Shown here piece by piece: positions 1 through 64,000 of a stretch of DNA of 64,000 nucleotides. Source of the DNA: an uncultured Armatimonadetes bacterium (GTDB lineage: Bacteria; Armatimonadota; Hebobacteria; Hebobacterales; Hebobacteraceae). The position numbers and the translations under genes were made by a program. Under the pieces are notes generated by a model, which saw nothing but the letters and a program-made list of their open reading frames with translations, ran no database searches and had not been told where the DNA came from. Every line of letters begins with the position of its first letter. The stretch's first letter is position 1. The stretch spans positions 96,001 to 160,000 of the forward strand of contig OY970296.1 in the NCBI GenBank assembly GCA_963716175.1, read 5' to 3'.

Positions 1-1
1 C

Positions 2-544
2 GTGAGTCGGATCGGTGGCGGTTATCACGGGAAGCTGATCGCTGAGTCACTCCTACCTGCCAATGCCTCCATTGACACAGTCGGCGGCCCAGGCAAGGAG
101 TTCTGGGTAGAGAGCGTCCAGAAGAACTACCCCACCATCAAGAAGCCTCCCGCCGAGCCCGGCGCCTGGCGGGTCGAGGTCTCGCCAGCCTCCCGCGCGG
201 CCGCCGATCAGTTCCTGCACGTCATAACGGTGATGGACGCAGAAACACCAAAGGGCCCGGCCGTAAGCCTGCTGCAGGGAGATGGTGTGGTCGGCACGAG
301 TCTGCTCGACCGCGCGGTGCTCTTCTCGAAGAGCGGTGAGCTGCTCGCGCAGGCGGACTTCGAGATCAAGGGCGGACCGCCTGCCAAGGTCTTGATCTGC
401 GATCTGGAGCCTGGCCTCTGGTCGGTGCGGAGAGATGGCGCGCCGTACGCGAAGGACCTTCGCGTAACTCCCGATGGCCGTTGCCTTTACTTCGAAGCGG
501 AGCCAGGGCGATACGTCTTGGCACGACGGGCCGACTTGACGTAG
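2..544 (+). CDS. C-terminal part of a heparinase II/III-like polysaccharide lyase (starts before the window)
   Basis: ORF open from the window edge; VGGPGKEFWV...NYP...EPGAWRVEVSP...FLHVITV resembles the heparinase II C-terminal region. Confidence 0.6.
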   Translation: MSRIGGGYHGKLIAESLLPANASIDTVGGPGKEFWVESVQKNYPTIKKPPAEPGAWRVEVSPASRAAADQFLHVITVMDAETPKGPAVSLLQGDGVVGTSLLDRAVLFSKSGELLAQADFEIKGGPPAKVLICDLEPGLWSVRRDGAPYAKDLRVTPDGRCLYFEAEPGRYVLARRADLT

Positions 545-593
545 GCGGGTCAACAGACCGGCATGAGTCGTGAACCTAACGGAGGATATGCAG

Positions 594-1592
594 ATGGCAC
601 TTGAGTTCGCATCAGATCGCTACGATCGCATGCAGTACCGGCGCTGTGGGCGAAGCGGCCTGCTGCTTCCGGCGATCTCGCTGGGAGCCTGGGAGACCTT
701 TGGAGGCTATCGCGGCGAGGACGTCTCCCGTGATTGCCTGTTTCGCGCCTTCGACCTGGGGGTCACCCACTTCGACCTGGCCAACAACTACGGCGCGCCA
801 CCCGGAAACGCGGAGATCGTGGTAGGCAAGATCATCAAGGAGATGCCCCGCGACGAGCTGATCATTTCCAGCAAGGCCGGCTGGTATATGTGGCCCGGCC
901 CGTACGGTGACTGGGGCTCGCGCAAGTACCTGATCGCGAGCTGCGATCAGTCGTTGCAGCGGATGGGCCTGGAGTACTTCGACATCTTCTACCACCATCG
1001 GCCCGACCCGGAGACACCGCTGGAGGAGACCCTGGGCGCGCTCGACCACCTCGTGCAGCAGGGTAAGGCCCTCTACGCCGGGGTCAGCGCCTACAGCGGG
1101 GTGCAGTTCGCGGAAGCCGTGCGCGTCTGCGAGCGCATGGGTCTGGCGCGCGTCACCATCCATCAGCCCCGCTACAACCTGCTGGGCCGCACCATCGAAT
1201 GGGACCTGCTTCCCCAGACTCAGCAGGCCGGCTCCGGCGTGATCGTGTACTGCCCCCTCGCCTCGGGCCTGCTGACGGACAAGTACCTGGGCGGCGACAT
1301 CCCCGCCGAAAGCCGGGCCGCGCAGAAGTGGGGCAAGGAGTGGGTCGAGAAGAATCTGAGTCTCGAGCGCCGGGCCACACTCACGCGACTGAACGAGATG
1401 GCGAAGCAGCGGGGTCAGACCCTGGCTCAGATGGCGCTTGCCTGGATCCTGCGACTCCCTGCCATCACTAGCGCGCTCACCGGCGCCTCCAGCGTGAAGC
1501 AGATTGAGGAGAATGTCGCTGCGCTTGAGAATCTGGAGTTCACGAAAGACGAACTCGACGGGATCGACAAGCTGACCAAACGCGCTCCCTAG
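594..1592 (+). CDS. Aldo/keto reductase, YghZ/Gpr-like (L-glyceraldehyde 3-phosphate reductase family)
   Basis: RYDRMQYRRCGRSGLLLPAISLG, FDLANNYG, SKAG..MWPGPYGDWGSRKYLIASCDQSL, IHQPRYNLL; GGAGG at 581-585 favours ATG 594. Confidence 0.9.
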   Translation: MALEFASDRYDRMQYRRCGRSGLLLPAISLGAWETFGGYRGEDVSRDCLFRAFDLGVTHFDLANNYGAPPGNAEIVVGKIIKEMPRDELIISSKAGWYMWPGPYGDWGSRKYLIASCDQSLQRMGLEYFDIFYHHRPDPETPLEETLGALDHLVQQGKALYAGVSAYSGVQFAEAVRVCERMGLARVTIHQPRYNLLGRTIEWDLLPQTQQAGSGVIVYCPLASGLLTDKYLGGDIPAESRAAQKWGKEWVEKNLSLERRATLTRLNEMAKQRGQTLAQMALAWILRLPAITSALTGASSVKQIEENVAALENLEFTKDELDGIDKLTKRAP

Positions 1593-1822
1593 CCGGTTCT
1601 CTTGTTTCGGCCGGACCGTGCTATCCAGTAACCCATCGGCGCGATCCAGACGAACCGGACGGCTGTGCGGCGATGGGAGCTTAGGACATGATGGCGGCCG
1701 CGAGCCAGGCTGGGGATGAAGGTTGCAGTCGTGATCCACCGCTTCTGGCCGTGCCACGAGCACGGGGCCGTGCCAATGCTGTCTGCTCGGCCCTTGATCG
1801 AACATTGCTGTCTCCGCGCCAG

Positions 1823-2450
1823 TCACGCGGCTTCGCGGTGGTAGGAGTTCAGCAGCCCGCCCAGGAACTGCTCGCACTCGACCCGGAGCCCCTGGTCAGG
1901 GATTCCGCCGGTCGGATCCAGCGGCGCCAGCAGGCTCCCTCGGCGGTCTGGGATCTGATTGGCGATGGGGGCAGTCCGTTGCGCCGCAGAATGCCCGCGA
2001 TGCAGCCCTTCGAGCGCGTGACGCCCAGCTTGAGCAGTTCCCCTCGGATGCGCTGGTAGCCCCAGGTGTCCTCCCGCGCCAGGCGGCAGACCAGGTTTCG
2101 ATGTCGTCCGAGGTCCGAGGGCGGCCCGGGGCGCGTCGGGCGCTGCAATCCCACTTCCGCCGCTCCGATCGCCGCTGCCAGGCCAGGATCGTCTCCGGCT
2201 TGACGATACTCACCACTTTCTTCATCAGCGGCCGACCCATGGCCAGCGCGGCCTCGACCAGCGACCGGCGTTCCTCATCTGTGAAGCGGAGCCGCCCTGG
2301 CATCTTCTCTTTGAGAAGTCTATTCTCCAGGCCCAGGTATTCATTCTGCAGCGTCAGCTCCCGGCACAATAGGCGCGCTACCGTGGCCATGACTGGCAGC
2401 CCCACCCAGTCCAATCTCAACTCGGCATCCTTCTCCATCCTCAGCCTCAC
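1823..2450 (-). pseudogene. Internally deleted, frameshifted integrase-core (rve-type) transposase remnant
   Basis: N-terminal [31 protein letters not shown], then WGYQRIRGELLKLG in another frame, then C-terminal FLGGLLNSYHREAA* ending at 1823; the catalytic core is missing. Confidence 0.75.
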
Positions 2451-2727
2451 AGCGCAGGGATATGCACGGGAGCCGAGAATACTACGCCATGGGCTATATA
2501 GGGGCTCTCGAAGCCAGATGGGTCTTCGGACAGGACAGGGTTCATGCCAGTGGGGTGTGGGGCCGGCCGGTGGAGCTGCCCTTCGATCCTCCGGATGATC
2601 TTTCCCAGCAAGTGACTGCGTCTCTCAGACGCAATCCCTGAGTACCCCCCTGCCAGGGACTGCTAAGCGACCTCCCGGTGTCTGATTAATGCGGCACTGC
2701 AAATTGAAGTTGGAAGCGCGGGCTTGA

Positions 2728-3927
2728 ATGCAAACTATTGGATCTTATCTGATCAACGACCCTGACACTCCCCTGCGATTTGGCGAAGTCAATCTCATCA
2801 ACCCCTCTCGCCGCGAGCGAAGAGGCCTGCCCGATCGGGAGGGCATTCTCTGTCAGTCAATCATCACGGGCTTCTGCGGCACTGACTGGGAGCTGATGCA
2901 GATGGGAGCGCGTGGCGAACTCGGCCCCAAGTTCCCGACCGGTCAGACGCGTTTAATTAACGGGCACGAGGGCGTCGTCTGGGTGCCGGATCAGAAGCGC
3001 TATGCCGTGGTGCTGATCCGCGGCGGCGACTCCTATGATCCGAGTCGCTTCGAGTCCGATGAAACCTACTTCGAATATGGCTGCGATCAAGCTGACGGTT
3101 TGATGGCCTACCAAGGCTACTATCACCCGGACATGCTGCTGGAGATTCCGGCTGACGCCCTGCCCAAAGGCACAATCCTGACGAAGACCTTGGGAAAGCG
3201 ACTGTCGTTCGCGGATCCGATGGCCTGCATGATCTTCCAGCGCGAACGGATCGAAGACTTGTTGGGCGCCCACAACTGGCGTTTATTTGCCGCCCGGGGC
3301 ATGGACCGGTCGGCGGCCTTGGAGGAAGCTGTTCGCGATGGCTTTTCCCATGTGGTCATTTATGGATTGGGAAGCACCGGGCTCTTGGGGGCGATAGCCA
3401 TTAAGGAAAAGTATCCCGATGCGCGCATCGTCGCAGTCGCGCGATCTGTGCCGGGCAACGAGAAGCATGCCTTCCTCGCAAGGCTTTACCCGGACCTCGT
3501 ATATGTGCAAGCGAGCACTGATCTTGCTGACACCTCGCGCCGTATTTGCGAAGCGCTGGGAGGAAGGAAGCCCCGCATCTTCCTTGGTGCTTCCGCAAGC
3601 CCAGGGGAGGCGGAGGCGGCCTTCGGCCACGGCGTGCTAGACAATAACGGTATTTATGCGAGCTTCAGCCTGGGGCCGATTGTGAGCTATGACACGATGC
3701 CCTTCGGCTTCAGGAATCACCTTATCTTCGGCGCCATCAACTTCCGCCGGGATCATATGGAAGACGCGATTCGTCTGCTGTGCCGGTTTCCGCTCGACGA
3801 ATTGGTGCGAGAGTATCCGCTCACCGACCTTGCCGCCGGCCCCATCGCGTTCTATCAGGCAATCTACCGGGGGGAGCAAAGGGCCTTCAAGTCTGCCTGC
3901 GTGTGGGATCCAGAGAGGATCGCGTGA
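2728..3927 (+). CDS. Zinc-dependent medium-chain dehydrogenase (divergent sugar dehydrogenase-like)
   Basis: GFCGTD and GHEG catalytic-Zn motifs; Rossmann VVIYGLGSTG; stop overlaps the next start (GTGA). Confidence 0.65.
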   Translation: MQTIGSYLINDPDTPLRFGEVNLINPSRRERRGLPDREGILCQSIITGFCGTDWELMQMGARGELGPKFPTGQTRLINGHEGVVWVPDQKRYAVVLIRGGDSYDPSRFESDETYFEYGCDQADGLMAYQGYYHPDMLLEIPADALPKGTILTKTLGKRLSFADPMACMIFQRERIEDLLGAHNWRLFAARGMDRSAALEEAVRDGFSHVVIYGLGSTGLLGAIAIKEKYPDARIVAVARSVPGNEKHAFLARLYPDLVYVQASTDLADTSRRICEALGGRKPRIFLGASASPGEAEAAFGHGVLDNNGIYASFSLGPIVSYDTMPFGFRNHLIFGAINFRRDHMEDAIRLLCRFPLDELVREYPLTDLAAGPIAFYQAIYRGEQRAFKSACVWDPERIA

Positions 3928-4757
3928 AACTGGACGCCCACCAGCATTTCTGGCGTTACAACCAGCGCGACTACGGCTGGATCGGAGACGCGATGGCCGC
4001 GCTCAGACGCGATTTCCTTCCCGAAGAACTGGCGCGCGAACAGACTTCGCTCGGTTTCGATGGGTCCATCGCGGTGCAGGCGCGCCAGTCGCTCGCCGAG
4101 ACTAAATGGCTGCTCCAGCTCGCCGATGCGAACCCGTTCATAAAGGGGGTCGTCGGCTGGGTGGATTTATGCTCCCCCGAGTTGTCTGCACAGCTCGAGC
4201 GCTTTGCCCACCACCCGAAGCTGTGCGGTGTCAGGCATGTCGTGCAAGATGAACCAGACGACCGATTCATGCTGCGAGAGGACTTTCTGCGCGGGATCGC
4301 GGATCTGAAGCAGTGGAAGCTGGCCTATGACATTCTCGTTTTCCCGCGCCATCTGCCCATCGCGGGCGAACTAGTAAAGCGATTCCCTGAGCAGACATTC
4401 GTCCTCGATCACCTCGCAAAGCCACCGATTGGGGCAGGATCGCTTGAACCTTGGGCGACGGATATGCGTGCGCTCGCGGCGTTCCCTAATGTTGTGTGCA
4501 AGGCCTCCGGGATGGTAACAGAAGCTGACTGGGACAACTGGCGCGTGGCCGATTTTCGCCCCCATCTCGACATCGCCTTCGAGGCCTTCGGGATAGAACG
4601 CATCATGATTGGCTCTGATTGGCCTGTATGCACGCTTGCCGCCTCTTATGCGGAGACAGTGGACATCGTCATTGAATACCTGCGCGGCCTATCCCTTCCG
4701 GAACAGGATCTGATCCTGGGAAAGAACGCTCAGACTTGGTACGGGGTGAGAGCATGA
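3924..4757 (+). CDS. Amidohydrolase_2 family sugar lactonase (L-fuconolactonase-like)
   Basis: LDAHQHFW, GVRHVVQDE, FVLDHLAKP, CKASGMVTEA, GSDWPVC. Confidence 0.85.
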   Translation: MKLDAHQHFWRYNQRDYGWIGDAMAALRRDFLPEELAREQTSLGFDGSIAVQARQSLAETKWLLQLADANPFIKGVVGWVDLCSPELSAQLERFAHHPKLCGVRHVVQDEPDDRFMLREDFLRGIADLKQWKLAYDILVFPRHLPIAGELVKRFPEQTFVLDHLAKPPIGAGSLEPWATDMRALAAFPNVVCKASGMVTEADWDNWRVADFRPHLDIAFEAFGIERIMIGSDWPVCTLAASYAETVDIVIEYLRGLSLPEQDLILGKNAQTWYGVRA

Positions 4758-5770
4758 GAGCCATATCTCTTAGCCGGCCCGAGCAGATACAGATCGTTGA
4801 CATCCCAGAACCCGAGCTTGGGCCAGATGAAGTGCTGGTGGAAATCCACTACGTCGGTCTCTGCGGCAGCGACCTGAACGCCTATCGCGGCCTTTCGCCG
4901 ATGGTCACATACCCGCGCATCCCCGGCCACGAGGTCAGCGGAGTGGTGGCAGGCAAAGGAACACAAGTGCCCGCGGCCATCCAGCTCGGCGCACGCGTGA
5001 CGATCTCACCGTATACGGAGTGTGGAACCTGCCCCGCCTGCCGGATCGGGCGCACCAATTGTTGTCAGTTCAACGAAACCCTGGGTGTGCAGCGAGACGG
5101 GGCGCTGACCGAACGTATCGCTATCCATCACAGCAAGGTGTTCGCCAGTGCCGAACTCTCGGCCGAGGAGATAGCACTGGTCGAGCCGATCAGCGTCGGC
5201 TACCATGCCTCAAACCGAGGCCGCATCGGCGAGACGGACTGTGTGCTCGTGCTCGGCTGCGGGACCATCGGCCTGGGGGCGGTGGCAGCGGCGGCGCGTA
5301 AAGGTGCGACCGTAATTGGTTTGGATGTGGACGACGCAAAACTGGAGCTTGCCTGCAAGTTAGGGGCGCGACACACGATCAACTCCACGCGGGAAGAGGC
5401 GGAAGCGCGCATAGCTTCCCTCACTAACAGAGAGGGGGTGAATGTTGCGATCGAGGCGGTGGGTCTACCGGCCACTTACCGGATGGCGGTGGAGTCGGTG
5501 GCCTATGCCGGACGGGTAGTATGCGTGGGATATGCGAAAGAGGAAGTGTCTTTCCCAACGCGTTTGTTCGTGAGCAAGGAACTGGATATTTCGGGCGCGC
5601 GCAACGCCCTTCACGTCTTCCCCTCCGTCATCCGCATGCTAGAGGAGCGGCGGCGGCCCTTCACCGATCTCATCACGAAGGTGACGCCGTTCGCTGACAC
5701 CGCCCAGGCTTTCGAAGAATGGAACGCCGCCCCTGGCAAGTTCACGAAGATCCTGGTGCGCGTTACTTAA
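4754..5770 (+). CDS. Zinc-binding dehydrogenase (L-galactonate/threonine dehydrogenase-like)
   Basis: GLCGSD, YPRIPGHE, CGTCPACRIGRTNCC, GCGTIG; ATGA overlap with upstream gene. Confidence 0.85.
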   Translation: MRAISLSRPEQIQIVDIPEPELGPDEVLVEIHYVGLCGSDLNAYRGLSPMVTYPRIPGHEVSGVVAGKGTQVPAAIQLGARVTISPYTECGTCPACRIGRTNCCQFNETLGVQRDGALTERIAIHHSKVFASAELSAEEIALVEPISVGYHASNRGRIGETDCVLVLGCGTIGLGAVAAAARKGATVIGLDVDDAKLELACKLGARHTINSTREEAEARIASLTNREGVNVAIEAVGLPATYRMAVESVAYAGRVVCVGYAKEEVSFPTRLFVSKELDISGARNALHVFPSVIRMLEERRRPFTDLITKVTPFADTAQAFEEWNAAPGKFTKILVRVT

Positions 5771-5815
5771 CACCTCACCGGCCGTGACCTGGTGAAAACC
5801 ACAATTGGAGAATGT

Positions 5816-7603
5816 ATGGTGATAAGAGTCTGGCTTTCGTTCCTAGTCTCGTTGTTCCTAACCGGCTCTCTTGTCTTGGGGGCCTGCGGGGAGACCACCG
5901 GAGAGAGTCCGGGGCGCACCTTGCATGTATCCCAGAAGGCACTCCCCGAAATCACCGCGGAGCTCCAGTTCCGCACGATCAGTGAGGCGGCCGCGCGCGT
6001 CGCGGCTGGCGATACCGTGGTCATCCACAGCGGAACCTACCGTGAGCACGTGGTGCTGAAGGCAAGCGGCACCGCTGAGAAACCGATCCGCTTCGTGGCG
6101 GCTGCGGGCGAGCATGTGGTGGTGACCGGAGCAGACGAGATCACAGCCTGGGAGCGGGCCGATCCCGAGAGAAGTATTTGTAAGACGCCCTGGCCTCATG
6201 CCTTCATCACCTGGGACGAAAGGAACACGCATCCGGGTGATGACTACCACGTGGTGATCGGGCGAGCGGAGCAGGTGTTTGAGGACGGCTACCTGCTGCA
6301 CCAGGTGCTGAGCCGAGACGAGATGTCTCGCGGTTCCTTCTATGTTGATCTAAAGGCGAAGCTGCTTTATGTCTGGGGATACACCGACAAGACCCCGGGG
6401 GAGCGGTCACGTGTGGAAGCTTCGGTGCGCGATATCGTGTGGGATCTAAGGGGTGATTACAATCACGTTCGCGGTCTCCGGTTCCGGTACGCCGCGAATC
6501 GAGCGCAGCAGGGAGCAGCCCAGTTCCGTGGGGATAACAATGTGATCGAGGACTGCGTCTTCGAAAGGACAAACGGGTGCGGCGCCGTCTTCGGGGGGCA
6601 AAACGTCATCGTGCGCAATAGCACCTTTCAAGACAACGGCCAGATGGGCTTCGGCGCCGGCCGAGCACATAAGCTCCTAATGACCGGCTGCCTCGTCAGA
6701 CACAATAACGTAAAGGGGTTCGATCGCGGCTGGGAGGCGGGCGGCGACAAGATTGTTTTCTCCAGAGGTGTTGTGATCGAGAACAGTATGTTCATCGAAA
6801 ACCGGGGACACGGGCTCTGGTTTGATATTGGCAATGAAGATTGCGAGGTGAGGAACTGCCTGTTCGCCGATAACGAAGACTGTGGCGTTTTCTACGAGAT
6901 CTCTTACGGTTTGCACGTCCATGACAGTGTCTTCGTCGGGAACGGGTTCGCCGATTCTGACGGCGCCTGGGGCGCGTCCTGCGGCATCTCGCTCAGCAGC
7001 TCTCCCGGGTGCGTGATCGAGCGCAACCTGATCGTGGGCAACAAGGAGGGCTTCGACTTCCGCGAGCAGGGGCGCTCAACCCCTCACATAGAGGACGCCG
7101 ACAAGGACGACGAAGAGAGAAAGGACTATCCGATCTGGAACCACGACGAGATCATCCGCAGCAATGTGCTTGCCTACAATCGAGACGCGCAGTGCTGGGG
7201 ATGGTTCGATATCGGCGACCAGCGGCACTGGCCGGCGGCAATGCAGAACCCCGCGACGCTTGAGGGTCCCGAGCCCGACGACGACGAGCCTGAGAGGCAG
7301 CCGACCGGGCTGACGCTGGAGAAGCTGAAGCTGAACTTCGAGAACAACATCTACTTCGCCGCGCCGGGCCAAGGCCTTCTCAACTGGGGCGTGACGTGGG
7401 ACGAGATGCGCCGGCTATACACGAGCCTAGGGGAAGTGCGAGGCGAGCTCGCCCTCGAGCGGGAGAGCGTGGTGGCCCAACCTGGCTTCGCCGACATCAC
7501 GACCAGGGATTTCCGCGTTCCCGCGGACAGCCTGCTCTTGCGTATGGGATGTTATCCCGAGGGCGAAGTGCCCGGGGTCAAGCTCGGCATCGCTGACCGA
7601 TGA
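5816..7603 (+). CDS. Secreted right-handed parallel beta-helix protein (pectin-lyase fold), possibly a lipoprotein
   Basis: Signal peptide ending LVLGAC; FRTISEAA...GDTVVIHSGTYRE; repeated N.G.G.WFD / YEIS beta-helix coils. Confidence 0.75.
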   Translation: MVIRVWLSFLVSLFLTGSLVLGACGETTGESPGRTLHVSQKALPEITAELQFRTISEAAARVAAGDTVVIHSGTYREHVVLKASGTAEKPIRFVAAAGEHVVVTGADEITAWERADPERSICKTPWPHAFITWDERNTHPGDDYHVVIGRAEQVFEDGYLLHQVLSRDEMSRGSFYVDLKAKLLYVWGYTDKTPGERSRVEASVRDIVWDLRGDYNHVRGLRFRYAANRAQQGAAQFRGDNNVIEDCVFERTNGCGAVFGGQNVIVRNSTFQDNGQMGFGAGRAHKLLMTGCLVRHNNVKGFDRGWEAGGDKIVFSRGVVIENSMFIENRGHGLWFDIGNEDCEVRNCLFADNEDCGVFYEISYGLHVHDSVFVGNGFADSDGAWGASCGISLSSSPGCVIERNLIVGNKEGFDFREQGRSTPHIEDADKDDEERKDYPIWNHDEIIRSNVLAYNRDAQCWGWFDIGDQRHWPAAMQNPATLEGPEPDDDEPERQPTGLTLEKLKLNFENNIYFAAPGQGLLNWGVTWDEMRRLYTSLGEVRGELALERESVVAQPGFADITTRDFRVPADSLLLRMGCYPEGEVPGVKLGIADR

Positions 7604-7705
7604 TCGGAGGAGCTATGACACTGCGCACCTGCCTTCCCCCAGTCCTTGTCTGGCTGCTGGCTGCCGAACTCGGGTATGCCGCCACCTGTAGAACTGCGCG
7701 GCCAA

Positions 7706-8215
7706 TCAACTGGAGCCGGCTTCGTCTTCGGGTTCGGCTTCTGCTCCCGCGGTCAGCGTGCGCCTGGGCGGCAATGGGACGGCTGGCGTGGGAGCCGGTT
7801 CAGGACCTCCACCGCCTCCCCGGCCACGCGGAGGCCGATCGCCCGAGGGGGAGGAACCCCCTCCGCGGAGCATTGAGGGCAGCAGGATGGCTACCGCCAG
7901 CAGGGCTGCCGCAATCGGCCAGGCGAGCACATCCCTCGCCGACACAGTGCCAAGAAGCCCCTGTGTAAGAAGCCAGCTGCCCTCGAACAGCGCGGCAGCA
8001 AGAAAAGCCCATCTCATTGCCTGTGCTGACAACCATGCGCCGACCACCAGCGCGGCAGCCATTGCTGCCGACTCGATCCAGGTCCCCCGGTACCATCCGG
8101 CCACCGCTATCAACAGGCATGCTCCGGCGGCGATCAGCAGCCGGCGACCACGTCCGAAGCTGCCGGACTCGCCGTGCTTCCAGTATCTCGCTCGACCGTC
8201 TGCCGCACGTCTCAC
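7706..8215 (-). CDS. Small multi-pass membrane protein of unknown function
   Basis: About four hydrophobic segments and a Gly/Pro-rich tail; co-oriented downstream of pilT. Confidence 0.5.
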   Translation of the reverse strand: MRRAADGRARYWKHGESGSFGRGRRLLIAAGACLLIAVAGWYRGTWIESAAMAAALVVGAWLSAQAMRWAFLAAALFEGSWLLTQGLLGTVSARDVLAWPIAAALLAVAILLPSMLRGGGSSPSGDRPPRGRGGGGGPEPAPTPAVPLPPRRTLTAGAEAEPEDEAGSS

Positions 8216-8302
8216 GTCAGCCCCGCTTCTGTCGCCCGAACGCTGGCACGGCTCGGCAGGGCGCCCCGTCCGCGCCAGCGACGCCCGGGCCGGTCGCAGT
8301 GG

Positions 8303-9442
8303 CTACCGACGATCCTGGTGCCGCTGCGCGCGATTGCCAGAATCCCGGAGAGGCCGGTCAGCGCCATCCGGTTCATCTGGTGTGCTGCCCGTATCTCCGA
8401 GAATGTGGTCGGGATTGCGCGCCCGGGACACGGCTTCGTCGTAGCTGATCACACCGGCCTCGTACAGATCCTTGAGCGACTGGTCCATCAGCTGCATGTG
8501 CTGCTCGCCGCTCATCTGGATGGTGTTGTAGAGCAGGTGGCTCTTCCGTTCCCGGATGATGTTACGCACCGCCATCGTCCCGACCAGCACCTCCGTAGCG
8601 AGGACGCGGCCCGCTTTGTCCAGTCGTGGGATGAGCTGCTGGGAGATAACTCCCTGAAGTGTGGCGGCCAGCTGTGTGACGATCTGGGGCTGCTGTGCGG
8701 AAGGAAAAACGTCCACGATGCGGTCGATCGTCCCGACACTGTCGGGAGTGTGAAGGGTGGCGATGACCAGATGTCCCGTCTCCGCCGCAGTGAGCGCGGT
8801 GGCAATGGTCTCCAGGTCGCGCATCTCGCCCACACCGATCACGTCCGGATCCATGCGAAGGATGTGCGTCAAGGCCTCGCCGAATGACTTGACATCGCTG
8901 CCCACCTCCTGCTGAACGACGATACTCTTGCGGTGGATGTGGCGGTATTCGATGGGGTCCTCGACAGTCACGATCTTCGCTCTCCGCTCCCGGTTGATCT
9001 GGTCGATCAGAGACGCCATACTCGTCGTTTTGCCCACCCCCGTAGGGCCCGTGATGAGCACCAGGCCGGCGCTCCTGCGAGCGAACTCGAAGGCCACCTC
9101 GGGCAGTCCCAGATCCCCGATCCCGCGGATCACCGGCGGGCAAACGCGGATGGCGCACTCCACGCAGGAGCGCGCATAGTACAGGGTGATGCGGAAGTGA
9201 CCGATATCCGGGAAGAACGATGAGACGCACAGCCGCCAGTTGTCCTCGAACGACTTGGTTTGGACCTGCGACAGCACCGGATACACCAATGCCTTCGCGC
9301 CCTCCCGCTCGACTGGCTCATGGTCGGTAGCCACGATGGACCCATCAACGCGGAGCAGAGGAGGAAGCCCGGTCACGAGGTGGATGTCCGACGCTCGCCG
9401 GTCGACCGCCTCCCTCAACAGCTCGATCAAGGCTAAGCCCAC
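8303..9442 (-). CDS. pilT: PilT/PilU family type IV pilus retraction ATPase
   Basis: ASDIHL, GLVLITGPTGVGKTTS, TVEDPIEY, LRMDPDVIGVGEMRD, AAETGHLVIATLHT, AVRNIIRE; GAGGAG before GTG 9442. Confidence 0.9.
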   Translation of the reverse strand: MGLALIELLREAVDRRASDIHLVTGLPPLLRVDGSIVATDHEPVEREGAKALVYPVLSQVQTKSFEDNWRLCVSSFFPDIGHFRITLYYARSCVECAIRVCPPVIRGIGDLGLPEVAFEFARRSAGLVLITGPTGVGKTTSMASLIDQINRERRAKIVTVEDPIEYRHIHRKSIVVQQEVGSDVKSFGEALTHILRMDPDVIGVGEMRDLETIATALTAAETGHLVIATLHTPDSVGTIDRIVDVFPSAQQPQIVTQLAATLQGVISQQLIPRLDKAGRVLATEVLVGTMAVRNIIRERKSHLLYNTIQMSGEQHMQLMDQSLKDLYEAGVISYDEAVSRARNPDHILGDTGSTPDEPDGADRPLRDSGNRAQRHQDRR

Positions 9443-9462
9443 TCTGCTCTCCTCGTCTGCAC

Positions 9463-10546
9463 TCAGCCGCCCGGCGCTGGGTCGGCATGGTTGACTATCC
9501 GTCGGTGTTGGAACGGGCAGTACACAAGCCACGCCCGGCCAAGGATCTCGCTCTTCCTGATGCTGACCGGCCCCATCCCGATCTGGCCGTGCTGAACGCC
9601 CATCTCATCTGGGTAGTGGATTCCCCACACCAGATACTCGCCCTCTCGCACGTTCCCCGTCCAGTCCGAGATGTGAACCTGGGCCCCCTGCACCTGGAAC
9701 GCTTGGGCGGGCTGAATGGGATATGCGTCCGGCTCAAGGGGACTCTCGTTCAGATACAGCCGTCCCCTCCTGGTATTTGAGAACGTCGCCAGGCACAGCG
9801 ATCACGCGGTCGACGTAGAGCATCCCTTCCCGCGAAGTCAGGATGACATCCCCCCTCATGGGGTCAGCATTTCGATAGGCTCTCCGTGAGAACAGGAGGC
9901 GGTCGCCCCGGTCGAAAACGGTAGGGTCCCTCCCCACATCGGCGCCGCTGCCGGAGGCAGCCACTCGCACGACGGGCATGGCCACGGTGACTCGCTCCCA
10001 CCCGGCCGACAGCGCCAGCGTGGCGAGGGCATAGGCGCCACCGACTAACCCCAGGCCCATGAGCGCGCAGTCGACGCGGAAGGGCCGACGCCGGCCGGTT
10101 GCGACATCGATCCTCATAGCATCGGTGGCAGAGCTAAGAAGCAATGAGACGGCGACCATCGCCATCAGGGTCGCGACCGCAGTGCCCATCAACAGCGCCC
10201 ACGCCAGAGTCGCGCCGGCGAATGCGAGCAGCATCACCCATCCGGCGCGACTCTCCCCGAGCAGCAGACGGGGAAGCCCAGGCAAGAGCGAAGCTGCCAG
10301 CAGCAACAGCCGCCGCCCAAGACGAGCCGCGGCGGCAGAACTGGGCCGCGCTCGCTCTGCAGCGACAAAGAGGCCGCCGAACTCGCGAGCGATCCAGGAC
10401 TCGGCTCTCCGGAACTGGCGCCGCGTGCGGCCCCGGGCGCGCGCTGGCTCGACGAGAGATGCTGACCCCGGCACCAGTTCGGCCGCGCATCCAGCACAGA
10501 AGGGCCTGTCGGTGTCGTTCTCACGTCCGCAGGCCGGACAGCGCAT
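9463..10546 (-). pseudogene. Zn-ribbon + membrane + signal peptidase I (S26)-like protein, split by a frameshift near 9765
   Basis: CPACG..CAGC, transmembrane helices, GDRLL...RGDVI...DRVIAVPGD; reading continues in another frame as RLYLNESPL...ILGRAWLVY after a G-rich run. Confidence 0.65.
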
Positions 10547-10548
10547 GG

Positions 10549-10785
10549 CTACTGACTGGGATCCTGCCCAGGCCCTCGCCGAGCCCAGGTCCGCTCGGTG
10601 TCGGCGAGGCCGGCCTTGCGCGGGGGCTCGTAGTACTCCGGGGTGAGCGTCTTGCTCTTCACCTGGCCGACGTTCTTCTCGAACAGCTCCACGTACTCCA
10701 GACAGGCCGGGCCCTTCGCTCCCTTCACCTCAACCGTCACCCGGCCCTGCTGGTCGATCACGATCTCGAGTTCATGTCGCTCCAC
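10549..10785 (-). CDS. DUF2997 family small protein
   Basis: ELEIVIDQQGRVTVEVKGAKGPACLEY...TPEYY; usual partner of Ycf46 and DUF1257. Confidence 0.8.
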   Translation of the reverse strand: MERHELEIVIDQQGRVTVEVKGAKGPACLEYVELFEKNVGQVKSKTLTPEYYEPPRKAGLADTERTWARRGPGQDPSQ

Positions 10786-10793
10786 GGTCAGCC

Positions 10794-11585
10794 CTAACCC
10801 TTCCCCCGCAGCCACCTGAGGACACGCCGAACCGGGCCCACGCGGTCCAGCTCTGCAAGCTGCGCCTTGGCGTGCTTGCAGTGCGCGTCCGCCTCCAATG
10901 CCCGCCTGTACGCGAGCGTGGCCGCCCCCAGTTCGCCCATGCGCTGGTGACTGTCCCCGAGCGCGCACCAGGCCACGGCGTTGCTCCGCTCCAGGCCGGT
11001 GGCGGCAGCGAGGCGTCTTCGCGCCTCTTCGTACAGGCCCTTTCGAAGCAGCACCATGCCGACGAGATAGTGGGTGTACCAGTCGCTGCCCCCCAGCTCG
11101 ATCGCCTTGGCGAAGCAGCGGTCGGCTCCCTGGCGCGATCCCGCGCCATTCAGCAGCAGCTCGCCGCGGACTAACCAGGGGTAATGCCCAACGGCGCGCC
11201 CCTTCACCTGGAGGGCGGCGTCCGAGTACTCCATGGCGCGGGCGAAGCCGCGGGTGCGGCTGAGCGCCAGCGCCTTGGCCGCGAGCAGGTCCGGTGAGTC
11301 CGGGAAGCGTTCCAGACCGCGCTCGGCCCAGATGTTCGCCTCGACGTTCTCGTCCAGTTCCAGCAAACACCGCACCTGCCCCACCCAGGCCTCCTCAAGA
11401 CCGATGGCGAAGCGAAGCGCGCGTGAATACCACTGGAGCGCGCTCTCGCACTCCCCCTTCCGGAGGTACTGGTCGGCCTTCGCCAGGCACTGGGACTCGT
11501 CCAGGTCCCCGCCCTCTGGCGCCCGCGGCCTGGCTTGGCTGTTCCCCTCCGATTCGTCTATCTCGAGCCAACGAAATCGACTCAT
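10794..11585 (-). CDS. Tetratricopeptide repeat protein
   Basis: Repeated helical TPR patterns (A..WYSRAL, AWCALGDSHQRMGE..AA..AYRRAL). Confidence 0.8.
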   Translation of the reverse strand: MSRFRWLEIDESEGNSQARPRAPEGGDLDESQCLAKADQYLRKGECESALQWYSRALRFAIGLEEAWVGQVRCLLELDENVEANIWAERGLERFPDSPDLLAAKALALSRTRGFARAMEYSDAALQVKGRAVGHYPWLVRGELLLNGAGSRQGADRCFAKAIELGGSDWYTHYLVGMVLLRKGLYEEARRRLAAATGLERSNAVAWCALGDSHQRMGELGAATLAYRRALEADAHCKHAKAQLAELDRVGPVRRVLRWLRGKG

Positions 11586-11588
11586 GGT

Positions 11589-12074
11589 CTAGCCGAACCG
11601 CCTCACCGAGATGCGAATGTTGTTGTTCTCGTCGACATGTTCATCCACGACTGTGAAGCCCTTGCTGGTGAGTTCGCTCTTGACCTTCTCACAGGCGAAC
11701 TGCTGGCGGACGCGGTTCAGCAGTTGCTGGCCGATGGCCGCCAGCTCTTCTCTGCTCCGCTCTCCGTGCACGTGCAAGCGGAGTGCCCCGCGCGCGTCCT
11801 TGCTGAAGGTCGCGACCACGCCGTCCTTCTCAAACCGGAGGCTCTGCTCTCGCGCCAGAGCGTCACCGATCACCTGGGAGTTCCCCATCTCGAGTTCGAT
11901 CTCGCGGGAAACCGGCTGGGCGGCCGCGGCCTCCCGCTCAACCCCGATCATACCGCGTTCCTCGGCCGCCCTGTGCGCGGTGTAGCCGATGCCGGCGCAG
12001 ACAGCGCCAATGAGGCTGGCGATCACCGGCCACCCAGCCGTGACTGCTGGCACCACCACAAAGACGACAGACAT
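11589..12074 (-). CDS. DUF1257 (Ycf35-like) protein with hydrophobic N-terminus
   Basis: C-terminal LLNRVRQQFA..KVKSELTSKGFTVVDEHVDENNNIRISVRR; adjacent to Ycf46-type ATPase. Confidence 0.7.
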   Translation of the reverse strand: MSVVFVVVPAVTAGWPVIASLIGAVCAGIGYTAHRAAEERGMIGVEREAAAAQPVSREIELEMGNSQVIGDALAREQSLRFEKDGVVATFSKDARGALRLHVHGERSREELAAIGQQLLNRVRQQFACEKVKSELTSKGFTVVDEHVDENNNIRISVRRFG

Positions 12075-12083
12075 AGCCCCTCC

Positions 12084-13676
12084 CTAGAGTTCAATCCGCC
12101 GGCCCACCATGGTGGGCACGGCCTCCGCGGCTTCGCTCGAAGCCTTCCTCGCTCTTCCCTCCGCCCACTCGCGCAGACCGTCAATGTCCTCTTTCATGGT
12201 GGTGGAGAGCGGGACCGTCGCGCGAATCGCTCTCAGCACAGATTCGCTGGAAAGCTCGGCCTGGGCGTCGAACACATCATAGAGCGCCGATACCACGGCC
12301 TCCTCGATTTCCGCGCCGCTGAACCCCTCGCTTGCCGCGGCGAGCGCGTCAAGGTCGAACTGGGCCGGGTCCCGGTTCCGCCGGCGCAGATGAATGCCAG
12401 CAATGCTGGCGCGTTCCGCGCGCGTCGGCAGGTCGACGAAGAAGATCTCGTCCAACCGACCTTTCCGCAGCAGCTCGGCGGGCATGAGCTGGATGTTGTT
12501 TGCGGTGGCGATCACGAACACGGGAGCGGTCTTCTCCTGCAACCAGGTGAGGAAGGTGCCGAAGACCCGGGCGCTGGTGCCGGCGTCGCTGAATGTGGAA
12601 CTCTGCGTTCCGGCAAAGGCCTTTTCGATCTCGTCCACCCAGAGGATGCAGGGCGCGACCGACTCGGCCACCTTGATCGCTTCCCGGATGTTGCGCTCCG
12701 ACGAGCCCACCAGGTCGCTGAAGACCTTGCCCACGTCCAGCCGCAGCAGAGGCAGGCGCCAAAAGCTGGAGACGGCCTTCGCGCACAGGCTCTTGCCGCA
12801 GCCCTGGACGCCGAGGAGCAGGACGCCCTTGGGAGCCGGAAGCCCGAACTCCTTGGCCTTGTCGCCGAAGGCGTGGCTGCGCTTGCGGAGCCAGTCCTTC
12901 AGCAGGTCGAGCCCACCGACATCATCGAACCGCTCCCGCGTTCGCTGGTACTCGAGCATGCCGCTCTTGCGGATCGCCTGCTCCTTCTCCGACAGGATCA
13001 GCGGGATCTCTTCTTCGGTCAGTTTGCGCGCCACGACTAAGGTCTTGGCGAAGACATTCTCCGCCTCGTTCAGGGTCAGGCCTTTAGCGGCGTAGAGGAT
13101 GCGTTCCTTCGACTGCGGATCGACTCGGATGTCAAGCTTGCTGCTCTCTCTCAGTTCGCGGACCCTCGTGTCGAGCAGCTTCTCCAGGTCGCCCACGTCC
13201 GGCAGCTCGAAGTCGATGACCGTGATGTCCTTCTGCAGTTCAAACGGGAGCTTCAGCGTCGGCGAGACGAGCACGACCGTCTTGTAGCTGGCCTTGATCG
13301 CCGACGCCACATCTCTGAGCTTGCGCGCCACTCCCGGGTCATTGAGGTAAGGGTGCAAATCGCGCAGGACGAAGATTGCCGGCTCAACATGATCTTGTAT
13401 CGTGTTGAGTGCCACCAGCGGATCCCGGGTGCGCTCGTCAGTCTGCTTCCGGACGGGGCGATTGGCTTCCGGCTGCGCCGGCTTCTCCTCGGTCGTGGCG
13501 GCGTGGCGCTGCACCATCCCCATGCTCGATGACCAGACGAACAGCTTCTTATTGCGTTCCCGCGCGATGTCGCGCAGCACCTCTTCGACGCGTTCCTCCT
13601 CCCACGAAACGATGTAGAGGATGGGATAGCGGGCGCGTATGAGCACATCTATCTCGGTGATCTGCTCCTGTTTCAT
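12084..13676 (-). CDS. Ycf46-family AAA+ ATPase
   Basis: [18 protein letters not shown]; [11 protein letters not shown]; Walker A GVQGCGKS; Walker [10 protein letters not shown]; [19 protein letters not shown]. Confidence 0.9.
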
Positions 13677-13864
13677 TGTCGCTTCTCTTCCCTCCGGCAA
13701 CCCAGCCGCTTCACCAGCGCCTTCACTCTCTGATCCTGTGGTGCAAGCGCTTCCGCCAGCTCCACGCTGTCTCGCGTGACGGTCCTGAGTACCACGCGCC
13801 CATCCTCCCCGATCACGATCTCGAGGGGCTGTGGCACCTTCGGACCCGATGGGCCTTTCCTCAC
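13673..13864 (-). CDS. 63-aa hypothetical protein coupled between the radical SAM and AAA+ genes
   Basis: GTG start overlaps the radical SAM stop and its stop overlaps the ATPase ATG; LEIVIGEDGRVVL resembles the DUF2997 N-terminus. Confidence 0.6.
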   Translation of the reverse strand: MRKGPSGPKVPQPLEIVIGEDGRVVLRTVTRDSVELAEALAPQDQRVKALVKRLGCRREEKRQ

Positions 13865-14736
13865 TCGACGAGCTCCAGGCCAAGATCGAGAGCCAGTCGC
13901 TGTGCCTCCAACGACTCGGACTCCGCCAGATACCGGCCAGTTCCATAGCTTTGACGCGATTCGGGGGGCAGGAAGTTCGTCATCAGGTGGACCGGAGCCC
14001 CGGGCAGCTCCCGCGCCAGCCACTGTAGCGCCGGCGCGGTGCAGCAGCGCAGGTGCCCGGGCAGCACCAGATGGCGCACGACCAGACTGCCTGCCAGTGC
14101 AGCCCACTTGAGGTTGCGCCCAACGACATTCAGGTACCGGTCGGCCCCCGCGATCTCACGGGCGCAATCGTCGCACCCGAAGTGCAGGTCCGCGATGTAG
14201 ACATCCATGATGCTCTCGAGCAGTCCCGCTGTAGCTTCAGTGAAGTAGAAGTTGGAGTTCCACACCATGGGGAGGTCCCTCGGTAGAGCACTGACAAGGC
14301 CCAATGCAGTGTGGAGATGGACCGCTGGCTCCCCGCCGATGAAGCTGAAGGAGACGGGTGACGTATCGGACTGAGCGACTCGAACTGCCACGGCACGGGG
14401 GTCCAGCACACTATGTGACTGGGGACTGCCGTTGGCTTCGGCGGCGTAGCAGAAATCGCACCTGAGGTTGCAGCCAGCGAAGAACACGGCGTAGGTTGGG
14501 GTAATGAACTCCTCTTCCCCCCAGAGCAACCCTTCCAGGTAGGTATGCGAGTCACTGCCGCACCGGCATGCCCCCGTCTCGCCGCGGCTGCGGTTCACGC
14601 GGCACAGGCGCTCGCAGAACGCGCAGCGGCACAGCATCTGCTCTGCTGCCGCAATCTTGCCTGGCAGCAGGCCGACGTCGCGCCCCAATGACGTAGGCCG
14701 CAGGACCCGACCTCCTGCGTTGCTCAACCGGCCCAC
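13861..14736 (-). CDS. PflX-like radical SAM protein
   Basis: CAFCERLCRVNR..GETGAC, FFAGCNLRCDFC (CxxxCxxC), GGEP, WNSNFY, VVRHLVLPGH; GGAGG before GTG 14736. Confidence 0.85.
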   Translation of the reverse strand: MGRLSNAGGRVLRPTSLGRDVGLLPGKIAAAEQMLCRCAFCERLCRVNRSRGETGACRCGSDSHTYLEGLLWGEEEFITPTYAVFFAGCNLRCDFCYAAEANGSPQSHSVLDPRAVAVRVAQSDTSPVSFSFIGGEPAVHLHTALGLVSALPRDLPMVWNSNFYFTEATAGLLESIMDVYIADLHFGCDDCAREIAGADRYLNVVGRNLKWAALAGSLVVRHLVLPGHLRCCTAPALQWLARELPGAPVHLMTNFLPPESRQSYGTGRYLAESESLEAQRLALDLGLELVE

Positions 14737-14759
14737 CGTAGCCGCTCCCTCCAAAGCAT

Positions 14760-15262
14760 GGCACGTGGCGCTGATTGCACCAGGCCGATTTTACGCCAGG
14801 TACATCCGGGCGTCAATCAAGCTTCGGATCGGCCCAGCCGATCCGCGATCGCGGACGGATGGCGCGGACCAACAGGCGCAACAGCTGGTCGAGAAGCTGA
14901 TCCAGGCCTACCTGCCGCACCGCACCAAGACCCAGAGCCGCCACCTGTTCGTGAGCGCCTGGAAAGGCCGTCCCATCCACGGCCGCTGCATCAACCGGAT
15001 GCTGAAGATCGTCATCCAGAAGGCCGGCCTGGCTGGGCAGGGGATCACCCCGCACAAGCTCCGCCACACCTTCGCCACCCACCTCATCCGCAATGGAGTT
15101 GACATCCGCACCGTCCAGGAGCTGCCGGGGCACTCCGAGCTCGAGACCACGGCCAAGTACCTGCACTCAGATGCCAAGACGAAGCAGGCGGCCGTGGGCA
15201 GGCTGAATGGGCTGCTGGGAAATGCTGCGCCATGCAAACCCGCGGAATACCCGCAGAGCTGA
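14760..15262 (+). pseudogene. N-terminally truncated tyrosine recombinase (XerC/D-like)
   Basis: TPHKLRHTFATHL..NGVDIRTVQELPGH..LETTAKY; first catalytic Arg box and N-terminal domain absent; LGH motif altered to PGH. Confidence 0.8.
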
Positions 15263-16349
15263 CCCAGGGCAAAGCCAGCAGAGCCGCGAGCCGCGACACC
15301 GCCGTTGCTCGGGCATCCCGTGTCTGCTACACTGCGGCACAGGTTGGTGGTATCCACGGGGGGCAGGTGTGCAAGATCCGAGCGGTGCAACAGATCCCGA
15401 CGGAGCGAAGAACGGGGTGCCCAGGGCGGTGACTGGGAACCTTGATGACTGGATGCAGGCCACACTGGGTTGGGTATCTGCAGTGCTGGAGGCGAATCCC
15501 CCTGGCACTGGGGCGCAGGAACTGCGACGATTAGCGCTGACGACTCTGGACGACCCACTCCATGTGCAGTCTGCGCGCCTCCATCGGCCGGTTCAGGCCT
15601 TCGTAGACCGCCAGCTCGATCGAGCTACCCATGAGATCGCAGCGACACGGGTGGAGCGGGGAGCAGTGATCTGGAAGCTCGACAACGATGGGTTCGTCGT
15701 GAAGACGCGGCATCACACCTACGGGTTCGATGTCAGCGACCCCGCCGAATCCACGACTGCGACTGCGGAGCGCAGAGCAACTCAGCTTGCGGAGCCGCTG
15801 GACGCGTCGTTCACCACTCACCGGCATGGCGATCATCTGAACCCTGCGCTCATGCAGAAGATGGTGGCGCGCGGGAAGCCGGTCGTGATCCCCGCCAATC
15901 TGTGGAGCGACGACGTGAGGGGGAGGGGCATGCTCCGTGTCGGCGGTGGAGAGAAGCGGAGCGTGGCCGGGATGTCGTGTGAGGTGTTCCCAGGACACCA
16001 GGCTGACGTGCCCAACAACGTGTACCTGATCACGGCCGACGGCCTGTCGATCATGCATGCTGGCGATCAGTTCCACGAGGCCGATTTCCCCGCCTGGATT
16101 GATCATCTCGGGGAGAGCAGGCAGGTTGATGTGCTCCTAGTCAGTTGCTGGGCACTGGATCTGCCCAGAATGGCGCAGGGCATCAGACCGGAGCTCATCA
16201 TCACCGGGCATGAGAATGAGCTATGGCACCCGGTACGGGAGCGGGAGAGCTTCGGGGACACATACGGGAGGCTGAGCGCCGTGCACTGTCCGAGCGTGGT
16301 GATGACGTGGGGAGAGAAGTTCACGTACAACAGGGCAGGGAAGCTGTAG
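15207..16349 (+). CDS. MBL-fold metallo-hydrolase (UlaG-like); start codon uncertain
   Basis: IWKLDNDGFVVKT, THRHGDHL, IMHAGDQ, IITGHENEL. Confidence 0.7.
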   Translation: MGCWEMLRHANPRNTRRADPGQSQQSREPRHRRCSGIPCLLHCGTGWWYPRGAGVQDPSGATDPDGAKNGVPRAVTGNLDDWMQATLGWVSAVLEANPPGTGAQELRRLALTTLDDPLHVQSARLHRPVQAFVDRQLDRATHEIAATRVERGAVIWKLDNDGFVVKTRHHTYGFDVSDPAESTTATAERRATQLAEPLDASFTTHRHGDHLNPALMQKMVARGKPVVIPANLWSDDVRGRGMLRVGGGEKRSVAGMSCEVFPGHQADVPNNVYLITADGLSIMHAGDQFHEADFPAWIDHLGESRQVDVLLVSCWALDLPRMAQGIRPELIITGHENELWHPVRERESFGDTYGRLSAVHCPSVVMTWGEKFTYNRAGKL

Positions 16350-16670
16350 CTGTCAGGCGGTGATCCAGGCTACCTTATCCGCGGGGCGAGCTCGCCCGGT
16401 AAGTTGAGTTGGGCCGCGCGTCAACCTTACAGCGTGGCGCGCGAACGGCACCTCTGGGCTCAGTGCGGAACGGTCTCCTCAGCCCTTGAGACCCGCAGTT
16501 CGCCCTCTCCTGCTCCGCAGTGGGCCGACGCCGGCGCCCATGAGACCACTGGCACCGCTCTCGCCAACCCAGTAGCAGGCCGCGAGGCGTCTACGGGTCA
16601 TCCTGGCACCCGCGACGGGTTGTGGGACCCCACGGGCTCCGCAGGAGAGAGGCGACCAGCCCCTCACCTC

Positions 16671-16698
16671 TTGACACCACCGCCCTGGGGGTTATGCT
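16671..16698 (+). promoter_or_regulatory. sigma70-like promoter of prepilin-like gene 1
   Basis: TTGACA-N16-TATGCT. Confidence 0.55.
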
Positions 16699-16797
16699 GT
16701 GTCTGCTTAGTAAAGGAAGGCCAGGGGCTGCGTATGAGCATCGGCTGCAGCTTCGCTGTAGCTCCAGCGCCTTGCCCCGGAGGTTTGGCTTGATCCA

Positions 16798-16827
16798 GAG
16801 GCGCGCCTATAGGCGCGCCTCCTTTCA
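16798..16827 (+). terminator. Leader hairpin with pyrimidine tract (possible attenuator)
   Basis: GAGGCGCGCC-TATA-GGCGCGCCTC followed by CTTTC, between the promoter and the start codon. Confidence 0.5.
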
Positions 16828-16951
16828 TTGGCCCCGTGCAGGGCGGTGGGCGCACCCGCCTGAAAGGAGGTGAGGAAGAGAGAGCGCGCTCGACACGAGG
16901 TGTTAGGTTGGTCAGTCTGCTTCTGAGATCACATGAGGAGGGAAGCCAACT

Positions 16952-17957
16952 GTGACCAGAGCAAGAGGCAAAGGCTTTACCCTGATTGAGTTGTTGGTCG
17001 TGATCGCGATCATTGCGATCCTGGCGGCGATGCTGTTCCCGGTTTTCGCACGCGCGGGAATCGGCCCGCAAGATCCAGTGCCTCTCCAATGTGAAGAACG
17101 TCGCCATCGCGGTCCAGATGTACCTGACGGACTATGACCGGTTCCCGCCCTGTGAGCATAATCCGGAGGCGGACGCGTACTTCCAGACCGCTCCTGGCGG
17201 GGGAACCGATGCGCCCAACGACTGCTGCAACCGCAAGCCCCAGGCCAACCCCTTCCTGCGCTGGCCGGTGATCATGGACGAATACACCAAGAACCGCGAT
17301 GTCTACCGCTGCCCCAGCGCCCAGCGCGCCATCGTGGCAAGGTGGATCGTGCCCAACTACGGCCGCGGCTACCTGGACTATCTCAAGCAGAGCGAGGGTC
17401 ACTGGGGCCGGAACGATCCCGACTGTGGCGGAGGACCCTGTTGTCTGGCTTTCCCCACGGGCTGGGGAGGCTCGGTCACTGATTCCATCGCACAGCACAA
17501 GGAGTCTGGCACAGACACCGGGGCCGTGGAAACCACCATCTGCTTCGCCGAGAACGCTTTGACCAACTCCAAGGAGTCACAGATCACCGACCCGGCATAC
17601 TGCGTTGTTGCCGGTGACTCCTCGATCTACGCCAATATCCTCGGCGTAGACGACATGATGTACAACCTCTGCGGCCTGAGCTGCGGCAATGCTGACTGGG
17701 CGAACTGTCCGGAAACTCAGGACTGCGGACTCGACTTCCACTTGGTTGACAAGTGGGCGACAGACCCGTCCTTCCGCGCCAAGTACACCCGGCACCTGGG
17801 CGGCGGCAATGTCGGTTTCGCCGACGGCCATGCCACCTGGTTCAACGCCGAAGCCCTGGCCGCGATCACGCCCTACTGCGACTGCGCCTGCCCGGTCCAG
17901 CATTTCATCACCGAGGGCCGGCCCATCCGCGGTCTCTGCCCCTACGGACTCGGCTAG
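16952..17957 (+). pseudogene. Prepilin-type cleavage/methylation + DUF1559 + H-X9-DG protein (paralog 1), frameshifted near 17053
   Basis: [29 protein letters not shown], then [11 protein letters not shown] in another frame (2 nt missing from a GC repeat); RHLGGGNVGFADGHA. Confidence 0.85.
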
Positions 17958-17980
17958 GACTGAGCAGAACCCCAACAGGA

Positions 17981-18006
17981 GGCGGAGCGCCTTCGGGCGC
18001 TCCGCC
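17981..18006 (+). terminator. 3' hairpin after prepilin-like gene 1
   Basis: GGCGGAGCGCC-TTCG-GGCGCTCCGCC; no clear U tract. Confidence 0.55.
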
Positions 18007-18290
18007 CACTGCCCTGATGGGTCGCGAACGACATCTATGTGTGGCTGCTAAGCGCCCATGGGACCGGTCTGAGAGGCGGAGGCGAATGCCAGGCCAGCAG
18101 TGGCCCAGACGCCAGACGGCGCCCCCCCAATCCCAACTAGGCATATGTGGGATCCGGGTATCAGCGCGTCCTTGCCCATCCACTCCCCGCGGCTTCGGGC
18201 GGACAGGCGCGCTTGCGTGATCATCTGATCGAGATCGCGGCGCTTGCGTTCGAGTTCGAGTGGGAGCTTTCCCATGACCTACCAGAAGCC

Positions 18291-18316
18291 GGCGGAGCGC
18301 CCGAGGGCGCTCCGCC
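18291..18316 (-). terminator. 3' hairpin after prepilin-like gene 2, same stem as 17981-18006
   Basis: On the minus strand GGCGGAGCGCC-CTCG-GGCGCTCCGCC. Confidence 0.55.
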
Positions 18317-18353
18317 TCTCCATATGCGATACGTCACGACCAGCCGGAATCGG

Positions 18354-19316
18354 CTATTGCCAAGCATTCGGCAAACACTGGCAGTCCACACCGTCCAGGC
18401 CCGGGTGCTGGTTCTTCCAGTCCCCCGCGGCCGCGACCATGGCGTCGGCGGCCATCCACTGAGCGTGCCCATCGGCAAAGCCGATGTTGTTGCCGCCCAG
18501 GTGCCGCGTCCACTGGGAGCGCCAGGTGGGATCGGTCCAGAACCTACCGATGTCCGACTTCGCGATCGTGCATCCCCTGTCGTCGATAGCCCATCCCTCG
18601 TCGCAGTCGCCGCAGCCAGACTCCACGCGGCTGCCCCAGATCAGCCGGCAGCCCTCGGGGTAGGCGATCTGCTCGATCGCCCACCAGTCCCCCTGGATGC
18701 CCCGCTCGGCGACCACCAGGTACCTTGCCGGGTCGCCGATCTGACTCGTCTTCAGCTCGTAGTTCACGGTCTCGGAGGGCTGGATATCCAACTCCACTGC
18801 GCCGGTGTCCAGGGAGGCCGTGATCGGGCAGTCCGTGTTGATGGCGCGGCCGTCAGTGATGGTGCCGCCCCAGCCGTTCGGGAAGATGGTCTGGCACGCG
18901 CAGATCAATCCCTGCTGATACTCGGTCCACCAGTCCGTAAGGCCGGGAAGAACCCACAGGACGGTGCAGACGTTCCGGGCGCTGGGGCACCGGTAGACGT
19001 CCTTGTTCTTGATGTACTCATCGAAGATCACCGGCCAGCGCAGGTACGGATTGGCCAAGGTCTCGTAGCCGCTACAGCCGTCGAAATAGCTGGTGATCTC
19101 CGGCCGGTGCTCTTTGGGTGGGAAGCGGTCATAGTCCGAGAGGTACATCTGGATAGCCATGGCGATGTTCTTGACGTTCGACAGGCACTGGATCTTGCGC
19201 GCCGATTCGCGTGCGCGCGCAAAGACGGGGAACAGCATCGCTGCCAGAATCGCAATAATCGCGATCACCACCAACAACTCGATCAGCGTGAATCCTCTCC
19301 TTCTTCCTGTCATCAC
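18354..19316 (-). CDS. Prepilin-type cleavage/methylation + DUF1559 + H-X9-DG protein (paralog 2)
   Basis: [41 protein letters not shown]; RHLGGNNIGFADGHA. Confidence 0.9.
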   Translation of the reverse strand: MMTGRRRGFTLIELLVVIAIIAILAAMLFPVFARARESARKIQCLSNVKNIAMAIQMYLSDYDRFPPKEHRPEITSYFDGCSGYETLANPYLRWPVIFDEYIKNKDVYRCPSARNVCTVLWVLPGLTDWWTEYQQGLICACQTIFPNGWGGTITDGRAINTDCPITASLDTGAVELDIQPSETVNYELKTSQIGDPARYLVVAERGIQGDWWAIEQIAYPEGCRLIWGSRVESGCGDCDEGWAIDDRGCTIAKSDIGRFWTDPTWRSQWTRHLGGNNIGFADGHAQWMAADAMVAAAGDWKNQHPGLDGVDCQCLPNAWQ

Positions 19317-19449
19317 ACTCCTCCCTGCAAAAGGTCTCGTACCTGCCCGGCCAGGTCAGACGATCAAGGCCAATCCTCTCCTCTCCCTGCTACACCTCCT
19401 CCCGGCTCATCGCTATGTCTCGTGAGCAGATGCGGTTTCGTCCGGCCAT

Positions 19450-19476
19450 GCAAAAAGGCGCGCTCACGCGCGCCTT
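19450..19476 (-). terminator. Leader hairpin with U tract upstream of prepilin-like gene 2
   Basis: Minus strand AAGGCGCGC-GTGA-GCGCGCCTTTTTG. Confidence 0.55.
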
Positions 19477-19564
19477 CTTCTGCCAAAGAGGCCCTGGCAA
19501 ACGCAACCAGCAAGGCCGCCGACTCACCCATGGGCCGCCAACCTGCCTGCATCAGGCCAGGCTC

Positions 19565-19593
19565 ACGCTACTACGTGCACCCGCACCTGTCAA
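19565..19593 (-). promoter_or_regulatory. sigma70-like promoter of prepilin-like gene 2
   Basis: Minus strand TTGACA-N17-TAGCGT. Confidence 0.5.
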
Positions 19594-19866
19594 GACCGAT
19601 TCGCTTGCCCAAGCCCCTACCGCCTGCCGCGAAACCCCTGGGGCCAGTTCAGGAATCAGGCCGCGGGCGCGGTCAAACGGGCGTAGAACCGCCGTTACAC
19701 TGCCCATGACGTCCTCGGCGAGGGCGTCTGATTCTGTGCTGCGGGGTGCGCTTCTCAGGCGAGACCGTCGCGGAGGCCGCGGGCGGGACGACCCAGAATG
19801 ATGGCCGTGGTCGCGGGCTGCGCCGACGGCAGTGAGCGCAGTCTTGAAGGAGGCGCAGGGAGTGGG

Positions 19867-20160
19867 CTACGCCGCGTTCGCGAAGCGGAAGGCAATGACG
19901 CGAGTCTCGGGGAAGAGGCGGCGCTCGATGTGATCGGGAACGGCCTTCGCCGTCCGCTCCGGCTTCTACCAGTGCTGTCCGGCGTGGATGCGCTCTGGCA
20001 CCGCGCCCTCCAAGGTCGTGCGCGGCCTCCAAGGGGTTGTAGTAGCAGGCGAAGTCAGCCAACAGCACCTCCAGGTGATCCAGCCCCCTGATCACCGGTA
20101 CGCGCCGCAGCCACTCGTACTTCAGCGTCCGGATGACCCGTTCGGTCAATCGGAGGTACG
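19867..20160 (-). pseudogene. C-terminal remnant of an integrase-core transposase
   Basis: TERVIRTLKYEWL...LADFACYYN followed by a frameshift and a stop; ends ..FRFANAA*. Confidence 0.7.
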
Positions 20161-20357
20161 TGAGGTTAGGCACGCTGGCTATCAGCCCCTTGCAGGAACC
20201 CGCTGGGTTGCTCCTATCGACGACAGCGGCATCTGCTGCGCCAGAGCCGAATGAGTCCTCTGGAGCCAGTTAGCGGCGCCGATGGGTATTTGCGGAGCAC
20301 ACCTCCCGGCGGCGGCTTCCTGCCTGGACCACTCGATCTCCTCGCCGGATTTGGTGT

Positions 20358-20418
20358 AATCTACAATGATTCCTCGATTTCGTCCAATCGTGCACCACGG
20401 GCGATGTGCTACACTCGC
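20358..20418 (+). promoter_or_regulatory. Putative AraC-activated promoter (copy 1)
   Basis: CTACAAT (20361) and GTCCAAT (20382) 21 bp apart, then TGCTACACT extended -10; same layout at 22720-22780. Confidence 0.7.
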
Positions 20419-20609
20419 GCAGACGCCAAGGCCGGGAGCGCCTGGCCTGAAAGAGGCCGAGGGCTCGGCTTTGCCATGGCGGATCTGAGCGGAACCGAAC
20501 CACGAAGGAGAAGGGTGGTGAGAGTAGGTTCATCTGGTTCGCAGTGCCGAAATGAGCGCACTGCTGGTGATCAAGAGACTGACGGACTGGGAAAGGAACA
20601 GGCGGCACC

Positions 20610-21614
20610 ATGTGCACACGATTAAAGGGCTTCACCCTAATAGAGTTGCTCGTAGTTATCGCGATCATCGCGATTTTGGCGGCGATGCTCTTCCCAGTGT
20701 TCGCCCGAGCGCGGGAATCGGCTCGGAAGATTCAGTGCCTGTCGAACGTGAAGAACATCGCCATGGGGATCCAGATGTACCTGAGCGACTATGACCGACT
20801 GTGGCCCTTCGAGCACAACCAGGAGGCGGTTGGGATCTGGGTCCATGGCGGCGATTGCAGCGACAATGATGCCAGGCGCAATGCCACGTGCGCCAACCCG
20901 TACCTGAGGGAGCCGGTGATCCTGGACGAGTACATCAAGAACCGGGATGTGTGGCGGTGCCCGAGCGCCAGGTTCGAGCGAGGGGCGATCATCATCACGT
21001 CGAGTCTCCCCGGCCGACCGTACTGGCAGGATTGGTTGGACAATTCTGACATCATCGGTTGCCCGCCTGCAATCAACTGCGATGCGGTGGCGTTTCCCCC
21101 CGGGTGGGGCGGCGACGTGACCGACAGTCTGGTTCAGCGGACGTGCGGAGGAGTAGACGGCGGGTTCAAGTGGAGTATCTCCCCGAACTGGTGGATGCAC
21201 GACCTCAAGTCGTCAGCGGTGAACGATCCGTCCAGGTTCGTCGCCACCGGCGAGGGCTTCCGAGGGGCCACGCTGCAGGACGGGAACACACTGGCTTACG
21301 GCGACATCTGCGGAAACAACGAGTGGTACCGGTCCTGCGGCGACCAGCCGAGCTCCGACTGCCCGTGGACCTTCGATTGCCAGTTTGACGGACCCGACCA
21401 GCACTTCCAGTTCTGGGCCGATCCGTCATACCGCAAGACATGGGCTCGTCACATGGGTGGACTGAGCATCGGGTTCCTGGACGGGCACGCACAGTGGTAC
21501 GCTTCGGACGCGGTGCTGGCCCTGTCGCCGGGCGGGCATGGGCCGGATGCGGATCATATGGTCCAAAACCCGAACCCCCACTTCGAGGGAGATCTGTGCG
21601 TGTGTGCTCCCTAG
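20610..21614 (+). CDS. Prepilin-type cleavage/methylation + DUF1559 + H-X9-DG protein (paralog 3)
   Basis: [41 protein letters not shown]; [15 protein letters not shown]. Confidence 0.9.
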
Positions 21615-21641
21615 CGCGCGAGCCCTGCTCCCCCTGAACCG

Positions 21642-21674
21642 ACCGAGGAGGGTGCCCAATGGACCCTCCTCGGT
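21642..21674. terminator. Hairpin between the convergent prepilin-like and araC-family genes
   Basis: ACCGAGGAGGGT ... ACCCTCCTCGGT 12-bp stem. Confidence 0.55.
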
Positions 21675-21746
21675 GTCGTTGGTTCGGCCGCGCGAGCCAA
21701 CCCGCGCGCGTGCCGGCGGGATCGCTTGCGAGGGGAGCGCTCAGGC

Positions 21747-22700
21747 CTAGGGGCCGGCGAAACTCCTCTTTCCCTCGCGATACTGCAGCGGCGTACACCC
21801 ATATGCTCTGCTGAAGACGTGGTGCAGATGACTCGCGTCGGCAAATCCGGTCTGATCAGCAAGGGCCGTGAGCGACAATCCCGTAGTAGACAGCAACCTC
21901 TCCACGTGCCAGAGCCGAACCCGCACGCGGAACTTGTGGAAGCTCACGCCGAACGCGCGCCGGAAGATGCTGTTGAACTCGGTCAGACTCAACCGGCAGG
22001 CCGCCGCCGCCTCGGGCACAGTCAGGCGGCACGCAGGATCGGCGTGGGTAAGATCCACCGCCGGCACCACCCTTGAGAGATCCCCCGCTCGCACCGGGTG
22101 CGGATGAACCGGGAGCTTCGGCCAGGTGTCTCGACTGACCTCCCACAGCAGACGAAGGACGCTGAGCCTTACGGCCACAACCCATCTCGCTCTCCGCTCG
22201 GCTCTTTTGCCACGGCGTGTGCAGGTGGCCGCCAGCCGCGGGGTCGGCGGGCCCGCAAAGGGCCGGACCGTTTCGCTGCAGATCTCCCGGGCTATGGCCA
22301 GCGTGCGCTGGCGCATCTGCGGGGTCGTGACCCGGGGACGTTCCTCCGGCGCCAGGGCGAAAAGCCTGAGCCATGACAGGCCCCCAAAGGTCGCATCACC
22401 GAGAAACTCGGGCAGGAAAAGCAGTGGCAGCAGCTCCGTGTTCGGCACCGTGGTTCTCCAGGTGTGCGGCTCCCACGCCATACAAAGCCAGATATCGCCT
22501 GGTCCTAGGGGAAACACGTGTTGCTCCACTCGCATTTCGTATCGGCCTCCCAGCACGACGCCCACCTCAAAGCACTCGTGTATCTCGGTCGCCGGCGAGG
22601 TTGGAGAGGGGTGGCTTGTCACACCCCCCACGAAAGGCACGTCGGAGCTGACCGTGTACTCGGTTCTCTCAGGAGGCGCGGACGCCACTGCGCCCTCCAC
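21747..22700 (-). CDS. AraC family transcriptional regulator
   Basis: Cupin-like N-terminus (IHECFEVG..EPH); C-terminal HTH ALADQTGFADASHLHHVFSRAYGCTP..YR. Confidence 0.9.
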   Translation of the reverse strand: MEGAVASAPPERTEYTVSSDVPFVGGVTSHPSPTSPATEIHECFEVGVVLGGRYEMRVEQHVFPLGPGDIWLCMAWEPHTWRTTVPNTELLPLLFLPEFLGDATFGGLSWLRLFALAPEERPRVTTPQMRQRTLAIAREICSETVRPFAGPPTPRLAATCTRRGKRAERRARWVVAVRLSVLRLLWEVSRDTWPKLPVHPHPVRAGDLSRVVPAVDLTHADPACRLTVPEAAAACRLSLTEFNSIFRRAFGVSFHKFRVRVRLWHVERLLSTTGLSLTALADQTGFADASHLHHVFSRAYGCTPLQYREGKRSFAGP

Positions 22701-22719
22701 TTCACGCCAGGTTCAGCCG

Positions 22720-22780
22720 AATCTACAATGATTCATCAGTTCTGTCCAATGACGCATCAGACCTGCCATGCTACACTCGT
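22720..22780 (+). promoter_or_regulatory. Putative AraC-activated promoter (copy 2)
   Basis: CTACAAT (22723) and GTCCAAT (22744) 21 bp apart, then TGCTACACT at the same distance as in copy 1. Confidence 0.7.
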
Positions 22781-22796
22781 GCTGAGTGAGGGAGCA

Positions 22797-25700
22797 ATGA
22801 TGAGCATCGCGCCTGTGGGATTCGCCTTCTGCCTGGTGGCCGTATACCTTCTCGGCGGCAGCATCAACGCCGTTGCCTCGGAAGCTGGCCGGCCCGCCGG
22901 CGGCAGCGACTGGGAGCTGCCGGCCGCGTACCTCCGCGACAACGGCTTCCGTGGGGAGGTGATTCTCAACGGCTTCTGGGCAGGGCGCGTCCAGGGTGAA
23001 TCCCGGGGCTTCGCCAGAGTCCGCGTGCCTGATGCCGGAGAGTCCGCAAGGACCCCGCGAGAGTACTACCGTGATTTTCGTTTGCCGAAAGGATGGGAGA
23101 GTCGCCGGGTGGTGCTGGAGATTGGCGGTTTCTCCCTGGACGGTGCGGTCACGCTCGATGGCAGGCCCATCCTGCAAGTGCCACAAGGCATGCGGTTCCT
23201 GGAGGTGGAGCTGCCGATCAAGCAGACTCCCGAGGCAACCTACCGGCTCGGGGTGACCACCGGCCTGATAAACGGCGATGTGTGGCTGCGGAGCTCGCCC
23301 AGGCCGGCTGCGGTGATCGACGACAGCTTCCTGACGACCTCCTACCGCCAGCGAGAGGTGCACGTGCGTCTTTCCGGAAGCGCTCCGGCGGGATCTCAGT
23401 TGCGCACGGTCGTCCACATCTATGCCGATCCTGCGGCCCAGCAGCTAGTGAAGTGCGTCGCCGGAGACCGGCCCGTCGTCGCGGACGAGACTGGCCATTG
23501 GCAGACCGACCTGTCCGCGCTCTGGCCAGAGGCCAGGCTATGGTCGCGCTGGCATCCCAATCTCTATTGGTACACCGTTGATTTGACAGCCGGGAGCGGA
23601 GGAGTCGTCGACAAGCTGCTCCCGCGCTCGTTCGGGTTCCGCGAAGTCTGGCTTGAAGATGGGCAGCTGTACCTGAACGGAATCCCGCTGAACTGTACCA
23701 GCGACAGCTGGCCGGTGTCGCTGGGGGGCCGCAATGTGATGCGTGAGCAGGCGGCAATGGTGGTCGCCAACGCCAAGAAGATCGGATTCACCTGGGGATG
23801 GCAGTTTCGATTGGAGGGCGACACGTTTTTCGATGTGGCCGACCGGCAGGGGATGCTGGTCATGCGGGATGCCGGACGCCTGATGAAGAGCTTCTTCGAC
23901 CCAGACGTGCCGGAAAAGGACGCAGCGGCGCGCGCGGCAGAGATCACCCGGGTGGTGCGGCACTGGCGCGAGCATCCTTCTCTCGTACTGTGGTGGTCGG
24001 ACGCGCCCTATAGCACCGGGGACACGCTTTACTCCGGTCTGGTTGGGAAGGTCTCCGACCCGTGGAACTACTTCCCGGGCAATCGCGACCCCGAGAAGAC
24101 GCGGGGCGCTCACCTGATGTTCAAGCGAGTGGCGGATCTCATTTCATCGCTCGACCCGACTCGACCGGTCGCGACCCAAAGCGGTCCCTACAGCCCAATC
24201 GAGGGCTGCACCCGCTACCTCTGCTACAACCTGGATCTCCAGGAGCGGGAGGAGTTCTTCGACTACTGGTTCCGGAGCGGAAGACCCAAGGCACTCTGGA
24301 TCTCCGAGTTCGGCGTTCCCTTCCAGAGCTTCTACTTCATCCGCAGGGAAGCGCACCAGATGCCCGATGGGAACGGCCGCCTGCCCACGATCTACGTGGA
24401 AGCCGCAGCGCGGCTCTTTGGCGACCAGGTCTACCTTGACGTGCCGGATGACACCCTGAAGCTCTGGCCGGAGACCCAGTACATGACGGCCCTGGATCAC
24501 ATCCCATCCCCTATCTTCCAGCGCCTGGTGGCAGAGCAGGTGTCGGGTATCTGGCGGTCATGGCGCACCTATGGGCTCTCGGCGGCCGCGCATTTCGTGC
24601 TGGTGGATGGGTTCATGCCGATAGTGAACAGACCGCCAGGGGAGCGGTACGGCGTCAATGAGGAAGCCGACGCTCGCCGTCCGGGCTACAGCCGGGTGGT
24701 CGCGCCGGATGAGGCCCACGCTTCCCCCCTACTGGGGGTGGATGAGATCCTGCCCGCCGGCAAGGCCTATCTGCGCAGTGTCAGTCCTCTGCTGGCCTAC
24801 CTCGGGGGGCCTGACACTCACTTCACCAACAAGGACCACCTCTACTACGCCGGCGCTCCGGTGCGAAAATCGGTGATCGTCCTCAACGACTACGACGACC
24901 CGGCGGTGTTGGATGGCCAGTGGCAGTTGCTCGACAGCGCAGGAAAGGTCGTGCTGTCCGGGCCAGTCAAGGGGACGGTCGGACCAGGGCAACGGGCCTT
25001 GACTCAATTCCCGATTGAGTTCGCGGCCCCGTCCGTGGCCGAGCGCAGGGACTATACCCTGGTCCTCAATCTGAATGCCAATCTGCCAGGGACGCTCGAC
25101 GACCGGTTTGCCATCACCGTGTTCCCGCCCCACCAGCCGAAGCCGCTGCCATTCGCGGGCACGGTCTGGCGGCTCAATGTGAGCTATGACCGGTCGGGAG
25201 ACCACAAGCATTTCGAATGGAACGATGAGACGGAACGCTTCCTGAAGGCGGCCGGGGTGCAGTGCCGGCTAGTGCCAGGCCTCAAGCAGTTCCCGCGGAC
25301 TCCGGCAGGGAGTGACGAGGCGGCGAAGCCGGGCGCGAGCTCCTCGCCGCAGCCGGGCGACCTGCTGATCCTCCCGCGCCGGTATCTGTCGGCAGGCCAG
25401 GACGAATCGCAGCTCAACTCCCGCCTGCTGCAGGAACTCGACATCGACCGGCTGATCGAACAGGGGCTGCGGGTGATCGTCTTCGAGCAGGATACGCCGA
25501 ATCTCTTCGGCCTGACCACCGAAGATGTGCGTCCCCGCCAGGTTTTCATGACGGCCGCAGGGCACCCGGTCTTCGCGGGGTTGCAGCCTAGTGACCTGAC
25601 CAACTGGACGGGGGAGAGCGACCTGCAGCCTGCAATGTCGCCGATCACTATGAGCGAGAAGGAGTTCCCTGATAGGATTGCGCACGTCAGCAACACGAAC

Positions 25701-26384
25701 GCGGTAGCCAGCCGCACGCTCGTCCGCCCGCAGGTGGGCGCCTGTCGCGCGCTGGCGGTGAGCGGCTTCGACCTGGCAGAGTCTCCCCTACTGGAGGTCA
25801 CGCGGGGCAAAGGTCGCATCCTGTTCTGCCAGCTGGACGTCTCCAACCGGTATGGCCTCGATCCGGCGGCCACCCGACTGGTAGACAACCTGTTCCAGTA
25901 TATGACGAGCGTCGCTGAGCCCAGCCTAGACAAGTCGGCGGTGGCCCACCTGCCGGTGGACGGGACGACGGTGGTCGCCCGCAAACAGGTCTTCCGTGCA
26001 GCCAAGCCTCCCGGCGCTGATGGATGGGGGATCACGCAGGGGGAGCTGTTCTTCCGCGAGTCCATCTACCAGAACAACTGGATCACGGAGAAGCTGCCGG
26101 ATGTCGCGGTGCCTGTGCTGGCGTCCTCGCCGCAGGGGGGACTGCCGCAGGTGGTACGGCGGGATGGGGCGACAGGGCTGTACCAACTGACCCTGGACGA
26201 GGCGAGCTTCACAACAGGCTGGGGTAAGCGCAAAGTGGCCTGGCTGCGCAGCGCTCTCATCGTTAACCAGGGAGGCAGTCTACTGGAGGGGCCGGCCTTC
26301 AAGTACCAGGGCGACTCGATCCGCCTATACCCCCATGTCTGGCTGGAGGACTTCGTCGATCCGTACCTGGCTGACATGATCTGA
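22797..26384 (+). CDS. Large secreted glycoside hydrolase family 2-like protein
   Basis: Signal peptide; ARLWSRWHPNLY, FGFREVWLEDGQLYLNG, FDVADRQGMLV, REHPSLVLWW, LDPTRPV, ISEFG. Confidence 0.7.
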   Translation: MMSIAPVGFAFCLVAVYLLGGSINAVASEAGRPAGGSDWELPAAYLRDNGFRGEVILNGFWAGRVQGESRGFARVRVPDAGESARTPREYYRDFRLPKGWESRRVVLEIGGFSLDGAVTLDGRPILQVPQGMRFLEVELPIKQTPEATYRLGVTTGLINGDVWLRSSPRPAAVIDDSFLTTSYRQREVHVRLSGSAPAGSQLRTVVHIYADPAAQQLVKCVAGDRPVVADETGHWQTDLSALWPEARLWSRWHPNLYWYTVDLTAGSGGVVDKLLPRSFGFREVWLEDGQLYLNGIPLNCTSDSWPVSLGGRNVMREQAAMVVANAKKIGFTWGWQFRLEGDTFFDVADRQGMLVMRDAGRLMKSFFDPDVPEKDAAARAAEITRVVRHWREHPSLVLWWSDAPYSTGDTLYSGLVGKVSDPWNYFPGNRDPEKTRGAHLMFKRVADLISSLDPTRPVATQSGPYSPIEGCTRYLCYNLDLQEREEFFDYWFRSGRPKALWISEFGVPFQSFYFIRREAHQMPDGNGRLPTIYVEAAARLFGDQVYLDVPDDTLKLWPETQYMTALDHIPSPIFQRLVAEQVSGIWRSWRTYGLSAAAHFVLVDGFMPIVNRPPGERYGVNEEADARRPGYSRVVAPDEAHASPLLGVDEILPAGKAYLRSVSPLLAYLGGPDTHFTNKDHLYYAGAPVRKSVIVLNDYDDPAVLDGQWQLLDSAGKVVLSGPVKGTVGPGQRALTQFPIEFAAPSVAERRDYTLVLNLNANLPGTLDDRFAITVFPPHQPKPLPFAGTVWRLNVSYDRSGDHKHFEWNDETERFLKAAGVQCRLVPGLKQFPRTPAGSDEAAKPGASSSPQPGDLLILPRRYLSAGQDESQLNSRLLQELDIDRLIEQGLRVIVFEQDTPNLFGLTTEDVRPRQVFMTAAGHPVFAGLQPSDLTNWTGESDLQPAMSPITMSEKEFPDRIAHVSNTNAVASRTLVRPQVGACRALAVSGFDLAESPLLEVTRGKGRILFCQLDVSNRYGLDPAATRLVDNLFQYMTSVAEPSLDKSAVAHLPVDGTTVVARKQVFRAAKPPGADGWGITQGELFFRESIYQNNWITEKLPDVAVPVLASSPQGGLPQVVRRDGATGLYQLTLDEASFTTGWGKRKVAWLRSALIVNQGGSLLEGPAFKYQGDSIRLYPHVWLEDFVDPYLADMI

Positions 26385-26453
26385 GCATCCTCGCGCCGGC
26401 CGGCGGCACCACCACGGCCGGCGCATGACGACGGCGTGCGGGCAAAGGCAGGA

Positions 26454-28460
26454 ATGGCGCGGCGGGATTCCGGGCTTGAAGATAGCGGTGCTGCAGTCGC
26501 GCCGGCTTCCGCGCCGGGCGTGGCGCTTGGCCTGCCGCGACTGCCGGTCTGGCGGGGGTTCGCCGCCGGTCTGCTCTTGCTGGCGCCCAACTCGCTCTGG
26601 GTCTACTACATGGAGGGGATGACGGGGCACGGTCCGTACGTCTCCACCATCTCGCTGTTCCTCAATGTCGTGTTCATCATCGCCGTCTGCGGTGCGCTGA
26701 ACTCGCTCGCGCGAAGACTGCGGCCCGGGCTGGCGCTGAACCGCGCCGAACTCATCATCGCCTACGTGATACTGACCATCAACACCTCTATCGTCGGGCA
26801 TGACCTGATGCAGGTGCTGTTCCCGGTGATGACGGCGGGCTACTGGCTGGCGAACCCTCAGAACCGATGGGGCGATATGCTGACCGCGACGACGCCGAGC
26901 TGGCTCGGCGTCTCGGACAGGGAGGTCCTGTACGGCTACTACAGCGGCTCATCCACCATGTACCAGGCGGCGGTGATCAGGGCCTGGCTTGGACCGGCCC
27001 TGTGGTGGAGCGGCTTCGTGCTGGTGCTGGTCTCCGCCATGGTGTGCATGGCAGTGCTGGTGAGGCCTCTCTGGGCCGAGCGGGAGCGCCTGACCTTCCC
27101 GATCATCCAACTGCCCCTCGAGCTCACAAACCCGGAGAGCAGCCTGCTGAGAAGTCGCTTGCTCTGGATCGGGGTTGCGGTGGCCGGGGGCATCGATACG
27201 GTGAATGCTCTCAACACGGTCTATCCCTCTATCCCGGCGATTCCGGTCAGCTTCGATCTGATGACCTACATAAAGGATCCTCCGTGGAGCGGTATCGGCT
27301 GGCTGCCGGTCACCTTCCACCCCTTCCTGATCGGTCTGTCTTTCCTGATGCCGCTCGACCTGAGCTTCTCCTGCGTGTTCTTCTTCTTCTGGTGGAAACT
27401 GCTCTACGTGATCGCGACCGCGACGGGGATAAGCACCGGCTACGCCGGGGACATGTCTGAGGCGATCTTCCCCTGGAAGAACGAGCAGATGTTCGGCGGC
27501 TTCATCGCCATCACACTCAGCTCGCTTCTGATCGGGAGACACTACTTCGGGCACGTCTGGCGCCGCATTGTGAGCGGGATGGGTGAGGTGGACGACGCCC
27601 GGGAAGGGTTGCGGTTCCGCACCGCGGCGGTGGGCCTGGTGGTCTGTATCCTCCTGTTGGTGGCCTTCAGCGTCCACGGGGGGATGTCCCCGTGGCTGGC
27701 CGTCACCTTTTTTGCGCTATACTACGCCCTCGCCACCGCGGTGGCGAGGGTGCGCGCCGAGCTCGGGGCTCCGGTGCATGATTTCCACTTCACCGGGCCG
27801 GACTATGCACTTGCACACATGCTCGGCACCGGCAACCTGCGGGCGCGTGACCTGGGGATGCTTGGGCAGTACTTCTGGTTCAACCGGGCCTACCGGGGGC
27901 ACCCCATCGCGGGTTCGCTGGAGGGGCTGCAGATGGCGGCGCGCGCCGGGATGTCGCCGCGCCCCATTGTGGCCGCCGTGCTGGTGGCGGTCCTGCTATC
28001 GCTGGCAGCCGGCTTTTGGATCCGGCTTCACCTCTCCTACCAGGTCGGCACGAACATGCTGTTCATCTCGACCGGCGACTGGTTCGGGGTGGAGACCTAC
28101 AACCGGCTTCAGTCCTGGACGGAGAGCCCCAAGCCGATGAACCTGGCGGCGGCCGGCGCGATGGGCGCCGGACTCGTGACCACCCTCCTGCTGGCGGCGG
28201 CACGCACTACCTTCGTAGGCTGGCCGCTGCACCCGGTAGCGTATGCGCTTTCGGCGAGTTGGGAGATCCACCTGGTGTGGATGCCGATGCTCATCGCGTG
28301 GCTGGCCAAACTGGCCATCACCCGCTACGGCGGACTACGTCTCTACCACCAGGCGCTGCCTTTCTTCTTCGGGCTCATCTTGGGCGAATCTCTCGTGGGC
28401 TGTCTGTGGGTGCTGATCGGGCTGGTTCTCAAGCTCCCGAGCTACAGCTTCTTCACGTAG
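26454..28460 (+). CDS. DUF6785/DUF6784-type polytopic membrane protein (putative transporter)
   Basis: Many transmembrane helices; W.ERERLTFPIIQLP, WPLHPVAY, RYGGLRLY..ALPFFFGLILGE. Confidence 0.75.
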   Translation: MARRDSGLEDSGAAVAPASAPGVALGLPRLPVWRGFAAGLLLLAPNSLWVYYMEGMTGHGPYVSTISLFLNVVFIIAVCGALNSLARRLRPGLALNRAELIIAYVILTINTSIVGHDLMQVLFPVMTAGYWLANPQNRWGDMLTATTPSWLGVSDREVLYGYYSGSSTMYQAAVIRAWLGPALWWSGFVLVLVSAMVCMAVLVRPLWAERERLTFPIIQLPLELTNPESSLLRSRLLWIGVAVAGGIDTVNALNTVYPSIPAIPVSFDLMTYIKDPPWSGIGWLPVTFHPFLIGLSFLMPLDLSFSCVFFFFWWKLLYVIATATGISTGYAGDMSEAIFPWKNEQMFGGFIAITLSSLLIGRHYFGHVWRRIVSGMGEVDDAREGLRFRTAAVGLVVCILLLVAFSVHGGMSPWLAVTFFALYYALATAVARVRAELGAPVHDFHFTGPDYALAHMLGTGNLRARDLGMLGQYFWFNRAYRGHPIAGSLEGLQMAARAGMSPRPIVAAVLVAVLLSLAAGFWIRLHLSYQVGTNMLFISTGDWFGVETYNRLQSWTESPKPMNLAAAGAMGAGLVTTLLLAAARTTFVGWPLHPVAYALSASWEIHLVWMPMLIAWLAKLAITRYGGLRLYHQALPFFFGLILGESLVGCLWVLIGLVLKLPSYSFFT

Positions 28461-28506
28461 TCCCCCGAACCGACGATAGAATGCGCGATGCCAGCGCCGA
28501 TAGGGA

Positions 28507-28571
28507 CATGTCTCATCAGAGACCACGAGATGGTCGTCGGGAAACTGCACGGGGAGAGTCTTGACACGCCA
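28507..28571 (-). repeat. Left part of an ~80-bp repeat interrupted by the IS110 element
   Basis: Reverse complement aligns with about 61085-61146 (GGCGTGTCA..TGCAGT..CCCGA..GGTCTCTG.TGAGACATG). Confidence 0.75.
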
Positions 28572-28589
28572 AATGGCTATGCTAAGTGA

Positions 28590-28826
28590 GCGGGTTCCGT
28601 GCAGGGCGGAGGGGTTGTCGCCGGACCTGCCTTCGACTAGCCTGAGAAGGCAGGGGGCCGAGGTAGGGCTGCCTATAAGATGCGCTCCGGTACACCGGAG
28701 TCGCTCCGCCCGAATTGCCACCTCGGCCCGCCCTCCCGTTTGCCTGATTGGCCATTTGCGCTCCGGTTCTGGAGTCGCTGAGAGAATCGTGGACCAGCGG
28801 GAAGACCTGCCCATCTTGGCACGGAG
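28590..28826 (+). ncRNA. Putative IS110 bridge RNA (5' hairpin, target-binding loop, donor-binding loop)
   Basis: Hairpin 28626-28654; two internal loops sharing TGCGCTCCGG...CYGGAGTCGCT; flanking variable segments match the target and donor junctions. Confidence 0.75.
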
Positions 28827-28835
28827 GAGGCGGCG

Positions 28836-30050
28836 ATGGAAGCGGATGTGATCTGGGTGGGAGTCGACGTAGGGCGCTACACCCATGCGCTCTGTGGGAT
28901 TGACGCATCAGGGGCAATCGTGTGGGAGCGGCAACGGGTTCCCAACCCCACTTGGGCAATGCGCCGCGCGTTCGAGAAGCTGAGCCGCTTCGCCAAGGGC
29001 CGACCACTGCGCTTTGCGACCGAAGAGCCCGCTGGCAATGCCTCTGCACTGCTTCGTCTGCTGGCGGCAGCTGGCGAAGCCGTCTACCTCGCTCAGCCAC
29101 TCCGAGTGTATCGGTTTCACCTTGCCCTGGGGCAGCCCCACAAGACAGACCCCTATGATGCTCAGGTGATCGCCGAGTTCGCCCGCCAGAATGCCTCCAA
29201 GCTGCCCCCCGTTCGGCTTGGTACACCAGCTACGCAGGCCCTGCGCGTGCTCTCCCGGCGGGCCGAGGCCCTGAGCAAGGATCTGCGGCGCTGCGTCAAC
29301 CGGCTTCGTGGTGTGCTTGCTGAGTATGCACCCGAGTGGCTTGCCTGTAAGGTGTTCAGGGACTGGTCCAGTGGGGCGGCCTTGGGGACGCTGGAGCGTT
29401 ACGGGCGGATCTCAAAGCTGCGTCGAGCCCGCGTCAGCTCACTTGCCAAGGCCCTCTCCCAGTGGACGCAAGGACGCTACGGCGAAGCCCAGGCTCGCGC
29501 GCTCATCGCAGCCTTCGCGGAAGTCTCTCTCCCTGCGCAGTTGGAAGCAGCCCACTCTCAGGTGATCTGCTCTCTCGTCTCCCAGATTCGCGGTCTGATC
29601 GCGGAGAGAGGGCAATTGCGCGCGCGCGTCGCGGCGGAGGGCGAATCCCTGCCCGCGGTGGCAGTGCTCCAGTCCGAATTCGGCTACGGTCCGGAAACAG
29701 CCGCCGTCATCGTTTCCGAGGTCGGTGACATGGCCGACTTCCCCAGAGAAGCAGCTTTCGCTACCTACTGTGGGGTGACTCCGCTCAAACGCAGGTCTGG
29801 GGTCTCCCGCGGCTCTGCACGCCTCTCGCGCTTCACGAGCAAACGGCTGCTGCGAGCCGTTACGCAGGCGGCGCTGACAGCTGCGACCCACCACGCAGAG
29901 TCCCGACTCTACTACCAGAAGAAGCTGGCCGGCCGATCCGATCCGCGCACCAAGACGCTCGCCCTCATCGCGCTCGCGCGGCATCGCGCCCGGCGGCTCT
30001 ACAAGGTACTGCGACGTGCGTCGTTACCGTCGGCGGAGGTCGCCGCGTAA
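28836..30050 (+). CDS. IS110 family DEDD recombinase/transposase
   Basis: WVGVDVGR, ATEE, HKTDPYDA (RuvC-like DEDD); FATYCGVTP...SG catalytic Ser region; GGAGGAGG RBS. Confidence 0.92.
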   Translation: MEADVIWVGVDVGRYTHALCGIDASGAIVWERQRVPNPTWAMRRAFEKLSRFAKGRPLRFATEEPAGNASALLRLLAAAGEAVYLAQPLRVYRFHLALGQPHKTDPYDAQVIAEFARQNASKLPPVRLGTPATQALRVLSRRAEALSKDLRRCVNRLRGVLAEYAPEWLACKVFRDWSSGAALGTLERYGRISKLRRARVSSLAKALSQWTQGRYGEAQARALIAAFAEVSLPAQLEAAHSQVICSLVSQIRGLIAERGQLRARVAAEGESLPAVAVLQSEFGYGPETAAVIVSEVGDMADFPREAAFATYCGVTPLKRRSGVSRGSARLSRFTSKRLLRAVTQAALTAATHHAESRLYYQKKLAGRSDPRTKTLALIALARHRARRLYKVLRRASLPSAEVAA

Positions 30051-30094
30051 CGTGAGCAAGACCGCGTTGAGACAACTCTTGACTAAACAGAGAG

Positions 30095-30113
30095 TCTTAT
30101 AGGGACACCCACA
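30095..30113 (-). repeat. Right part of the IS110-interrupted repeat
   Basis: Reverse complement TGTGGGTGTCCCTATAAGA matches TGTGGGTGTTCCCATAAGG at 61066-61084. Confidence 0.7.
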
Positions 30114-30126
30114 ACCGGTCCTGGGC

Positions 30127-30167
30127 TTGACATTCGCCGGCGGCTGGTGTATAAGCAGCTGATATTC
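30127..30167 (+). promoter_or_regulatory. padR promoter with overlapping putative PadR operator
   Basis: TTGACA-N17-TATAAG; imperfect palindrome GTATAAGCAGCTGATATTC at 30149-30167. Confidence 0.7.
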
Positions 30168-30198
30168 CGTGGCCGCATCCGAGAAGCGGGGTCTCCCC

Positions 30199-30540
30199 AT
30201 GCCAGCCATCAGCGGTGACATTCTCAAGGGCAACACTCTCACTCTTATCCTCAGTCTGCTCGAAGAGCAGCCGATGTACGGGTTCCAGATCTCGCGAGAG
30301 GTCGAGCGGCGGAGCGAGGGGACGTTGCGCTTTAGAGAGGGGCTGCTCTATCCGGCACTGCACCAACTGGAGAAGGAAGAACTGGTCGAGGCCGAATGGA
30401 AGGTCTCGAGCCAGGGGCCGCGGCGCAAGTACTACCGGCTGACCGGGAAAGGCAGGCGGCAGGCGGAGAGGCTGCGCAGGAGATGGGCGGCATTCGCGGG
30501 CGCGGTGAACCAGGTGCTCGGGAGCAAGGCCCGTGGTTAG
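30199..30540 (+). CDS. PadR family transcriptional regulator
   Basis: LKGNTLTLILSLL...PMYGFQI...EGLLYPALHQLE...RRKYYRLT. Confidence 0.92.
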   Translation: MPAISGDILKGNTLTLILSLLEEQPMYGFQISREVERRSEGTLRFREGLLYPALHQLEKEELVEAEWKVSSQGPRRKYYRLTGKGRRQAERLRRRWAAFAGAVNQVLGSKARG

Positions 30541-31186
30541 CATCGAGGCGTACCTGGACAGAGTCTGCGGCAAGCTCCGGGTGAACCCGGCAGAGGCGGA
30601 GGACATCCGCGAGGAGCTGCGGTCTCACCTCGAAGAGACCATCCGCGGGCGGCTCGAGCGCGGACTCAGTGAAGCGGCCGCGATCGACTTCGCCATTGCC
30701 TCGGTCGGCGATCCGGTGAAGCTGCATGAGTGTCTCGACCGGGTGCATGGCGGCGACCCGTGGTGGGTGCGGCGGCTGAAGGGCTTTGCCTTCGGCATGC
30801 TCATGGGCGGGTTCCTCGCGCTGCTGATCCCCCTGGGCGGCCATTTCGAGTTCGCCGCCCGGCTGATCTCGCTCCCTGCAGCCGTCGATCCCTCTCGGCT
30901 CCCTATGCTGCTCAACGGTCTCCTCGCCGGCGGCGTCATTGGCTTGCTCGCCGCGGGTGGTGGCGGGGTACTGGTCGGGTGGAGCGCTGGCGCGGTGCTG
31001 TGGCTGGCCGAGTATGTAACCTATTGGATGGCGCAAGCCGCCGGTGGCGATGTGAGCTCGGCCGGCAGCATGCTCGAGCGGGTGCTGCTCGCGCCGCTCT
31101 TGGGTGGTCTCTTCGGTGCCGCGGTTGGCGCCGCGTCATCGGCCGTTCTCGCCGCGGCCTCTCGCTTCCGGCCGCGGGTTCAGTAG
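30533..31186 (+). CDS. HAAS / permease-prefix domain membrane protein
   Basis: IEAYLDRV...DIREELRSHLEE...AIASVGDP followed by transmembrane helices; overlaps padR. Confidence 0.8.
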   Translation: MVSIEAYLDRVCGKLRVNPAEAEDIREELRSHLEETIRGRLERGLSEAAAIDFAIASVGDPVKLHECLDRVHGGDPWWVRRLKGFAFGMLMGGFLALLIPLGGHFEFAARLISLPAAVDPSRLPMLLNGLLAGGVIGLLAAGGGGVLVGWSAGAVLWLAEYVTYWMAQAAGGDVSSAGSMLERVLLAPLLGGLFGAAVGAASSAVLAAASRFRPRVQ

Positions 31187-31232
31187 GCTCTCCTCTGAGT
31201 GATCGCGTACGATAGGCATTCTGGTGCGAGCA

Positions 31233-31251
31233 GTATATCAGTTGCTTATAC
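31233..31251. promoter_or_regulatory. Second putative PadR operator upstream of the lipoprotein/ABC operon
   Basis: GTATATCAGTTGCTTATAC; its reverse complement matches 30149-30167 at 17 of 19 positions. Confidence 0.7.
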
Positions 31252-31270
31252 TCCAAACTACAGAGGAAGC

Positions 31271-31894
31271 ATGCCCCGAGGCAGCTGGCTGATCGCACTC
31301 CTGCTTCTTGCCGTGTTCCCGCTGGCCGGGTGCGGGCGCAGTACCGCGCGAACCACCACACCGAGGGCGTCAAAGGCTGTGACGAGCATTCCATTGCCCG
31401 AGTGGGCGCCCAAGAGCCCGTCGCCGGAGTTCCTGCGGGCGGCGAGGGTGCTCAGGCCGATGCCGGATGAGGTCAGCGTAGCGCAGGACAGAGGGGACAT
31501 GGTCGGCAGAGCGTGGAGCGAGAAGTATCACCGCACCTTCGTCGCGGCCTGGGAGTTCTTCGGCAGTCTGACAGATCAGCAGATCGAGCGCTTCGTGGCG
31601 ACGAAGAGGCTGCGCCTGCTGGTCAAGGATCTGACACCGCAGCAGCGGGCCGCGCTGTACCACCACTTCGATGTCTGGCGGGAGACGATGAGGGGCGTGC
31701 CCGCGGACTACCAGGATCAGTTCGGGGAAGACTGGCTGGTTGAGCTGTACCGGCTTGGCGCGAAGCAGGACCTGTCGAACGTCGAGATCACCTTCGAGGT
31801 CCGGAGCAGTCATCGGGTGGCGATCTTCATGCGGGCGCAGTTGGCCGGGGGCAAGCTCAGCGCCCCGTGCCCGGCCGGGATCGGGCAGCTCTGA
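31271..31894 (+). CDS. Lipoprotein of unknown function (paralog A)
   Basis: Lipobox LAGC; PLPEWAPKSPSPEFLRA motif shared with the next two genes. Confidence 0.75.
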   Translation: MPRGSWLIALLLLAVFPLAGCGRSTARTTTPRASKAVTSIPLPEWAPKSPSPEFLRAARVLRPMPDEVSVAQDRGDMVGRAWSEKYHRTFVAAWEFFGSLTDQQIERFVATKRLRLLVKDLTPQQRAALYHHFDVWRETMRGVPADYQDQFGEDWLVELYRLGAKQDLSNVEITFEVRSSHRVAIFMRAQLAGGKLSAPCPAGIGQL

Positions 31895-31914
31895 TGTGAT
31901 CGGAAGGAGGCAGT

Positions 31915-32520
31915 ATGCGCGGCAGTGCGATGGGCCTGCTGGCGGCAGTGCTGGTCGCATTCTGCATGGCGGGTTGTGGGCGGAAGTCGGCCCAGCAGCC
32001 GCCGAAACCGGCGGCACAGAAGAGCGCAGTGCCGCTGCCGGAATGGGCCCCGAAGAACCCCTCGCCGGAGTTCATGCGGGCGTGGAAAGCCCTCAAGCCG
32101 GCGCCGCTTGAACAGCTTCGGGCCTTTGCGCACGGTGATAAGGCTGGCGAAGCGCAGATGATGAAGAGTCTCCGCTTCTGGCCAGCTTCCTATGAGTTCT
32201 TCGGGACTCTCAGCGACGAGCAGATAGAGAAGTTTCGGGCGGAGAAAGAGCTTCGCATCCGGCCTAGAGACTTGACGGAACGTCAGCGCGCCGCTCTGGA
32301 GGTGTGGTTCGCGGCCTTCCGCGAAGCCGAGAAGGGAGGCGATCCTGAGACCTCCGACTACCAGATCATGCTCTACAAGATGGGAGCAAGGGAGGACCTC
32401 TCCAACGTCCGGGTCGGCTTCGTGGCGAACGCGGGCCACGCGGTGCACATCGCGTTCTGGATCACAGTGCCTGGAGGGAAGGAGGTGGGCCCCATATGCA
32501 CGTGGTTCGCGGAGCTGTGA
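31915..32520 (+). CDS. Lipoprotein of unknown function (paralog B)
   Basis: Lipobox MAGC; PLPEWAPKNPSPEFMRA, EFFGTLSDEQIE, YKMGAREDLSNV. Confidence 0.75.
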   Translation: MRGSAMGLLAAVLVAFCMAGCGRKSAQQPPKPAAQKSAVPLPEWAPKNPSPEFMRAWKALKPAPLEQLRAFAHGDKAGEAQMMKSLRFWPASYEFFGTLSDEQIEKFRAEKELRIRPRDLTERQRAALEVWFAAFREAEKGGDPETSDYQIMLYKMGAREDLSNVRVGFVANAGHAVHIAFWITVPGGKEVGPICTWFAEL

Positions 32521-32543
32521 GGGACAGCCACAGAGGAGGAAGC

Positions 32544-33158
32544 ATGGTTCGGTTCGGGTTCATCGTTGGCATCATCGTGATCGCTGTACTCGCATCAGCC
32601 GGCTGCGGTCATCGCACCACACGGAAGTCGGGTGCGGCTACGCCTGCGCCAAAGAGCGCCATCCCGCTCCCCGAATGGGCCCCCAAGAACCCCTCGCCGG
32701 AGTTCCTGCGGGCGGCGCGGGTGCTCAGGCCAATGCCGGATGAGATGGTGCAGCAAATGGCTGGGGAATCGCCGGGGCTGAAGGTCTTGTTCCAGCGGTA
32801 TCACGGCACGTTTCCGGCGAGCTATGAGTTCTTCGGTACGCTCGATGATCGCCAGATCGAGCATTTCCGCGCTGCCAAGGTTGTCCGCATTCCAGCTAAG
32901 TCCCTAACAGCGAAGCAAAAGAGTGCCCTCAACCACTGGTTCGAGAGCTGGCGCGAAGTCATGAAAGGAGCGGGCTCGGGATTTGAGGATTACCTGGTCA
33001 CTGTCTACAAGATGGGTGGCAAGGAAGACCTCTCGAACGTGGATGTCGGTTTCTTCGCGCCGGGCGGAGCAGGTGGCCACAACGTCCATATCTACTTCTG
33101 GGTGCGAATGCCCGATGGGAAAGTGAATGACTTCGGCACCGCGTTCGCGATCATCTGA
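32544..33158 (+). CDS. Lipoprotein of unknown function (paralog C)
   Basis: Lipobox SAGC; PLPEWAPKNPSPEFLRA, EFFGTLDDRQIE, YKMGGKEDLSNV. Confidence 0.75.
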   Translation: MVRFGFIVGIIVIAVLASAGCGHRTTRKSGAATPAPKSAIPLPEWAPKNPSPEFLRAARVLRPMPDEMVQQMAGESPGLKVLFQRYHGTFPASYEFFGTLDDRQIEHFRAAKVVRIPAKSLTAKQKSALNHWFESWREVMKGAGSGFEDYLVTVYKMGGKEDLSNVDVGFFAPGGAGGHNVHIYFWVRMPDGKVNDFGTAFAII

Positions 33159-33178
33159 GTGCCGTAGGATGGCGCCCG

Positions 33179-35666
33179 ATGGCTGACACCCTCCATCTCG
33201 CCTGGCTTTCCATAACTCGCCACCGGCTGCGCTCCCTGCTCGCCATGGCGGGGGTGGCGGTAGGGGTGTGCGCGCTGACCTCGATCATGTCGGTGGAGAA
33301 GTCGTGGCGGCGGGCGGTGACGGATTTCTTCTCCTCTATGGACCTGGAGACGGTGCGAGTGGCGCTGCCCGCGGGCGAGAAGTGGCGGGAGCAGGGGTTC
33401 AGGAAGCCGGCGCTAGACAGCAGCGATCTCGCTGCCGTCTCGGCGCTGCGGCCGGCGGTCGCGTCGGCGACGCTGATGAGCTGGACGACGATGCGCGCCG
33501 AGACCGACGACGGCTCGGCCTTAGAACTGGCGGTGCGCGCGGTGGACGCGGACTTCACCAGGACGCTGCCAGACGAAGTGAAAGAGGGGCGGCTGTTCAC
33601 CGCCGCAGAGGCGGCGAAGCAGGCTCCAGTCTGCCTGCTCTCATTCGAGGCGAGGGTGTGGCTGTTCGGCGACGGGCAAGCGGTCGGCCGCCGCATCCGC
33701 ATCGAGGGGAACGGGTTCGAGGTCGTGGGCGTGATCGCCGGCAACCGCCACGCCGGAATCGGAACGCGGGCGGTCTACGTGCCCGCGAGCTGGACCCGCG
33801 CGCTGCTCAAGGCGCGATTCGGCATCGAGCCGCAGACCGAGGTCTTCGCCCGCACCACCGACCCGAAGCTCGCGGTGGCGCAGATCGAGCGACTGATGCG
33901 CGAGCGCGCCGGCGGAGACAACACCCGACCGTTCACTCACTCCCTCTGGCAGGTGCGTGAGGCCGCCCTCAACGCACGCAACCGCGCCACCCTCTACAGC
34001 GGGATAGCGGGCCTCTGCGCGCTGTTGGCGGCAGGCATCGGCATCGCTTCACTGCTCTTCGTCTCGGTCGCAGAGCGCTCCCGCGAGATCGGCGTTCACC
34101 GGGCGCTGGGCGCGTCGAAGGCGCATATCTACGGCGAGTATCTGCTGGCGTCGGTCATGCTCTCCTCGGGCGGGGCGCTGCTCGGCGCGCTCGGGGGCAT
34201 CCCGGCAGCCGCGGCGGGCGCGTTCACCTCGCGCTGGCAGCCTGTGCTCGACCCGCTCGCGGGTGAGATGCTGATGGAGGGCGCACGCGAACTGCCCAAG
34301 CTCTCAGACATCGCGCTGATGGTGTCGTGGGATGCGATCGCCATCGCGGTGGCGCTGGCGCTGCTCACCGGCGCAACTGCGGCGCTGGCGCCGGCATCGG
34401 AGGCGGCCGCGGTTGATCCGGCACTGGCCATGTCGCTGCGCCCGGGCACGCGCAACTACCTGCGCAAGTTGCTGACGTGCTTGCAGGTGGGCTTCGGCGT
34501 TCTTGTCCTCGTCGTGCTGACATCATACTTCTCCGTGCTCGAAAGCCAGGAGAAGGCCGAGGCGCGCGATCTGCTAGGCCAGGATCGAGTGTCGGCGATC
34601 GCGGACCCGATCGCCGCGCTGCGGAAGCCGGTCGAGAGGAAATACCTGGAGGGGTGCAAGGACGCGCTGGCGAGCGTCGCCGGCTCGCCCGCCGCGCTCG
34701 ACAGGCTGCGCCGCGCAGACCCCCCTGCTCGCGTCGCTGACCCCGGTCGTCCCGCTCACGCTATCTGTTGGGTCGGGCGCAGGTAAGGCTCAGGAGGTCG
34801 AGGTGATGCTGACCACGGCCGAGGTCTTCGCCTACAAGCCCGAGCTGGTGGGTCAGGAACTGCAGCGAGTGGTGCGCGCCTTCCGCGCAGGGGAGCCCGT
34901 CGCCGTCATCAACCCCGAGGTGAAGGATGATCTCTTCGCAAAACAGGACCCAGTGGGCAAGACGATCAGCATCGCGGGCAGCAGATTCACGGTCATCGCC
35001 GTTCGCCCCAACCCCGTGGGCATGTCGGGGATGCGTCAGGCCTGGGCGCCAATCGCGTTCTACCAGACGCTGAAGCGCCGGGCGCCGCCGGGCTCGGCGA
35101 TGAGCTTCATGGACGAGGCGCGGGTTGACGCGCGGCCGGTGGATGAGCGCCGCTACGCGGAGGCGCTGGCGCAACTGCGGGACGCGCTGCTGCCGATGCT
35201 GCCGGAGCAGTACCGCAGGGGCATCAAGTTCAGCGAGCAGATCCCGGAGACCACCAAGCAGTTCATCTTCCAGCAGAAGGCGGTGGCAGTGCGTGGCGCG
35301 GTCGGCGCTCTGGCGGTGCTGCTGGTGGCTCTGATCGGACTGGCGAACATGCTGTTGGTGTCGGTGCACCAGGAGGTGCGCGAGACCGGCGTGCGGCGCG
35401 CCTTCGGCGCGCAGAAGTCAGATGTGGTCATGCACTTCCTGGGCGAAGGTCTGCTGCTGAGTGTCGTTGGCAGCGCCGGCGGCCTGGCGGCAGGCGGGCT
35501 GGTCTGCTGGGCGACGCGGGTGTGGGCGAACCTGCCGATCTCCGTGTCAGCGTTCTGGGCCGTAGCCGGCGCAGTGGCGACGGTCGTGGCAGGCGCGGCG
35601 ACTTCGCTGCTGCCGGCGGCGGTGGCCGCGCGGATCCATCCGGTTGAGGCACTTCGCTATGAATGA
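33179..35666 (+). pseudogene. MacB/FtsX-type ABC permease with two repeats, split by a frameshift near 34711
   Basis: HRLRSLL..GVAVGV, SVAERSREIGVHRALGA, second half ..IHPVEALRYE; frames join by removing one C at about 34710-34725. Confidence 0.8.
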
Positions 35667-35675
35667 GGGCCGATC

Positions 35676-36896
35676 ATGATGTGGTTTCGAGTGCTGGGGC
35701 TGATCGTTGTCGTCATCGTCATCGCGGCGATGGGAGGCTGGTGGTTGATGCGAGGCCAGACAGCCGCGCCGCCAATCGGGGCGAGCGCGGACCGGCTGAA
35801 GGCCGACGCTGGGGCGGCTGCGCCCAGGTCGGAGCCGCTCCCCAAGATCGACCGCGATACGTTGACCTTGCCAGGCATCGTCGAGCCCTACGAGAGCGTG
35901 CCGGTGAGCGCCAGACTCACCGCCAACATCGCCTCCATGAAGGTCCGCGACAGCACTCTGGTTACGAAGGGTGAACTGCTCTGCGTGCTCGACGATACCG
36001 ACCTGCGGCAGGATATAGACTCCGCGCAGCTGGCGTTGATGCAGGCCCAGGAAACCCTCCGAAGATCGAAGGAAACCCACAACGCTGACCTGGAGCGCAA
36101 GCGGGTGGTGATGGCGACCGCGCAGACCGATCTGGAGAGCTTCCGCACCGAAAGCGCGGCGCAGATCCAGCAGGCGGAAGCGGCCCTGAGGCGAGCGCAA
36201 GCTGAGGCGGAGCGGTATCAGAAACTGTATCAGTCGAATGCCATCTCCGAGGAGCAGGTGCGGCTGAAGCGAGAGGCGGCCGAGGACGCTGAGACCGCGC
36301 TCGAGCAGCACCGGGCAGCGGCCGCGGCCGGCATCGCGTCCCGGCAGAGGGCGCTCCAGCAGGCGCAACTCGAGGCCGGGCAGGAGTCGGTGTCCGAGAA
36401 GGACATCATCGCGGCCGAGCTGGCGGTCACCAATGCCCAGAACGAGTTCTCGAAGCGGGAGCGGAGAAGAGCCGACATCCGCATTATGGCCCCGGTCGGC
36501 GGAACGGTGCACTTCATCCCGCGCACGCGGACCACGGCCATGGTCGTGACCGGCCCCGGCGCAGAGGTGCTCGGGCCGGGCGTGCGGGTGTACGAGGGCG
36601 ATCCGTTCCTGGAGATCGCGACCACCGAGCAGGCCTGCGTGCGCATCGAGGTGGATGAGACGGACATTGGGCGGCTCCACATCGGCATGCCCGCGAAGAT
36701 CACCGGCGACGCGTTCGCCGGGCGCGAGCTGACCGGGCGGATATCGGAGATCCAGACATCGGGCCGCAAGGCGGGTGAAGGGGTAACGCTTTTCCCCGTC
36801 ACCGTATTCATCAGCTCACCCCTGGAGGACGTGCGCATGGGGATGACGGCTGATGTGACCATCAGGTGCCCGCCCTCAAGAAGGGACAAAGGATGA
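35676..36896 (+). CDS. Efflux periplasmic adaptor (MacA/HlyD family)
   Basis: N-terminal anchor, coiled-coil hairpin, IMAPVGGTV, EVDETDIG, RMGMTADV. Confidence 0.85.
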   Translation: MMWFRVLGLIVVVIVIAAMGGWWLMRGQTAAPPIGASADRLKADAGAAAPRSEPLPKIDRDTLTLPGIVEPYESVPVSARLTANIASMKVRDSTLVTKGELLCVLDDTDLRQDIDSAQLALMQAQETLRRSKETHNADLERKRVVMATAQTDLESFRTESAAQIQQAEAALRRAQAEAERYQKLYQSNAISEEQVRLKREAAEDAETALEQHRAAAAAGIASRQRALQQAQLEAGQESVSEKDIIAAELAVTNAQNEFSKRERRRADIRIMAPVGGTVHFIPRTRTTAMVVTGPGAEVLGPGVRVYEGDPFLEIATTEQACVRIEVDETDIGRLHIGMPAKITGDAFAGRELTGRISEIQTSGRKAGEGVTLFPVTVFISSPLEDVRMGMTADVTIRCPPSRRDKG

Positions 36897-39445
36897 GAGA
36901 CGTCCTCGCACTGGCCTGGCAGTCGCTACGTCTCCACAAACTTCGGGGTCTGCTTGCCATCGGCGGAGTGGCGATCGGGATCACCGCCATCACCGGGATC
37001 ATCTCGGCCGAGACCTCTTGGGTGAAGGCGCTCGACCAGACCTTCGCTCAGCTCGGCGTCACCAAGATCGCGGTGGACCCGCCGGCGGCGGACGCGAGGG
37101 CGATGCGCCGCTACCTGACGCTCGGCGACGTTGACGAGATCAGGAGCGCCTGTTCGCTGGTGAAGTCCGCAATAGCCATGAGCTGGTCGCGCATGACGGT
37201 GCGGATCGGAGGCAGCGCCCAGACTCTCACCGTCAAGGCCGCGGGCCTCGGCATCGAGGACGCGCTCGGTCTCCAGATGCTCGCCGGGCGCAAGCTCAGC
37301 GCCAATGACCTGGAGCGAAGATCGCCTGTCTGCCTGGTCTGGGACTTCGTTGCGCGCGAGGCCTTCGAGGGGCGCGACCCTCTCGGGCAGACGATGCGCA
37401 TCGGCGACCGCGCCTTCACCATTGTCGGCCTGTTCAATGACAACAGCGGCGACCACGCCTACCGCCAGGCCATGGTCGGCCGGCGGGCGGAGGCCTACAT
37501 CCCGATCACCACCGCTCAGCGCATCCCCGAGCTCAACGGCGTGCACAAGATCATGGTCCAGGCCGACGACCAGGTGGGGGCGGCGGCCCAAATCACCGCG
37601 CTGCTGCGGGATCGGCTGCGGGCGAAGTCCACCGCTACCTTCGTCACCTCTCGCGCGAGCATGAAGGATGCTGCCATTCGCTCCCGCCGCCGCGTGTCGC
37701 TCTTCGTCGCCCTCGCCGGGTTCATGGCTCTACTGGTGGCCGGCATGGGCGTGGCGAACCTGCTCTTTGTTTCCGTCGCCGAGCGGTCGAGGGAGATCGG
37801 CATGCGGCGGGCGCTGGGCGCGGGCGCCTGGGCGATAGCCTGGCAGTTCCTCGTGGAGTCGCTCCTGCTCTGCTGCGCGGGCGCCGTGGCCGGCGTAAGC
37901 GCCGCCGTGCTTCTCACCCGCGCTTTCTTCGCCATCGCTTTCCCTGACGCCATCGGCGCCCAGAATCCCATCTACTCCGCACGCGTCGAGCAGTTGGCGA
38001 CGCTGCAACTCCCGGGAGCGAAGCCTGAGGTGGCCTGGGCGGCAGTGGCCATCTCTGCCGTTGTCGCCGTGGTGACGGGGCTGCTCGCAGGGCTGGAGCC
38101 CGCCCTCACCGCCGCCGGGATCCACCCCGCTCAGGCGATTCGCGTCAGTCCGGCGCAGCGCCATCGCGCCCGGGCCGTGATGACCGTGGTGCAGCTGGCC
38201 CTTGGCGTCGCTGCTGTGCTGCTCTTGGTATCCTTCTACGAGGGACGTGCCCAGACCGAACTCGCATCACTGAAAGAAGGCGCAGGCGCGAACCGAGTCG
38301 AGCTGCGATTTGCCGATGCGATCCCGGGCTACGCCCTCAACGACAGCCTCCCCGCGATCTATACCGGCCTCAGCGGCCTGACCAAGATCGCGCAGAAGCC
38401 AGAGGAGTTCCGCAGGCTGCTCAGCGAGCTATCGCTCTTTTCCTATCTCGATCCGAGGATGCAGTACAGGACGAGTGTCCGGGCCGGCGCGCGAGCGGTG
38501 CGAGTTGAGGGCACTGAACTGCCTATCATCCTCGGTACCGTCCCGCACGCCCTGGAGGTCGATATCGACAGCGCGCGCAAGGCCGACGTCGTGCCGAAGG
38601 ACGCGGGGCCGATGATGGCCGAGGGGCAGTTCTTCTCGGATCGGGATCTGGATGAGGTGCGGCGCGTCTGCGTCCTCCCCTACTCCATGGCCCAGACCCT
38701 TTTCGGGTCCAATGCGGCCACCGGCCAGACGGTGGTCATCGGCGGCCGGCCATTTCAGGTATCGGGCGTTCTCGCGCCCTGGGTCGAGAAGGTCGGGCCG
38801 GACGCGGAGAAGCACTTCCCCGTTCTCGTGCCGGCCACGACTTTTGCCCGCGAGATCCACAGTTACACCGATATAATGGACATGGCCCAGAGCGGCTGGT
38901 TCGGGGCTGCGCTTCGCGTGAAGGACACAGCTCAGGCGCCCGCGGCGCTGAAGCAACTCGAGGCCGCGGTGCTCGCACGCATTCGGCTGCCCAAGCACGT
39001 GGTGGTCTACCCGCAGGGGGACCTGGTCTCCGCAGTCGATGTGGCGAGCCGACAGCGCTCGGCCGAGCTGCGCGCAGGAGCGGGAGGGATTGCTGCGCTC
39101 CTCATCGCCATCGTCGGCCTGGTGAACATGCTGCTGGTGTCAGTGCACGAGAGCGTGCGCGAGGTGGGCCTGCGGCGGGCGCTGGGCGCGCTGCGCAGCC
39201 AGATCGGCTGGCAGTTCGTGCGCGAGGGCATGACGCTCGCAGGGGCCGGCTCAGTGCTCGGCCTTGCCGTCGCCCTCGCCACCGCCCGGTGGCTTGGCAA
39301 GCTCGCCGACGTCCCCATCCACACGCCCGCGGCCTGGGCCGCCCTCTCCGCCATCGGCGCGGTCATCGTCGGCTGCATCGCCTCTCTGGGCCCCGCCCTC
39401 CACGCCGCCCGCGTCGAGCCCGTCGAAGCCCTGCGATACGAGTGA
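36893..39445 (+). CDS. MacB/FtsX-type ABC permease with two repeats
   Basis: HKLRGLL..GVAIGI, SVAERSREIGMRRALGA, NMLLVSV.E..REVGLRRALGA, VEPVEALRYE. Confidence 0.88.
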   Translation: MRDVLALAWQSLRLHKLRGLLAIGGVAIGITAITGIISAETSWVKALDQTFAQLGVTKIAVDPPAADARAMRRYLTLGDVDEIRSACSLVKSAIAMSWSRMTVRIGGSAQTLTVKAAGLGIEDALGLQMLAGRKLSANDLERRSPVCLVWDFVAREAFEGRDPLGQTMRIGDRAFTIVGLFNDNSGDHAYRQAMVGRRAEAYIPITTAQRIPELNGVHKIMVQADDQVGAAAQITALLRDRLRAKSTATFVTSRASMKDAAIRSRRRVSLFVALAGFMALLVAGMGVANLLFVSVAERSREIGMRRALGAGAWAIAWQFLVESLLLCCAGAVAGVSAAVLLTRAFFAIAFPDAIGAQNPIYSARVEQLATLQLPGAKPEVAWAAVAISAVVAVVTGLLAGLEPALTAAGIHPAQAIRVSPAQRHRARAVMTVVQLALGVAAVLLLVSFYEGRAQTELASLKEGAGANRVELRFADAIPGYALNDSLPAIYTGLSGLTKIAQKPEEFRRLLSELSLFSYLDPRMQYRTSVRAGARAVRVEGTELPIILGTVPHALEVDIDSARKADVVPKDAGPMMAEGQFFSDRDLDEVRRVCVLPYSMAQTLFGSNAATGQTVVIGGRPFQVSGVLAPWVEKVGPDAEKHFPVLVPATTFAREIHSYTDIMDMAQSGWFGAALRVKDTAQAPAALKQLEAAVLARIRLPKHVVVYPQGDLVSAVDVASRQRSAELRAGAGGIAALLIAIVGLVNMLLVSVHESVREVGLRRALGALRSQIGWQFVREGMTLAGAGSVLGLAVALATARWLGKLADVPIHTPAAWAALSAIGAVIVGCIASLGPALHAARVEPVEALRYE

Positions 39446-39464
39446 GGAAAAGGGAGAAGAAGCC

Positions 39465-40169
39465 ATGGCAATGCCGAGAGAAGATTGGGTCATACCCCTG
39501 ATCAGGCTGAAGGATATCAAGAAAACCTACGTCATGGGCAAGGTCCCGGTGGGCGCGCTGCAGGGCGTGAACCTTGAGATCTCCGATGGCGAGATGGTGG
39601 CGATCATGGGGCCGTCGGGATCGGGAAAGACCACGCTGCTGAACATCCTTGGGCTACTCGACACTCCTTCGATCGGGTCATACAGACTGGCAGGCGACGA
39701 AGTGGCGAAGCTGGCCGATCGCAGGCGCAGCCAGCTCAGGAACAAGCGCTTCGGGTTCGTGTTCCAGGTCTACAACCTGCTGCCGCGGCTCACCGCGGCC
39801 GAGAATGTGATGATCCCACTGATCTACGGGGGCGTGAAGAAGCGGGATCGCCGGCCGCGGGCGGAAGCCGCGCTGGAGGCGGTGGGGCTCAAGGACCGCC
39901 TCCGCCATAGGCCGAGCGAACTCTCCGGCGGCGAGCAGCAGCGAGTCGCCATCGCGCGGGCGCTCGTGAACGAACCCTCGGTGATCCTGGCCGATGAGCC
40001 GACGGGGAACCTGGACAGCAAGTCGGGCGCGGCGATCATGGACTTGATGCAGCAGCTTCACCAGGATCGCAAGGTCACCATCGTTCTTGTTACACACGAC
40101 TCGAACATCGCTGCCCGCGCCGAGCGCACTATCCGGCTGAGCGACGGGCAGGTCGAGGCCGTCGCATAG
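39465..40169 (+). CDS. ABC transporter ATP-binding protein (LolD/MacB type)
   Basis: [39 protein letters not shown]. Confidence 0.93.
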
Positions 40170-40438
40170 GCAGACTCGGGGGCCGCCGGGACTGCTCTTT
40201 GTTCATCTGTGTGTCTCAGGCAGCCGTGGAGCCACCTGTCCTTGTTACGCGGCAATGGAACCGCCCAGATTGGCGTCTCTCGACCATTAGGTGCCGCACC
40301 GGTGGCAGCACCAACCCGGCCGGGTCCGACATGGATCCCACATATGGATAGCTGCACCGGCAGCGCGGGCATACGGCGCCGGGTGCTGTCCGCGGTGGCC
40401 CATGCTTCCCTGGGCCGGAGCGTGCAAGGCCGGTTCCA

Positions 40439-40745
40439 TCACAGCCTAACAACCACACGGGCCAGGGAGCGGCGTTCTTCATGGGTGCAGCGCAGCCGGC
40501 CCGGCATCTTGGACTTGAGCGTCCGGTTCTCCAGCAGCAGGTGCCTGTTCTGCAATGTCAGCTCCCGACACAGCAGTCGCGCCAAGGGGGCGATCACGGG
40601 CAGGTGGACCCACTCGACTCCCCGCTCAGTATCCCTTTCGATCCTCGCTAGCCTCCCGCAATAGGGGTATCAGCGAGTGCCGAGGATACCACGAGAGGCC
40701 GCAGGAGCAGTCTGGCAGCCAGATGAGTTTCGGAACAGGACCAGG
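40439..40745 (-). mobile_element. Left-end remnant of the same transposase family as 1823-2450
   Basis: Minus strand encodes [51 protein letters not shown]; end motif GCCAGATGAGTTTCGGAACAGGAC resembles GCCAGATGGGTCTTCGGACAGGAC at 2513-2536. Confidence 0.75.
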
Positions 40746-40875
40746 AAGGGCGTTGACCCCGAAGACCCTGCCGGCCAGCCCGCCTGAGGCGGGCTGGCCG
40801 CGGCAGGGGCAAGCTCTCGCCTCACGAAGAGAGCACCCGCGGGCCTTGACTCTTGGTGAAAGGAGATTCCCCTTG

Positions 40876-41868
40876 ATGTCTGCCGGCGGTAGCGCAGGCT
40901 CCCAGCCTGCGGGCCAGCGCCGCGGTTCCCGGGTGCTGGTGGTGGGGAGCATCAACATGGACTTGATCGTGCGCTGCTGCAAGGTGCCGCGGTCGGGCGA
41001 GACCGTCCATGGGGAGGAGGTGGTCACAGCCGCGGGGGGCAAAGGTGCTAACCAAGCCGTCGCCTGTGCGCGCCTGGGCGCGCGGACAGTGATGGTGGGG
41101 CGAGTGGGAAACGATGATTTCGGCCGCCGCCTGCGCGCCGGGATGAAGGCGGAGGGAGTGGCGGTGGACCATGTGCGCACTGACTTCGGCGCGGCCACCG
41201 GGGTGGCGCTGATCTTGCTGGAGCCCTCTGGCGAGAACCGAATCATAGTAATCGGCGGGGCCAACCTCCGGCTGGATGACGAAGATGCGGCCGCGGTGAG
41301 AAGGCTGCTGAAGAAGGCCGATGCCTTGGTGATGCAGCTTGAGATTCCGCTGCCAATAGTGATGGCGGCGGCAGAGGCAGCGCGGGAGCTCGGAGTGCTC
41401 AGCCTGCTGGATGCGGGCGCGGCCACACCCGCGGCGGCGGAGGCCGGGCTGCCGGCCCTGGTGGATGTGATCTCCCCGAATGAGGGCGAGGCGGAGGCGC
41501 TCACTGGGGCGAGAGTGCGCGAAGTGCGGGAGGCGCGGGCCGCGGCCGAGCGATTGCGAGAGATGGGAAGCAGGGAGGTGGTGATCAAGCTCGGCGGCCG
41601 GGGCGCCTACTGGCTGGGGCCGGCGGGGGAGGGGCACTTCGCGGCATTCCCCGTGGATCCGGTTGACACCACCGCCGCCGGGGACGCCTTCACCGGAGCG
41701 CTGGCCGTGAGTCTGGCCAGCGGGAGGGAGATGCCGGAGGCGATCCGGCGGGCCAATGCCGCGGGGGCGCTGGCCTGCCTCAAGCTGGGCGCGCAGCCGT
41801 CCATGCCCACCGCGTCCGAGGTTGATGAATTTCTGCAGCAGCAGCGGCGGGGCCGTGCGCGGCGATAG
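40876..41868 (+). CDS. rbsK: Ribokinase
   Basis: [54 protein letters not shown]. Confidence 0.9.
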
Positions 41869-41956
41869 CATCGGGACGGGCGGCGAGATCAAGGCCAAGC
41901 GGATGCGGAGGTTCAGGCCGGGCGACGCCCCGGCTGCCGGTTCCGTAGCATAGGTC

Positions 41957-43309
41957 CTATCCCCGCTGCCCGCCCCGGGGCACATGACGTGCCACCAGAT
42001 ACATGCGCTCCGCCATCTCGCTGATGCTGGTTTCGGGGAGCCCCTTCAGGTGCGTCCTGATCCGGTCGTGGAACGGATCGGTCCAGTAGGCAGGAATCCC
42101 CTGGGTGCCGAGGGCGCAGCCCATGATCGAGCCGGCGGTGGCGCCATTGCAGTCGGTGTCCAGCCCTGCCATCACCGCGATGCCGATTGTCTTGCTGAAA
42201 TCGCCCTCTCCCTTCAGCAGCGCCATGATCACGATCGCCGCGTTCGGCAGGGAATGGTTGACGATTTGGGTCTCCTTTGGGTAGTGGCTGCGGATGGCCT
42301 CGTTCACGGACTCCCATGACTCCTGCTCGGCGCACTCAGACCTGACGAACCGGAGCATCTCCGCGAAGCGCGACTTCGGGGGCACGTAGTGCTCCGCAGT
42401 CCGCAACGCTTGGAGCACATCTCCCTCGATCAGTGCGCTGGCCATCAGCACCGAGAAGAAGATTGCAGAGTAGATGCCGTTGCGCACCTGGGAGTTTGAA
42501 GCGTCCCGATGCGCGATGGCGGCAGCCAACCAGGGATTACCCGGGGCCGCCCAGCCCCAGGGGTCGCACCTGATCTGGCCGCCGAGTGACTGGCGACAGG
42601 GATTCCCGTAGACGGCTGTGTGCGGGGGAGTGAGACCGAAGAGGGCTGTGCGAAACATGCTCCGGCCGGCCGCGTAGAGGGACGATACGGGCGTTACCTC
42701 GATCAGCTTGGCGATGGCCTGCTGCGGCGTGAAATCGAGGCCGAACTGCTCCAGCACGAGCTGTCCCACGATGGTGTAGAGGATATCGTCATCGGGCTCG
42801 ACCGAGTTGAAGCTCCCTTTGCACAGGCCCTTCCGGTAGTGGGCCCTGAATGCGGCGCTGGAGGTGGCGAGCTCTTGCTGGCGCTGCTCAGACACTGAGT
42901 TCATGTAGTCGAGTAGCGGCCACGAGCCGACACTGATGAGAAGCTCGCGTACGGCCGCGGGCGGTGCCCCCTCTACGGGCTTGCCAAGCTGACAGCCGGC
43001 ACAGCGACCGCGCCATGCCGCCAGGAGCCGGTCGGCAAGATCATCATCGCCGATCTGTCCCCGCGTCGATCCGCTGTCGGGGAAGTGGCTGGAGATCGAC
43101 TCCCAGTCATTGGGCTCTTCATAGGGATACCGCGCCGGAGAAGGCCGCTGCCAGAGGTCTCCCTGCAAAGCCACCAACGCGTCGAAGGAACGCGTCGATC
43201 TTGCCGCCTCCAGCTCACTGAGCAGAGCGTTTTCGTCGTGTCCTTCCTCTACCATCTGCGATATGTCCAGACGCAGGTCGTTGAGTACGATGTCGTACAG
43301 CGGATGCAT
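41957..43309 (-). CDS. ADP-ribosylglycohydrolase family protein
   Basis: GRCAGCQLGKPVEG, EPDDDILYT, LGGQIRCDPWG, GLDTDCNGATAGS; GGAGG before ATG 43309. Confidence 0.85.
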   Translation of the reverse strand: MHPLYDIVLNDLRLDISQMVEEGHDENALLSELEAARSTRSFDALVALQGDLWQRPSPARYPYEEPNDWESISSHFPDSGSTRGQIGDDDLADRLLAAWRGRCAGCQLGKPVEGAPPAAVRELLISVGSWPLLDYMNSVSEQRQQELATSSAAFRAHYRKGLCKGSFNSVEPDDDILYTIVGQLVLEQFGLDFTPQQAIAKLIEVTPVSSLYAAGRSMFRTALFGLTPPHTAVYGNPCRQSLGGQIRCDPWGWAAPGNPWLAAAIAHRDASNSQVRNGIYSAIFFSVLMASALIEGDVLQALRTAEHYVPPKSRFAEMLRFVRSECAEQESWESVNEAIRSHYPKETQIVNHSLPNAAIVIMALLKGEGDFSKTIGIAVMAGLDTDCNGATAGSIMGCALGTQGIPAYWTDPFHDRIRTHLKGLPETSISEMAERMYLVARHVPRGGQRG

Positions 43310-43557
43310 CACGCTCCTCCATGACCCAAGAAGCAGAGCACTGGGCTCGGCGTACGCCGTTGCGCCTAACCCCAAGCGGCATACTACTGCGGCGCGGGGT
43401 GCCTGCCCTGCTGCGAACGTCAGGTATGAGTTGGGCACTCACGCATATCGGCAGCCTGCGGGCGCGATGCGCGCTGATGATCTTCAGGGCGAGGTGAGGG
43501 CGGTCGCAGGGCGAACTAGCACCGGCATACAGAGCCGCTCAGGGAGGCGGCAGTCCG

Positions 43558-45012
43558 ATGAGGCAAAGCGAGATGCAGGAAGTCCAGATGGCGGGTCTGA
43601 GGCATCTGCTGCCAGATCGATGGTGGGAGCAAGCCGCCGGCCTATACCTATGCACGTTCAAGCCCGGCCGCGGGTATGCGCGCGTGCTGTCCCTCGACCA
43701 GGAGAAGGCAGCGGAGGCACTGGCCGGGATCCGCGCGCAGGGGTTTCAGGCCATCGAGATCTTCGCCCCTGCGGAGGGCCGCTTCGGCTACGCGGGTTTG
43801 GACATGACAGATCCCTACAGCATCGACCGGGAACTGGGCACGATAGAGGACTTCCGGCGCTTCGTGCGACTGGCGCACGGCAACGGCATCGCCGTCGTCA
43901 TCTTCCTCAACGTCGGCTACTTCAGCATCGAGGCACCTGCCTGGCTCGAGGCCTGCAGGGACAGGAAGGCGGGACGGGACACTGAGAAGGTGCGCTGGTT
44001 CTCGTGGGCAGACAGCCCGGAGGCCCCGCCGCCAGCGCTGCCGGAGGACCGCGTTTTCTCGGCGGGCGTGATCCCAGGCGGCGGCCCCGATACCCCCAAG
44101 ACGTGGGGGTGGCAGCACAGCGAAGAGGCCGACTGCTACTACTGGGCCAGGTGGCAGGCGAAGGACGCGGAGGGCACCTGGGTCGGCCTCCCGCAAACTG
44201 ACTGGGGTTCCGAAGAGTGGCCGCGAGAAGCAGAGCGGATCATCCGTTTCTGGATGGACACGGGAATCGACGGGATCATCGTTGATGCTCCATGCTGCTA
44301 CTCGCGACTCACTTGGGAGACGAACAACAGGCACATCACGGATGTGATCTCAAGCTACGGGAACACGTATATCCAGGCCGAGGGCGTGGGGGAGGTGGCC
44401 TGGCTTACCGAAGGCGGCTACAACTGTCTGCAGGACTACCGTCTCGGGGAGCGTCTCATCGACGCGATGAGGACCGGTGACCCGCGGCCGATTGAGGAGT
44501 CGCTGAGAGCCTACCGCGATCTGGTGGTCGACTCAGGCGGCGTCCTGTATACGAAGGTCAGCGGAGTCGAGGCCCGCGAGCAGCGGCGGCTGCACGCAGC
44601 GGCGATCGCGAGCATCGGCGACACGCTTGTCTACGGCACACGCGACATGCCAGGCCCCGATGGGGAGGAGCAGTGGTTGCTGCGCACGAGGTTCGTGCAT
44701 CCGGCATTCCACCATCGGTCCAGCCGTCGCCGACTCTCCACCAAGGCCGACAGCACCTGCTACGCTTTCCTCAAAACGGCGCGGGACGGTTCGGAAAGGG
44801 TGCTGGTCGTGCTCAACTTCAGCGGTTCCGCCCAGACGGTCGAGGTGGACCTGAGCGGCGTGGCGGCGGCCGGGCTGATCAGCCTGAGAACCGCCGAGCA
44901 GTTCGGTCGGCCGCCGTCTTTCCATGTCTCTCTGCCCGCCTATGGCTATGCCTTCTTCCAGGTGCTGCCCGTGCTAGCGGAGTCGCCGTGCGTGCTACCA
45001 CACGACCACTGA
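43558..45012 (+). CDS. Alpha-amylase (GH13)-like protein; start uncertain
   Basis: IDRELGTIEDFRRFVRLAHGNGIAV, RFWMDTGIDGIIVDA, ERVLVVLNFS, LPAYGY. Confidence 0.65.
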   Translation: MRQSEMQEVQMAGLRHLLPDRWWEQAAGLYLCTFKPGRGYARVLSLDQEKAAEALAGIRAQGFQAIEIFAPAEGRFGYAGLDMTDPYSIDRELGTIEDFRRFVRLAHGNGIAVVIFLNVGYFSIEAPAWLEACRDRKAGRDTEKVRWFSWADSPEAPPPALPEDRVFSAGVIPGGGPDTPKTWGWQHSEEADCYYWARWQAKDAEGTWVGLPQTDWGSEEWPREAERIIRFWMDTGIDGIIVDAPCCYSRLTWETNNRHITDVISSYGNTYIQAEGVGEVAWLTEGGYNCLQDYRLGERLIDAMRTGDPRPIEESLRAYRDLVVDSGGVLYTKVSGVEAREQRRLHAAAIASIGDTLVYGTRDMPGPDGEEQWLLRTRFVHPAFHHRSSRRRLSTKADSTCYAFLKTARDGSERVLVVLNFSGSAQTVEVDLSGVAAAGLISLRTAEQFGRPPSFHVSLPAYGYAFFQVLPVLAESPCVLPHDH

Positions 45013-45039
45013 AGCTGCGACCAGCGGCCGGAGCGCTTT

Positions 45040-47169
45040 TCACGCATGGGCGGTTGTGATAACGATCTCCCGGAAGCCGGCGAAACCGTTGTCCACCCGG
45101 AAGCCCGCGCCGCCGCGGCCGAGCTTGGTGTCCTCGCCTGTAAGGACCCTCTTACCGTCGAGCGATGCGGTGATGGTGGTTCCGCGGACGGTGAGCGAGA
45201 GTCGGTGCAGTTCGTCTACCTCCCAGATGCACGGCATTTCTGCTAGCACCGTCTCGCCGTAGTAGTTGAGCAAGAGCTTGAGCGCGTCGCGCGTCTTGAC
45301 GAGCGCGATGAATCGTTCGAGGCCCTGGTAGCGGGCGATGATGCCAGCGGTGTCGGCGCAGTGGATGGAGAGTTGAACCGAAACAGTGTAGTCCGTCCAG
45401 TCTTCATTGCCGGTGGCGAGTATGCCGCACCCCTCATCCTTGCCCACGTAGGTCATCGCAGGGGCGGTCTTGCCAGAGCGGCCGACCACGCGGTCGGCAT
45501 CGACCACCCAGCCGGGAACAGTTCCGTCCTTCTGGGGAAGCTCATCGGGGATATGGATGTCGGGCGGTCCGGTGAAGAGGACTCTGTTCACAAAGAGCGA
45601 TCCGGCGGCGGATGGGCCCCCGGTGATCTCCACCCCAATGTCTTTGACCGGGAACCCGCGGTCGCCCGGTACGGGCAGGGTGAGAGCGAAGGGCGAGCCA
45701 GCCTTGAGCTGGACGGGCTCTCCATAGACCAGCTTCGTGCCCGTCACCTGACTGCCGTCCCCGTCGGCGGCGAGGCACCGAGCGAACAGGCGAATGCTCG
45801 CCTGGCTCTCGCACTTCCTCGCCACCCCCTCAAGCGTGACCACCTGCCCAGCGTAGACCTTCGGGGTTCCGACGATCCCATAGCCATAGCCAACAGGCTC
45901 TGCGAGAACCGGCGTGGACACGCGAACCGGATGGTTTGGCGCTGCCTCCTGGTAGGCTATCTCCATCACCCGCGTTCCGTTCGGTCCTGCGACATTCGCC
46001 ACCGCGCCCGTTCCAGGCATGCCCTGGTCGGTTCTCTCGACCATGTACCCGTGCCGGCTGCCGGGCAGGATGAAGTGATGCCAGGCGCCGCCCTTGGGCG
46101 CCTCCAGCTCGGGCCAGCCCATGATCTTCCGGCCGATGCGGGCAATGTGGAGGGCTTCCTGGAGGCAGTCGGAGACGTGGCGGCTGCCTTCGGCAGTGGG
46201 AAGGAGCATGCGATCGGCGAAGGGGCCCCGGAAGTCATAGTCCTTGCTGATGCCGTCGAGGCCTGCAACCAGTCCCATGACTGTGCCGACATTGGCGGCG
46301 TTGCAGTCGGTATCCCATCCGGCGGTGGTGACGATGGCCAGGGCCCGGCGGAAGTCGTCGAGCGCGTAGCTCCATGCCATCACCATGAGCGCGTGGTTCG
46401 GGATGACGTGGCAGCCTCCGCCGTAGCTGTCATAACCGTACTTTCCTGCGATCCGGTCATAGGTCCGATGCCAATCGCCGTCTTGCCGACACCAGGAGCG
46501 GACGTCGCGGTGGAGCTGCCCGACCAAGCTGTTCCGAGCGATGACGCTGACGCCGATATCGAGCAGCCTCTGCATATCTTTCTCGACGAAGGCGGCGGAA
46601 ACCATAGCGGCAACGACCATGGCGGCGTTGACCGCTTCGCCGTCATGGGAGACCTGCGCGGCGGGCCGCGCGAGGCGGGCGGCGAGCTGGGGATCGCCGG
46701 GAGCGACCAGGCCGAAGGCGTCGATGAAGATCTGGGCGCCGATCTGTTCGGCGACGACGCGGCCGTTGAGCGCGATGCTGCCGCTGCGGGGGCTCGGGAT
46801 GCCGTGCTTCAGGCGCAGGTAGGCGGTGTGCTCCGTGGACACGCCCAGGCCGCCCCACCAGAGGATCGTCTTGCCCTCAATGAGATAGTTGAGCCAGGTC
46901 TTCCCGAAGAAGTCGGGCGTGGTGTCGGCATAGCGGCCGGAGTCCTCTAGGGCGCGGACAAAGGTGAAGGTGCCGCTGATGTCATCATCGGGCACGACGA
47001 GGGGAACTCCGCGGTCGGCGGCGATGTAGTGATCGATGAGGCCCCATTTCTCAACCAGCCTTTGCTGTTCCCATCCCTCCACGGGGCGGGCGAGGTAGAC
47101 GCCAATAACCTTGCCGAGCACACCGGCGTAGACCTGTTGTTCGTAGTTGGCAATCTCAGATGCGGCCAT
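45040..47169 (-). CDS. Long ADP-ribosylglycohydrolase family protein with C-terminal beta domains
   Basis: YAGVLGKVIGVYLARPVEGW, PDDDISGT, STEHTAY, IGAQIFID, GWDTDCNAANVG. Confidence 0.85.
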   Translation of the reverse strand: MAASEIANYEQQVYAGVLGKVIGVYLARPVEGWEQQRLVEKWGLIDHYIAADRGVPLVVPDDDISGTFTFVRALEDSGRYADTTPDFFGKTWLNYLIEGKTILWWGGLGVSTEHTAYLRLKHGIPSPRSGSIALNGRVVAEQIGAQIFIDAFGLVAPGDPQLAARLARPAAQVSHDGEAVNAAMVVAAMVSAAFVEKDMQRLLDIGVSVIARNSLVGQLHRDVRSWCRQDGDWHRTYDRIAGKYGYDSYGGGCHVIPNHALMVMAWSYALDDFRRALAIVTTAGWDTDCNAANVGTVMGLVAGLDGISKDYDFRGPFADRMLLPTAEGSRHVSDCLQEALHIARIGRKIMGWPELEAPKGGAWHHFILPGSRHGYMVERTDQGMPGTGAVANVAGPNGTRVMEIAYQEAAPNHPVRVSTPVLAEPVGYGYGIVGTPKVYAGQVVTLEGVARKCESQASIRLFARCLAADGDGSQVTGTKLVYGEPVQLKAGSPFALTLPVPGDRGFPVKDIGVEITGGPSAAGSLFVNRVLFTGPPDIHIPDELPQKDGTVPGWVVDADRVVGRSGKTAPAMTYVGKDEGCGILATGNEDWTDYTVSVQLSIHCADTAGIIARYQGLERFIALVKTRDALKLLLNYYGETVLAEMPCIWEVDELHRLSLTVRGTTITASLDGKRVLTGEDTKLGRGGAGFRVDNGFAGFREIVITTAHA

Positions 47170-47232
47170 CTCTTGCCTCCTATAGTCGCTGTTGAACGCC
47201 GCTAGCGGCGCGCCATTTCCGAACTCCGGTCA

Positions 47233-49218
47233 CTAGAACCGCCCCCGGGTGGCGAGCGCAATGACATTCCAGAGCGAGCTGTTCAGCACATCGCCCACGA
47301 TCAGACCGACCGCTAGTGGGATCGTCCTTCGGTAGAGCCGAAGCCCGCCGTAGCGTATCACCGCCGACTTCAGCAGCCACGCGATGAGGAACGGGAATGT
47401 GCCCATGCCTTGAGGGAGGCTATTCGACAGCAGGTACCCCAACGGGTGCAGTGGCCACCACAGGAATCGCAACCGCATCAGCCCGAGCAGCACGCATACG
47501 ACTCCTCCCGCACCCACGTAGAACAAGCCCGACGCGCTCCCACCACCTCCGTTCGTGATGTCCCACCAGATGCTGCTGCCGTCATCCCGAAGCGCCCACG
47601 TCACGAAGTAGTCGCCTTTCGCGGCTCCTGTCCCGAGAAGACCGTAGTGGTACATGCCAGACAAGGTCACAAACATGCCTGTGGCCAGAGCAACCACGAA
47701 CGCGGCGAGCAGCAGATAGGTGAGTCGCCTCGGATTCGTGCCGTTCGCATCCGCGATCTTGAACGAGGTCAGCGTGTTGAGCGAGCAGGCGCTGAAGATC
47801 CTGCTCGGGAGCGGAGCGCCGGCCCAGTTCATCATGTACAAGCTGACGGTTTCCATGGGCAACAGGTTGCGCATGCCCACAGATGCACTGAAGATGTCGT
47901 TGAACCACCAGAAGAACGGATCCAGAGCGCCCTCTGCTTGCAGGCGAGCGTAGGCCAGATACACGCCGACTAGCAGGGCGACATAGGCCAGTCCGAAGGC
48001 AAGTCGGCAGCCCGAGAGGACGAAAAAGGCGACGAGCCAGGCGAAGCATGCCGAGAAGCCGAGCAGCGTCCACCGATACGGCAGGGGCTCGTCGCGGTCG
48101 CCTTCTGGAGAGCGGCGGCTGAGGGCAATGCGCAGCGCGCGGGACAAATGCCTCCGCGAGGTCCACAAGGCCCAGAGGGAGAGAGCTACTACCGCCCCGG
48201 TGGCCTGGTTGTACGGCGCGGGGAAGTCGAATCGCCACCAGTCCTGGGCCGAGCCGGGCTCTGCCCCGTATCCGATCGCCAGAGCGCACAGCCCGATCCG
48301 CACCAGCCAGAGAAACCAGACGGAGAACAGGAGATCCTTCGGGAGAATGTAGGCGAGAGAGATCAGCCACGGGTAGAGCCAGAGCTCGACCGTGCCAAGC
48401 GCCGAAGCCGGGCCAACCACTTGCCTGCCCATGACACTGGCCTGGAGGGGGAGCGAGGGGATCGCCGGATAACGCTGCGAGAGCTGGCTGATGAAGCCCA
48501 CGGCAGCGGCGAGCGCGAGGCCCGCCCAGAACGCTCTGCGGACAGGAAGGCGTCCAGCGTGGCTACCATCAGGCATCTCGTCCACGCTCTCGAGCGGAAT
48601 CTGCGCAAGGGGGAATGTCAGGCGCTCGTGTCTGATCCACTGCTTCTGAACCAGCACAAGGAGGCAGATGTTGGCGCCGAACAGGCAGAGCATGAATGAT
48701 GCCCAGGCCAGCAGCGGCACCGCCCACTCGACCCAGGGAACCGTGGCCCGGCCCAGGAAGTAGTCCTCCACCGCGGAGAGCGAAGAGGGTCCCCACCACG
48801 TTGGGATCAGGTTGAGGTAGGTAGTATCCCACTCCGGATGAGCGCGCGCCAGGTAGAAGTAGCTCGGGACCTTAGACAGCAGGTAGAAGAGCACGTTCAT
48901 GCCGAACACGGGCGTCACCACAAGCACGACTGAGTAGACCGTGAGTAGCTCCGGCCGGGTCAGCCCGAAACGGCGGAGAGCCGGCACGCTCGTGAGCGCT
49001 GTCAGCAGGAAGAGAACCGTAAGCGGCCAGGGCGCCGGCACACCGCTGGACCAGAAAAAGGGACCCTTCTGCCACACGATCTCCCCATAGAAGATCGCTG
49101 GGGCAGTCGCGGCCGCGATCAGGAGGGCGATGCCGGCCGCGCGCCAGGTCACGTCCCGGGTTTGGCCTGCAGGCTCACCAGCGTCAGCGCGGGTATCGGT
49201 ATCCGCAGCCTGCGGCAT
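47233..49218 (-). CDS. DUF6785/DUF6784-type polytopic membrane protein (putative transporter), paralog of 26454-28460
   Basis: QWIRHERLTFPLAQIP, WWPLHPLGY, RYGGLRLYRRTIPLAVGLIVGD. Confidence 0.75.
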   Translation of the reverse strand: MPQAADTDTRADAGEPAGQTRDVTWRAAGIALLIAAATAPAIFYGEIVWQKGPFFWSSGVPAPWPLTVLFLLTALTSVPALRRFGLTRPELLTVYSVVLVVTPVFGMNVLFYLLSKVPSYFYLARAHPEWDTTYLNLIPTWWGPSSLSAVEDYFLGRATVPWVEWAVPLLAWASFMLCLFGANICLLVLVQKQWIRHERLTFPLAQIPLESVDEMPDGSHAGRLPVRRAFWAGLALAAAVGFISQLSQRYPAIPSLPLQASVMGRQVVGPASALGTVELWLYPWLISLAYILPKDLLFSVWFLWLVRIGLCALAIGYGAEPGSAQDWWRFDFPAPYNQATGAVVALSLWALWTSRRHLSRALRIALSRRSPEGDRDEPLPYRWTLLGFSACFAWLVAFFVLSGCRLAFGLAYVALLVGVYLAYARLQAEGALDPFFWWFNDIFSASVGMRNLLPMETVSLYMMNWAGAPLPSRIFSACSLNTLTSFKIADANGTNPRRLTYLLLAAFVVALATGMFVTLSGMYHYGLLGTGAAKGDYFVTWALRDDGSSIWWDITNGGGGSASGLFYVGAGGVVCVLLGLMRLRFLWWPLHPLGYLLSNSLPQGMGTFPFLIAWLLKSAVIRYGGLRLYRRTIPLAVGLIVGDVLNSSLWNVIALATRGRF

Positions 49219-49369
49219 GGCGATTACTGCACCCCCGACCCAAATCCGAGGAGGCCACGCGAGAGGACACACCTGCAGTCTATGCCATCAAGGACGCGGT
49301 GACAGCGGAGCGTCCGCCGTCGCGGCTGCTCCGCCCGATAGGCCCTATGCAGGCATTGTGCGGCGGGCG

Positions 49370-50434
49370 CTAGAAGAGCGCCGGCTGTGGTGGGCTGCAG
49401 TCGCACATGAACCCGTCCGGCGTGGGGAACGAGGCAGGGCCTTCGTAGATGAGGCCCATTGGCCAAGTATCGCCACCACGCGCCAGTTCAGCCCACTTGG
49501 CAATCAGGCCCTCGGAGCTGAACCACTGTGCGTGGCCGTCGAGGAAGCCAACGTTCACCCCACCCAAGTGCCGGGCATAGCGCTTCCGCAGATTCACGTC
49601 CTTCAGCAGCGAGCCGTCGCTCGGCGCGTAGATCCCGCACGCTGCCGCGTCAGGGCAGTTTTCCCAGTTGGGCGTCTCCCCGCAGTTCGGCGCGGAGCAC
49701 CACAGGCAGCAGATCTCAGGATACGCGGCCAACGCGATGTTCATGTAGTCGGTGTTCGACTTCCAGCCTCCGTCCCCACAGAAGACGAAGCTGGCCGGGT
49801 CATTGACCGAAGAGAGCTTGCGCTCGTAGTTCGATCTCCCTAGCCCCAGGGCTAGCAGAGCATCAAGGTTCACCGTGATGGACTGCTCGAAGCGGCCCAC
49901 TGTGTCGGTCGCGCCCTGCGCCGGGGTGTAAGCGGGTCCCTGAAGGAAGGTGTCGGTGACGGAGCCACCCCAGCCAGGCGGAAACCAGCCGTTGAAAGTG
50001 CAGAGGGCATCGTCGCCGCGCCAAGCAGGCTCGTTGGCAAGCATTACGGCGAACCAGTCAGGGCCCGGGTTGATGAGGCCGGCGCCGCCGACGACCCTCG
50101 CGCTCGGACATCGCCAGACGTCCCGGTTCCTAACGTACTCATCGAGGACGACCGGCGCTTTCAGGTACGGGTTGGCAAGCGTGGCCGCCTCCGTGCAGCC
50201 GAACATGTCAACCACTTCCGGCCGATGCTCCGAGGGCATGAGCCTGTCGTAGTCCGCCAGGTACATCTGCACCGCCATGGCGATGTTCTTGATGCTCGAC
50301 AGGCACTGGATCTTGCGGGCCGACTCGCGCGCTCGTGCAAAGACGGGGAACAGCATGGCTGCGAGGATCGCGATGATCGCGATCACCACCAACAGCTCGA
50401 TCAGCGTGAACCCGCTGCGTCTTCGTGCAAACAT
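49370..50434 (-). CDS. Prepilin-type cleavage/methylation + DUF1559 + H-X9-DG protein (paralog 4)
   Basis: [41 protein letters not shown]; [15 protein letters not shown]; GGAGG before ATG 50434. Confidence 0.9.
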
Positions 50435-50674
50435 CCTGGTCCAACCTCCTCTTAGGCTAGACATCAACACGACATCCCACGGGCAACTGCCTTGACCCTT
50501 GTCCCCTCCCTTCACTCACGCGTGTTGAACAAATCCGTTGAGATCGCCTCAGCACCGGCTCCTCAGCTCGGCCGCGTACTGGGGCTATGCGAACTGCCTT
50601 CGTGGTCCTGACACCACTCTCGGTGCACCGTTCGGCTTCCGTGATGCCAAGACGCCGGTTCCTCCACCGCTTGC

Positions 50675-50743
50675 ACTCTACGCTCAACTCCCCCAGAGAA
50701 GAATGCACGATTCTCTTGACTATTTGCACTATTCTGCTATATC
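50675..50743. promoter_or_regulatory. Divergent promoter region with AraC-type direct repeats
   Basis: TGCACGATTCT (50704) and TGCACTATTCT (50725) 21 bp apart; minus-strand -10 TAGAGT at 50675-50680; plus-strand TTGACT-N16-TATATC overlaps the repeats. Confidence 0.65.
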
Positions 50744-50823
50744 GTGTCGGCCGACATGGCGGCAGACCAACGCGGCTTCCCTCCTCCGGATGCCTCGAAG
50801 CTGAGCCAAGAAGGAGCGATCTC

Positions 50824-51651
50824 ATGGCAGATCTTGACGACCGGGAAGAAGCAGAGCCGTTGGCAGTGACCGGTCTCGGCGTCCTCTGGGTACGCCAGCT
50901 CGGGTTCACCATAGACCGGGCCCATGGGCTCGGCCAATACTTGCTGCTGCGCTTCTATACTCCGATGTTGGTGCGCACTGTCGCCGGGCTGGTGCACGGA
51001 GAGCCTGGCGACTGTCTTCTCTACGAGCCAACGTTCCCTCAGTGGTTTACCGGGCGCGGTGTGGGATACATTGACGACTGGGTGCATATCAAGGGCCCGG
51101 CGATGCCTGAGCTTGTCGCTCGTTACCGGGTGCCGGCGAACACGCTCTTCCGGCCCCGCGAGGTTGACTTTTTCCCGTCCATGCTGGAGGCGATCAACCG
51201 AGAGCTACATCGAAGAGAGCTGTTCTGGCAGGACTCCGTCCGGACGCTGGTCGAGGCACTACTGTTGAGGCTGGGCCGGCTGGCGAACGAGCAAGAACGC
51301 TTCGACCTAAGGCCGGCCGACCTGGCCCGTGCCGACGTGTTCCGGAGCATCCGCATGCAGGTTCACGAGCGGCTGGAGGAGCGGTGGGCAGTACCGAGGA
51401 TGGCGGACCTGGCTCACGTGAGCCCCTCTCGCTTCGCCGTACTCTACAAGAAGCTGTTCGGCGTCAGCCCCATAGAGGATCTCATTGACGCTCGGCTGGC
51501 GAGAGCCCGGGCGCTGCTGACGAACGCGGGCCTGTCCGTTGGCGAGGCGGCCGCTCAGACCGGATTCACCAGTCTCTGCTACTTCAGCCGACTCTTCCAC
51601 CGTCGGGTGGGCAGCACCCCGAGGGACTACTGCCGCCGCGACCTCCAGTAA
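50824..51651 (+). CDS. AraC family transcriptional regulator
   Basis: MADLAHVSPSRFAVLYKKLFGVSP, VGEAAAQTGFTSLCYFSRLFHRRVGSTPRDY. Confidence 0.92.
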   Translation: MADLDDREEAEPLAVTGLGVLWVRQLGFTIDRAHGLGQYLLLRFYTPMLVRTVAGLVHGEPGDCLLYEPTFPQWFTGRGVGYIDDWVHIKGPAMPELVARYRVPANTLFRPREVDFFPSMLEAINRELHRRELFWQDSVRTLVEALLLRLGRLANEQERFDLRPADLARADVFRSIRMQVHERLEERWAVPRMADLAHVSPSRFAVLYKKLFGVSPIEDLIDARLARARALLTNAGLSVGEAAAQTGFTSLCYFSRLFHRRVGSTPRDYCRRDLQ

Positions 51652-52465
51652 GGGGAGCCCACGGAGGCGGCCGCAGAGGAGGCAGTTGCCGCAGCCACGC
51701 CGGTCGTGGCCGCCAGCAGTGCCCGTAGCGCCGCCAGGCGCGGATCGCGTCGGCGTACCGCCTGCAATCGCTGACACACTGAGGCCGATCTCGATCGCCA
51801 CAACCGGTGCTTCAGCTTGCGTGTGTGGGGCGCTCGCAGGACCGCCTGTGTATGTCAGGCGACGATGAGACCGCTGCCCGGGCGCGGACCTCTGGACGCG
51901 AATCCGATTTATCACGCGACAAACCTCGGGTTGCCTGGGTGCGCGAGCCCTGCTGTCGGTCTCGAAACCTGGTAAGACCGCCACCCTTGGGCCTGTGGGA
52001 GGGCGTACAGGCGCGGGGCTCGCGGTTCGTCGAGACCGGGTCGGCGATGGCGCAGAGTGGCGGCTACGCTGCGGACCGCTCTGGCAGTCTGAGGATTGCT
52101 GGAATCCCCAGGTGATCCGTCAGGGCTTCGGGGCCCCCTCCGTCTCCTGCACGCGAGACGGCCCCCATCGCAACTGACGCGATGCCGACCGTCGTCACTC
52201 GATCGTTGAGCTTCCCCACCGCCAACCTCAGTGAGTATCGCGGTAAAGCACTCTTCGATGGCCGTCGCCGGTTCTGCCCGTGGAGACTGGCATTGATCGG
52301 CGGGGCGCTCTCCATCGAAGGCGCAGCTCAGGATGGCAGATGAGTCTCTGGACAGCATAGGGGGCTCATTGCCTGTTGACAAGCGCAGGCCGCCCCATCG
52401 GAATCTTGAGAGGTGGAGCAGCCTTCGTCCCTGCCGGCAGAGCACGCTGGGCCGTGAAGTCCAAG

Positions 52466-55345
52466 CTACTCGAATGGGCTGATCACCCCCGCCTCCAGGT
52501 CCGTCACCTTCACCCACCACAGCACCGGCGCCTGGTCGGCCGCGATCTTCACGCTCTGCATCCCAGGGGCCCCCACGGCCAGGAACCGCAGCGTCCAGCG
52601 CTGGCCCGCCTCGGTGGCGCCGATCCACTGCCACCCCCCGGGAGCCCCATTCTGGATGCCATCGTAGTCCGCCAGCGCCACCCCGTTGACTGCCACTTTC
52701 GTGGCGTCGTCGTCCCCGTCGCCGTTCTGGGCGCCGGCCCAGTTCTGCGCACATACCTGCACCCACAGCACCCCGCTGGCGGCGAACTTGTACTCCTGCC
52801 ACCAGTAGACTGCGACGAGCTTGCCTATGGGATCCACCCAGTAGGGTCCGCCCAGAGAGGCGCCGCCCGCTCCCGCCGCGCGCCCTTGCGCCCGCTCGTT
52901 CGGGTGGACTTCGAGGAGAACCTGGGGCACCACGGCCGGCTGAGCAGTCGGCTGAGACATGATCATCTCGGTGATGCGCTCCCGATAGCTATCTAGCGCC
53001 TGCTCGACCGCGGTGAGACAGCCCGGACCGTCCTGGATGCCAGCGAAGTGCTGAGTCTGACCAGTGTACCAGTCACCGCCGCTGATCGGGTACTCCGGCA
53101 CGTCATCTCTGAGCGACTGCAGCAGCGCGTCCGCGCCATCGGCCCACGCGATAAGAGTGGGCAGACCGCTCGCCCGCGCCTCGCGCGAAAGGCGATCGAG
53201 GGTGGCGGCGTAGCGGTAGTCGGTGATCCCCTGGCTCGCCCACTCGTACTTGAGCGTGGCCACGGGCCCAGCGGGGGAGGGATAGGTGTAGCGCCAGTGA
53301 TTGTTGAACGGGCTGTAGGGGAAGGGATCGAAGACGTCGCTGTCGAGCCAGTCGTAGTGCCATTCCCAGGCGCCGTCACTGGGCCACTTGAGCTGGTAGA
53401 AGCCATACACTAGGCGCAGGTCGCCGCCGGTGTTGTAGAACCAGATCGGCTTGCCCTGAGAGAGGGAACCGCTGATCAACCCGGCTGAGTTCGACCAGGG
53501 GTGGGTCTGCATGATGTCCAGGGCATCCGCGAGCGGGGTGTAGTCCACCCCCTCTTGGTCGTCCCGCATCACGGTCACGGTAGTGGTGGCCCCGGCGACC
53601 TGATGGGCGAGGTCGCAGTACTGCATGGTGTCCGCGAAGTTACGGTTCCACGGCTGGATCCCGCTCTCCCGGGGCTCGTCCAAGAGGCACATCACCAGCG
53701 GAGTGCCCACTGTATTTCCCCAGGCCAAGATCCTGCCGATGACATCCTTGTACGCGTTGTTGAAGTTGGTGTCGAACTCGCTCACGGAACTGTACTCCCG
53801 GATACGGTTGGCGAGGTCGATCGTCACCACCTGGCCCTTCCAGGCCCCGCCGAAGCCGGCATCACCCATGGCCGCCAGGTAGCGATTGGGCTCGGTGAAG
53901 TCCAGCGTGCCCACGTGGCCGCTAGTGGGGTTGATATCCAGGCAGCACGGGCATGGGAACTGAAGGGAGTTGAAGCCGTGCTTCCTCATATCCGCGAAGT
54001 CGAGGCGCAGCATGTCATCCCCCGCGCTCGCCATATCCGGAAAGAACTCGTAGCAGTAGCGTTGGTCTGGCGACATGTAGTACCAGCCATAGGCCATGTC
54101 GTTCGCCGCGTCCAACTGGAAGGGCCAGACCACCACCGTCAGCGGCAGCACCAGCGCCTGAGCCGAGGTGTTCAGCGTGACCGTGCCGGCGTAGGTCCCG
54201 GCAGGAGTGCCGGCCGGTACGTGTACGGTGAGCCAAAACTGCTTGGTCACCTGGCTGGCAACCGCTATGGGGAAGTTGCTCTGCAGCAGCCGCGGCTTCC
54301 ACGTCAGCACTCCCGAACCGAAAACCTCGCTGTCGGCAGTCGCCATGTAGCGCACATGCCGCCGCTCGATCTCCGCGCTGGGGATAGTATGCCCGTGCCC
54401 GTCGCTCAGGTCGCTTACCTGGAGGGAGACATCGGTGAGGTCATTGAGGGGCCGAATGGCGAAGCTGATTGACCGGTACTCGCCCTGAGAGGCTGCAGCG
54501 CTGACCGCCAACGCGGGCCGCGGGGAGGGCGGCAGGGTGTCCGGGTAGCAGGCATCCATGGTCGCCACCGGCCAGGCGGCATAGCCGCGCAGGCTCTCCT
54601 CGCCGGTAGGTGTGAAGGTTAGGTCCTGCGGCACGTTGATGTAATAGGCGGTCTCGAACTGCACCCGACGTTGGGCCTCCCAGTCCGCGATCCGGGTGCT
54701 CATCTCACCCGCGAGGTCGGTGGGGTAGGCTATCAGGGAATAGAGCCAGCACTGGACGAAATGCAGGTCGAGGCTGCCGTCGGTGACGCCAATGGTGAAG
54801 CTATAGGCGGGGAAGTTGGCGTTTTCGAACTGCTCCCAGGCGGATCGGCTCAGCGGGTAGTCCTCGTCCATGCCCCGATAGTAGTAGCTGGTGCTGTAGA
54901 AGGTGCCCGAATCCATCGGCGCATCCACCTGGAGCGCCCCTTCCGCCCAGACTTGCCAGTTCCTCACCGGCATGGCACTGGGATTGCCCGACCGGGCGAT
55001 CACATAGACCGTGTAGCTGTCATTGGGCAAGTCCACCCGGAAATCGAGATCGGAGTCACCAGGGTAACAGACGTTGCTGCAGGGGATCCCCCGCACGAAA
55101 TCGCGGGTCATGTCATCCGGACCGCCATAGTCGCCGCTGACACGAATCTGATCCGCCTGGCTATAGACCCATCCGAAAGGCATGGTGGTCGGATCCACTG
55201 GGTAGTTGTCGCTGTCCGACTCGGTTACCCGGAAGAAGTCCCTCCACCGGGGCGAGGTGGCGGTGCCGAAGTCGAACTTCCAGATGTTCCGGACGGCGTC
55301 GGCTCCAGGGTCATCATGAACCGTCTCCAGGCGGACGTAGTCCAT
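52466..55345 (-). CDS. Large glycoside-hydrolase-like protein (GH123/DUF4091-like architecture), N-terminally truncated
   Basis: TKQFWLTVHVPAGTPAGTYAGTVTL..LTVVVWPFQL, DMRKHGFN, LDEP, ATLKYEW..QGITDYRY; no RBS or signal peptide and an in-frame stop 8 codons upstream. Confidence 0.6.
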   Translation of the reverse strand: MDYVRLETVHDDPGADAVRNIWKFDFGTATSPRWRDFFRVTESDSDNYPVDPTTMPFGWVYSQADQIRVSGDYGGPDDMTRDFVRGIPCSNVCYPGDSDLDFRVDLPNDSYTVYVIARSGNPSAMPVRNWQVWAEGALQVDAPMDSGTFYSTSYYYRGMDEDYPLSRSAWEQFENANFPAYSFTIGVTDGSLDLHFVQCWLYSLIAYPTDLAGEMSTRIADWEAQRRVQFETAYYINVPQDLTFTPTGEESLRGYAAWPVATMDACYPDTLPPSPRPALAVSAAASQGEYRSISFAIRPLNDLTDVSLQVSDLSDGHGHTIPSAEIERRHVRYMATADSEVFGSGVLTWKPRLLQSNFPIAVASQVTKQFWLTVHVPAGTPAGTYAGTVTLNTSAQALVLPLTVVVWPFQLDAANDMAYGWYYMSPDQRYCYEFFPDMASAGDDMLRLDFADMRKHGFNSLQFPCPCCLDINPTSGHVGTLDFTEPNRYLAAMGDAGFGGAWKGQVVTIDLANRIREYSSVSEFDTNFNNAYKDVIGRILAWGNTVGTPLVMCLLDEPRESGIQPWNRNFADTMQYCDLAHQVAGATTTVTVMRDDQEGVDYTPLADALDIMQTHPWSNSAGLISGSLSQGKPIWFYNTGGDLRLVYGFYQLKWPSDGAWEWHYDWLDSDVFDPFPYSPFNNHWRYTYPSPAGPVATLKYEWASQGITDYRYAATLDRLSREARASGLPTLIAWADGADALLQSLRDDVPEYPISGGDWYTGQTQHFAGIQDGPGCLTAVEQALDSYRERITEMIMSQPTAQPAVVPQVLLEVHPNERAQGRAAGAGGASLGGPYWVDPIGKLVAVYWWQEYKFAASGVLWVQVCAQNWAGAQNGDGDDDATKVAVNGVALADYDGIQNGAPGGWQWIGATEAGQRWTLRFLAVGAPGMQSVKIAADQAPVLWWVKVTDLEAGVISPFE

Positions 55346-55355
55346 GTAGACGAAG

Positions 55356-55921
55356 ATGTTTGAGATTCACGATGACGAGATCAACGTTGACGAGATCATG
55401 AGCCGGATTCAGGAGCGAGCCCGGCAGCGCGCCCTGCAGGGGCCGATCCCGAGCGGGGCCATGGCCCCTCGGGCAGCATCACTCCTGCCGGCCGCCGCTT
55501 ATCCCTCGGGCGATGAGGTCCGGAACCTGGAAATCCTGAACGCGAACTTCGACCCCGAGAGCACGCTCCCGGAGCGCACGCGCTTGCGTGGCCTCAAGCG
55601 CTTGGCCTTCTGGGCGGTCAGGCCTTTCGCGCGCGCTCAGGCCTCCTTCAACGCGGCGGCGACGGCGCTTCTATCAAGACACGTGGATCAGATCGACGCC
55701 GTGGTTCAATGCCTGTCCGCGCTGGAGGAGAGAGTCGGCGGCCTCGATGAACTAAGAGGCGTGATGGACAACCGCGTCACGGATCTTGAGAAGGCGCTGG
55801 ATGGGCTTTGTGCTGGCCTAGCCGGAAGGGAAGTGGGCCCGGATGGCCGGCTAGCTTGCCTGAAGGCGGCCGCGGCCGAACTTCACGAGTTGGAGGATCA
55901 TGAGCGCGCGCTCGGCCAGTT
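55356..55921 (+). pseudogene. N-terminal coiled-coil fragment of a polysaccharide-biosynthesis methyl/glycosyltransferase-like protein, apparently inverted
   Basis: MFEIHDDEINVDEIMSRIQERAR...LKRLAFWAVRPF..AQASFN; no RBS; frame then runs into the antisense of the Wzt fragment. Confidence 0.5.
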
Positions 55922-55948
55922 GGTCAGACATGTGACCTCCCCCCGCTC

Positions 55949-56713
55949 CTATTCCGTCCATGCTCTCGCCACGAAGATCCCCAGCTCCCGCCGGTCCCCC
56001 TTGAAGCCGTGCTCCTCTGGCACCCAGGTGCCATCCAGCCGAACCTCCACCTTCACCGGCGCACCGGTCTCCAGGGTGACCGGGATGCTGATGGTCTTGA
56101 GCTGACTCGAGTCCAGCTGGAACTCTCCCACCTCGGCCCCGTTCACCCACACCCGCCCCCGCACCGGCCGCTCGCGAATATCGCCCCGGTGGCAGGAAGC
56201 CGTCAGGCCGACCGCCTTCGCCGGCCCCCGCAGTACGAAAGCGAACTCCCCCTTGGTCCAGCACATGGGCCGGCCGCCTGCGTCCTCTACGTGATACCAT
56301 CCTTGCAGCAGGTATTTCTCATCCCGCATATCCAGCGACCGCGGCGCTTCCGGATAAAGGGCCGCGATCACGGAGGCGAGATCAGACACTCCCTCTGCGC
56401 GCCGAAAAGAAACCTGAGGGCGCAAGTGGGCGGCCCCGATGAAGTGGTAGTCGGTCCGCGGCAGCACCTGGAAGGAAAGCATCGCGTCCGCCCAGTCAAA
56501 ACAGCGGTACAGGTGCACGTCCTCGGTGTGCACCGCCACTGTCACAGTGTACTGCCCGGGGCCAATGTCCATCTCCAAGGCCCACCTCACCTCCAGCCCG
56601 TCGCCCGCGTCAAAGGCTCCGGTCTCCCGGCCCAGGCCATAGGTGTTGGTGCCCCATATGTCGTTTCCCAGCCGGTCCCGTATCAGGATGCCAACGGTTG
56701 GGTTCTCGCCCAT
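55949..56713 (-). pseudogene. Wzt C-terminal carbohydrate-binding domain fragment (ATPase domain missing)
   Basis: PTVGILIRDRLGNDIWGTNT, IGPGQYTVTVAVH, FDWADAMLSFQV; no Walker motifs upstream. Confidence 0.7.
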
Positions 56714-56890
56714 GACGTCGGGAGCGCTGCTGGTACGCTGAGAACGCGTCGTGGGCATGGCATCACTTCCATGCCCATTATAGCATAGGGCCCGGTTCGT
56801 TGGGTGCAGGAGCGTCCTGGGGGCAGTGGGCTATCGTCAGTAGCCTGTCGCTCTATCTCGACGCTCATCTCCGCGATCCCGAGCTAGCGT

Positions 56891-56919
56891 TTGACCGGGA
56901 TCGAAGATTGTGGTATAGT
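56891..56919 (+). promoter_or_regulatory. sigma70-like promoter of the helicase/RRM operon
   Basis: TTGACC-N17-TATAGT with extended TGn. Confidence 0.65.
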
Positions 56920-57054
56920 GTGCCCAGTGCTCATGCTCTGACTGGTCGGACAGCCGCCAGCCAAGGTCAAAGGGCACAATCAAGAGCAAGTCACCTCGTC
57001 GGCTAGAAGAGCGCCGCTGTGGCGATATGACTTTCTCTAGCCTGCGAGGCAACG

Positions 57055-58270
57055 ACAATTTTCACTCAGTTTCGCCTTTCCCCCGGACTCATTCGGGCCA
57101 CTCGCCGAATGGGCTTTGAGACGCCGACTCCCATCCAGCAGGAAGTAATTCCTCTTGCGCTTGCCGGCGGCGATGTCATCGCCACGGCGGAGACGGGAAG
57201 CGGCAAGACCGCTGCCTTCTTGCTCCCACTGATCCAGCGTCTCTACGGCGGCCGGAACGGATGCACGCGAGCGCTGATCCTCTCTCCCACGCGTGAGCTC
57301 GCGGCCCAAACCGCGGAGCAGTGCGTCCTACTGACGCACGACACACCTCTGCGCACAATAGACGTGTACGGCGGCGTCGGCATGGCCCGCCAACATCGAG
57401 GCCCTGAGAGTCGGCTATGAGATCGTGGTGGCAACGCCTGGTCGATTGCTCGACCACTGCCGCCGACGTTCGGCTCGGCTCGACGCGGTCGAAGTGCTGG
57501 TGGTGGACGAGGCCGACCGCATGATGGACATGGGGTTCATCCCCGACCTGCGGCGCATCCTTGCGCTGCTGCCTAGAGAACGCCAGTCCATGCTCTTCTC
57601 CGCCACCATGCCGATCGCGCTGATGGAAGTGGCGTATGAGGAGATCCTGCGGAACCCGACCCACGTCGAGGTCGGCTCGCCCTCTGCTCCGCCCCCGACG
57701 GTATCGCAGTCTGTGTACATGGTGCCGTCGGCGCGCAAGACCGATCTGCTGCTGGAGTTGCTCAACCACGATGCCATGGTGAGCGTGGTGGTCTTCGTTC
57801 GCACCCGGCACCGCGCCAATCTCCTCGCCACTCGTCTTCAGCGCGAGAGGCTGAAGACGGCCTGCATCCACGGTGATCGCAGCCAACACGAGCGGGAACA
57901 GGCCCTCGACAGCTTCCGGCAGCGCTCCGTGCGAGTGCTTGTCGCAACCGACGTTGCTGCTCGCGGCCTCCATGTGGAGGGAGTCACGCATGTGGTCAAC
58001 TACGACGTCCCTGCCCTGCCAGTGGAGTATCTCAACCGGATCGGACGAACGGCGCGAGCCGGAGCCTCCGGTGATGCCCTCACCCTGGCAAGCCGCGAGG
58101 ACGCCGCTGCTCTGGCGGGCATTGAACGTACTCTCGGCGGGCAGTTGCCCCGGGTGGCCGTGGCGGGGTTGACCGAGCCCGAGCCTGCTCGCATCTCGCC
58201 TGTACCTGGGAGGCCCCGCCCGCACCCACGCGGTGCGCGGCGGTCGCTGGGCCGAGGTCGGCGAAGGTAG
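57055..58270 (+). pseudogene. DEAD-box RNA helicase (RhlE-like), frameshifted near 57394; start unresolved
   Basis: MGFETPTPIQ, AETGSGKT, PTRELA, then ATPGRL, DEAD, SAT, HGDRSQ, TDVAARG in the next frame; motif VI reads NRIGRT. Confidence 0.85.
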
Positions 58271-58396
58271 CCGCTCGGCCACTGTGTGCCTCGCTTCTGC
58301 TGCACCACGCCCTGGCGCGCGGTGAAGAAGCTGGCGCTTCAGCGATATGCATCAAGCTGTTACCCCGGAGCCAGGCCAGGGCACAAGGAGAGCATA

Positions 58397-58693
58397 GTGG
58401 CAAACAAGAGTCTGTACGTTGGGAACCTGAGCTACTCCACGAGCGAGAGCTCGCTCCGCGCGTTGTTCGCGGAGTTCGAGCCGAGCGAAGTCCGACTCAT
58501 CGGCGACAAGGGCTTCGGCTTCGTGGACGTCCCCGAAGACAAGGCGGCAGCAGCAATCCTTGCCATGAACGGCAAGGAAGTGGATGGCCGCGCCATCACT
58601 GTCAATGAGGCGCGTCCTAGGGCTGAGCGCAGTGGCGGCGACCGGCGTTCTGGTGGCGGCTTCGGTGGGGGCGGCGGCCGCCGACGCTGGTAG
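58397..58693 (+). CDS. RRM-domain RNA-binding protein with Gly-rich tail
   Basis: LYVGNLSY (RNP2), KGFGFV (RNP1), VDGRAITVNEARPR; AAGGAG RBS. Confidence 0.92.
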   Translation: MANKSLYVGNLSYSTSESSLRALFAEFEPSEVRLIGDKGFGFVDVPEDKAAAAILAMNGKEVDGRAITVNEARPRAERSGGDRRSGGGFGGGGGRRRW

Positions 58694-58695
58694 TC

Positions 58696-58887
58696 ATGCC
58701 TGACGTGGAGCTAGTCTGCGAGTTCTGTGGGCAAGGCTTCGTCTATTCGGTCGCTGAGCAGGCGGCGGACGGCCGAGCAGGCTATCCGCCGCCTCGCGCC
58801 TGCCGGCCTTGCCTGCAGCAGCGCCGTGCCGCAGGGGCCGCCAAACGTGCCGCCAGGCGTCCCCGCACCAGGCGGTTCGGCCGCTGA
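58696..58887 (+). CDS. Small zinc-ribbon protein
   Basis: LVCEFCGQGFVYSVAEQ...GY.PPRACRPC; starts 2 bp after the RRM gene. Confidence 0.7.
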   Translation: MPDVELVCEFCGQGFVYSVAEQAADGRAGYPPPRACRPCLQQRRAAGAAKRAARRPRTRRFGR

Positions 58888-59057
58888 GGAGGACGACCAC
58901 TGATCGGGCCTGCGTCCTTGCCCAGCAGGGCGATGCTGTAGGAAGGCCGCCTGCCGGGCAGCTGATGCGCACGGGGCCTGGCGGGTAGGGCGGGGAGACA
59001 ATCCTCCTCAATCCCTGCCGCGAGTATACGACTGGCAAGGCTGACTGTGAGACGAGT

Positions 59058-60401
59058 GTGACGAAAAACAGGCCGAGGCTGCTCATCATTGCGCCCGCAT
59101 GGTCGCAAGGCTGGTGGGGTGGAGGCAGGGTGCTCGCACCCCCGCTGGTACTGCCGTCGCTGGCGGGATTGACACCACCCGATGTGGACGTACGGCTGGT
59201 TGACGAGAACGTCGAGGCCGTCGACACGAACGCCGATGTGGATTGGGTGGCGATCACCTGCATGACGGCCTCCGCGCCCCGCGCCTATGTCATCGCCGAG
59301 GCCTTTCGCCGGCGAGGCATACCAGTGGTCATGGGCGGCATCCATCCGACGGTGTTGCCTGATGAGGCCGCCGCTCACGCTGACGCGGTGGTAGTCGGCG
59401 AGGCCGAGCCGGTCTGGCGGGAGGTAGTGGCGGATCTGGCAGCCGGCCGCCTGAGGCCTCGCTACACGCATGATGGCTATGCCGATCTCTCAGGTCTTCC
59501 TCGTCCTCGCCGAGAGCTGCTTCAGGTCGACCGCTACCTTACCACCAACATCGTCCAGACCGCGCGAGGGTGCCCGAATGCGTGCACCTTCTGCACGGTG
59601 AGCGCGGTATCCGGTAGGAGATATCGCTTCCGCCCCGTTCCCGAGGTGGTGGAGGAAGTCCGATCGCTGTGCGGTGGATGGGTCGGGTTTGTTGATGACA
59701 ACATCGCCGGTCACGCCCGGCGGGCGAAGGAGCTGTTCGAAGCGCTGATCCCGCTCAAGCGCCGCTGGATCGGCCAGGCCGACCTGACCATGGCCAGGGA
59801 TCCCGAGCTGCTCTCCCTCGCCGCGCGCAGTGGCTGCCAGGCGATGTTCGTGGGCCTGGAATCGCTCTCGCAAGAGAATCTGCGAGCCACGGGCAAGTCC
59901 CCGAACCTGGGGATGGATATGGGCGCGGCGATTCGAACGATCCACAAGGCCGGCATTGAGATCATCGGGTCGTTCGTCCTGGGGTTGGACGGAGATGACC
60001 GCGGCGTCTTCGCCAGGACGGTGGAGTTCGCGGAGCAGCACAAGCTGGTCGCCGCCCAGTTCGCGGTGCTCACTCCCTTCCCGGGCACCGCGATGCGTCA
60101 GCAGCTCGAGCGTGAGGGGCGGATTCTGGATCACGACTGGGCACACTACACCATGAGCAACGTGGTGTTCCGTCCCCGGCACATGACGGACCTCGAACTG
60201 CGGGCGGGGCAGAAGTATGCGTACGGCCGCTTCTACTCCATGCCCTCGATCCTCAAGCGCAACTTGACGGTACGGAGGAAGTTCCTCGGCCGTCTCCTCG
60301 TCAACCTCAGCTACCGCGGCATTCACCGCGGGAAGGGCATGCACGACCGTCTGCCCGCGCAACAACACGCCAAGCCGGTGCGCATCGGCAGCACCGGGTA
60401 G
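59058..60401 (+). CDS. B12-binding domain radical SAM protein
   Basis: PVVMGGIHPT, VVGEAE, QTARGCPNACTFC, FVDDNI, FVGLES, LTPFPGT. Confidence 0.88.
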   Translation: MTKNRPRLLIIAPAWSQGWWGGGRVLAPPLVLPSLAGLTPPDVDVRLVDENVEAVDTNADVDWVAITCMTASAPRAYVIAEAFRRRGIPVVMGGIHPTVLPDEAAAHADAVVVGEAEPVWREVVADLAAGRLRPRYTHDGYADLSGLPRPRRELLQVDRYLTTNIVQTARGCPNACTFCTVSAVSGRRYRFRPVPEVVEEVRSLCGGWVGFVDDNIAGHARRAKELFEALIPLKRRWIGQADLTMARDPELLSLAARSGCQAMFVGLESLSQENLRATGKSPNLGMDMGAAIRTIHKAGIEIIGSFVLGLDGDDRGVFARTVEFAEQHKLVAAQFAVLTPFPGTAMRQQLEREGRILDHDWAHYTMSNVVFRPRHMTDLELRAGQKYAYGRFYSMPSILKRNLTVRRKFLGRLLVNLSYRGIHRGKGMHDRLPAQQHAKPVRIGSTG

Positions 60402-61065
60402 ATGCCCCTTGCTGAGCCGAGGTCGAACTGGGGTCCCAGTTATCCGAGGGAGAGCCTGAAGCTCCAGAGGGTGCGATTCCGCTGCACCCGAACGTGCAAC
60501 GCGAGCCCGCGAGTCGGACCTTCGTGAAAGGATGTGAGAATGCGCCTCGACTATGTCGTCCCGCGTGACCTTCCAGCTGGTGCGTGCCATCGCATCCGCC
60601 GCGAATCGCGTAAGCGCCAGTCCCCAGCGCGGGGCGGTGTGCCCGGTCGTTTCCTCTGCACCCACCATGGCATCGTACTCAGGGACGAAGAGATGGCCAA
60701 GTGCGAAGGTCGCGGGAGCAGTCCATGCTGGTACGAAGCGCCAAGCGGTTGATCTATGCCTGGTGCACCTTCGCGTGGACCACGACGCCGCCCACCGAGG
60801 GGTTACGGGTGGCAGCCACCGCGCGGCGAGACGGAGCGCGTCTCGGTGACGCAGCTTACGAACACACAGAGCGCGCGCCGGGAAGCCTCGTACGGGCCAT
60901 AGACTCATATGCGTAGTCCGGTGTGGCTGGAGTCCGCCCGGGGACAGGATCATGGACCGGGAGAGGCCGCGAGCCAGGCTCGGACGGGAGAGGATGAAGC
61001 CCCGCGCCAGGCGTCCCTGATAGCGCGGCCCAAGGCGCCGGTAGTAATAGGGCCCCCGGTCTTCC

Positions 61066-61146
61066 TGTGGGTGTTCCCATAAGGCGGCGTGTCAGTAGCC
61101 CTCCTGCAGTACCCCGAGACCCGTATGCGGTCTCTGTTGAGACATG
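61066..61146 (+). repeat. Uninterrupted copy of the ~80-bp repeat targeted by the IS110 element
   Basis: Colinear with the reverse complement of 28507-28571 joined to 30095-30113. Confidence 0.75.
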
Positions 61147-61397
61147 CTGTCGTTGTCAACCGCTCGTGAAGCCGGCCTGAGGGCACCCTCGCCCAGTCCG
61201 ACCACAGCTCGGCATCGTCGCCTATCCTCTACGCCTCCCAGCACAGGAGTGTCAGCGAGTGCCGAGAATATCATGATGTGCGTCCCAGTAGCGCTCTGGC
61301 GGGCGGGACGCTATCCGGACACTGCGAGGCCCAGGTGAAGTGGCGCTTTGATCCTAGCTCTGCTGGCATCGAACACCGCAGGACCAAGAGGAGACCC

Positions 61398-63032
61398 ATG
61401 GACCACCTGATGTTTCTGAGCATCGTCTGCGCGCTCTGCTGCTGCGCTACGGCAGCTCACGGGCGCGAGATCACAGTCGCTCCCGGCGCATCCGGAGAGT
61501 CGGTGCTCGGCAGGGCGATCGAGGCCGCCAGGCCCGGAGATGCCATCCACGTGCGTAGAGGCGTCTACCGCGAGACCCTCACCATCACCAAATCGGTGTC
61601 CATCGTGGGCGAGGAGGGGGCCCTTCTGGACCCCTCGCAGCCTTTCCGGCCTGACTGGCGCCCCGCGGGCGAGGTCGGAAAGGGGGTGTACCGGGCACCC
61701 GTCGAGGATCATCCGCGCGTGCTCTGCGTGGACGGCAAGATCATCCCGGAGCTGAACCCCGAGAACCCCGGGTGCAGCTCGGAGGACAGAGGTGACTGGT
61801 ACTGGCGGAGACTGCTGGTTGCTGGCACTCCGCGCACCGGGTTCCAGCAGATCCGGGCATTGTGGGTCTACCGGCGCGACGAGAAGGCGATGTACGTCCA
61901 TCTCGCCGACGACGCGGACCCCGGGCGTCTGCACTGGTCTGCTTCCTGGGAGGGCGTGCCGATCATCTCGTTCAAAGGGGCGACGAATGCCTCGGTGACC
62001 GGGCTCACCCTGGCGCACGGCTACCAGGGCGTCGCCTTCGAGCAGGGAGCGCGCCAGTGCTCTCTCCACCGGTGCACCATCGGTCCCTGGGACAGGGACG
62101 GAGTCGTGCTGCGGTCGGGGGCGTCCGACTGCCTGGTGGAGCGCAATGAGATCTTCCGCGGCGCCTATGAGGATTGGGTGCCCCATGACGACTCTCGCGA
62201 GCTGTATGAGATCTGGCAGATCCACAAGGTGGCCGGCTACTGGGACCGGGTGGGCATTGACATGGTTCGCCTCGGCACCGGCAACCGGATCCACGCCAAT
62301 CACGTCTACGAGACCTTCGACGGCATTGACCTGGGCGATTCGGACACGGAGTCGCTGTCCATTCCGCTCCACGATCCGGACGACGGCCGGGACACGGAGA
62401 TCTGGAAGAACGTCATCGAGCGCACCCGGGATTCGGGCATCGAGCTTGGGGTGGGGTGTATCAACGTGAAAGTGCATCACAACATCCTGCGGCAGACCCA
62501 CGGCGGGCTGCGCTACAAGCTGCCGCGCGTCGGCCCGGTGTTCATCTACCGGAATGTGCTCATTGACGGCGCACCCTACAACATCTGGTACAGCATGGAC
62601 GCCTCTCCCGCGGAGGGCTACGTCTACCACAACACCATCATCGGCGGGCAGGCTGCGCTTGCCTACCAGTTCCGCAAGAACGCCGATATCGGCACTCCGA
62701 ACTGGCATTACCTCAATAACCTGGTGATTGGCACCAAGGGGTTCTTCAGCCCGGGGAGGGGGGAGACGCCGGTGAGCTTCATCACGGACTACAACGTGGT
62801 GGTGGGCGGCGGCAGGCCCTACCCCAGCGATCCGACAAAAGATAGCCACTCGCGCTATGTGGAGGCAGTGCCGTTGGCGCCTGGCTTCCCGCCGAAGCCG
62901 CTTACCGGCAGCCCGGCCAGCGATGCGGGGCTGGATCTGTCCACTTACCTCCACGGCAAGCCGCTGCCCGGGTGTGAGCCGGGGTACTTCCAGGGGAAAG
63001 CCCCGGACGCCGGGGCCTACGAGGTGGAATAG
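61398..63032 (+). CDS. Secreted right-handed parallel beta-helix protein
   Basis: Signal peptide; AIEAARPGDAIHVRRGVYRE; DSGIEL, GPVFIYRNV, YVYHNT, APDAGAYE. Confidence 0.75.
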   Translation: MDHLMFLSIVCALCCCATAAHGREITVAPGASGESVLGRAIEAARPGDAIHVRRGVYRETLTITKSVSIVGEEGALLDPSQPFRPDWRPAGEVGKGVYRAPVEDHPRVLCVDGKIIPELNPENPGCSSEDRGDWYWRRLLVAGTPRTGFQQIRALWVYRRDEKAMYVHLADDADPGRLHWSASWEGVPIISFKGATNASVTGLTLAHGYQGVAFEQGARQCSLHRCTIGPWDRDGVVLRSGASDCLVERNEIFRGAYEDWVPHDDSRELYEIWQIHKVAGYWDRVGIDMVRLGTGNRIHANHVYETFDGIDLGDSDTESLSIPLHDPDDGRDTEIWKNVIERTRDSGIELGVGCINVKVHHNILRQTHGGLRYKLPRVGPVFIYRNVLIDGAPYNIWYSMDASPAEGYVYHNTIIGGQAALAYQFRKNADIGTPNWHYLNNLVIGTKGFFSPGRGETPVSFITDYNVVVGGGRPYPSDPTKDSHSRYVEAVPLAPGFPPKPLTGSPASDAGLDLSTYLHGKPLPGCEPGYFQGKAPDAGAYEVE

Positions 63033-63211
63033 GCGCGGCCAGGCGTTGGGCTGTGCGAGAGCATCGCTCCCTGCGACGGCTGACGGCTTTCAGGAGGGCG
63101 GACTCGAAGGAGCTTTGCCCGTCGCTGCTGCAGCCCACTTGGGCGGATGGCGACCGGCGGCATGAGGTACTCCGGACTCCGTAGCTGATCCGGTGCAAGG
63201 AGGTGGAAAGC

Positions 63212-64000
63212 ATGTGCCTGTCTACTCTGACGCTGCTCGCTGCAATCGCGGTCGCGGTGGCGCTGTGCGCCGGGGCTGCGCCGGCGCGCGCTCCGGGCTT
63301 CGCGGGCGAGACGAACCGGATCACGGTGCGACCGCGGGAGATCGACGACGTGCTGTACAACCCCGGCATGGGCTTCACGACCATGGGCAGCTTCGACGGG
63401 GACGTCCCGGGCCACCCCAGGTCTACCATCGCCTACTGGAGGTGGTACTGGAACGCGATCGAGCCGGAGAGCGGCGCCTACCGGTGGGACATCATCGATG
63501 ATGTGATCGAGAAGGCGACGGCCCGCGGACAGCGCGCCGCCCTCGGGATTATGCCGAGCAATGGCCGGGGTGGAGCGCCGCACTGGTACCGCGATCTGGG
63601 CGCGAAGGGTTGGGACTTCCGCCCTGAGGAGGGCACCACTGGCTGGATGCCCGATCACAACGACCCGTTGTACATCCAGCACATGGGGCGGCTGGTGCGG
63701 GAGTTCGGCAAGCGCTACGATGGGAACCCGCAGATTGACCATGTCGACATGCGCTCGTTGGGACACTGGGGCGAGTGGCACTTCTACTTCACCGAGAAGA
63801 ACCCCGATTGGATGAACGCGACACCCGAGACGCGGCGCGCGCTGGTCGACATGTACCTGGAGAGCTTCAAGAGGACGCCCCTCCTCATGCTCATCGGCCC
63901 AATCGACGACCTTCGTTATGCCGTGGCGAATGGTACCGGGTGGCGGGCGGACTGTCTCGGGGATGTGAAGCCCGGCTGGAATCATATGAGGGACAGGTAT
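63212..64000 (+). CDS. Secreted DUF4832 / beta-galactosidase-like protein (runs off the window)
   Basis: AAGGAGG RBS; signal peptide; VLYNPGMGF, AYWRWYWNAIEPESGAYRWDIID, RYDGNP, GHWGEWH; absent from the ORF track because it has no stop in the window. Confidence 0.7.
   Translation, partial: MCLSTLTLLAAIAVAVALCAGAAPARAPGFAGETNRITVRPREIDDVLYNPGMGFTTMGSFDGDVPGHPRSTIAYWRWYWNAIEPESGAYRWDIIDDVIEKATARGQRAALGIMPSNGRGGAPHWYRDLGAKGWDFRPEEGTTGWMPDHNDPLYIQHMGRLVREFGKRYDGNPQIDHVDMRSLGHWGEWHFYFTEKNPDWMNATPETRRALVDMYLESFKRTPLLMLIGPIDDLRYAVANGTGWRADCLGDVKPGWNHMRDRY

Follow-up and report, generated by a model that had tools for sequence, protein, structure and literature searches.

The window, meaning the whole stretch of DNA that was analysed (64,000 nt), carries what we take, at a probability of about 85%, to be an intact insertion sequence of the IS110 family with a bridge RNA encoded upstream of its recombinase gene (Table 1). 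In the predicted RNA, one internal loop matches the insertion site and a second one matches the ends of the element itself, with the guide strands in the reverse of the order published for IS621.

Recombinase, limits and empty sites of the element

The product of the recombinase gene was matched by PF01548 (1e-28) in an N-terminal DEDD RuvC-like domain and by PF02371 (3e-19) in a C-terminal Tnp domain, and it scored 205 bits with NF033542 ('IS110 family RNA-guided transposase'), for which the cut-off is 140. These matches agree with the family named in the original prediction, all of whose sequence strings were found in place. The nearest solved structures were those of the ISCro4 and IS621 transposases, with E values of 1.4e-10 and 5.9e-10, respectively. 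Across 27 homologs, the catalytic-type residues D11, E63/E64, D105, D108, S321 and G322 were invariant, with S321-G322 aligning with an S-G of ISCro4; these residues are putative counterparts of D11, E60, D102, D105 and S241 of IS621. The clade comprises about 32 protein clusters of 54–100% identity, the next relative being at 31%. A single-protein search of a genome contig collection returned no relative, an alignment-based scan returned one locus, and tblastn against a plasmid collection at 1e-20 gave no match.

The limits of the element were read from empty sites. Sequences like GCC G TCTTATAGG were found in two paralogs of the target within the genome (P1 and P2) and in six metagenome contigs from three runs, and these six contigs depart from the window sequence after 28570. 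The element had originally been placed at 28572–30094; its length was retained, and its position was moved, as most likely lying 1 nt further left. An A precedes AATGGC in all three independent insertions compared, and, since uninterrupted target copies read GCC G TCTTATAGG, A28571 is most likely borne by the element and G30094 by the target. Between the two ends, no terminal inverted repeat above chance was detected, the best end-to-end local match being one of 6 nt that was equalled in 312 of 500 shuffles.

In the element's own genome, the end of another member of the IS110 family serves as its target. The empty sites leave no duplicated base and, as had been claimed, no core dinucleotide is common to both junctions; judged by these alignments, insertion is without target duplication. 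The 9-bp repeat GAGAGTCTT (28555–28563 and 30090–30098) was considered as a target duplication and rejected, because empty targets already carry GAGTCTTGAC upstream and a similar TCTTGAC is part of the right end.

Table 1. Features of the element, its predicted RNA and its insertion site, in positions of the window.
Feature	Position	Strand	Remarks
Genomic repeat of about 170 nt holding the target, left part	28462–28570	+	found elsewhere as the non-coding downstream end of a different IS110-family element
Target left half ACACGCC	28564–28570	+	from alignment with paralogous empty sites
IS110-family insertion sequence	28571–30093	+	1523 bp; limits based on empty-site copies; 1-nt ambiguity
Left non-coding end, putatively encoding the bridge RNA	28571–28835	+	265 nt; alignment with 15 homologs
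-10 box TATGCT of the predicted junction promoter	28578–28583	+	GCTATG(G/C)TAAGTG nearly invariant in 16 left ends
5' hairpin (predicted)	28626–28654	+	arms 28626–28634 and 28646–28654; 78% paired in homologs, without compensatory support
Target-binding loop (predicted), outer stem, 5' arm	28655–28669	+	pairs with 28717–28729; 13 pairs, 97% paired, 2 compensatory
Target-binding loop, 5' strand, putative right-flank guide	28670–28681	+	10 Watson–Crick pairs and 1 wobble of 12 with 30094–30105
Target-binding loop, inner stem-loop	28682–28704	+	9 pairs, 5 compensatory
Target-binding loop, 3' strand UCCGCCCGAAUU, putative left-flank guide	28705–28716	+	identity to the top strand, followed by AAU, with which the left end also begins
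Target-binding loop, outer stem, 3' arm	28717–28729	+	pairs with 28655–28669
Donor-binding loop (predicted), outer stems, 5' arms	28735–28748	+	with 28786–28801; 11 pairs, 97–99% paired, 1 compensatory
Donor-binding loop, 5' strand UGGCCAUUU	28749–28757	+	complementary to the left-end top strand AAATGGC(TA)
Donor-binding loop, inner stem-loop	28758–28778	+	8 pairs, 4 compensatory
Donor-binding loop, 3' strand	28779–28786	+	junction identity 6/7 in 10 of 11 elements, 7/7 in one
Recombinase gene	28836–30050	+	404 aa; DEDD_Tnp_IS110 and Transposase_20
Short right end	30051–30093	+	43 nt; holds the -35 box TTGACT at 30079–30084
Target right half GTCTTATAGG	30094–30103	+	empty sites read GCC/GTCTTATAGG (slash, insertion point)

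Covariation in the predicted bridge RNA and its junction promoter

The left end was aligned with those of 15 homologs, most of them metagenomic, and the resulting 16 left ends were folded with RNAalifold, which gave 47 pairs, 14 of them with compensatory changes. A fold and covariance comparison of homologous left ends had been proposed as a check, and in it two internal loops lie on a conserved scaffold whose stems change in a compensatory manner; the scaffold GCGCTCCGG..CCGGAGTCGC occurs twice, at 28682–28704 and 28758–28778. In the stems of the two loops (41 pairs), 96.2% of cells were paired as compared with 35.7–49.6% in slid-partner controls, and 12 of the 41 pairs showed compensatory changes on both sides. 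The observed values were reached in none of 500 shuffles, a statistic that overstates independence because the homologs share ancestry. Conserved G-U pairs fit the + strand only, as exemplified by U178:G236 in 16/16 left ends. The fold energy of the single sequence was ordinary (z = -1.51, with 17 of 200 shuffles folding equally well), and the predicted structure is backed by covariation, not by energy.

A length of about 190–230 nt is predicted for the RNA. At its 5' side, the 3' arm GGCAGG of the hairpin could alternatively pair with 28806–28811 in a long-range helix that is 89.5% paired, and covariation settles neither form. The covariance model R1 gave one match in the own genome, at 257 bits, while an Rfam search at E up to 1 gave no match in 28000–30600 or in the two paralogous target repeats.

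The claim that the joined ends form a TTGACT-TATGCT promoter was borne out at the level of conservation: both boxes are conserved and would come to lie 16–17 nt apart on joining. A motif scan revealed right ends in which CTCTTGACT..CAGAGA is conserved, and the -35 box was absent in two elements (L020 and L024). A right-end-to-left-end joint was found in none of the contigs of four sequencing runs, which has no bearing on circle formation, and no RNA run was among those listed as containing the sequence, which has no bearing on expression.

Matches of the putative guide strands to target and donor

Loop 1 was found to change with the insertion site. Its 5' strand, in which CCTATAAGAT is located at 28672–28681, had been predicted to be complementary to the target, and in 11 of 11 elements it pairs with the element's own right flank, with a mean of 9.1 of 12 positions (range 7–10.5). 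Five target classes are represented among these elements, TCTTATAGG, TAGGTGTAGG, CGAAAAGTGG, CCGCAGGCGG and CCGGTAGTAGG, each with a matching loop-1 5' strand. Against flanks of other classes (84 pairs), the mean was 5.3 and the maximum 7.5, so that the median of the own pairings was never reached. Loops kept constant despite differing targets had been named as the observation that would speak against guiding; the opposite was found.

For 15 elements, the 3' strand of loop 1 was set against the left flank, and the two agreed at 35 of 75 cells of five variable positions (permutation p 0.0008); the best matches were those of L013 (8/8) and L014 (7/8). In the own copy, the left guide is weak in the family register, matching the left flank at 3/8 positions with 1 wobble. 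The proposed match of CCGCC (28706–28710) to ACGCC holds as a string, and its register is one base off that of the family. Counted from the right end, the loop-1 5' strand also sits in registers one base apart in the clade of the window and in the 65% clade, and the exact crossover is therefore not fixed.

It is barely credible that the left end is merely a leader with a promoter and that its flank matches are due to chance or to flank carried along with the element. The guides change with the targets across five classes and the stems carry compensatory changes, both of which speak against it, while the ordinary fold energy of the single sequence would suit it, as would the right flanks of the window clade, which are alike for at least 13 nt past the guide match. 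This extended likeness is accounted for by the location of the target within a repeat that also occurs without the element.

In loop 2, the complementarity of GCCATT (28751–28756) to the left end was recovered, with 7/7 Watson–Crick pairs in the own copy. At least 5 of 7 such pairs were present in 15/16 elements, across four compensated states of the left end (TGGC, CGGC, TAGC and CAGC), the uncompensated exception being L032 with 3 of 7. Pairing of the 5' strand with the own end averaged 6.16/7, as compared with 5.07 for other end types. The 3' strand closes with an A or G that is identical to the first base of the junction in 11/11 elements; in the RNAalifold structure, the base read as this last guide base is paired with U181. 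The identity of GAGAGAAT (28780–28787) with the circle junction is 8/8 only for the junction originally proposed, and falls to 6/7 once the revised junction is read in the family register. Since the element ends are nearly constant, the evidence on the donor loop is thin, comprising about four sequence states. A match of loop 2 to the joined ends of the element itself is supported by these comparisons of predicted ends.

Homologs of the 65% clade insert at Y-x-Y-D codons of YD-repeat genes. Uninterrupted YD repeats read GTCG(T/A)AGGTGTAGG, which implies that no duplication arises in this clade either. An improbable alternative is that a two-base 'RY core' is duplicated as in IS621, the left end then starting with CGAATCGGC.. 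and the right end closing with ..CAGAGA. In six of seven elements of the 65% clade, the purine-pyrimidine pair that precedes CGAAT on the left indeed recurs behind CAGAGA on the right, and an RY core is compatible with the frames of the interrupted genes in 4/4 cases with a long ORF; since the two models are 3 nt apart, this frame test is just as compatible with insertion without duplication. An RY core would, however, delete the D codon of the Y-x-Y-D motif, which the uninterrupted repeats contain, and it would give a promoter spacer of 20 nt, not 17, while the empty sites of the window clade have no room for a duplicated base. For the 65% clade, the RY core was rejected on the loss of the D codon and on promoter spacing, the frame test being non-discriminating.

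Whether the copy in this genome is a stranded, immobile relic, with RNA features that are inherited and unused, was weighed separately; this is unlikely, yet it keeps a sizeable share of the probability. The genome holds one full-length copy and two truncated fragments, two good targets remain unoccupied in it (P1 with a perfect TCTTATAGG), the left guide of the own copy fits its flank poorly, and the RNA model matched 2 of 151 genomes of the phylum. Against a relic, the ORF is of full length like those of the homologs and has all invariant residues, and the RNA stems are intact. In addition, a metagenome contig carries a 94%-identical copy (L011) at a different site, which shows recent movement of the lineage.

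Predicted cycle and relation to known bridge RNA systems

Excision would join the right end to the left end, with a predicted circle junction ...TTGACTAAACAGAGA/AAATGGCTATGCT... (the slash marks the joint, at which the original version had a G). The -35 box TTGACT and the -10 box TATGCT would thereby be brought about 16 nt apart, and the promoter so formed would transcribe the RNA and the recombinase gene. Loop 1 would bind the target and loop 2 the donor, on like scaffolds, and the recombinase, of the DEDD/serine kind, would exchange strands between the target GCC/G and the donor CAGAGA/A, so that the element is inserted and no duplication arises. Within a loop, the overlap of the two guide strands would be at most one purine position, an A in the donor and a G in the target, and the AAU after the left-flank guide may act as a handshake guide. 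Transcription, the circle, catalysis and the order of strand cleavage are steps that we infer from the arrangement of the sequence.

Bridge recombinases are under development for programmable insertion, inversion and excision, and the characterised ones, IS621, ISCro4 and ISPpu10, depend on a fixed core dinucleotide that target and donor must both carry. If a system found in nature had no core common to donor and target, and the opposite guide order, it would widen the rules of guide design. For genome annotation, the present element is a case in which targets are predictable from the RNA. The arrangement also bears on the relation between IS110-type and IS1111-type RNAs, whose reversed order is noted without an intermediate form in the text of Siddiquee et al. 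(PMC11187229).

According to the main text of the two IS621 reports (PMC11208160, PMC11208158), the bottom-strand guides LTG and LDG of IS621 are on the 5' loop strands and RTG and RDG are 3', and a core dinucleotide common to target and donor is read by all four guides and flanks the insert. The reversal of this order that the original prediction had proposed is found here, in that both loops have the strand that pairs with the top strand on their 5' side. It is very improbable that the RNA is instead a canonical IS621-type one and that the reversal stems from wrong boundaries, a wrong strand or a misread convention. The conserved G-U pairs and the direction of the junction promoter establish the RNA strand, the empty sites place the boundaries to within 1 nt, in 11/11 elements the loop-1 5' strand complements the sense strand of the right flank, and opposite orders of ISEc21 and IS1111 types are stated independently in the text of PMC11187229. 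What lends the canonical reading some weight is that the IS621 order is known here from published text, not from sequence, and that, seen from the opposite DNA strand, the guide lengths (long 5', short 3' with handshake-like bases) resemble IS621.

The element shares with IS621 and ISCro4 (IS622), as far as the text of these reports describes them (PMC11208160, PMC11208158), two Pfam domains and an RNA in a long left end upstream of the recombinase. Also shared with their published description are a target and a donor internal loop with one strand per DNA strand, bases beside the target guide that match the donor in a handshake-like manner, and a target in a genomic repeat. The protein is distant from theirs (E about 1e-10, mainly in the C-terminal domain; 404 aa vs 326–341 aa). 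Unlike IS621 as described there, the element has no CT-type core common to donor and target and none that is duplicated, and its right-flank guide is long (9–10 nt) and its left-flank guide short. ISPpu10, by the text available (10.64898/2026.03.19.712850), is likewise of the IS110 group with a left-end bridge RNA, a junction promoter and a genomic-repeat target. Unlike the present element, it keeps, in that text, a CT core and a canonical layout, in which pairing is with the forward strand for RT and with the reverse strand for LT.

A left-end bridge RNA with the top-strand guide first is not described in the text consulted of PMC11208160, PMC11208158 and PMC11187229, nor in that of 10.1101/2025.10.25.684509, 10.64898/2026.03.19.712850 and 10.64898/2026.10.21.760802. 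The term 'bridge RNA' was absent among the matches listed in the literature on IS900, IS117, IS116, IS1533 and IS901. Extended Data Fig. 10c or the Supplementary Data of PMC11208160 may already show a top-strand-first layout, as may Fig. S12 of the 2026 preprint, which covers 86 covariance models and 32,190 predicted bridge RNAs.

ISEc21, an element of the IS110 type, resembles the present one in the described parts (Siddiquee et al. 2024, PMC11187229) in having a non-coding region upstream of the transposase gene, no target duplication and a target inside another mobile element (IS3-family genes for ISEc21, an IS110-family end here). Its guide order as published is the opposite one, with the bottom-strand match 5' of the top-strand match, and the IS1111 types are opposite to it. 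The present RNA thus has the order given in the same text for the IS1111-type seekRNAs of ISEc11, ISPa11 and ISKpn4, in which the top-strand complement is 5' of the bottom-strand match. In the IS1111 group, however, the RNA is described as coming after the transposase gene, in a long right end, with subterminal inverted repeats of 7–17 bp (PMC11187229), whereas the right end measures 43 nt and the left end 265 nt here, the RNA is upstream, and subterminal inverted repeats were not found between the ends.

Because the order is already known in the IS1111 type and duplication is lacking in ISEc21, the proposal of a distinct programmable subfamily stands as a variant within the known system and falls as a new principle. 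Tentatively, and at somewhat less than even odds, the clade may be a bridge-recombinase lineage of its own, with an IS110-group layout, a polarity opposite to IS621 and ISEc21, one purine, not the same in donor and target, in place of a common core dinucleotide, and a handshake-like stretch of 3–4 nt in the target loop that matches the left end. If so, the lineage would link the guide arrangements of the IS110 and IS1111 types in evolution, and it would be a naturally occurring bridge system whose programmable sites are free of a core-sequence constraint.

Element boundaries, relatives and insertion sites

Every string listed in the original prediction was recovered in the window at the position assigned to it. 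The sole long open reading frame fitting the element (28836-30050) encodes a 404-aa protein with DEDD_Tnp_IS110 and Transposase_20 domains, which scored 205 bits (cut-off 140) against NCBIfam NF033542 ('IS110 family RNA-guided transposase'); its closest solved structures were the ISCro4 and IS621 transposases, at an E of only ~1e-10. An Rfam search of 28000-30600 gave no match. The element's neighbours are a DUF6785/DUF6784 membrane-protein gene (26436-28460) and a PadR-family regulator gene (30169-30540), and a good TTGACA-N17-TATAAG promoter-like site lies downstream of the insertion at ~30125-30153.

Features of the element, target classes and target repeat
Feature	Position	Elements or basis
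Hairpin	28626-28654	string check of window
Scaffold GCGCTCCGG/C(C/T)GGAGTCGC, used twice	28682-28704 and 28758-28778	
CCTATAAGAT	28672-28681	
CCGCC	28706-28710	
GCCATT	28751-28756	
GAGAGAAT	28780-28787	
TTGACT	30079-30084	
TATGCT	28578-28583	
Target class TCTTATAGG		window, L011, L023
Target class TAGGTGTAGG-like		L015, L016, L017, L021, L022
Target class CGAAAAGTGG		L013
Target class CCGCAGGCGG		L019
Target class CCGGTAGTAGG		L020
Target repeat	28462-28570 and 30094-about 30120	window
Target repeat, own-genome copies	2890462-2890569 (-); 1713107-1713215 (-); 57496-57609 (+)	C1
Further site listed with target repeat	889-1992 (-)	L049

The own genome, a single 4.56-Mb contig (C1) of 66% G+C, holds one full and two truncated copies of the element. 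It also has 11 sites matching the IS110 DEDD domain, among them a family of three identical-scoring copies at C1:816029, 2788245 and 4048462 and a similar fourth at 783262. A protein search (E up to 1e-30) returned 33 clusters, 32 at 54-100% identity and the next at 31%, nearly always from short metagenome contigs; a protein search gave a match in 3/61 related genomes, own genome counted. Pattern scans with a 27-protein alignment yielded 26 metagenome loci and one locus in a metagenome-assembled genome (MAG), from which the comparison drew an additional 15 left ends, together with 10 additional elements that had a right junction. Loci missing the relevant end (L012, L024, L026-L029, L031, L033-L036) and duplicates (L028 and L005 of L021, L036 of L035, L037 of L009) were left out. 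The homologs form two groups, a window clade (L011 at 94%, L023 at 76%, L025 and L020 more distant) and a 65% clade (L013-L019, L021, L022, L030, L032).

Two uninterrupted own-genome copies of the target repeat align gaplessly over the insertion point (...GCC G TC(T/C)TATAGG), and contigs from three metagenome runs (two in X2, three in X3, one in X4) match the window to 28570 and continue with GTCTTATAGG, or with GTCTTACAGG in one. The position of 28571 is A in all three independent insertions (window, L011, L023). On the simplest reading, the element would span 28571-30093 and have entered between C and G without duplicating any base; the boundaries 28572-30094 proposed originally require a target with A, which is absent from 8/8 empty copies. 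One X3 contig jumps 715 nt within the recombinase gene (window 29260-29976) and, with a weak short side of 25 nt, hints at an internally deleted element variant in the metagenome.

The 65% clade targets YD-repeat genes, such that a highly repeated coding motif (Y-x-Y-D) is the target of 65%-identical relatives. Uninterrupted YD repeats on the same contigs, GTCG(T/A)AGGTGTAGG (Y-x-Y-D on the other strand), fix the total target length and again imply no duplication. A reading-frame test of four long ORFs was not decisive because all four were compatible with both the no-duplication and the two-base-core models. A duplicated two-base core, favoured at first, was rejected, as it would delete the D codon of the YD repeat.

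The right junctions of L015, L016, L017, L021 and L022 lie at Y-x-Y-D codons of YD/RHS-repeat genes, between GTCG and TAGGTGTAGG on the element's strand. In L015 (2737-2852), two copies of the right end lie ~98 nt from each other, each preceded by an identical 40-nt stretch; unrelated sequence comes after the first and the target after the second, which may reflect an event that was imprecise or one-ended. In L009/L037 (1762-1800; G002, a Candidatus Hebobacteria MAG), the sequence runs from the right end ...CAGAGAA into TCAGAGAG and only afterwards into TCTTATAGGG, an 8-nt right-end remnant separating element and target.

Promoter-like boxes had been proposed to form on joining of the ends; at the predicted junction with revised boundaries, TTGACT and TATG(C/G)T are indeed spaced by 16 nt in the window and by 17 nt in the 65% clade.

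Predicted RNA structure

The 16 left ends aligned well (mean column identity 67%), and RNAalifold predicted two internal-loop modules from the alignment. Their 41 stem pairs were standard in 96.2% of cells, falling to 35.7-49.6% when the 3' partners were slid by 1-3 columns. Twelve of the 41 pairs were altered on both sides (45 cells), mostly in the two inner stems (5/9 and 4/8 pairs). None of 500 column shuffles matched the observed pairing, covariation score or compensated-pair count, a significance overstated by the relatedness of the sequences; the slid controls are free of that weakness. The RNA strand is assigned as plus because invariant G-U pairs fit that strand only. The single-sequence fold energy was unremarkable (z -1.51). 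Pairing in the 5' hairpin was 78%, and no compensatory changes supported it; alternatively, its 3' arm could pair with 28806-28811 (89.5% paired), which would close the whole two-loop domain. The RNA covariance model (R1) matched 2/151 genomes of the phylum, own genome counted, with a single match in the own genome.

Target and donor guides

The 12-nt 5' strand of loop 1 (28670-28681) varies among elements and is complementary to the own right flank, elements with a right junction falling into five target classes. With Watson-Crick pairs scored 1, wobbles 0.5 and two registers permitted for real and control pairs, own-flank scores were 7.0-10.5 of 12 in 11/11 elements (mean 9.1; window, 10 Watson-Crick pairs and one wobble; lowest, L017 with 7.0 and L022 with 7.5), versus a mean of 5.3 and a maximum of 7.5 for 84 cross-class pairs. 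Eight of the latter reached the lowest own score and none the own median. The 3' strand (28705-28716) is identical in sequence to the left flank's top strand and would therefore pair with the bottom one. At the five variable positions, identity over 15 elements was 35/75 (p 0.0008, 20,000 permutations), with matches of 8/8 in L013, 7/8 in L014 and 6/8 in L015, L016 and L018, and of just 3/8 plus one wobble in the window copy. Guide columns thus covary with insertion sites on both flanks, as the original prediction had asked; its CCGCC/ACGCC match is off by one base from the family register. The 3' strand ends in invariant AAU(C/U), the bases with which the left end begins. This stretch resembles the handshake guides described in the IS621 text (PMC11208158), in likeness only, because invariant bases cannot covary; by this analogy, and with few independent changes behind it, it is a possible handshake stretch.

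In loop 2, the 5' strand (28749-28757) is complementary to the left-end top strand, all 7/7 bases pairing with AAATGGC in the window. Four compensated guide/end states occur (GCCA/TGGC, GCCG/CGGC, GCUA/TAGC, GCUG/CAGC), and an additional change gives L013 and L019 a perfect match. At least five of seven Watson-Crick pairs are formed in 15/16 elements (three in L032); own ends scored 6.16 versus 5.07 for other end types, a small margin because the ends are alike except at one or two positions. Across the loop, the 3' strand (28779-28786) matches CAGAGA of the right end and the junction base after it, with identity of 6/7 in 10 elements and 7/7 in L013. Its last base, paired with U181 by RNAalifold, equals the first base after CAGAGA in joined ends in 11/11 (G in the 65% clade, A in L020 and the window clade), a weak agreement that would count as one or two evolutionary events. 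Few independent changes underlie the reading of loop 2 as the donor loop, which would pair with the element ends.

Within each loop, the overlap between the two strands does not exceed one purine, which in the window clade is A for the donor and G for the target. A shared core is therefore not needed; together with the undisturbed empty copies, this bears out the proposed lack of a common core dinucleotide. Between the clades, the loop-1 5' strand is shifted by one base with respect to CAGAGA, so that the crossover can be placed only to about 1 nt.

The left flank in the window is part of a ~170-nt repeat, with three further genomic copies at 82-90% identity over 108-115 nt and two shorter ones. 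At C1:2890xxx, the uninterrupted copy comes immediately after the stop codon of a gene for a 367-aa protein that carries both IS110-family domains (PF01548 and PF02371) and is 24% identical to the window recombinase over 188 residues. This position suggests that the repeat is the long non-coding sequence at the downstream (right) end of a second element of IS1111-like type, whose own guide RNA it may encode; an Rfam search of the repeat returned nothing. The insertion point lies ~25 nt from that end, and the window copy, preceded by the DUF6785/DUF6784 gene, has no adjoining IS110-family gene.

Comparison with known systems

In the text on IS621, left target and donor guides (LTG, LDG) pair with the bottom strand and right ones (RTG, RDG) with the top strand, the CT core lying within all four (PMC11208160). 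The numbering given (G53 in LTG, RTG 74-80, handshake guides 81-82, RDG up to 165, handshake guides 166-167; PMC11208158) places bottom-strand guides 5' and top-strand guides 3', and the left end carries the RNA, placed after the junction promoter (PMC11208158). Here, in contrast, the top-strand-pairing strand is 5' in both loops, as originally predicted. The text of Siddiquee et al. (PMC11187229) describes the top-strand match as 3' of the bottom-strand match in ISEc21 (IS110-type), which inserts without duplication, and as 5' of it in IS1111-type seekRNAs. The element thus has its RNA position in common with the IS110 type and its guide order with the IS1111 type. Like IS110-group elements it has a short right end (43 nt), and a search for terminal inverted repeats gave nothing beyond chance.

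The text of a 2026 preprint (bioRxiv 10.64898/2026.03.19.712850) gives a canonical layout and CT core for ISPpu10. A 2026 preprint also reports 32,190 predicted bridge RNAs, many of them structurally unlike IS621, and 86 covariance models; no discussion of guide order was found in its text. A description of the present layout was not found in the literature text, and figures or supplements of the key papers may already contain it. The finding is real and the original interpretation holds, with boundaries shifted by 1 nt. Of the proposed distinct subfamily, the reversed polarity and the missing common core stand; judged by its sequence, the system still belongs to the known IS110 kind of bridge-RNA elements. 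The predicted reversed guide polarity in a left-end RNA, combined with the lack of a common core, makes it a variant of that kind.

Follow-up and report, generated by a model that had tools for sequence, protein, structure and literature searches.

We analyzed a 64,000-nucleotide stretch of DNA (hereafter the window, G000:C1:96001-160000) from a genome of 4.56 Mb that consists of a single contig with 66% G+C. As the original prediction had proposed, the window carries an insertion sequence (IS) of the IS110 group, IS-A, within a dispersed repeat, together with an uninterrupted copy of the same repeat at 61066-61146. The relevant features are given below, where module denotes the repeat, IS-B is a second, IS1111-like element, X is a further repeat of ca. 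300 bp, and positions refer to the window unless marked as genome positions.

28462..28570, plus strand: left part of the filled module copy (CCCCCGAACCGACGATAG...GTCTTGACACGCC; profile positions 46-153, E 6.5e-29)
28571..30095, plus strand: IS-A, IS110-group IS of 1,525 bp (edges accurate to ±2 nt) with non-coding ends of 265 bp on the left and 45 bp on the right
28655..28725, plus strand: predicted bridge RNA of IS-A, target-binding loop (loop 1)
28736..28800, plus strand: predicted bridge RNA of IS-A, donor-binding loop (loop 2)
28836..30050, plus strand: IS-A transposase, 404 aa (DEDD_Tnp_IS110 and Transposase_20, NF033542, motif GVTPLKRRSG)
30096..30106, plus strand: last 11 bp of the interrupted, probable IS-B-type right end (CTTATAGGGAC), severed by IS-A
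30107..30113, plus strand: flank past the IS-B tip, ACCCACA, same half-site type as 61066-61072
61066..61072, minus strand: flank past the IS-B tip (minus-strand sequence ACCCACA), right half-site of the kind usual for IS-B targets (A-NNN-R-CA-G/C)
61073..61146, minus strand: empty copy, a 5'-truncated, probably IS-B-like (IS1111-type) right-end module (profile positions 91-172, E 9.9e-10)
61147..61335, minus strand: fragment of the X repeat (E 7.9e-15; 61185-61335 at E 4.5e-28)

The similarity between the filled and the empty copy is real and non-random. The 81-nt string quoted earlier corresponds to window 61066-61146, and deletion of 28572-30094 with reading of the minus strand returned the quoted 84-nt IS-removed string letter for letter, as did only this 1 of the 35 x 25 cut pairs tried. 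For a conservative test, certain flanks only (28507-28570 plus 30096-30113) were joined, reverse-complemented and globally aligned with the empty copy. The alignment showed 67 identical positions in 87 columns and scored 40, compared with at most 9 for 2000 mononucleotide shuffles and at most 10 for 3000 random genomic 81-mers (mean ca. -11, sd 4.4). A chance or low-complexity resemblance, in favor of which only the high G+C content (66%) could be named, has a vanishingly small probability in view of these 5000 controls, the nhmmer E-values of the copies (1e-9 to 1e-51) and the conservation of the module in other genomes. The alignment had been described as running end to end without a gap across the insertion point; this holds for the original cut (28572-30094), with three small indels remaining elsewhere. 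With the cut at 28571-30095, 2-3 nt of the empty copies have no counterpart at the junction of the filled copy. The empty copy supports the IS boundaries as predicted, and the edges of IS-A are fixed to ca. 2 nt.

IS-A can be assigned to the IS110 group based on its DEDD transposase (PF01548, 9.9e-29; PF02371, 2.7e-19; NF033542, 205 bits), its long left and short right ends and the lack of long subterminal inverted repeats. The region 28625-28800 is predicted to fold into a basal hairpin followed by two stems, each with an internal loop and an inner hairpin (-82 kcal/mol, z = -3.2, none of 200 shuffles as stable). In the predicted loop 1, the 5' arm CCTATAAGAT (28672-28681) shows complementarity to the right flank CTTATAGG and, following an inner hairpin at 28682-28704, the 3' arm TCCGCCCGAAT (28705-28715) resembles the left flank ..ACGCC. 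In the predicted loop 2, the 5' arm GGCCATTT (28750-28757) is complementary to the left tip of the IS, AAATGGC, and the 3' arm TGAGAGAAT (28779-28787) resembles the right tip, CAGAGAG. This arrangement is similar to that of IS621, for which a long left end and two internal loops with arms matching the target flanks and the element's own tips are described in PMC11208160, while the IS-A transposase differs from that of IS621 in having 404 aa. Of the two loop-1 arms of IS-A, the one that complements the right flank is the 5' one, whereas PMC11187229 gives the opposite order for the IS110-type ISEc21.

A check for additional copies had been suggested and was productive: an nhmmer profile, first seeded with three module copies and later rebuilt from eleven, gave eight matches in the genome at E<=1e-6, in addition to a 36-bp fragment. 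The genome positions of these copies and of the only intact IS-B are as follows.

2890444-2891737, minus strand: IS-B, single intact copy, 1,294 bp
2890609-2890438, minus strand: module copy at the right end of intact IS-B (nhmmer)
1713246-1713088, minus strand: module copy (nhmmer)
57478-57629, plus strand: module copy (nhmmer)
124462-124570, plus strand: module copy filled by IS-A (nhmmer)
1626982-1627089, plus strand: module copy, diverged (nhmmer)
157146-157067, minus strand: empty window copy (nhmmer)
267871-267779 and 2968270-2968318: partial module copies (nhmmer)
221428-221463: 36-bp module fragment

The repeat is thus dispersed, as stated originally, but longer than the ca. 80 bp assigned to it: full copies span ca. 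131 bp from GCCCCCGAAACCGACGATAG to CCGTCTTATAGGGAC, or ca. 164 bp including the stretch after the IS-B transposase gene. The genes beside the copies are unrelated (DUF6785/PadR, radical-SAM/beta-helix and ST7-like/LacI, with a phage-type integrase 2 kb off). Because neighboring genes differ between copies, the module is not a shared regulatory region, and a role as promoter or operator of the PadR operon (PadR gene start at 30199) was ruled out on the same grounds.

The original prediction had left open whether the repeat is a MITE, the end of another element or a recombination site. The evidence picks the second option: the module is very probably the 3' non-coding right end of IS-B, an IS1111-like element of the IS110 family. 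The case for this assignment rests on lineage divergence, element boundaries and guide covariation and not simply on linkage. IS-B consists of a left end of 77 bp, a gene whose product is a transposase of 350 aa, and 164 bp of non-coding DNA on the right, and the module at 2.89 Mb starts 40 bp past the transposase stop codon. The transposase matches PF01548 (DEDD_Tnp_IS110, 8.8e-12), PF02371 (Transposase_20, 2.8e-20) and NF033542 (199.5 bits, cut-off 140), and carries the motif GLVPAVYQTG at residue 250, which has the GL-P----(S/T)G form. A C-terminal GL-P----S(t)G motif is reported for IS1111 transposases in PMC11187229. Further, PMC11187229 and PMC11208160 describe IS1111 elements as having a long downstream non-coding region, subterminal inverted repeats and a top-strand match located 5' of the bottom-strand match. 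The non-coding DNA of IS-B is likewise longer downstream (164 bp) than upstream (77 bp). A subterminal inverted repeat of 9-10 bp, which compares with the 7-17 bp used as criterion for the IS1111 group, could be recognized by eye and without statistics a few nucleotides inside the tips (left C-TATCATAAGACGG, right CCGTCTTATAGGAAC); the right repeat CCGTCTTATAG pairs with the left CTATCATAAGACGG. It is also found in the related loci L009 and L011, the latter with a common A>G change. Judged by domains, motif, inverted repeats, downstream non-coding region and guide covariation (see below), IS-B can be placed in the IS1111 group of the IS110 family. In case of the seekRNA-bearing IS1111 elements ISEc11, ISPa11 and ISKpn4, PMC11187229 shows the same downstream non-coding region, subterminal inverted repeats and GL-P----(S/T)G motif, a top-strand-complementary segment 5' of the bottom-strand one and relatives that were naturally retargeted. 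IS-B differs from them in its unrelated sequence and in its target, the end of a ca. 300-bp repeat, and is known from DNA alone.

Both boundaries of IS-B are well defined. On the right, 25 of 27 aligned copies lose similarity directly after ..TATAGGGAC and the other two are cut off before the tip. The sequence beyond the tip is variable and of one type, A-NNN-RCA(G/C), examples being AAGGACAG, ACCCACAG and AGCCACAG. On the left, five elements begin with TATCATAAG or TAACATAAG right after ..TTGAC, ..TCGAC, ..CTGAC, ..TGGAC or ..CCGAC. The 3' end of the module is formed by TTGAC(G/A), 17 nt and then the tip, with TTGACG in intact IS-B. In a full IS-B circle, ..TATAGGAAC would be joined to TATCATAAG.., and the resulting TTGACG-17 nt-TATCAT would constitute a near-consensus sigma-70-like junction promoter, a function suggested by sequence.

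We searched related genomes with a 221-nt DNA query containing the end of the IS-B gene, the repeat and 37 nt beyond. The module was found in 10 of 41 genomes including this one, among them 8 of the 14 other genomes of the same family, and the long matches extend from within the terminal part of the IS-B transposase gene to the module tip. By tblastn, an IS-B-like transposase lies directly upstream of the module at L009 (G005, 76% aa identity), L011 and L020 (both G013, 87% and 68%) and L025 (G002, 68%). What precedes the module in G011 are C-terminal remnants of the transposase only (aa 281-366 and aa 324-366), and no transposase was detected upstream of the module at L021, L028, L030 and L033. 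In a sample of 201 genomes of the phylum, IS-B-like transposases occur in four genomes, all of the window's family, and all five loci are followed by the module. Altogether, the module is contiguous with a transposase gene or remnant at seven loci in five genomes. G014 is uninformative on linkage since the transposase interior is unassembled: it has 13 module matches, several at contig ends, and of the transposase only the first 26 codons, also at a contig end. A search of genome contigs yielded only two distant relatives of the IS-B transposase (23-26% identity).

Site-specific ISs always adjoin their target, so linkage alone cannot separate a part of IS-B from a target of IS-B. Constant adjacency would equally be expected if the module were an independent host intergenic repeat (REP/ERIC- or MITE-like) targeted by both IS-A and IS-B, with IS-B ending at ..CGCTTGAC; with this cut, the right end of IS-B (..GCGCCCTCGCTTGAC) would also resemble its left flank (..GCGGCCCTTGAC). 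However, IS-B would then be left with 77 + ca. 35 bp of non-coding DNA, which is too little for a bridge RNA, while the module tip makes an inverted repeat with the left end of IS-B and brings in a -35 box at a spacing of exactly 17 nt to TATCAT. The guide following the stop codon co-varies with the sequence after the module and not with the module start. Module divergence also follows transposase lineage within one genome: the two IS-B lineages of G013 have transposases of 87% and 68% aa identity and modules of 84% and 74% identity, a pattern not to be expected of a host repeat. Terminal inverted repeats or target duplications do not flank the module, and neighboring genes are unrelated from copy to copy. 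Altogether, we consider a host repeat highly improbable. Among specific repeat classes, REP/BIME/ERIC-type repeats were rejected since the module is contiguous with a transposase gene or its remnant and diverges with it. A MITE was rejected because the module ends are not mutual inverted repeats and no duplication flanks any copy, and a MITE composed of both IS-B ends, left and right, because no left-end sequence lies upstream of any solo copy.

With the module read as the right end of IS-B, the DNA adjoining the copies can be interpreted as well. The left flanks of IS-B belong to X, a repeat of ca. 300 bp that starts with CTGTCCAGAAACTCATCTGG and ends with GGCCGGCTTCACGGGCGGTTGAC-ANGGACAG. 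X has 123 nhmmer matches in the genome at E<=1e-5, 30 of them of at least 200 bp, and copies in the window at 2366-2541, 40570-40741 and 61185-61335 (nhmmer). IS-B inserts at the terminal motif of X, TTGAC|A-NNN-RCAG. Insertions at TTGAC|A of the right end of X were seen for the intact copy, a fragment at 1927k of the same genome, L009, L011 and G014. The L020 lineage (arm ..TGGAC) occupies the left end of X in reverse complement (..GATGAGTATTTGGAC|), as does a left-end fragment at 1723k of the genome under study. The empty copy (CATGTCTC...CCGCCTTATGGGAAC on the minus strand) is a composite of an X fragment (61147-61335, minus strand) ending in ..TTGACAACGACAG, the terminal 74 nt of the right end of IS-B (61146-61073) and ACCCACA (61072-61066). 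The end of the X fragment (..GCGGTTGACAACGACAG) directly adjoins the truncated module, which lacks its first ca. 55 nt and the transposase. The TGT...ACA-like ends pointed out originally do not hold as element termini: TGTGGGT (61066-61072) is flanking DNA, the IS-B target half-site, and the other supposed terminus (..GAGACATG) is a truncation point and not an element end.

The right region of IS-B would encode a bridge or seek RNA guiding recombination as in IS621 and ISEc11. Immediately past the stop codon is a guide-like segment of 7 nt, located right 5' of GGCCGA, that is the reverse complement of the sequence spanning the right IS boundary, with 3 nt at the IS tip and 4 nt in the adjoining right flank (e.g. 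AACAGCC, AACAAGC, GACACAC, AACACCC and GACAACG). Eight IS-B elements have seven different 4-nt right half-sites. Guides match 3.4 of the 4 variable nucleotides in their own flanks compared with 1.8 of 4 in others, a sum reached by 1 of 20,000 permutations for a sample of eight whose effective size is reduced by the close kinship of L020 and L036. In five elements, 5-6 of 7 positions in a second arm (..CGCTTGAC, ..CGGTTGAC, ..TTCTGGAC) agree with the left flank, a resemblance too weak to count. Further on, the internal arm ..GATAGGGAC repeats the right tip TATAGGGAC, and both change together in two lineages, to GAGAC in L020/L036 and GGAGAC in the 57k copy (380 of 20,000 permutations reached the sum). 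At the left tip, C|TATC has its complement in the loop arm ..GATAG.. (..GACGATAG). Folding of the IS-B 3' region as a single sequence gave no significant stability (z = -1.96, equalled by 8 of 200 shuffles), and the RNAalifold consensus structure of the module had two short helices without useful covariation. Given that no convincing consensus fold was obtained, the argument for an IS-B RNA rests on guide-flank covariation and not on structure. Rfam returned no matches in the window at gathering thresholds and none at E<=1 for the IS-A and IS-B loci.

Most module copies in this genome have no transposase, are 5'-truncated at several points and retain an intact 3' tip; judged by these features, the two copies in the window are transposase-less remnants of IS-B. 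Across genomes, truncation points lie within the transposase gene (G011), near its stop codon (L021), inside the module (L028, L033) and at ..CATGTCTC (empty copy, L030). A copy of G011, L030, is truncated within 1 nt of the truncation point of the empty copy. The varied 5' ends combined with intact tips fit a decay of full elements. Random deletion does not predict that two or three solo copies start at nearly the same position (..GGAC|AG..GCCCCC). The 57k and 1713k copies begin just after ..GGAC, the end of the left-flank-copying arm in intact elements, and one possible source of this shared start would be deletion between the left flank and its copy in the guide region.

Solo copies could otherwise be a selfish RNA module moved in trans by the IS-B recombinase, similar to ssr9 of ISPpu9. 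PMC12288879 describes ssr9 as a small non-coding unit that lies downstream of the transposase gene of this IS110-family element and is also found solo; it forms its own minicircles and independent copies, is not needed for ISPpu9 transposition and has boxes on either side that resemble the IS ends. This reading would explain why the 57k and 1713k copies start within a few nucleotides of each other, after ..GGAC resembling the IS-B left half-site plus core, and end in a normal tip with a target-like flank (AAGGACAG at 57k). The 13 module matches of G014, several at contig ends, might also be counted in its favor, though there the transposase interior is simply unassembled. The other copies are, however, truncated at different points, and no left-end sequence is seen ahead of solo copies. 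Comparing boundaries with ssr9, the right boundary of the module is the true IS tip, while the putative left boundary (CTGAGAGGCCCCC) follows ..GAC and is unlike the IS left end. Further, unlike ssr9, the module bears guide-like arms, and most solo copies have the appearance of truncations. Mobilization in trans thus appears unlikely, and we continue to read the solo copies as remnants of IS-B.

IS-A sits in the same orientation as the module between ..GTCTTGACACGCC and CTTATAGGGAC|ACCCACA. This position is inside the right inverted repeat of IS-B, 4 nt past the -35 box (TTGACA at 28561-28566 in the left part of the filled copy) and 11-13 nt from the IS-B tip; the corresponding unoccupied site in the empty copy is 61083/61086. 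IS-A would be programmed against ..ACGCC-(2-3 nt)-CTTATAGG within the right inverted repeat of IS-B, in fixed orientation. The left junction of IS-A reads AA where uninterrupted copies have GT or GC, and one full copy does not fix the exact crossover dinucleotide. Two other IS-A fragments exist in the genome, 162253-162554 and 3010077-3010815, the latter without a junction. The surroundings of the former fit the proposed target: its right junction is the same (GAGAGT|CTTATAGAGAC) and is followed by |AGGAC, i.e. an IS-B-type tip and half-site. This fragment is consistent with insertion in the same target, with the limit that only 11 nt of the module remain and 8 of them are demanded by the guide anyway. 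Overall, eight places in the genome carry the IS-A site, two of which are occupied (one certain, one probable).

124k site: 8/8 match to CTTATAGG, filled
162k site: 7/8 match to CTTATAGG, filled
2890k site: 8/8 match to CTTATAGG, empty; left arm differs (GACGTGCC)
1713k site: 7/8 match to CTTATAGG, empty
157k site (empty copy of the window): 7/8 match to CTTATAGG, single A>G, empty; left arm identical over 9 nt
221k site: 7/8 match to CTTATAGG, empty
57k site: 6/8 match to CTTATAGG, empty
1627k site: 5/8 match to CTTATAGG, empty

The vacancy of the window's second copy had been tentatively attributed to several mismatches in the guide-matching segment. There is a single mismatch in the 8-nt CTTATAGG, and neither this explanation nor the suggested correlation of occupancy with guide identity is borne out: a perfect 8/8 site at genome position 2890454 is empty, a 7/8 site at 162555 is occupied, and mismatch does not predict which copies are filled. 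Guide mismatch does not explain filled and empty copies, and with one full copy of IS-A chance suffices. The 8-mer CTTATAGG occurs 17 times in the genome; none of the 14 occurrences unrelated to either IS is occupied.

Targeting of terminal repeats in other mobile elements is already known for the IS110 family, and the IS-A/IS-B pair is a new and well resolved example. For Pseudomonas putida H, Muller, Lauf & Herrmann reportedly described in 2001 how the IS110-family element IS1383 integrates into IS1384 inverted repeats. As in our case, an IS110-family element specifically targets the inverted repeat of another IS. In contrast to that pair, the IS targeted here itself appears to belong to the IS110/IS1111 superfamily, the site is located in a right end predicted to bear the bridge RNA, and most targets are transposase-less remnants. 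IS4321 and IS5075 insert into the inverted repeats of Tn21, likewise in one orientation and at a constant position within a terminal repeat belonging to another mobile element. In that case an IS1111-type element hunts a Tn3-family transposon, whereas here the hunter is IS110-type and the prey IS1111-type. A narrow literature search of main texts found no IS110-type element targeting an IS1111-type end.

A three-level RNA-programmed hierarchy, in which X lands IS-B, the end of IS-B lands IS-A and solo modules renew the targets of IS-A, can be envisaged, but we regard it as rather doubtful. Sub-lineages of IS-B would have been retargeted to either end of X, and IS-A, by splitting the IS-B tip from the -35 box and the inverted repeat, would disable IS-B. 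Solo modules may then persist via trans mobilization or, alternatively, may be made by the recombinase acting between the left flank and its guide-arm copy. If true, solo modules would be a self-renewing reservoir of IS-A targets.

Irrespective of such a hierarchy, a previously unexplained repeat can be read as part of two well-delimited, predicted RNA-guided ISs with readable guide-target pairs. The guide RNA is predicted at the 5' end of the IS110-type IS-A and at the 3' end of the IS1111-type IS-B, and the end of one bridge-RNA element can apparently serve as the programmed target of another. The IS-B lineages constitute a small natural series of putatively retargeted guides and thus comparative material for the bridge/seekRNA field. 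Nothing here alters the understanding of how these elements work. In annotation, a short repeat beside an IS110-family element is best checked first for being a remnant of another IS.

Relatives of IS-A, with matches at E<=1e-40, were found in only 2 of 30 other genomes of the class. One of them runs off its contig, the other is a fragment containing stop codons, and a contig search by pattern gave 85 pattern matches for the IS-A transposase, none of them confirmed. Targeting could be compared at one left junction only, that of the relative in G018 that is cut by the contig end (65% aa identity). Loop 2 and the overall architecture are kept in this element. Its loop-1 arms are different, with compensatory changes in the inner stem (CTCCGG/CCGGAG vs TCCCGA/TCGGGA), and its left flank is also different and coding-like. 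The altered target arms together with the altered flank look like natural retargeting.

The filled copy, that is, the right-end module of IS-B type (IS1111-like) that is interrupted in the window by the 1.5-kb insertion of the IS110-group element IS-A, has a gene for a DUF6785/DUF6784 membrane protein on one side and a gene for a PadR-family regulator on the other.

Genes flanking the filled copy (window coordinates)
26436-28460, DUF6785/DUF6784 membrane-protein gene; its stop codon abuts the module
30199-30537, PadR-family regulator gene; starts 86 bp past the flank

Within IS-A, the arm that matches the left flank is preceded on its 5' side by the one with complementarity to the right flank (window 28672-28715). 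PMC11187229 reports the same order for IS1111-type seekRNAs and the opposite order for ISEc21, which is of IS110 type. Possibly, this order is the sign of a distinct bridge-RNA layout in the IS110 subgroup of 395-455 aa.

The X repeat family, whose ends serve as the IS-B target, is represented by three matches in the window.

X repeats (window coordinates)
2366-2541, minus strand, X repeat
40570-40741, minus strand, X repeat
61147-61335, minus strand, X repeat

The repeat is ca. 300 bp long, starts with CTGTCCAGAAACTCATCTGG and ends with GGTTGAC-ANGGACAG, its termini being inverted over 6 bp (CTGTCC/GGACAG). Using nhmmer, 123 matches were found across the whole genome, 86 of them on the minus strand and 30 spanning at least 200 bp, with many clustered at 1.9-2.1 Mb. 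X is also present in G014, a related genome carrying module copies. X may be a MITE or, alternatively, may be a relic of another IS end. The last ca. 45 nt of X are loosely similar to the guide region of IS-B (GGCCG..TTGAC..GAsAG).

Further IS-B-type sequences were observed outside the window. On the minus strand, a left-end fragment (CTATCATAGGACGG, genome 1723209-1723282) is accompanied ca. 1.45 kb downstream by an IS-B-type tip (CCGTCCTATGGAGAC, 1721831), and the pair may represent a second, decayed family member within a reverse-complemented X left end. At one G014 module locus (L023, G014:C12:1-520), the IS-B right end has its last ca. 15 bp duplicated in tandem (TCGTCTTATAGGGAC-TCGTCTTATAGGAAC), possibly a footprint of recombination at the tip.

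Two additional IS110-family types were likewise found elsewhere in the genome. The third is present in four copies of ca. 1.71 kb (816029, 2788245, 4048462 and 783262; ca. 99.6-99.9% identical), and its target is suggested to be gene starts because the flanks resemble reversed ribosome-binding-site/start-codon regions (..CAT..CTCC). Its right end also contains TTGACA. The fourth has two copies sharing 94% identity (2849573-2850040 and 45736-46203). The 2.85-Mb copy is followed by a degenerate repeat of its own right end and then by the same flank (..CGCCACAA.CGC); this extra end looks like a solo right-end remnant comparable to those of IS-B.
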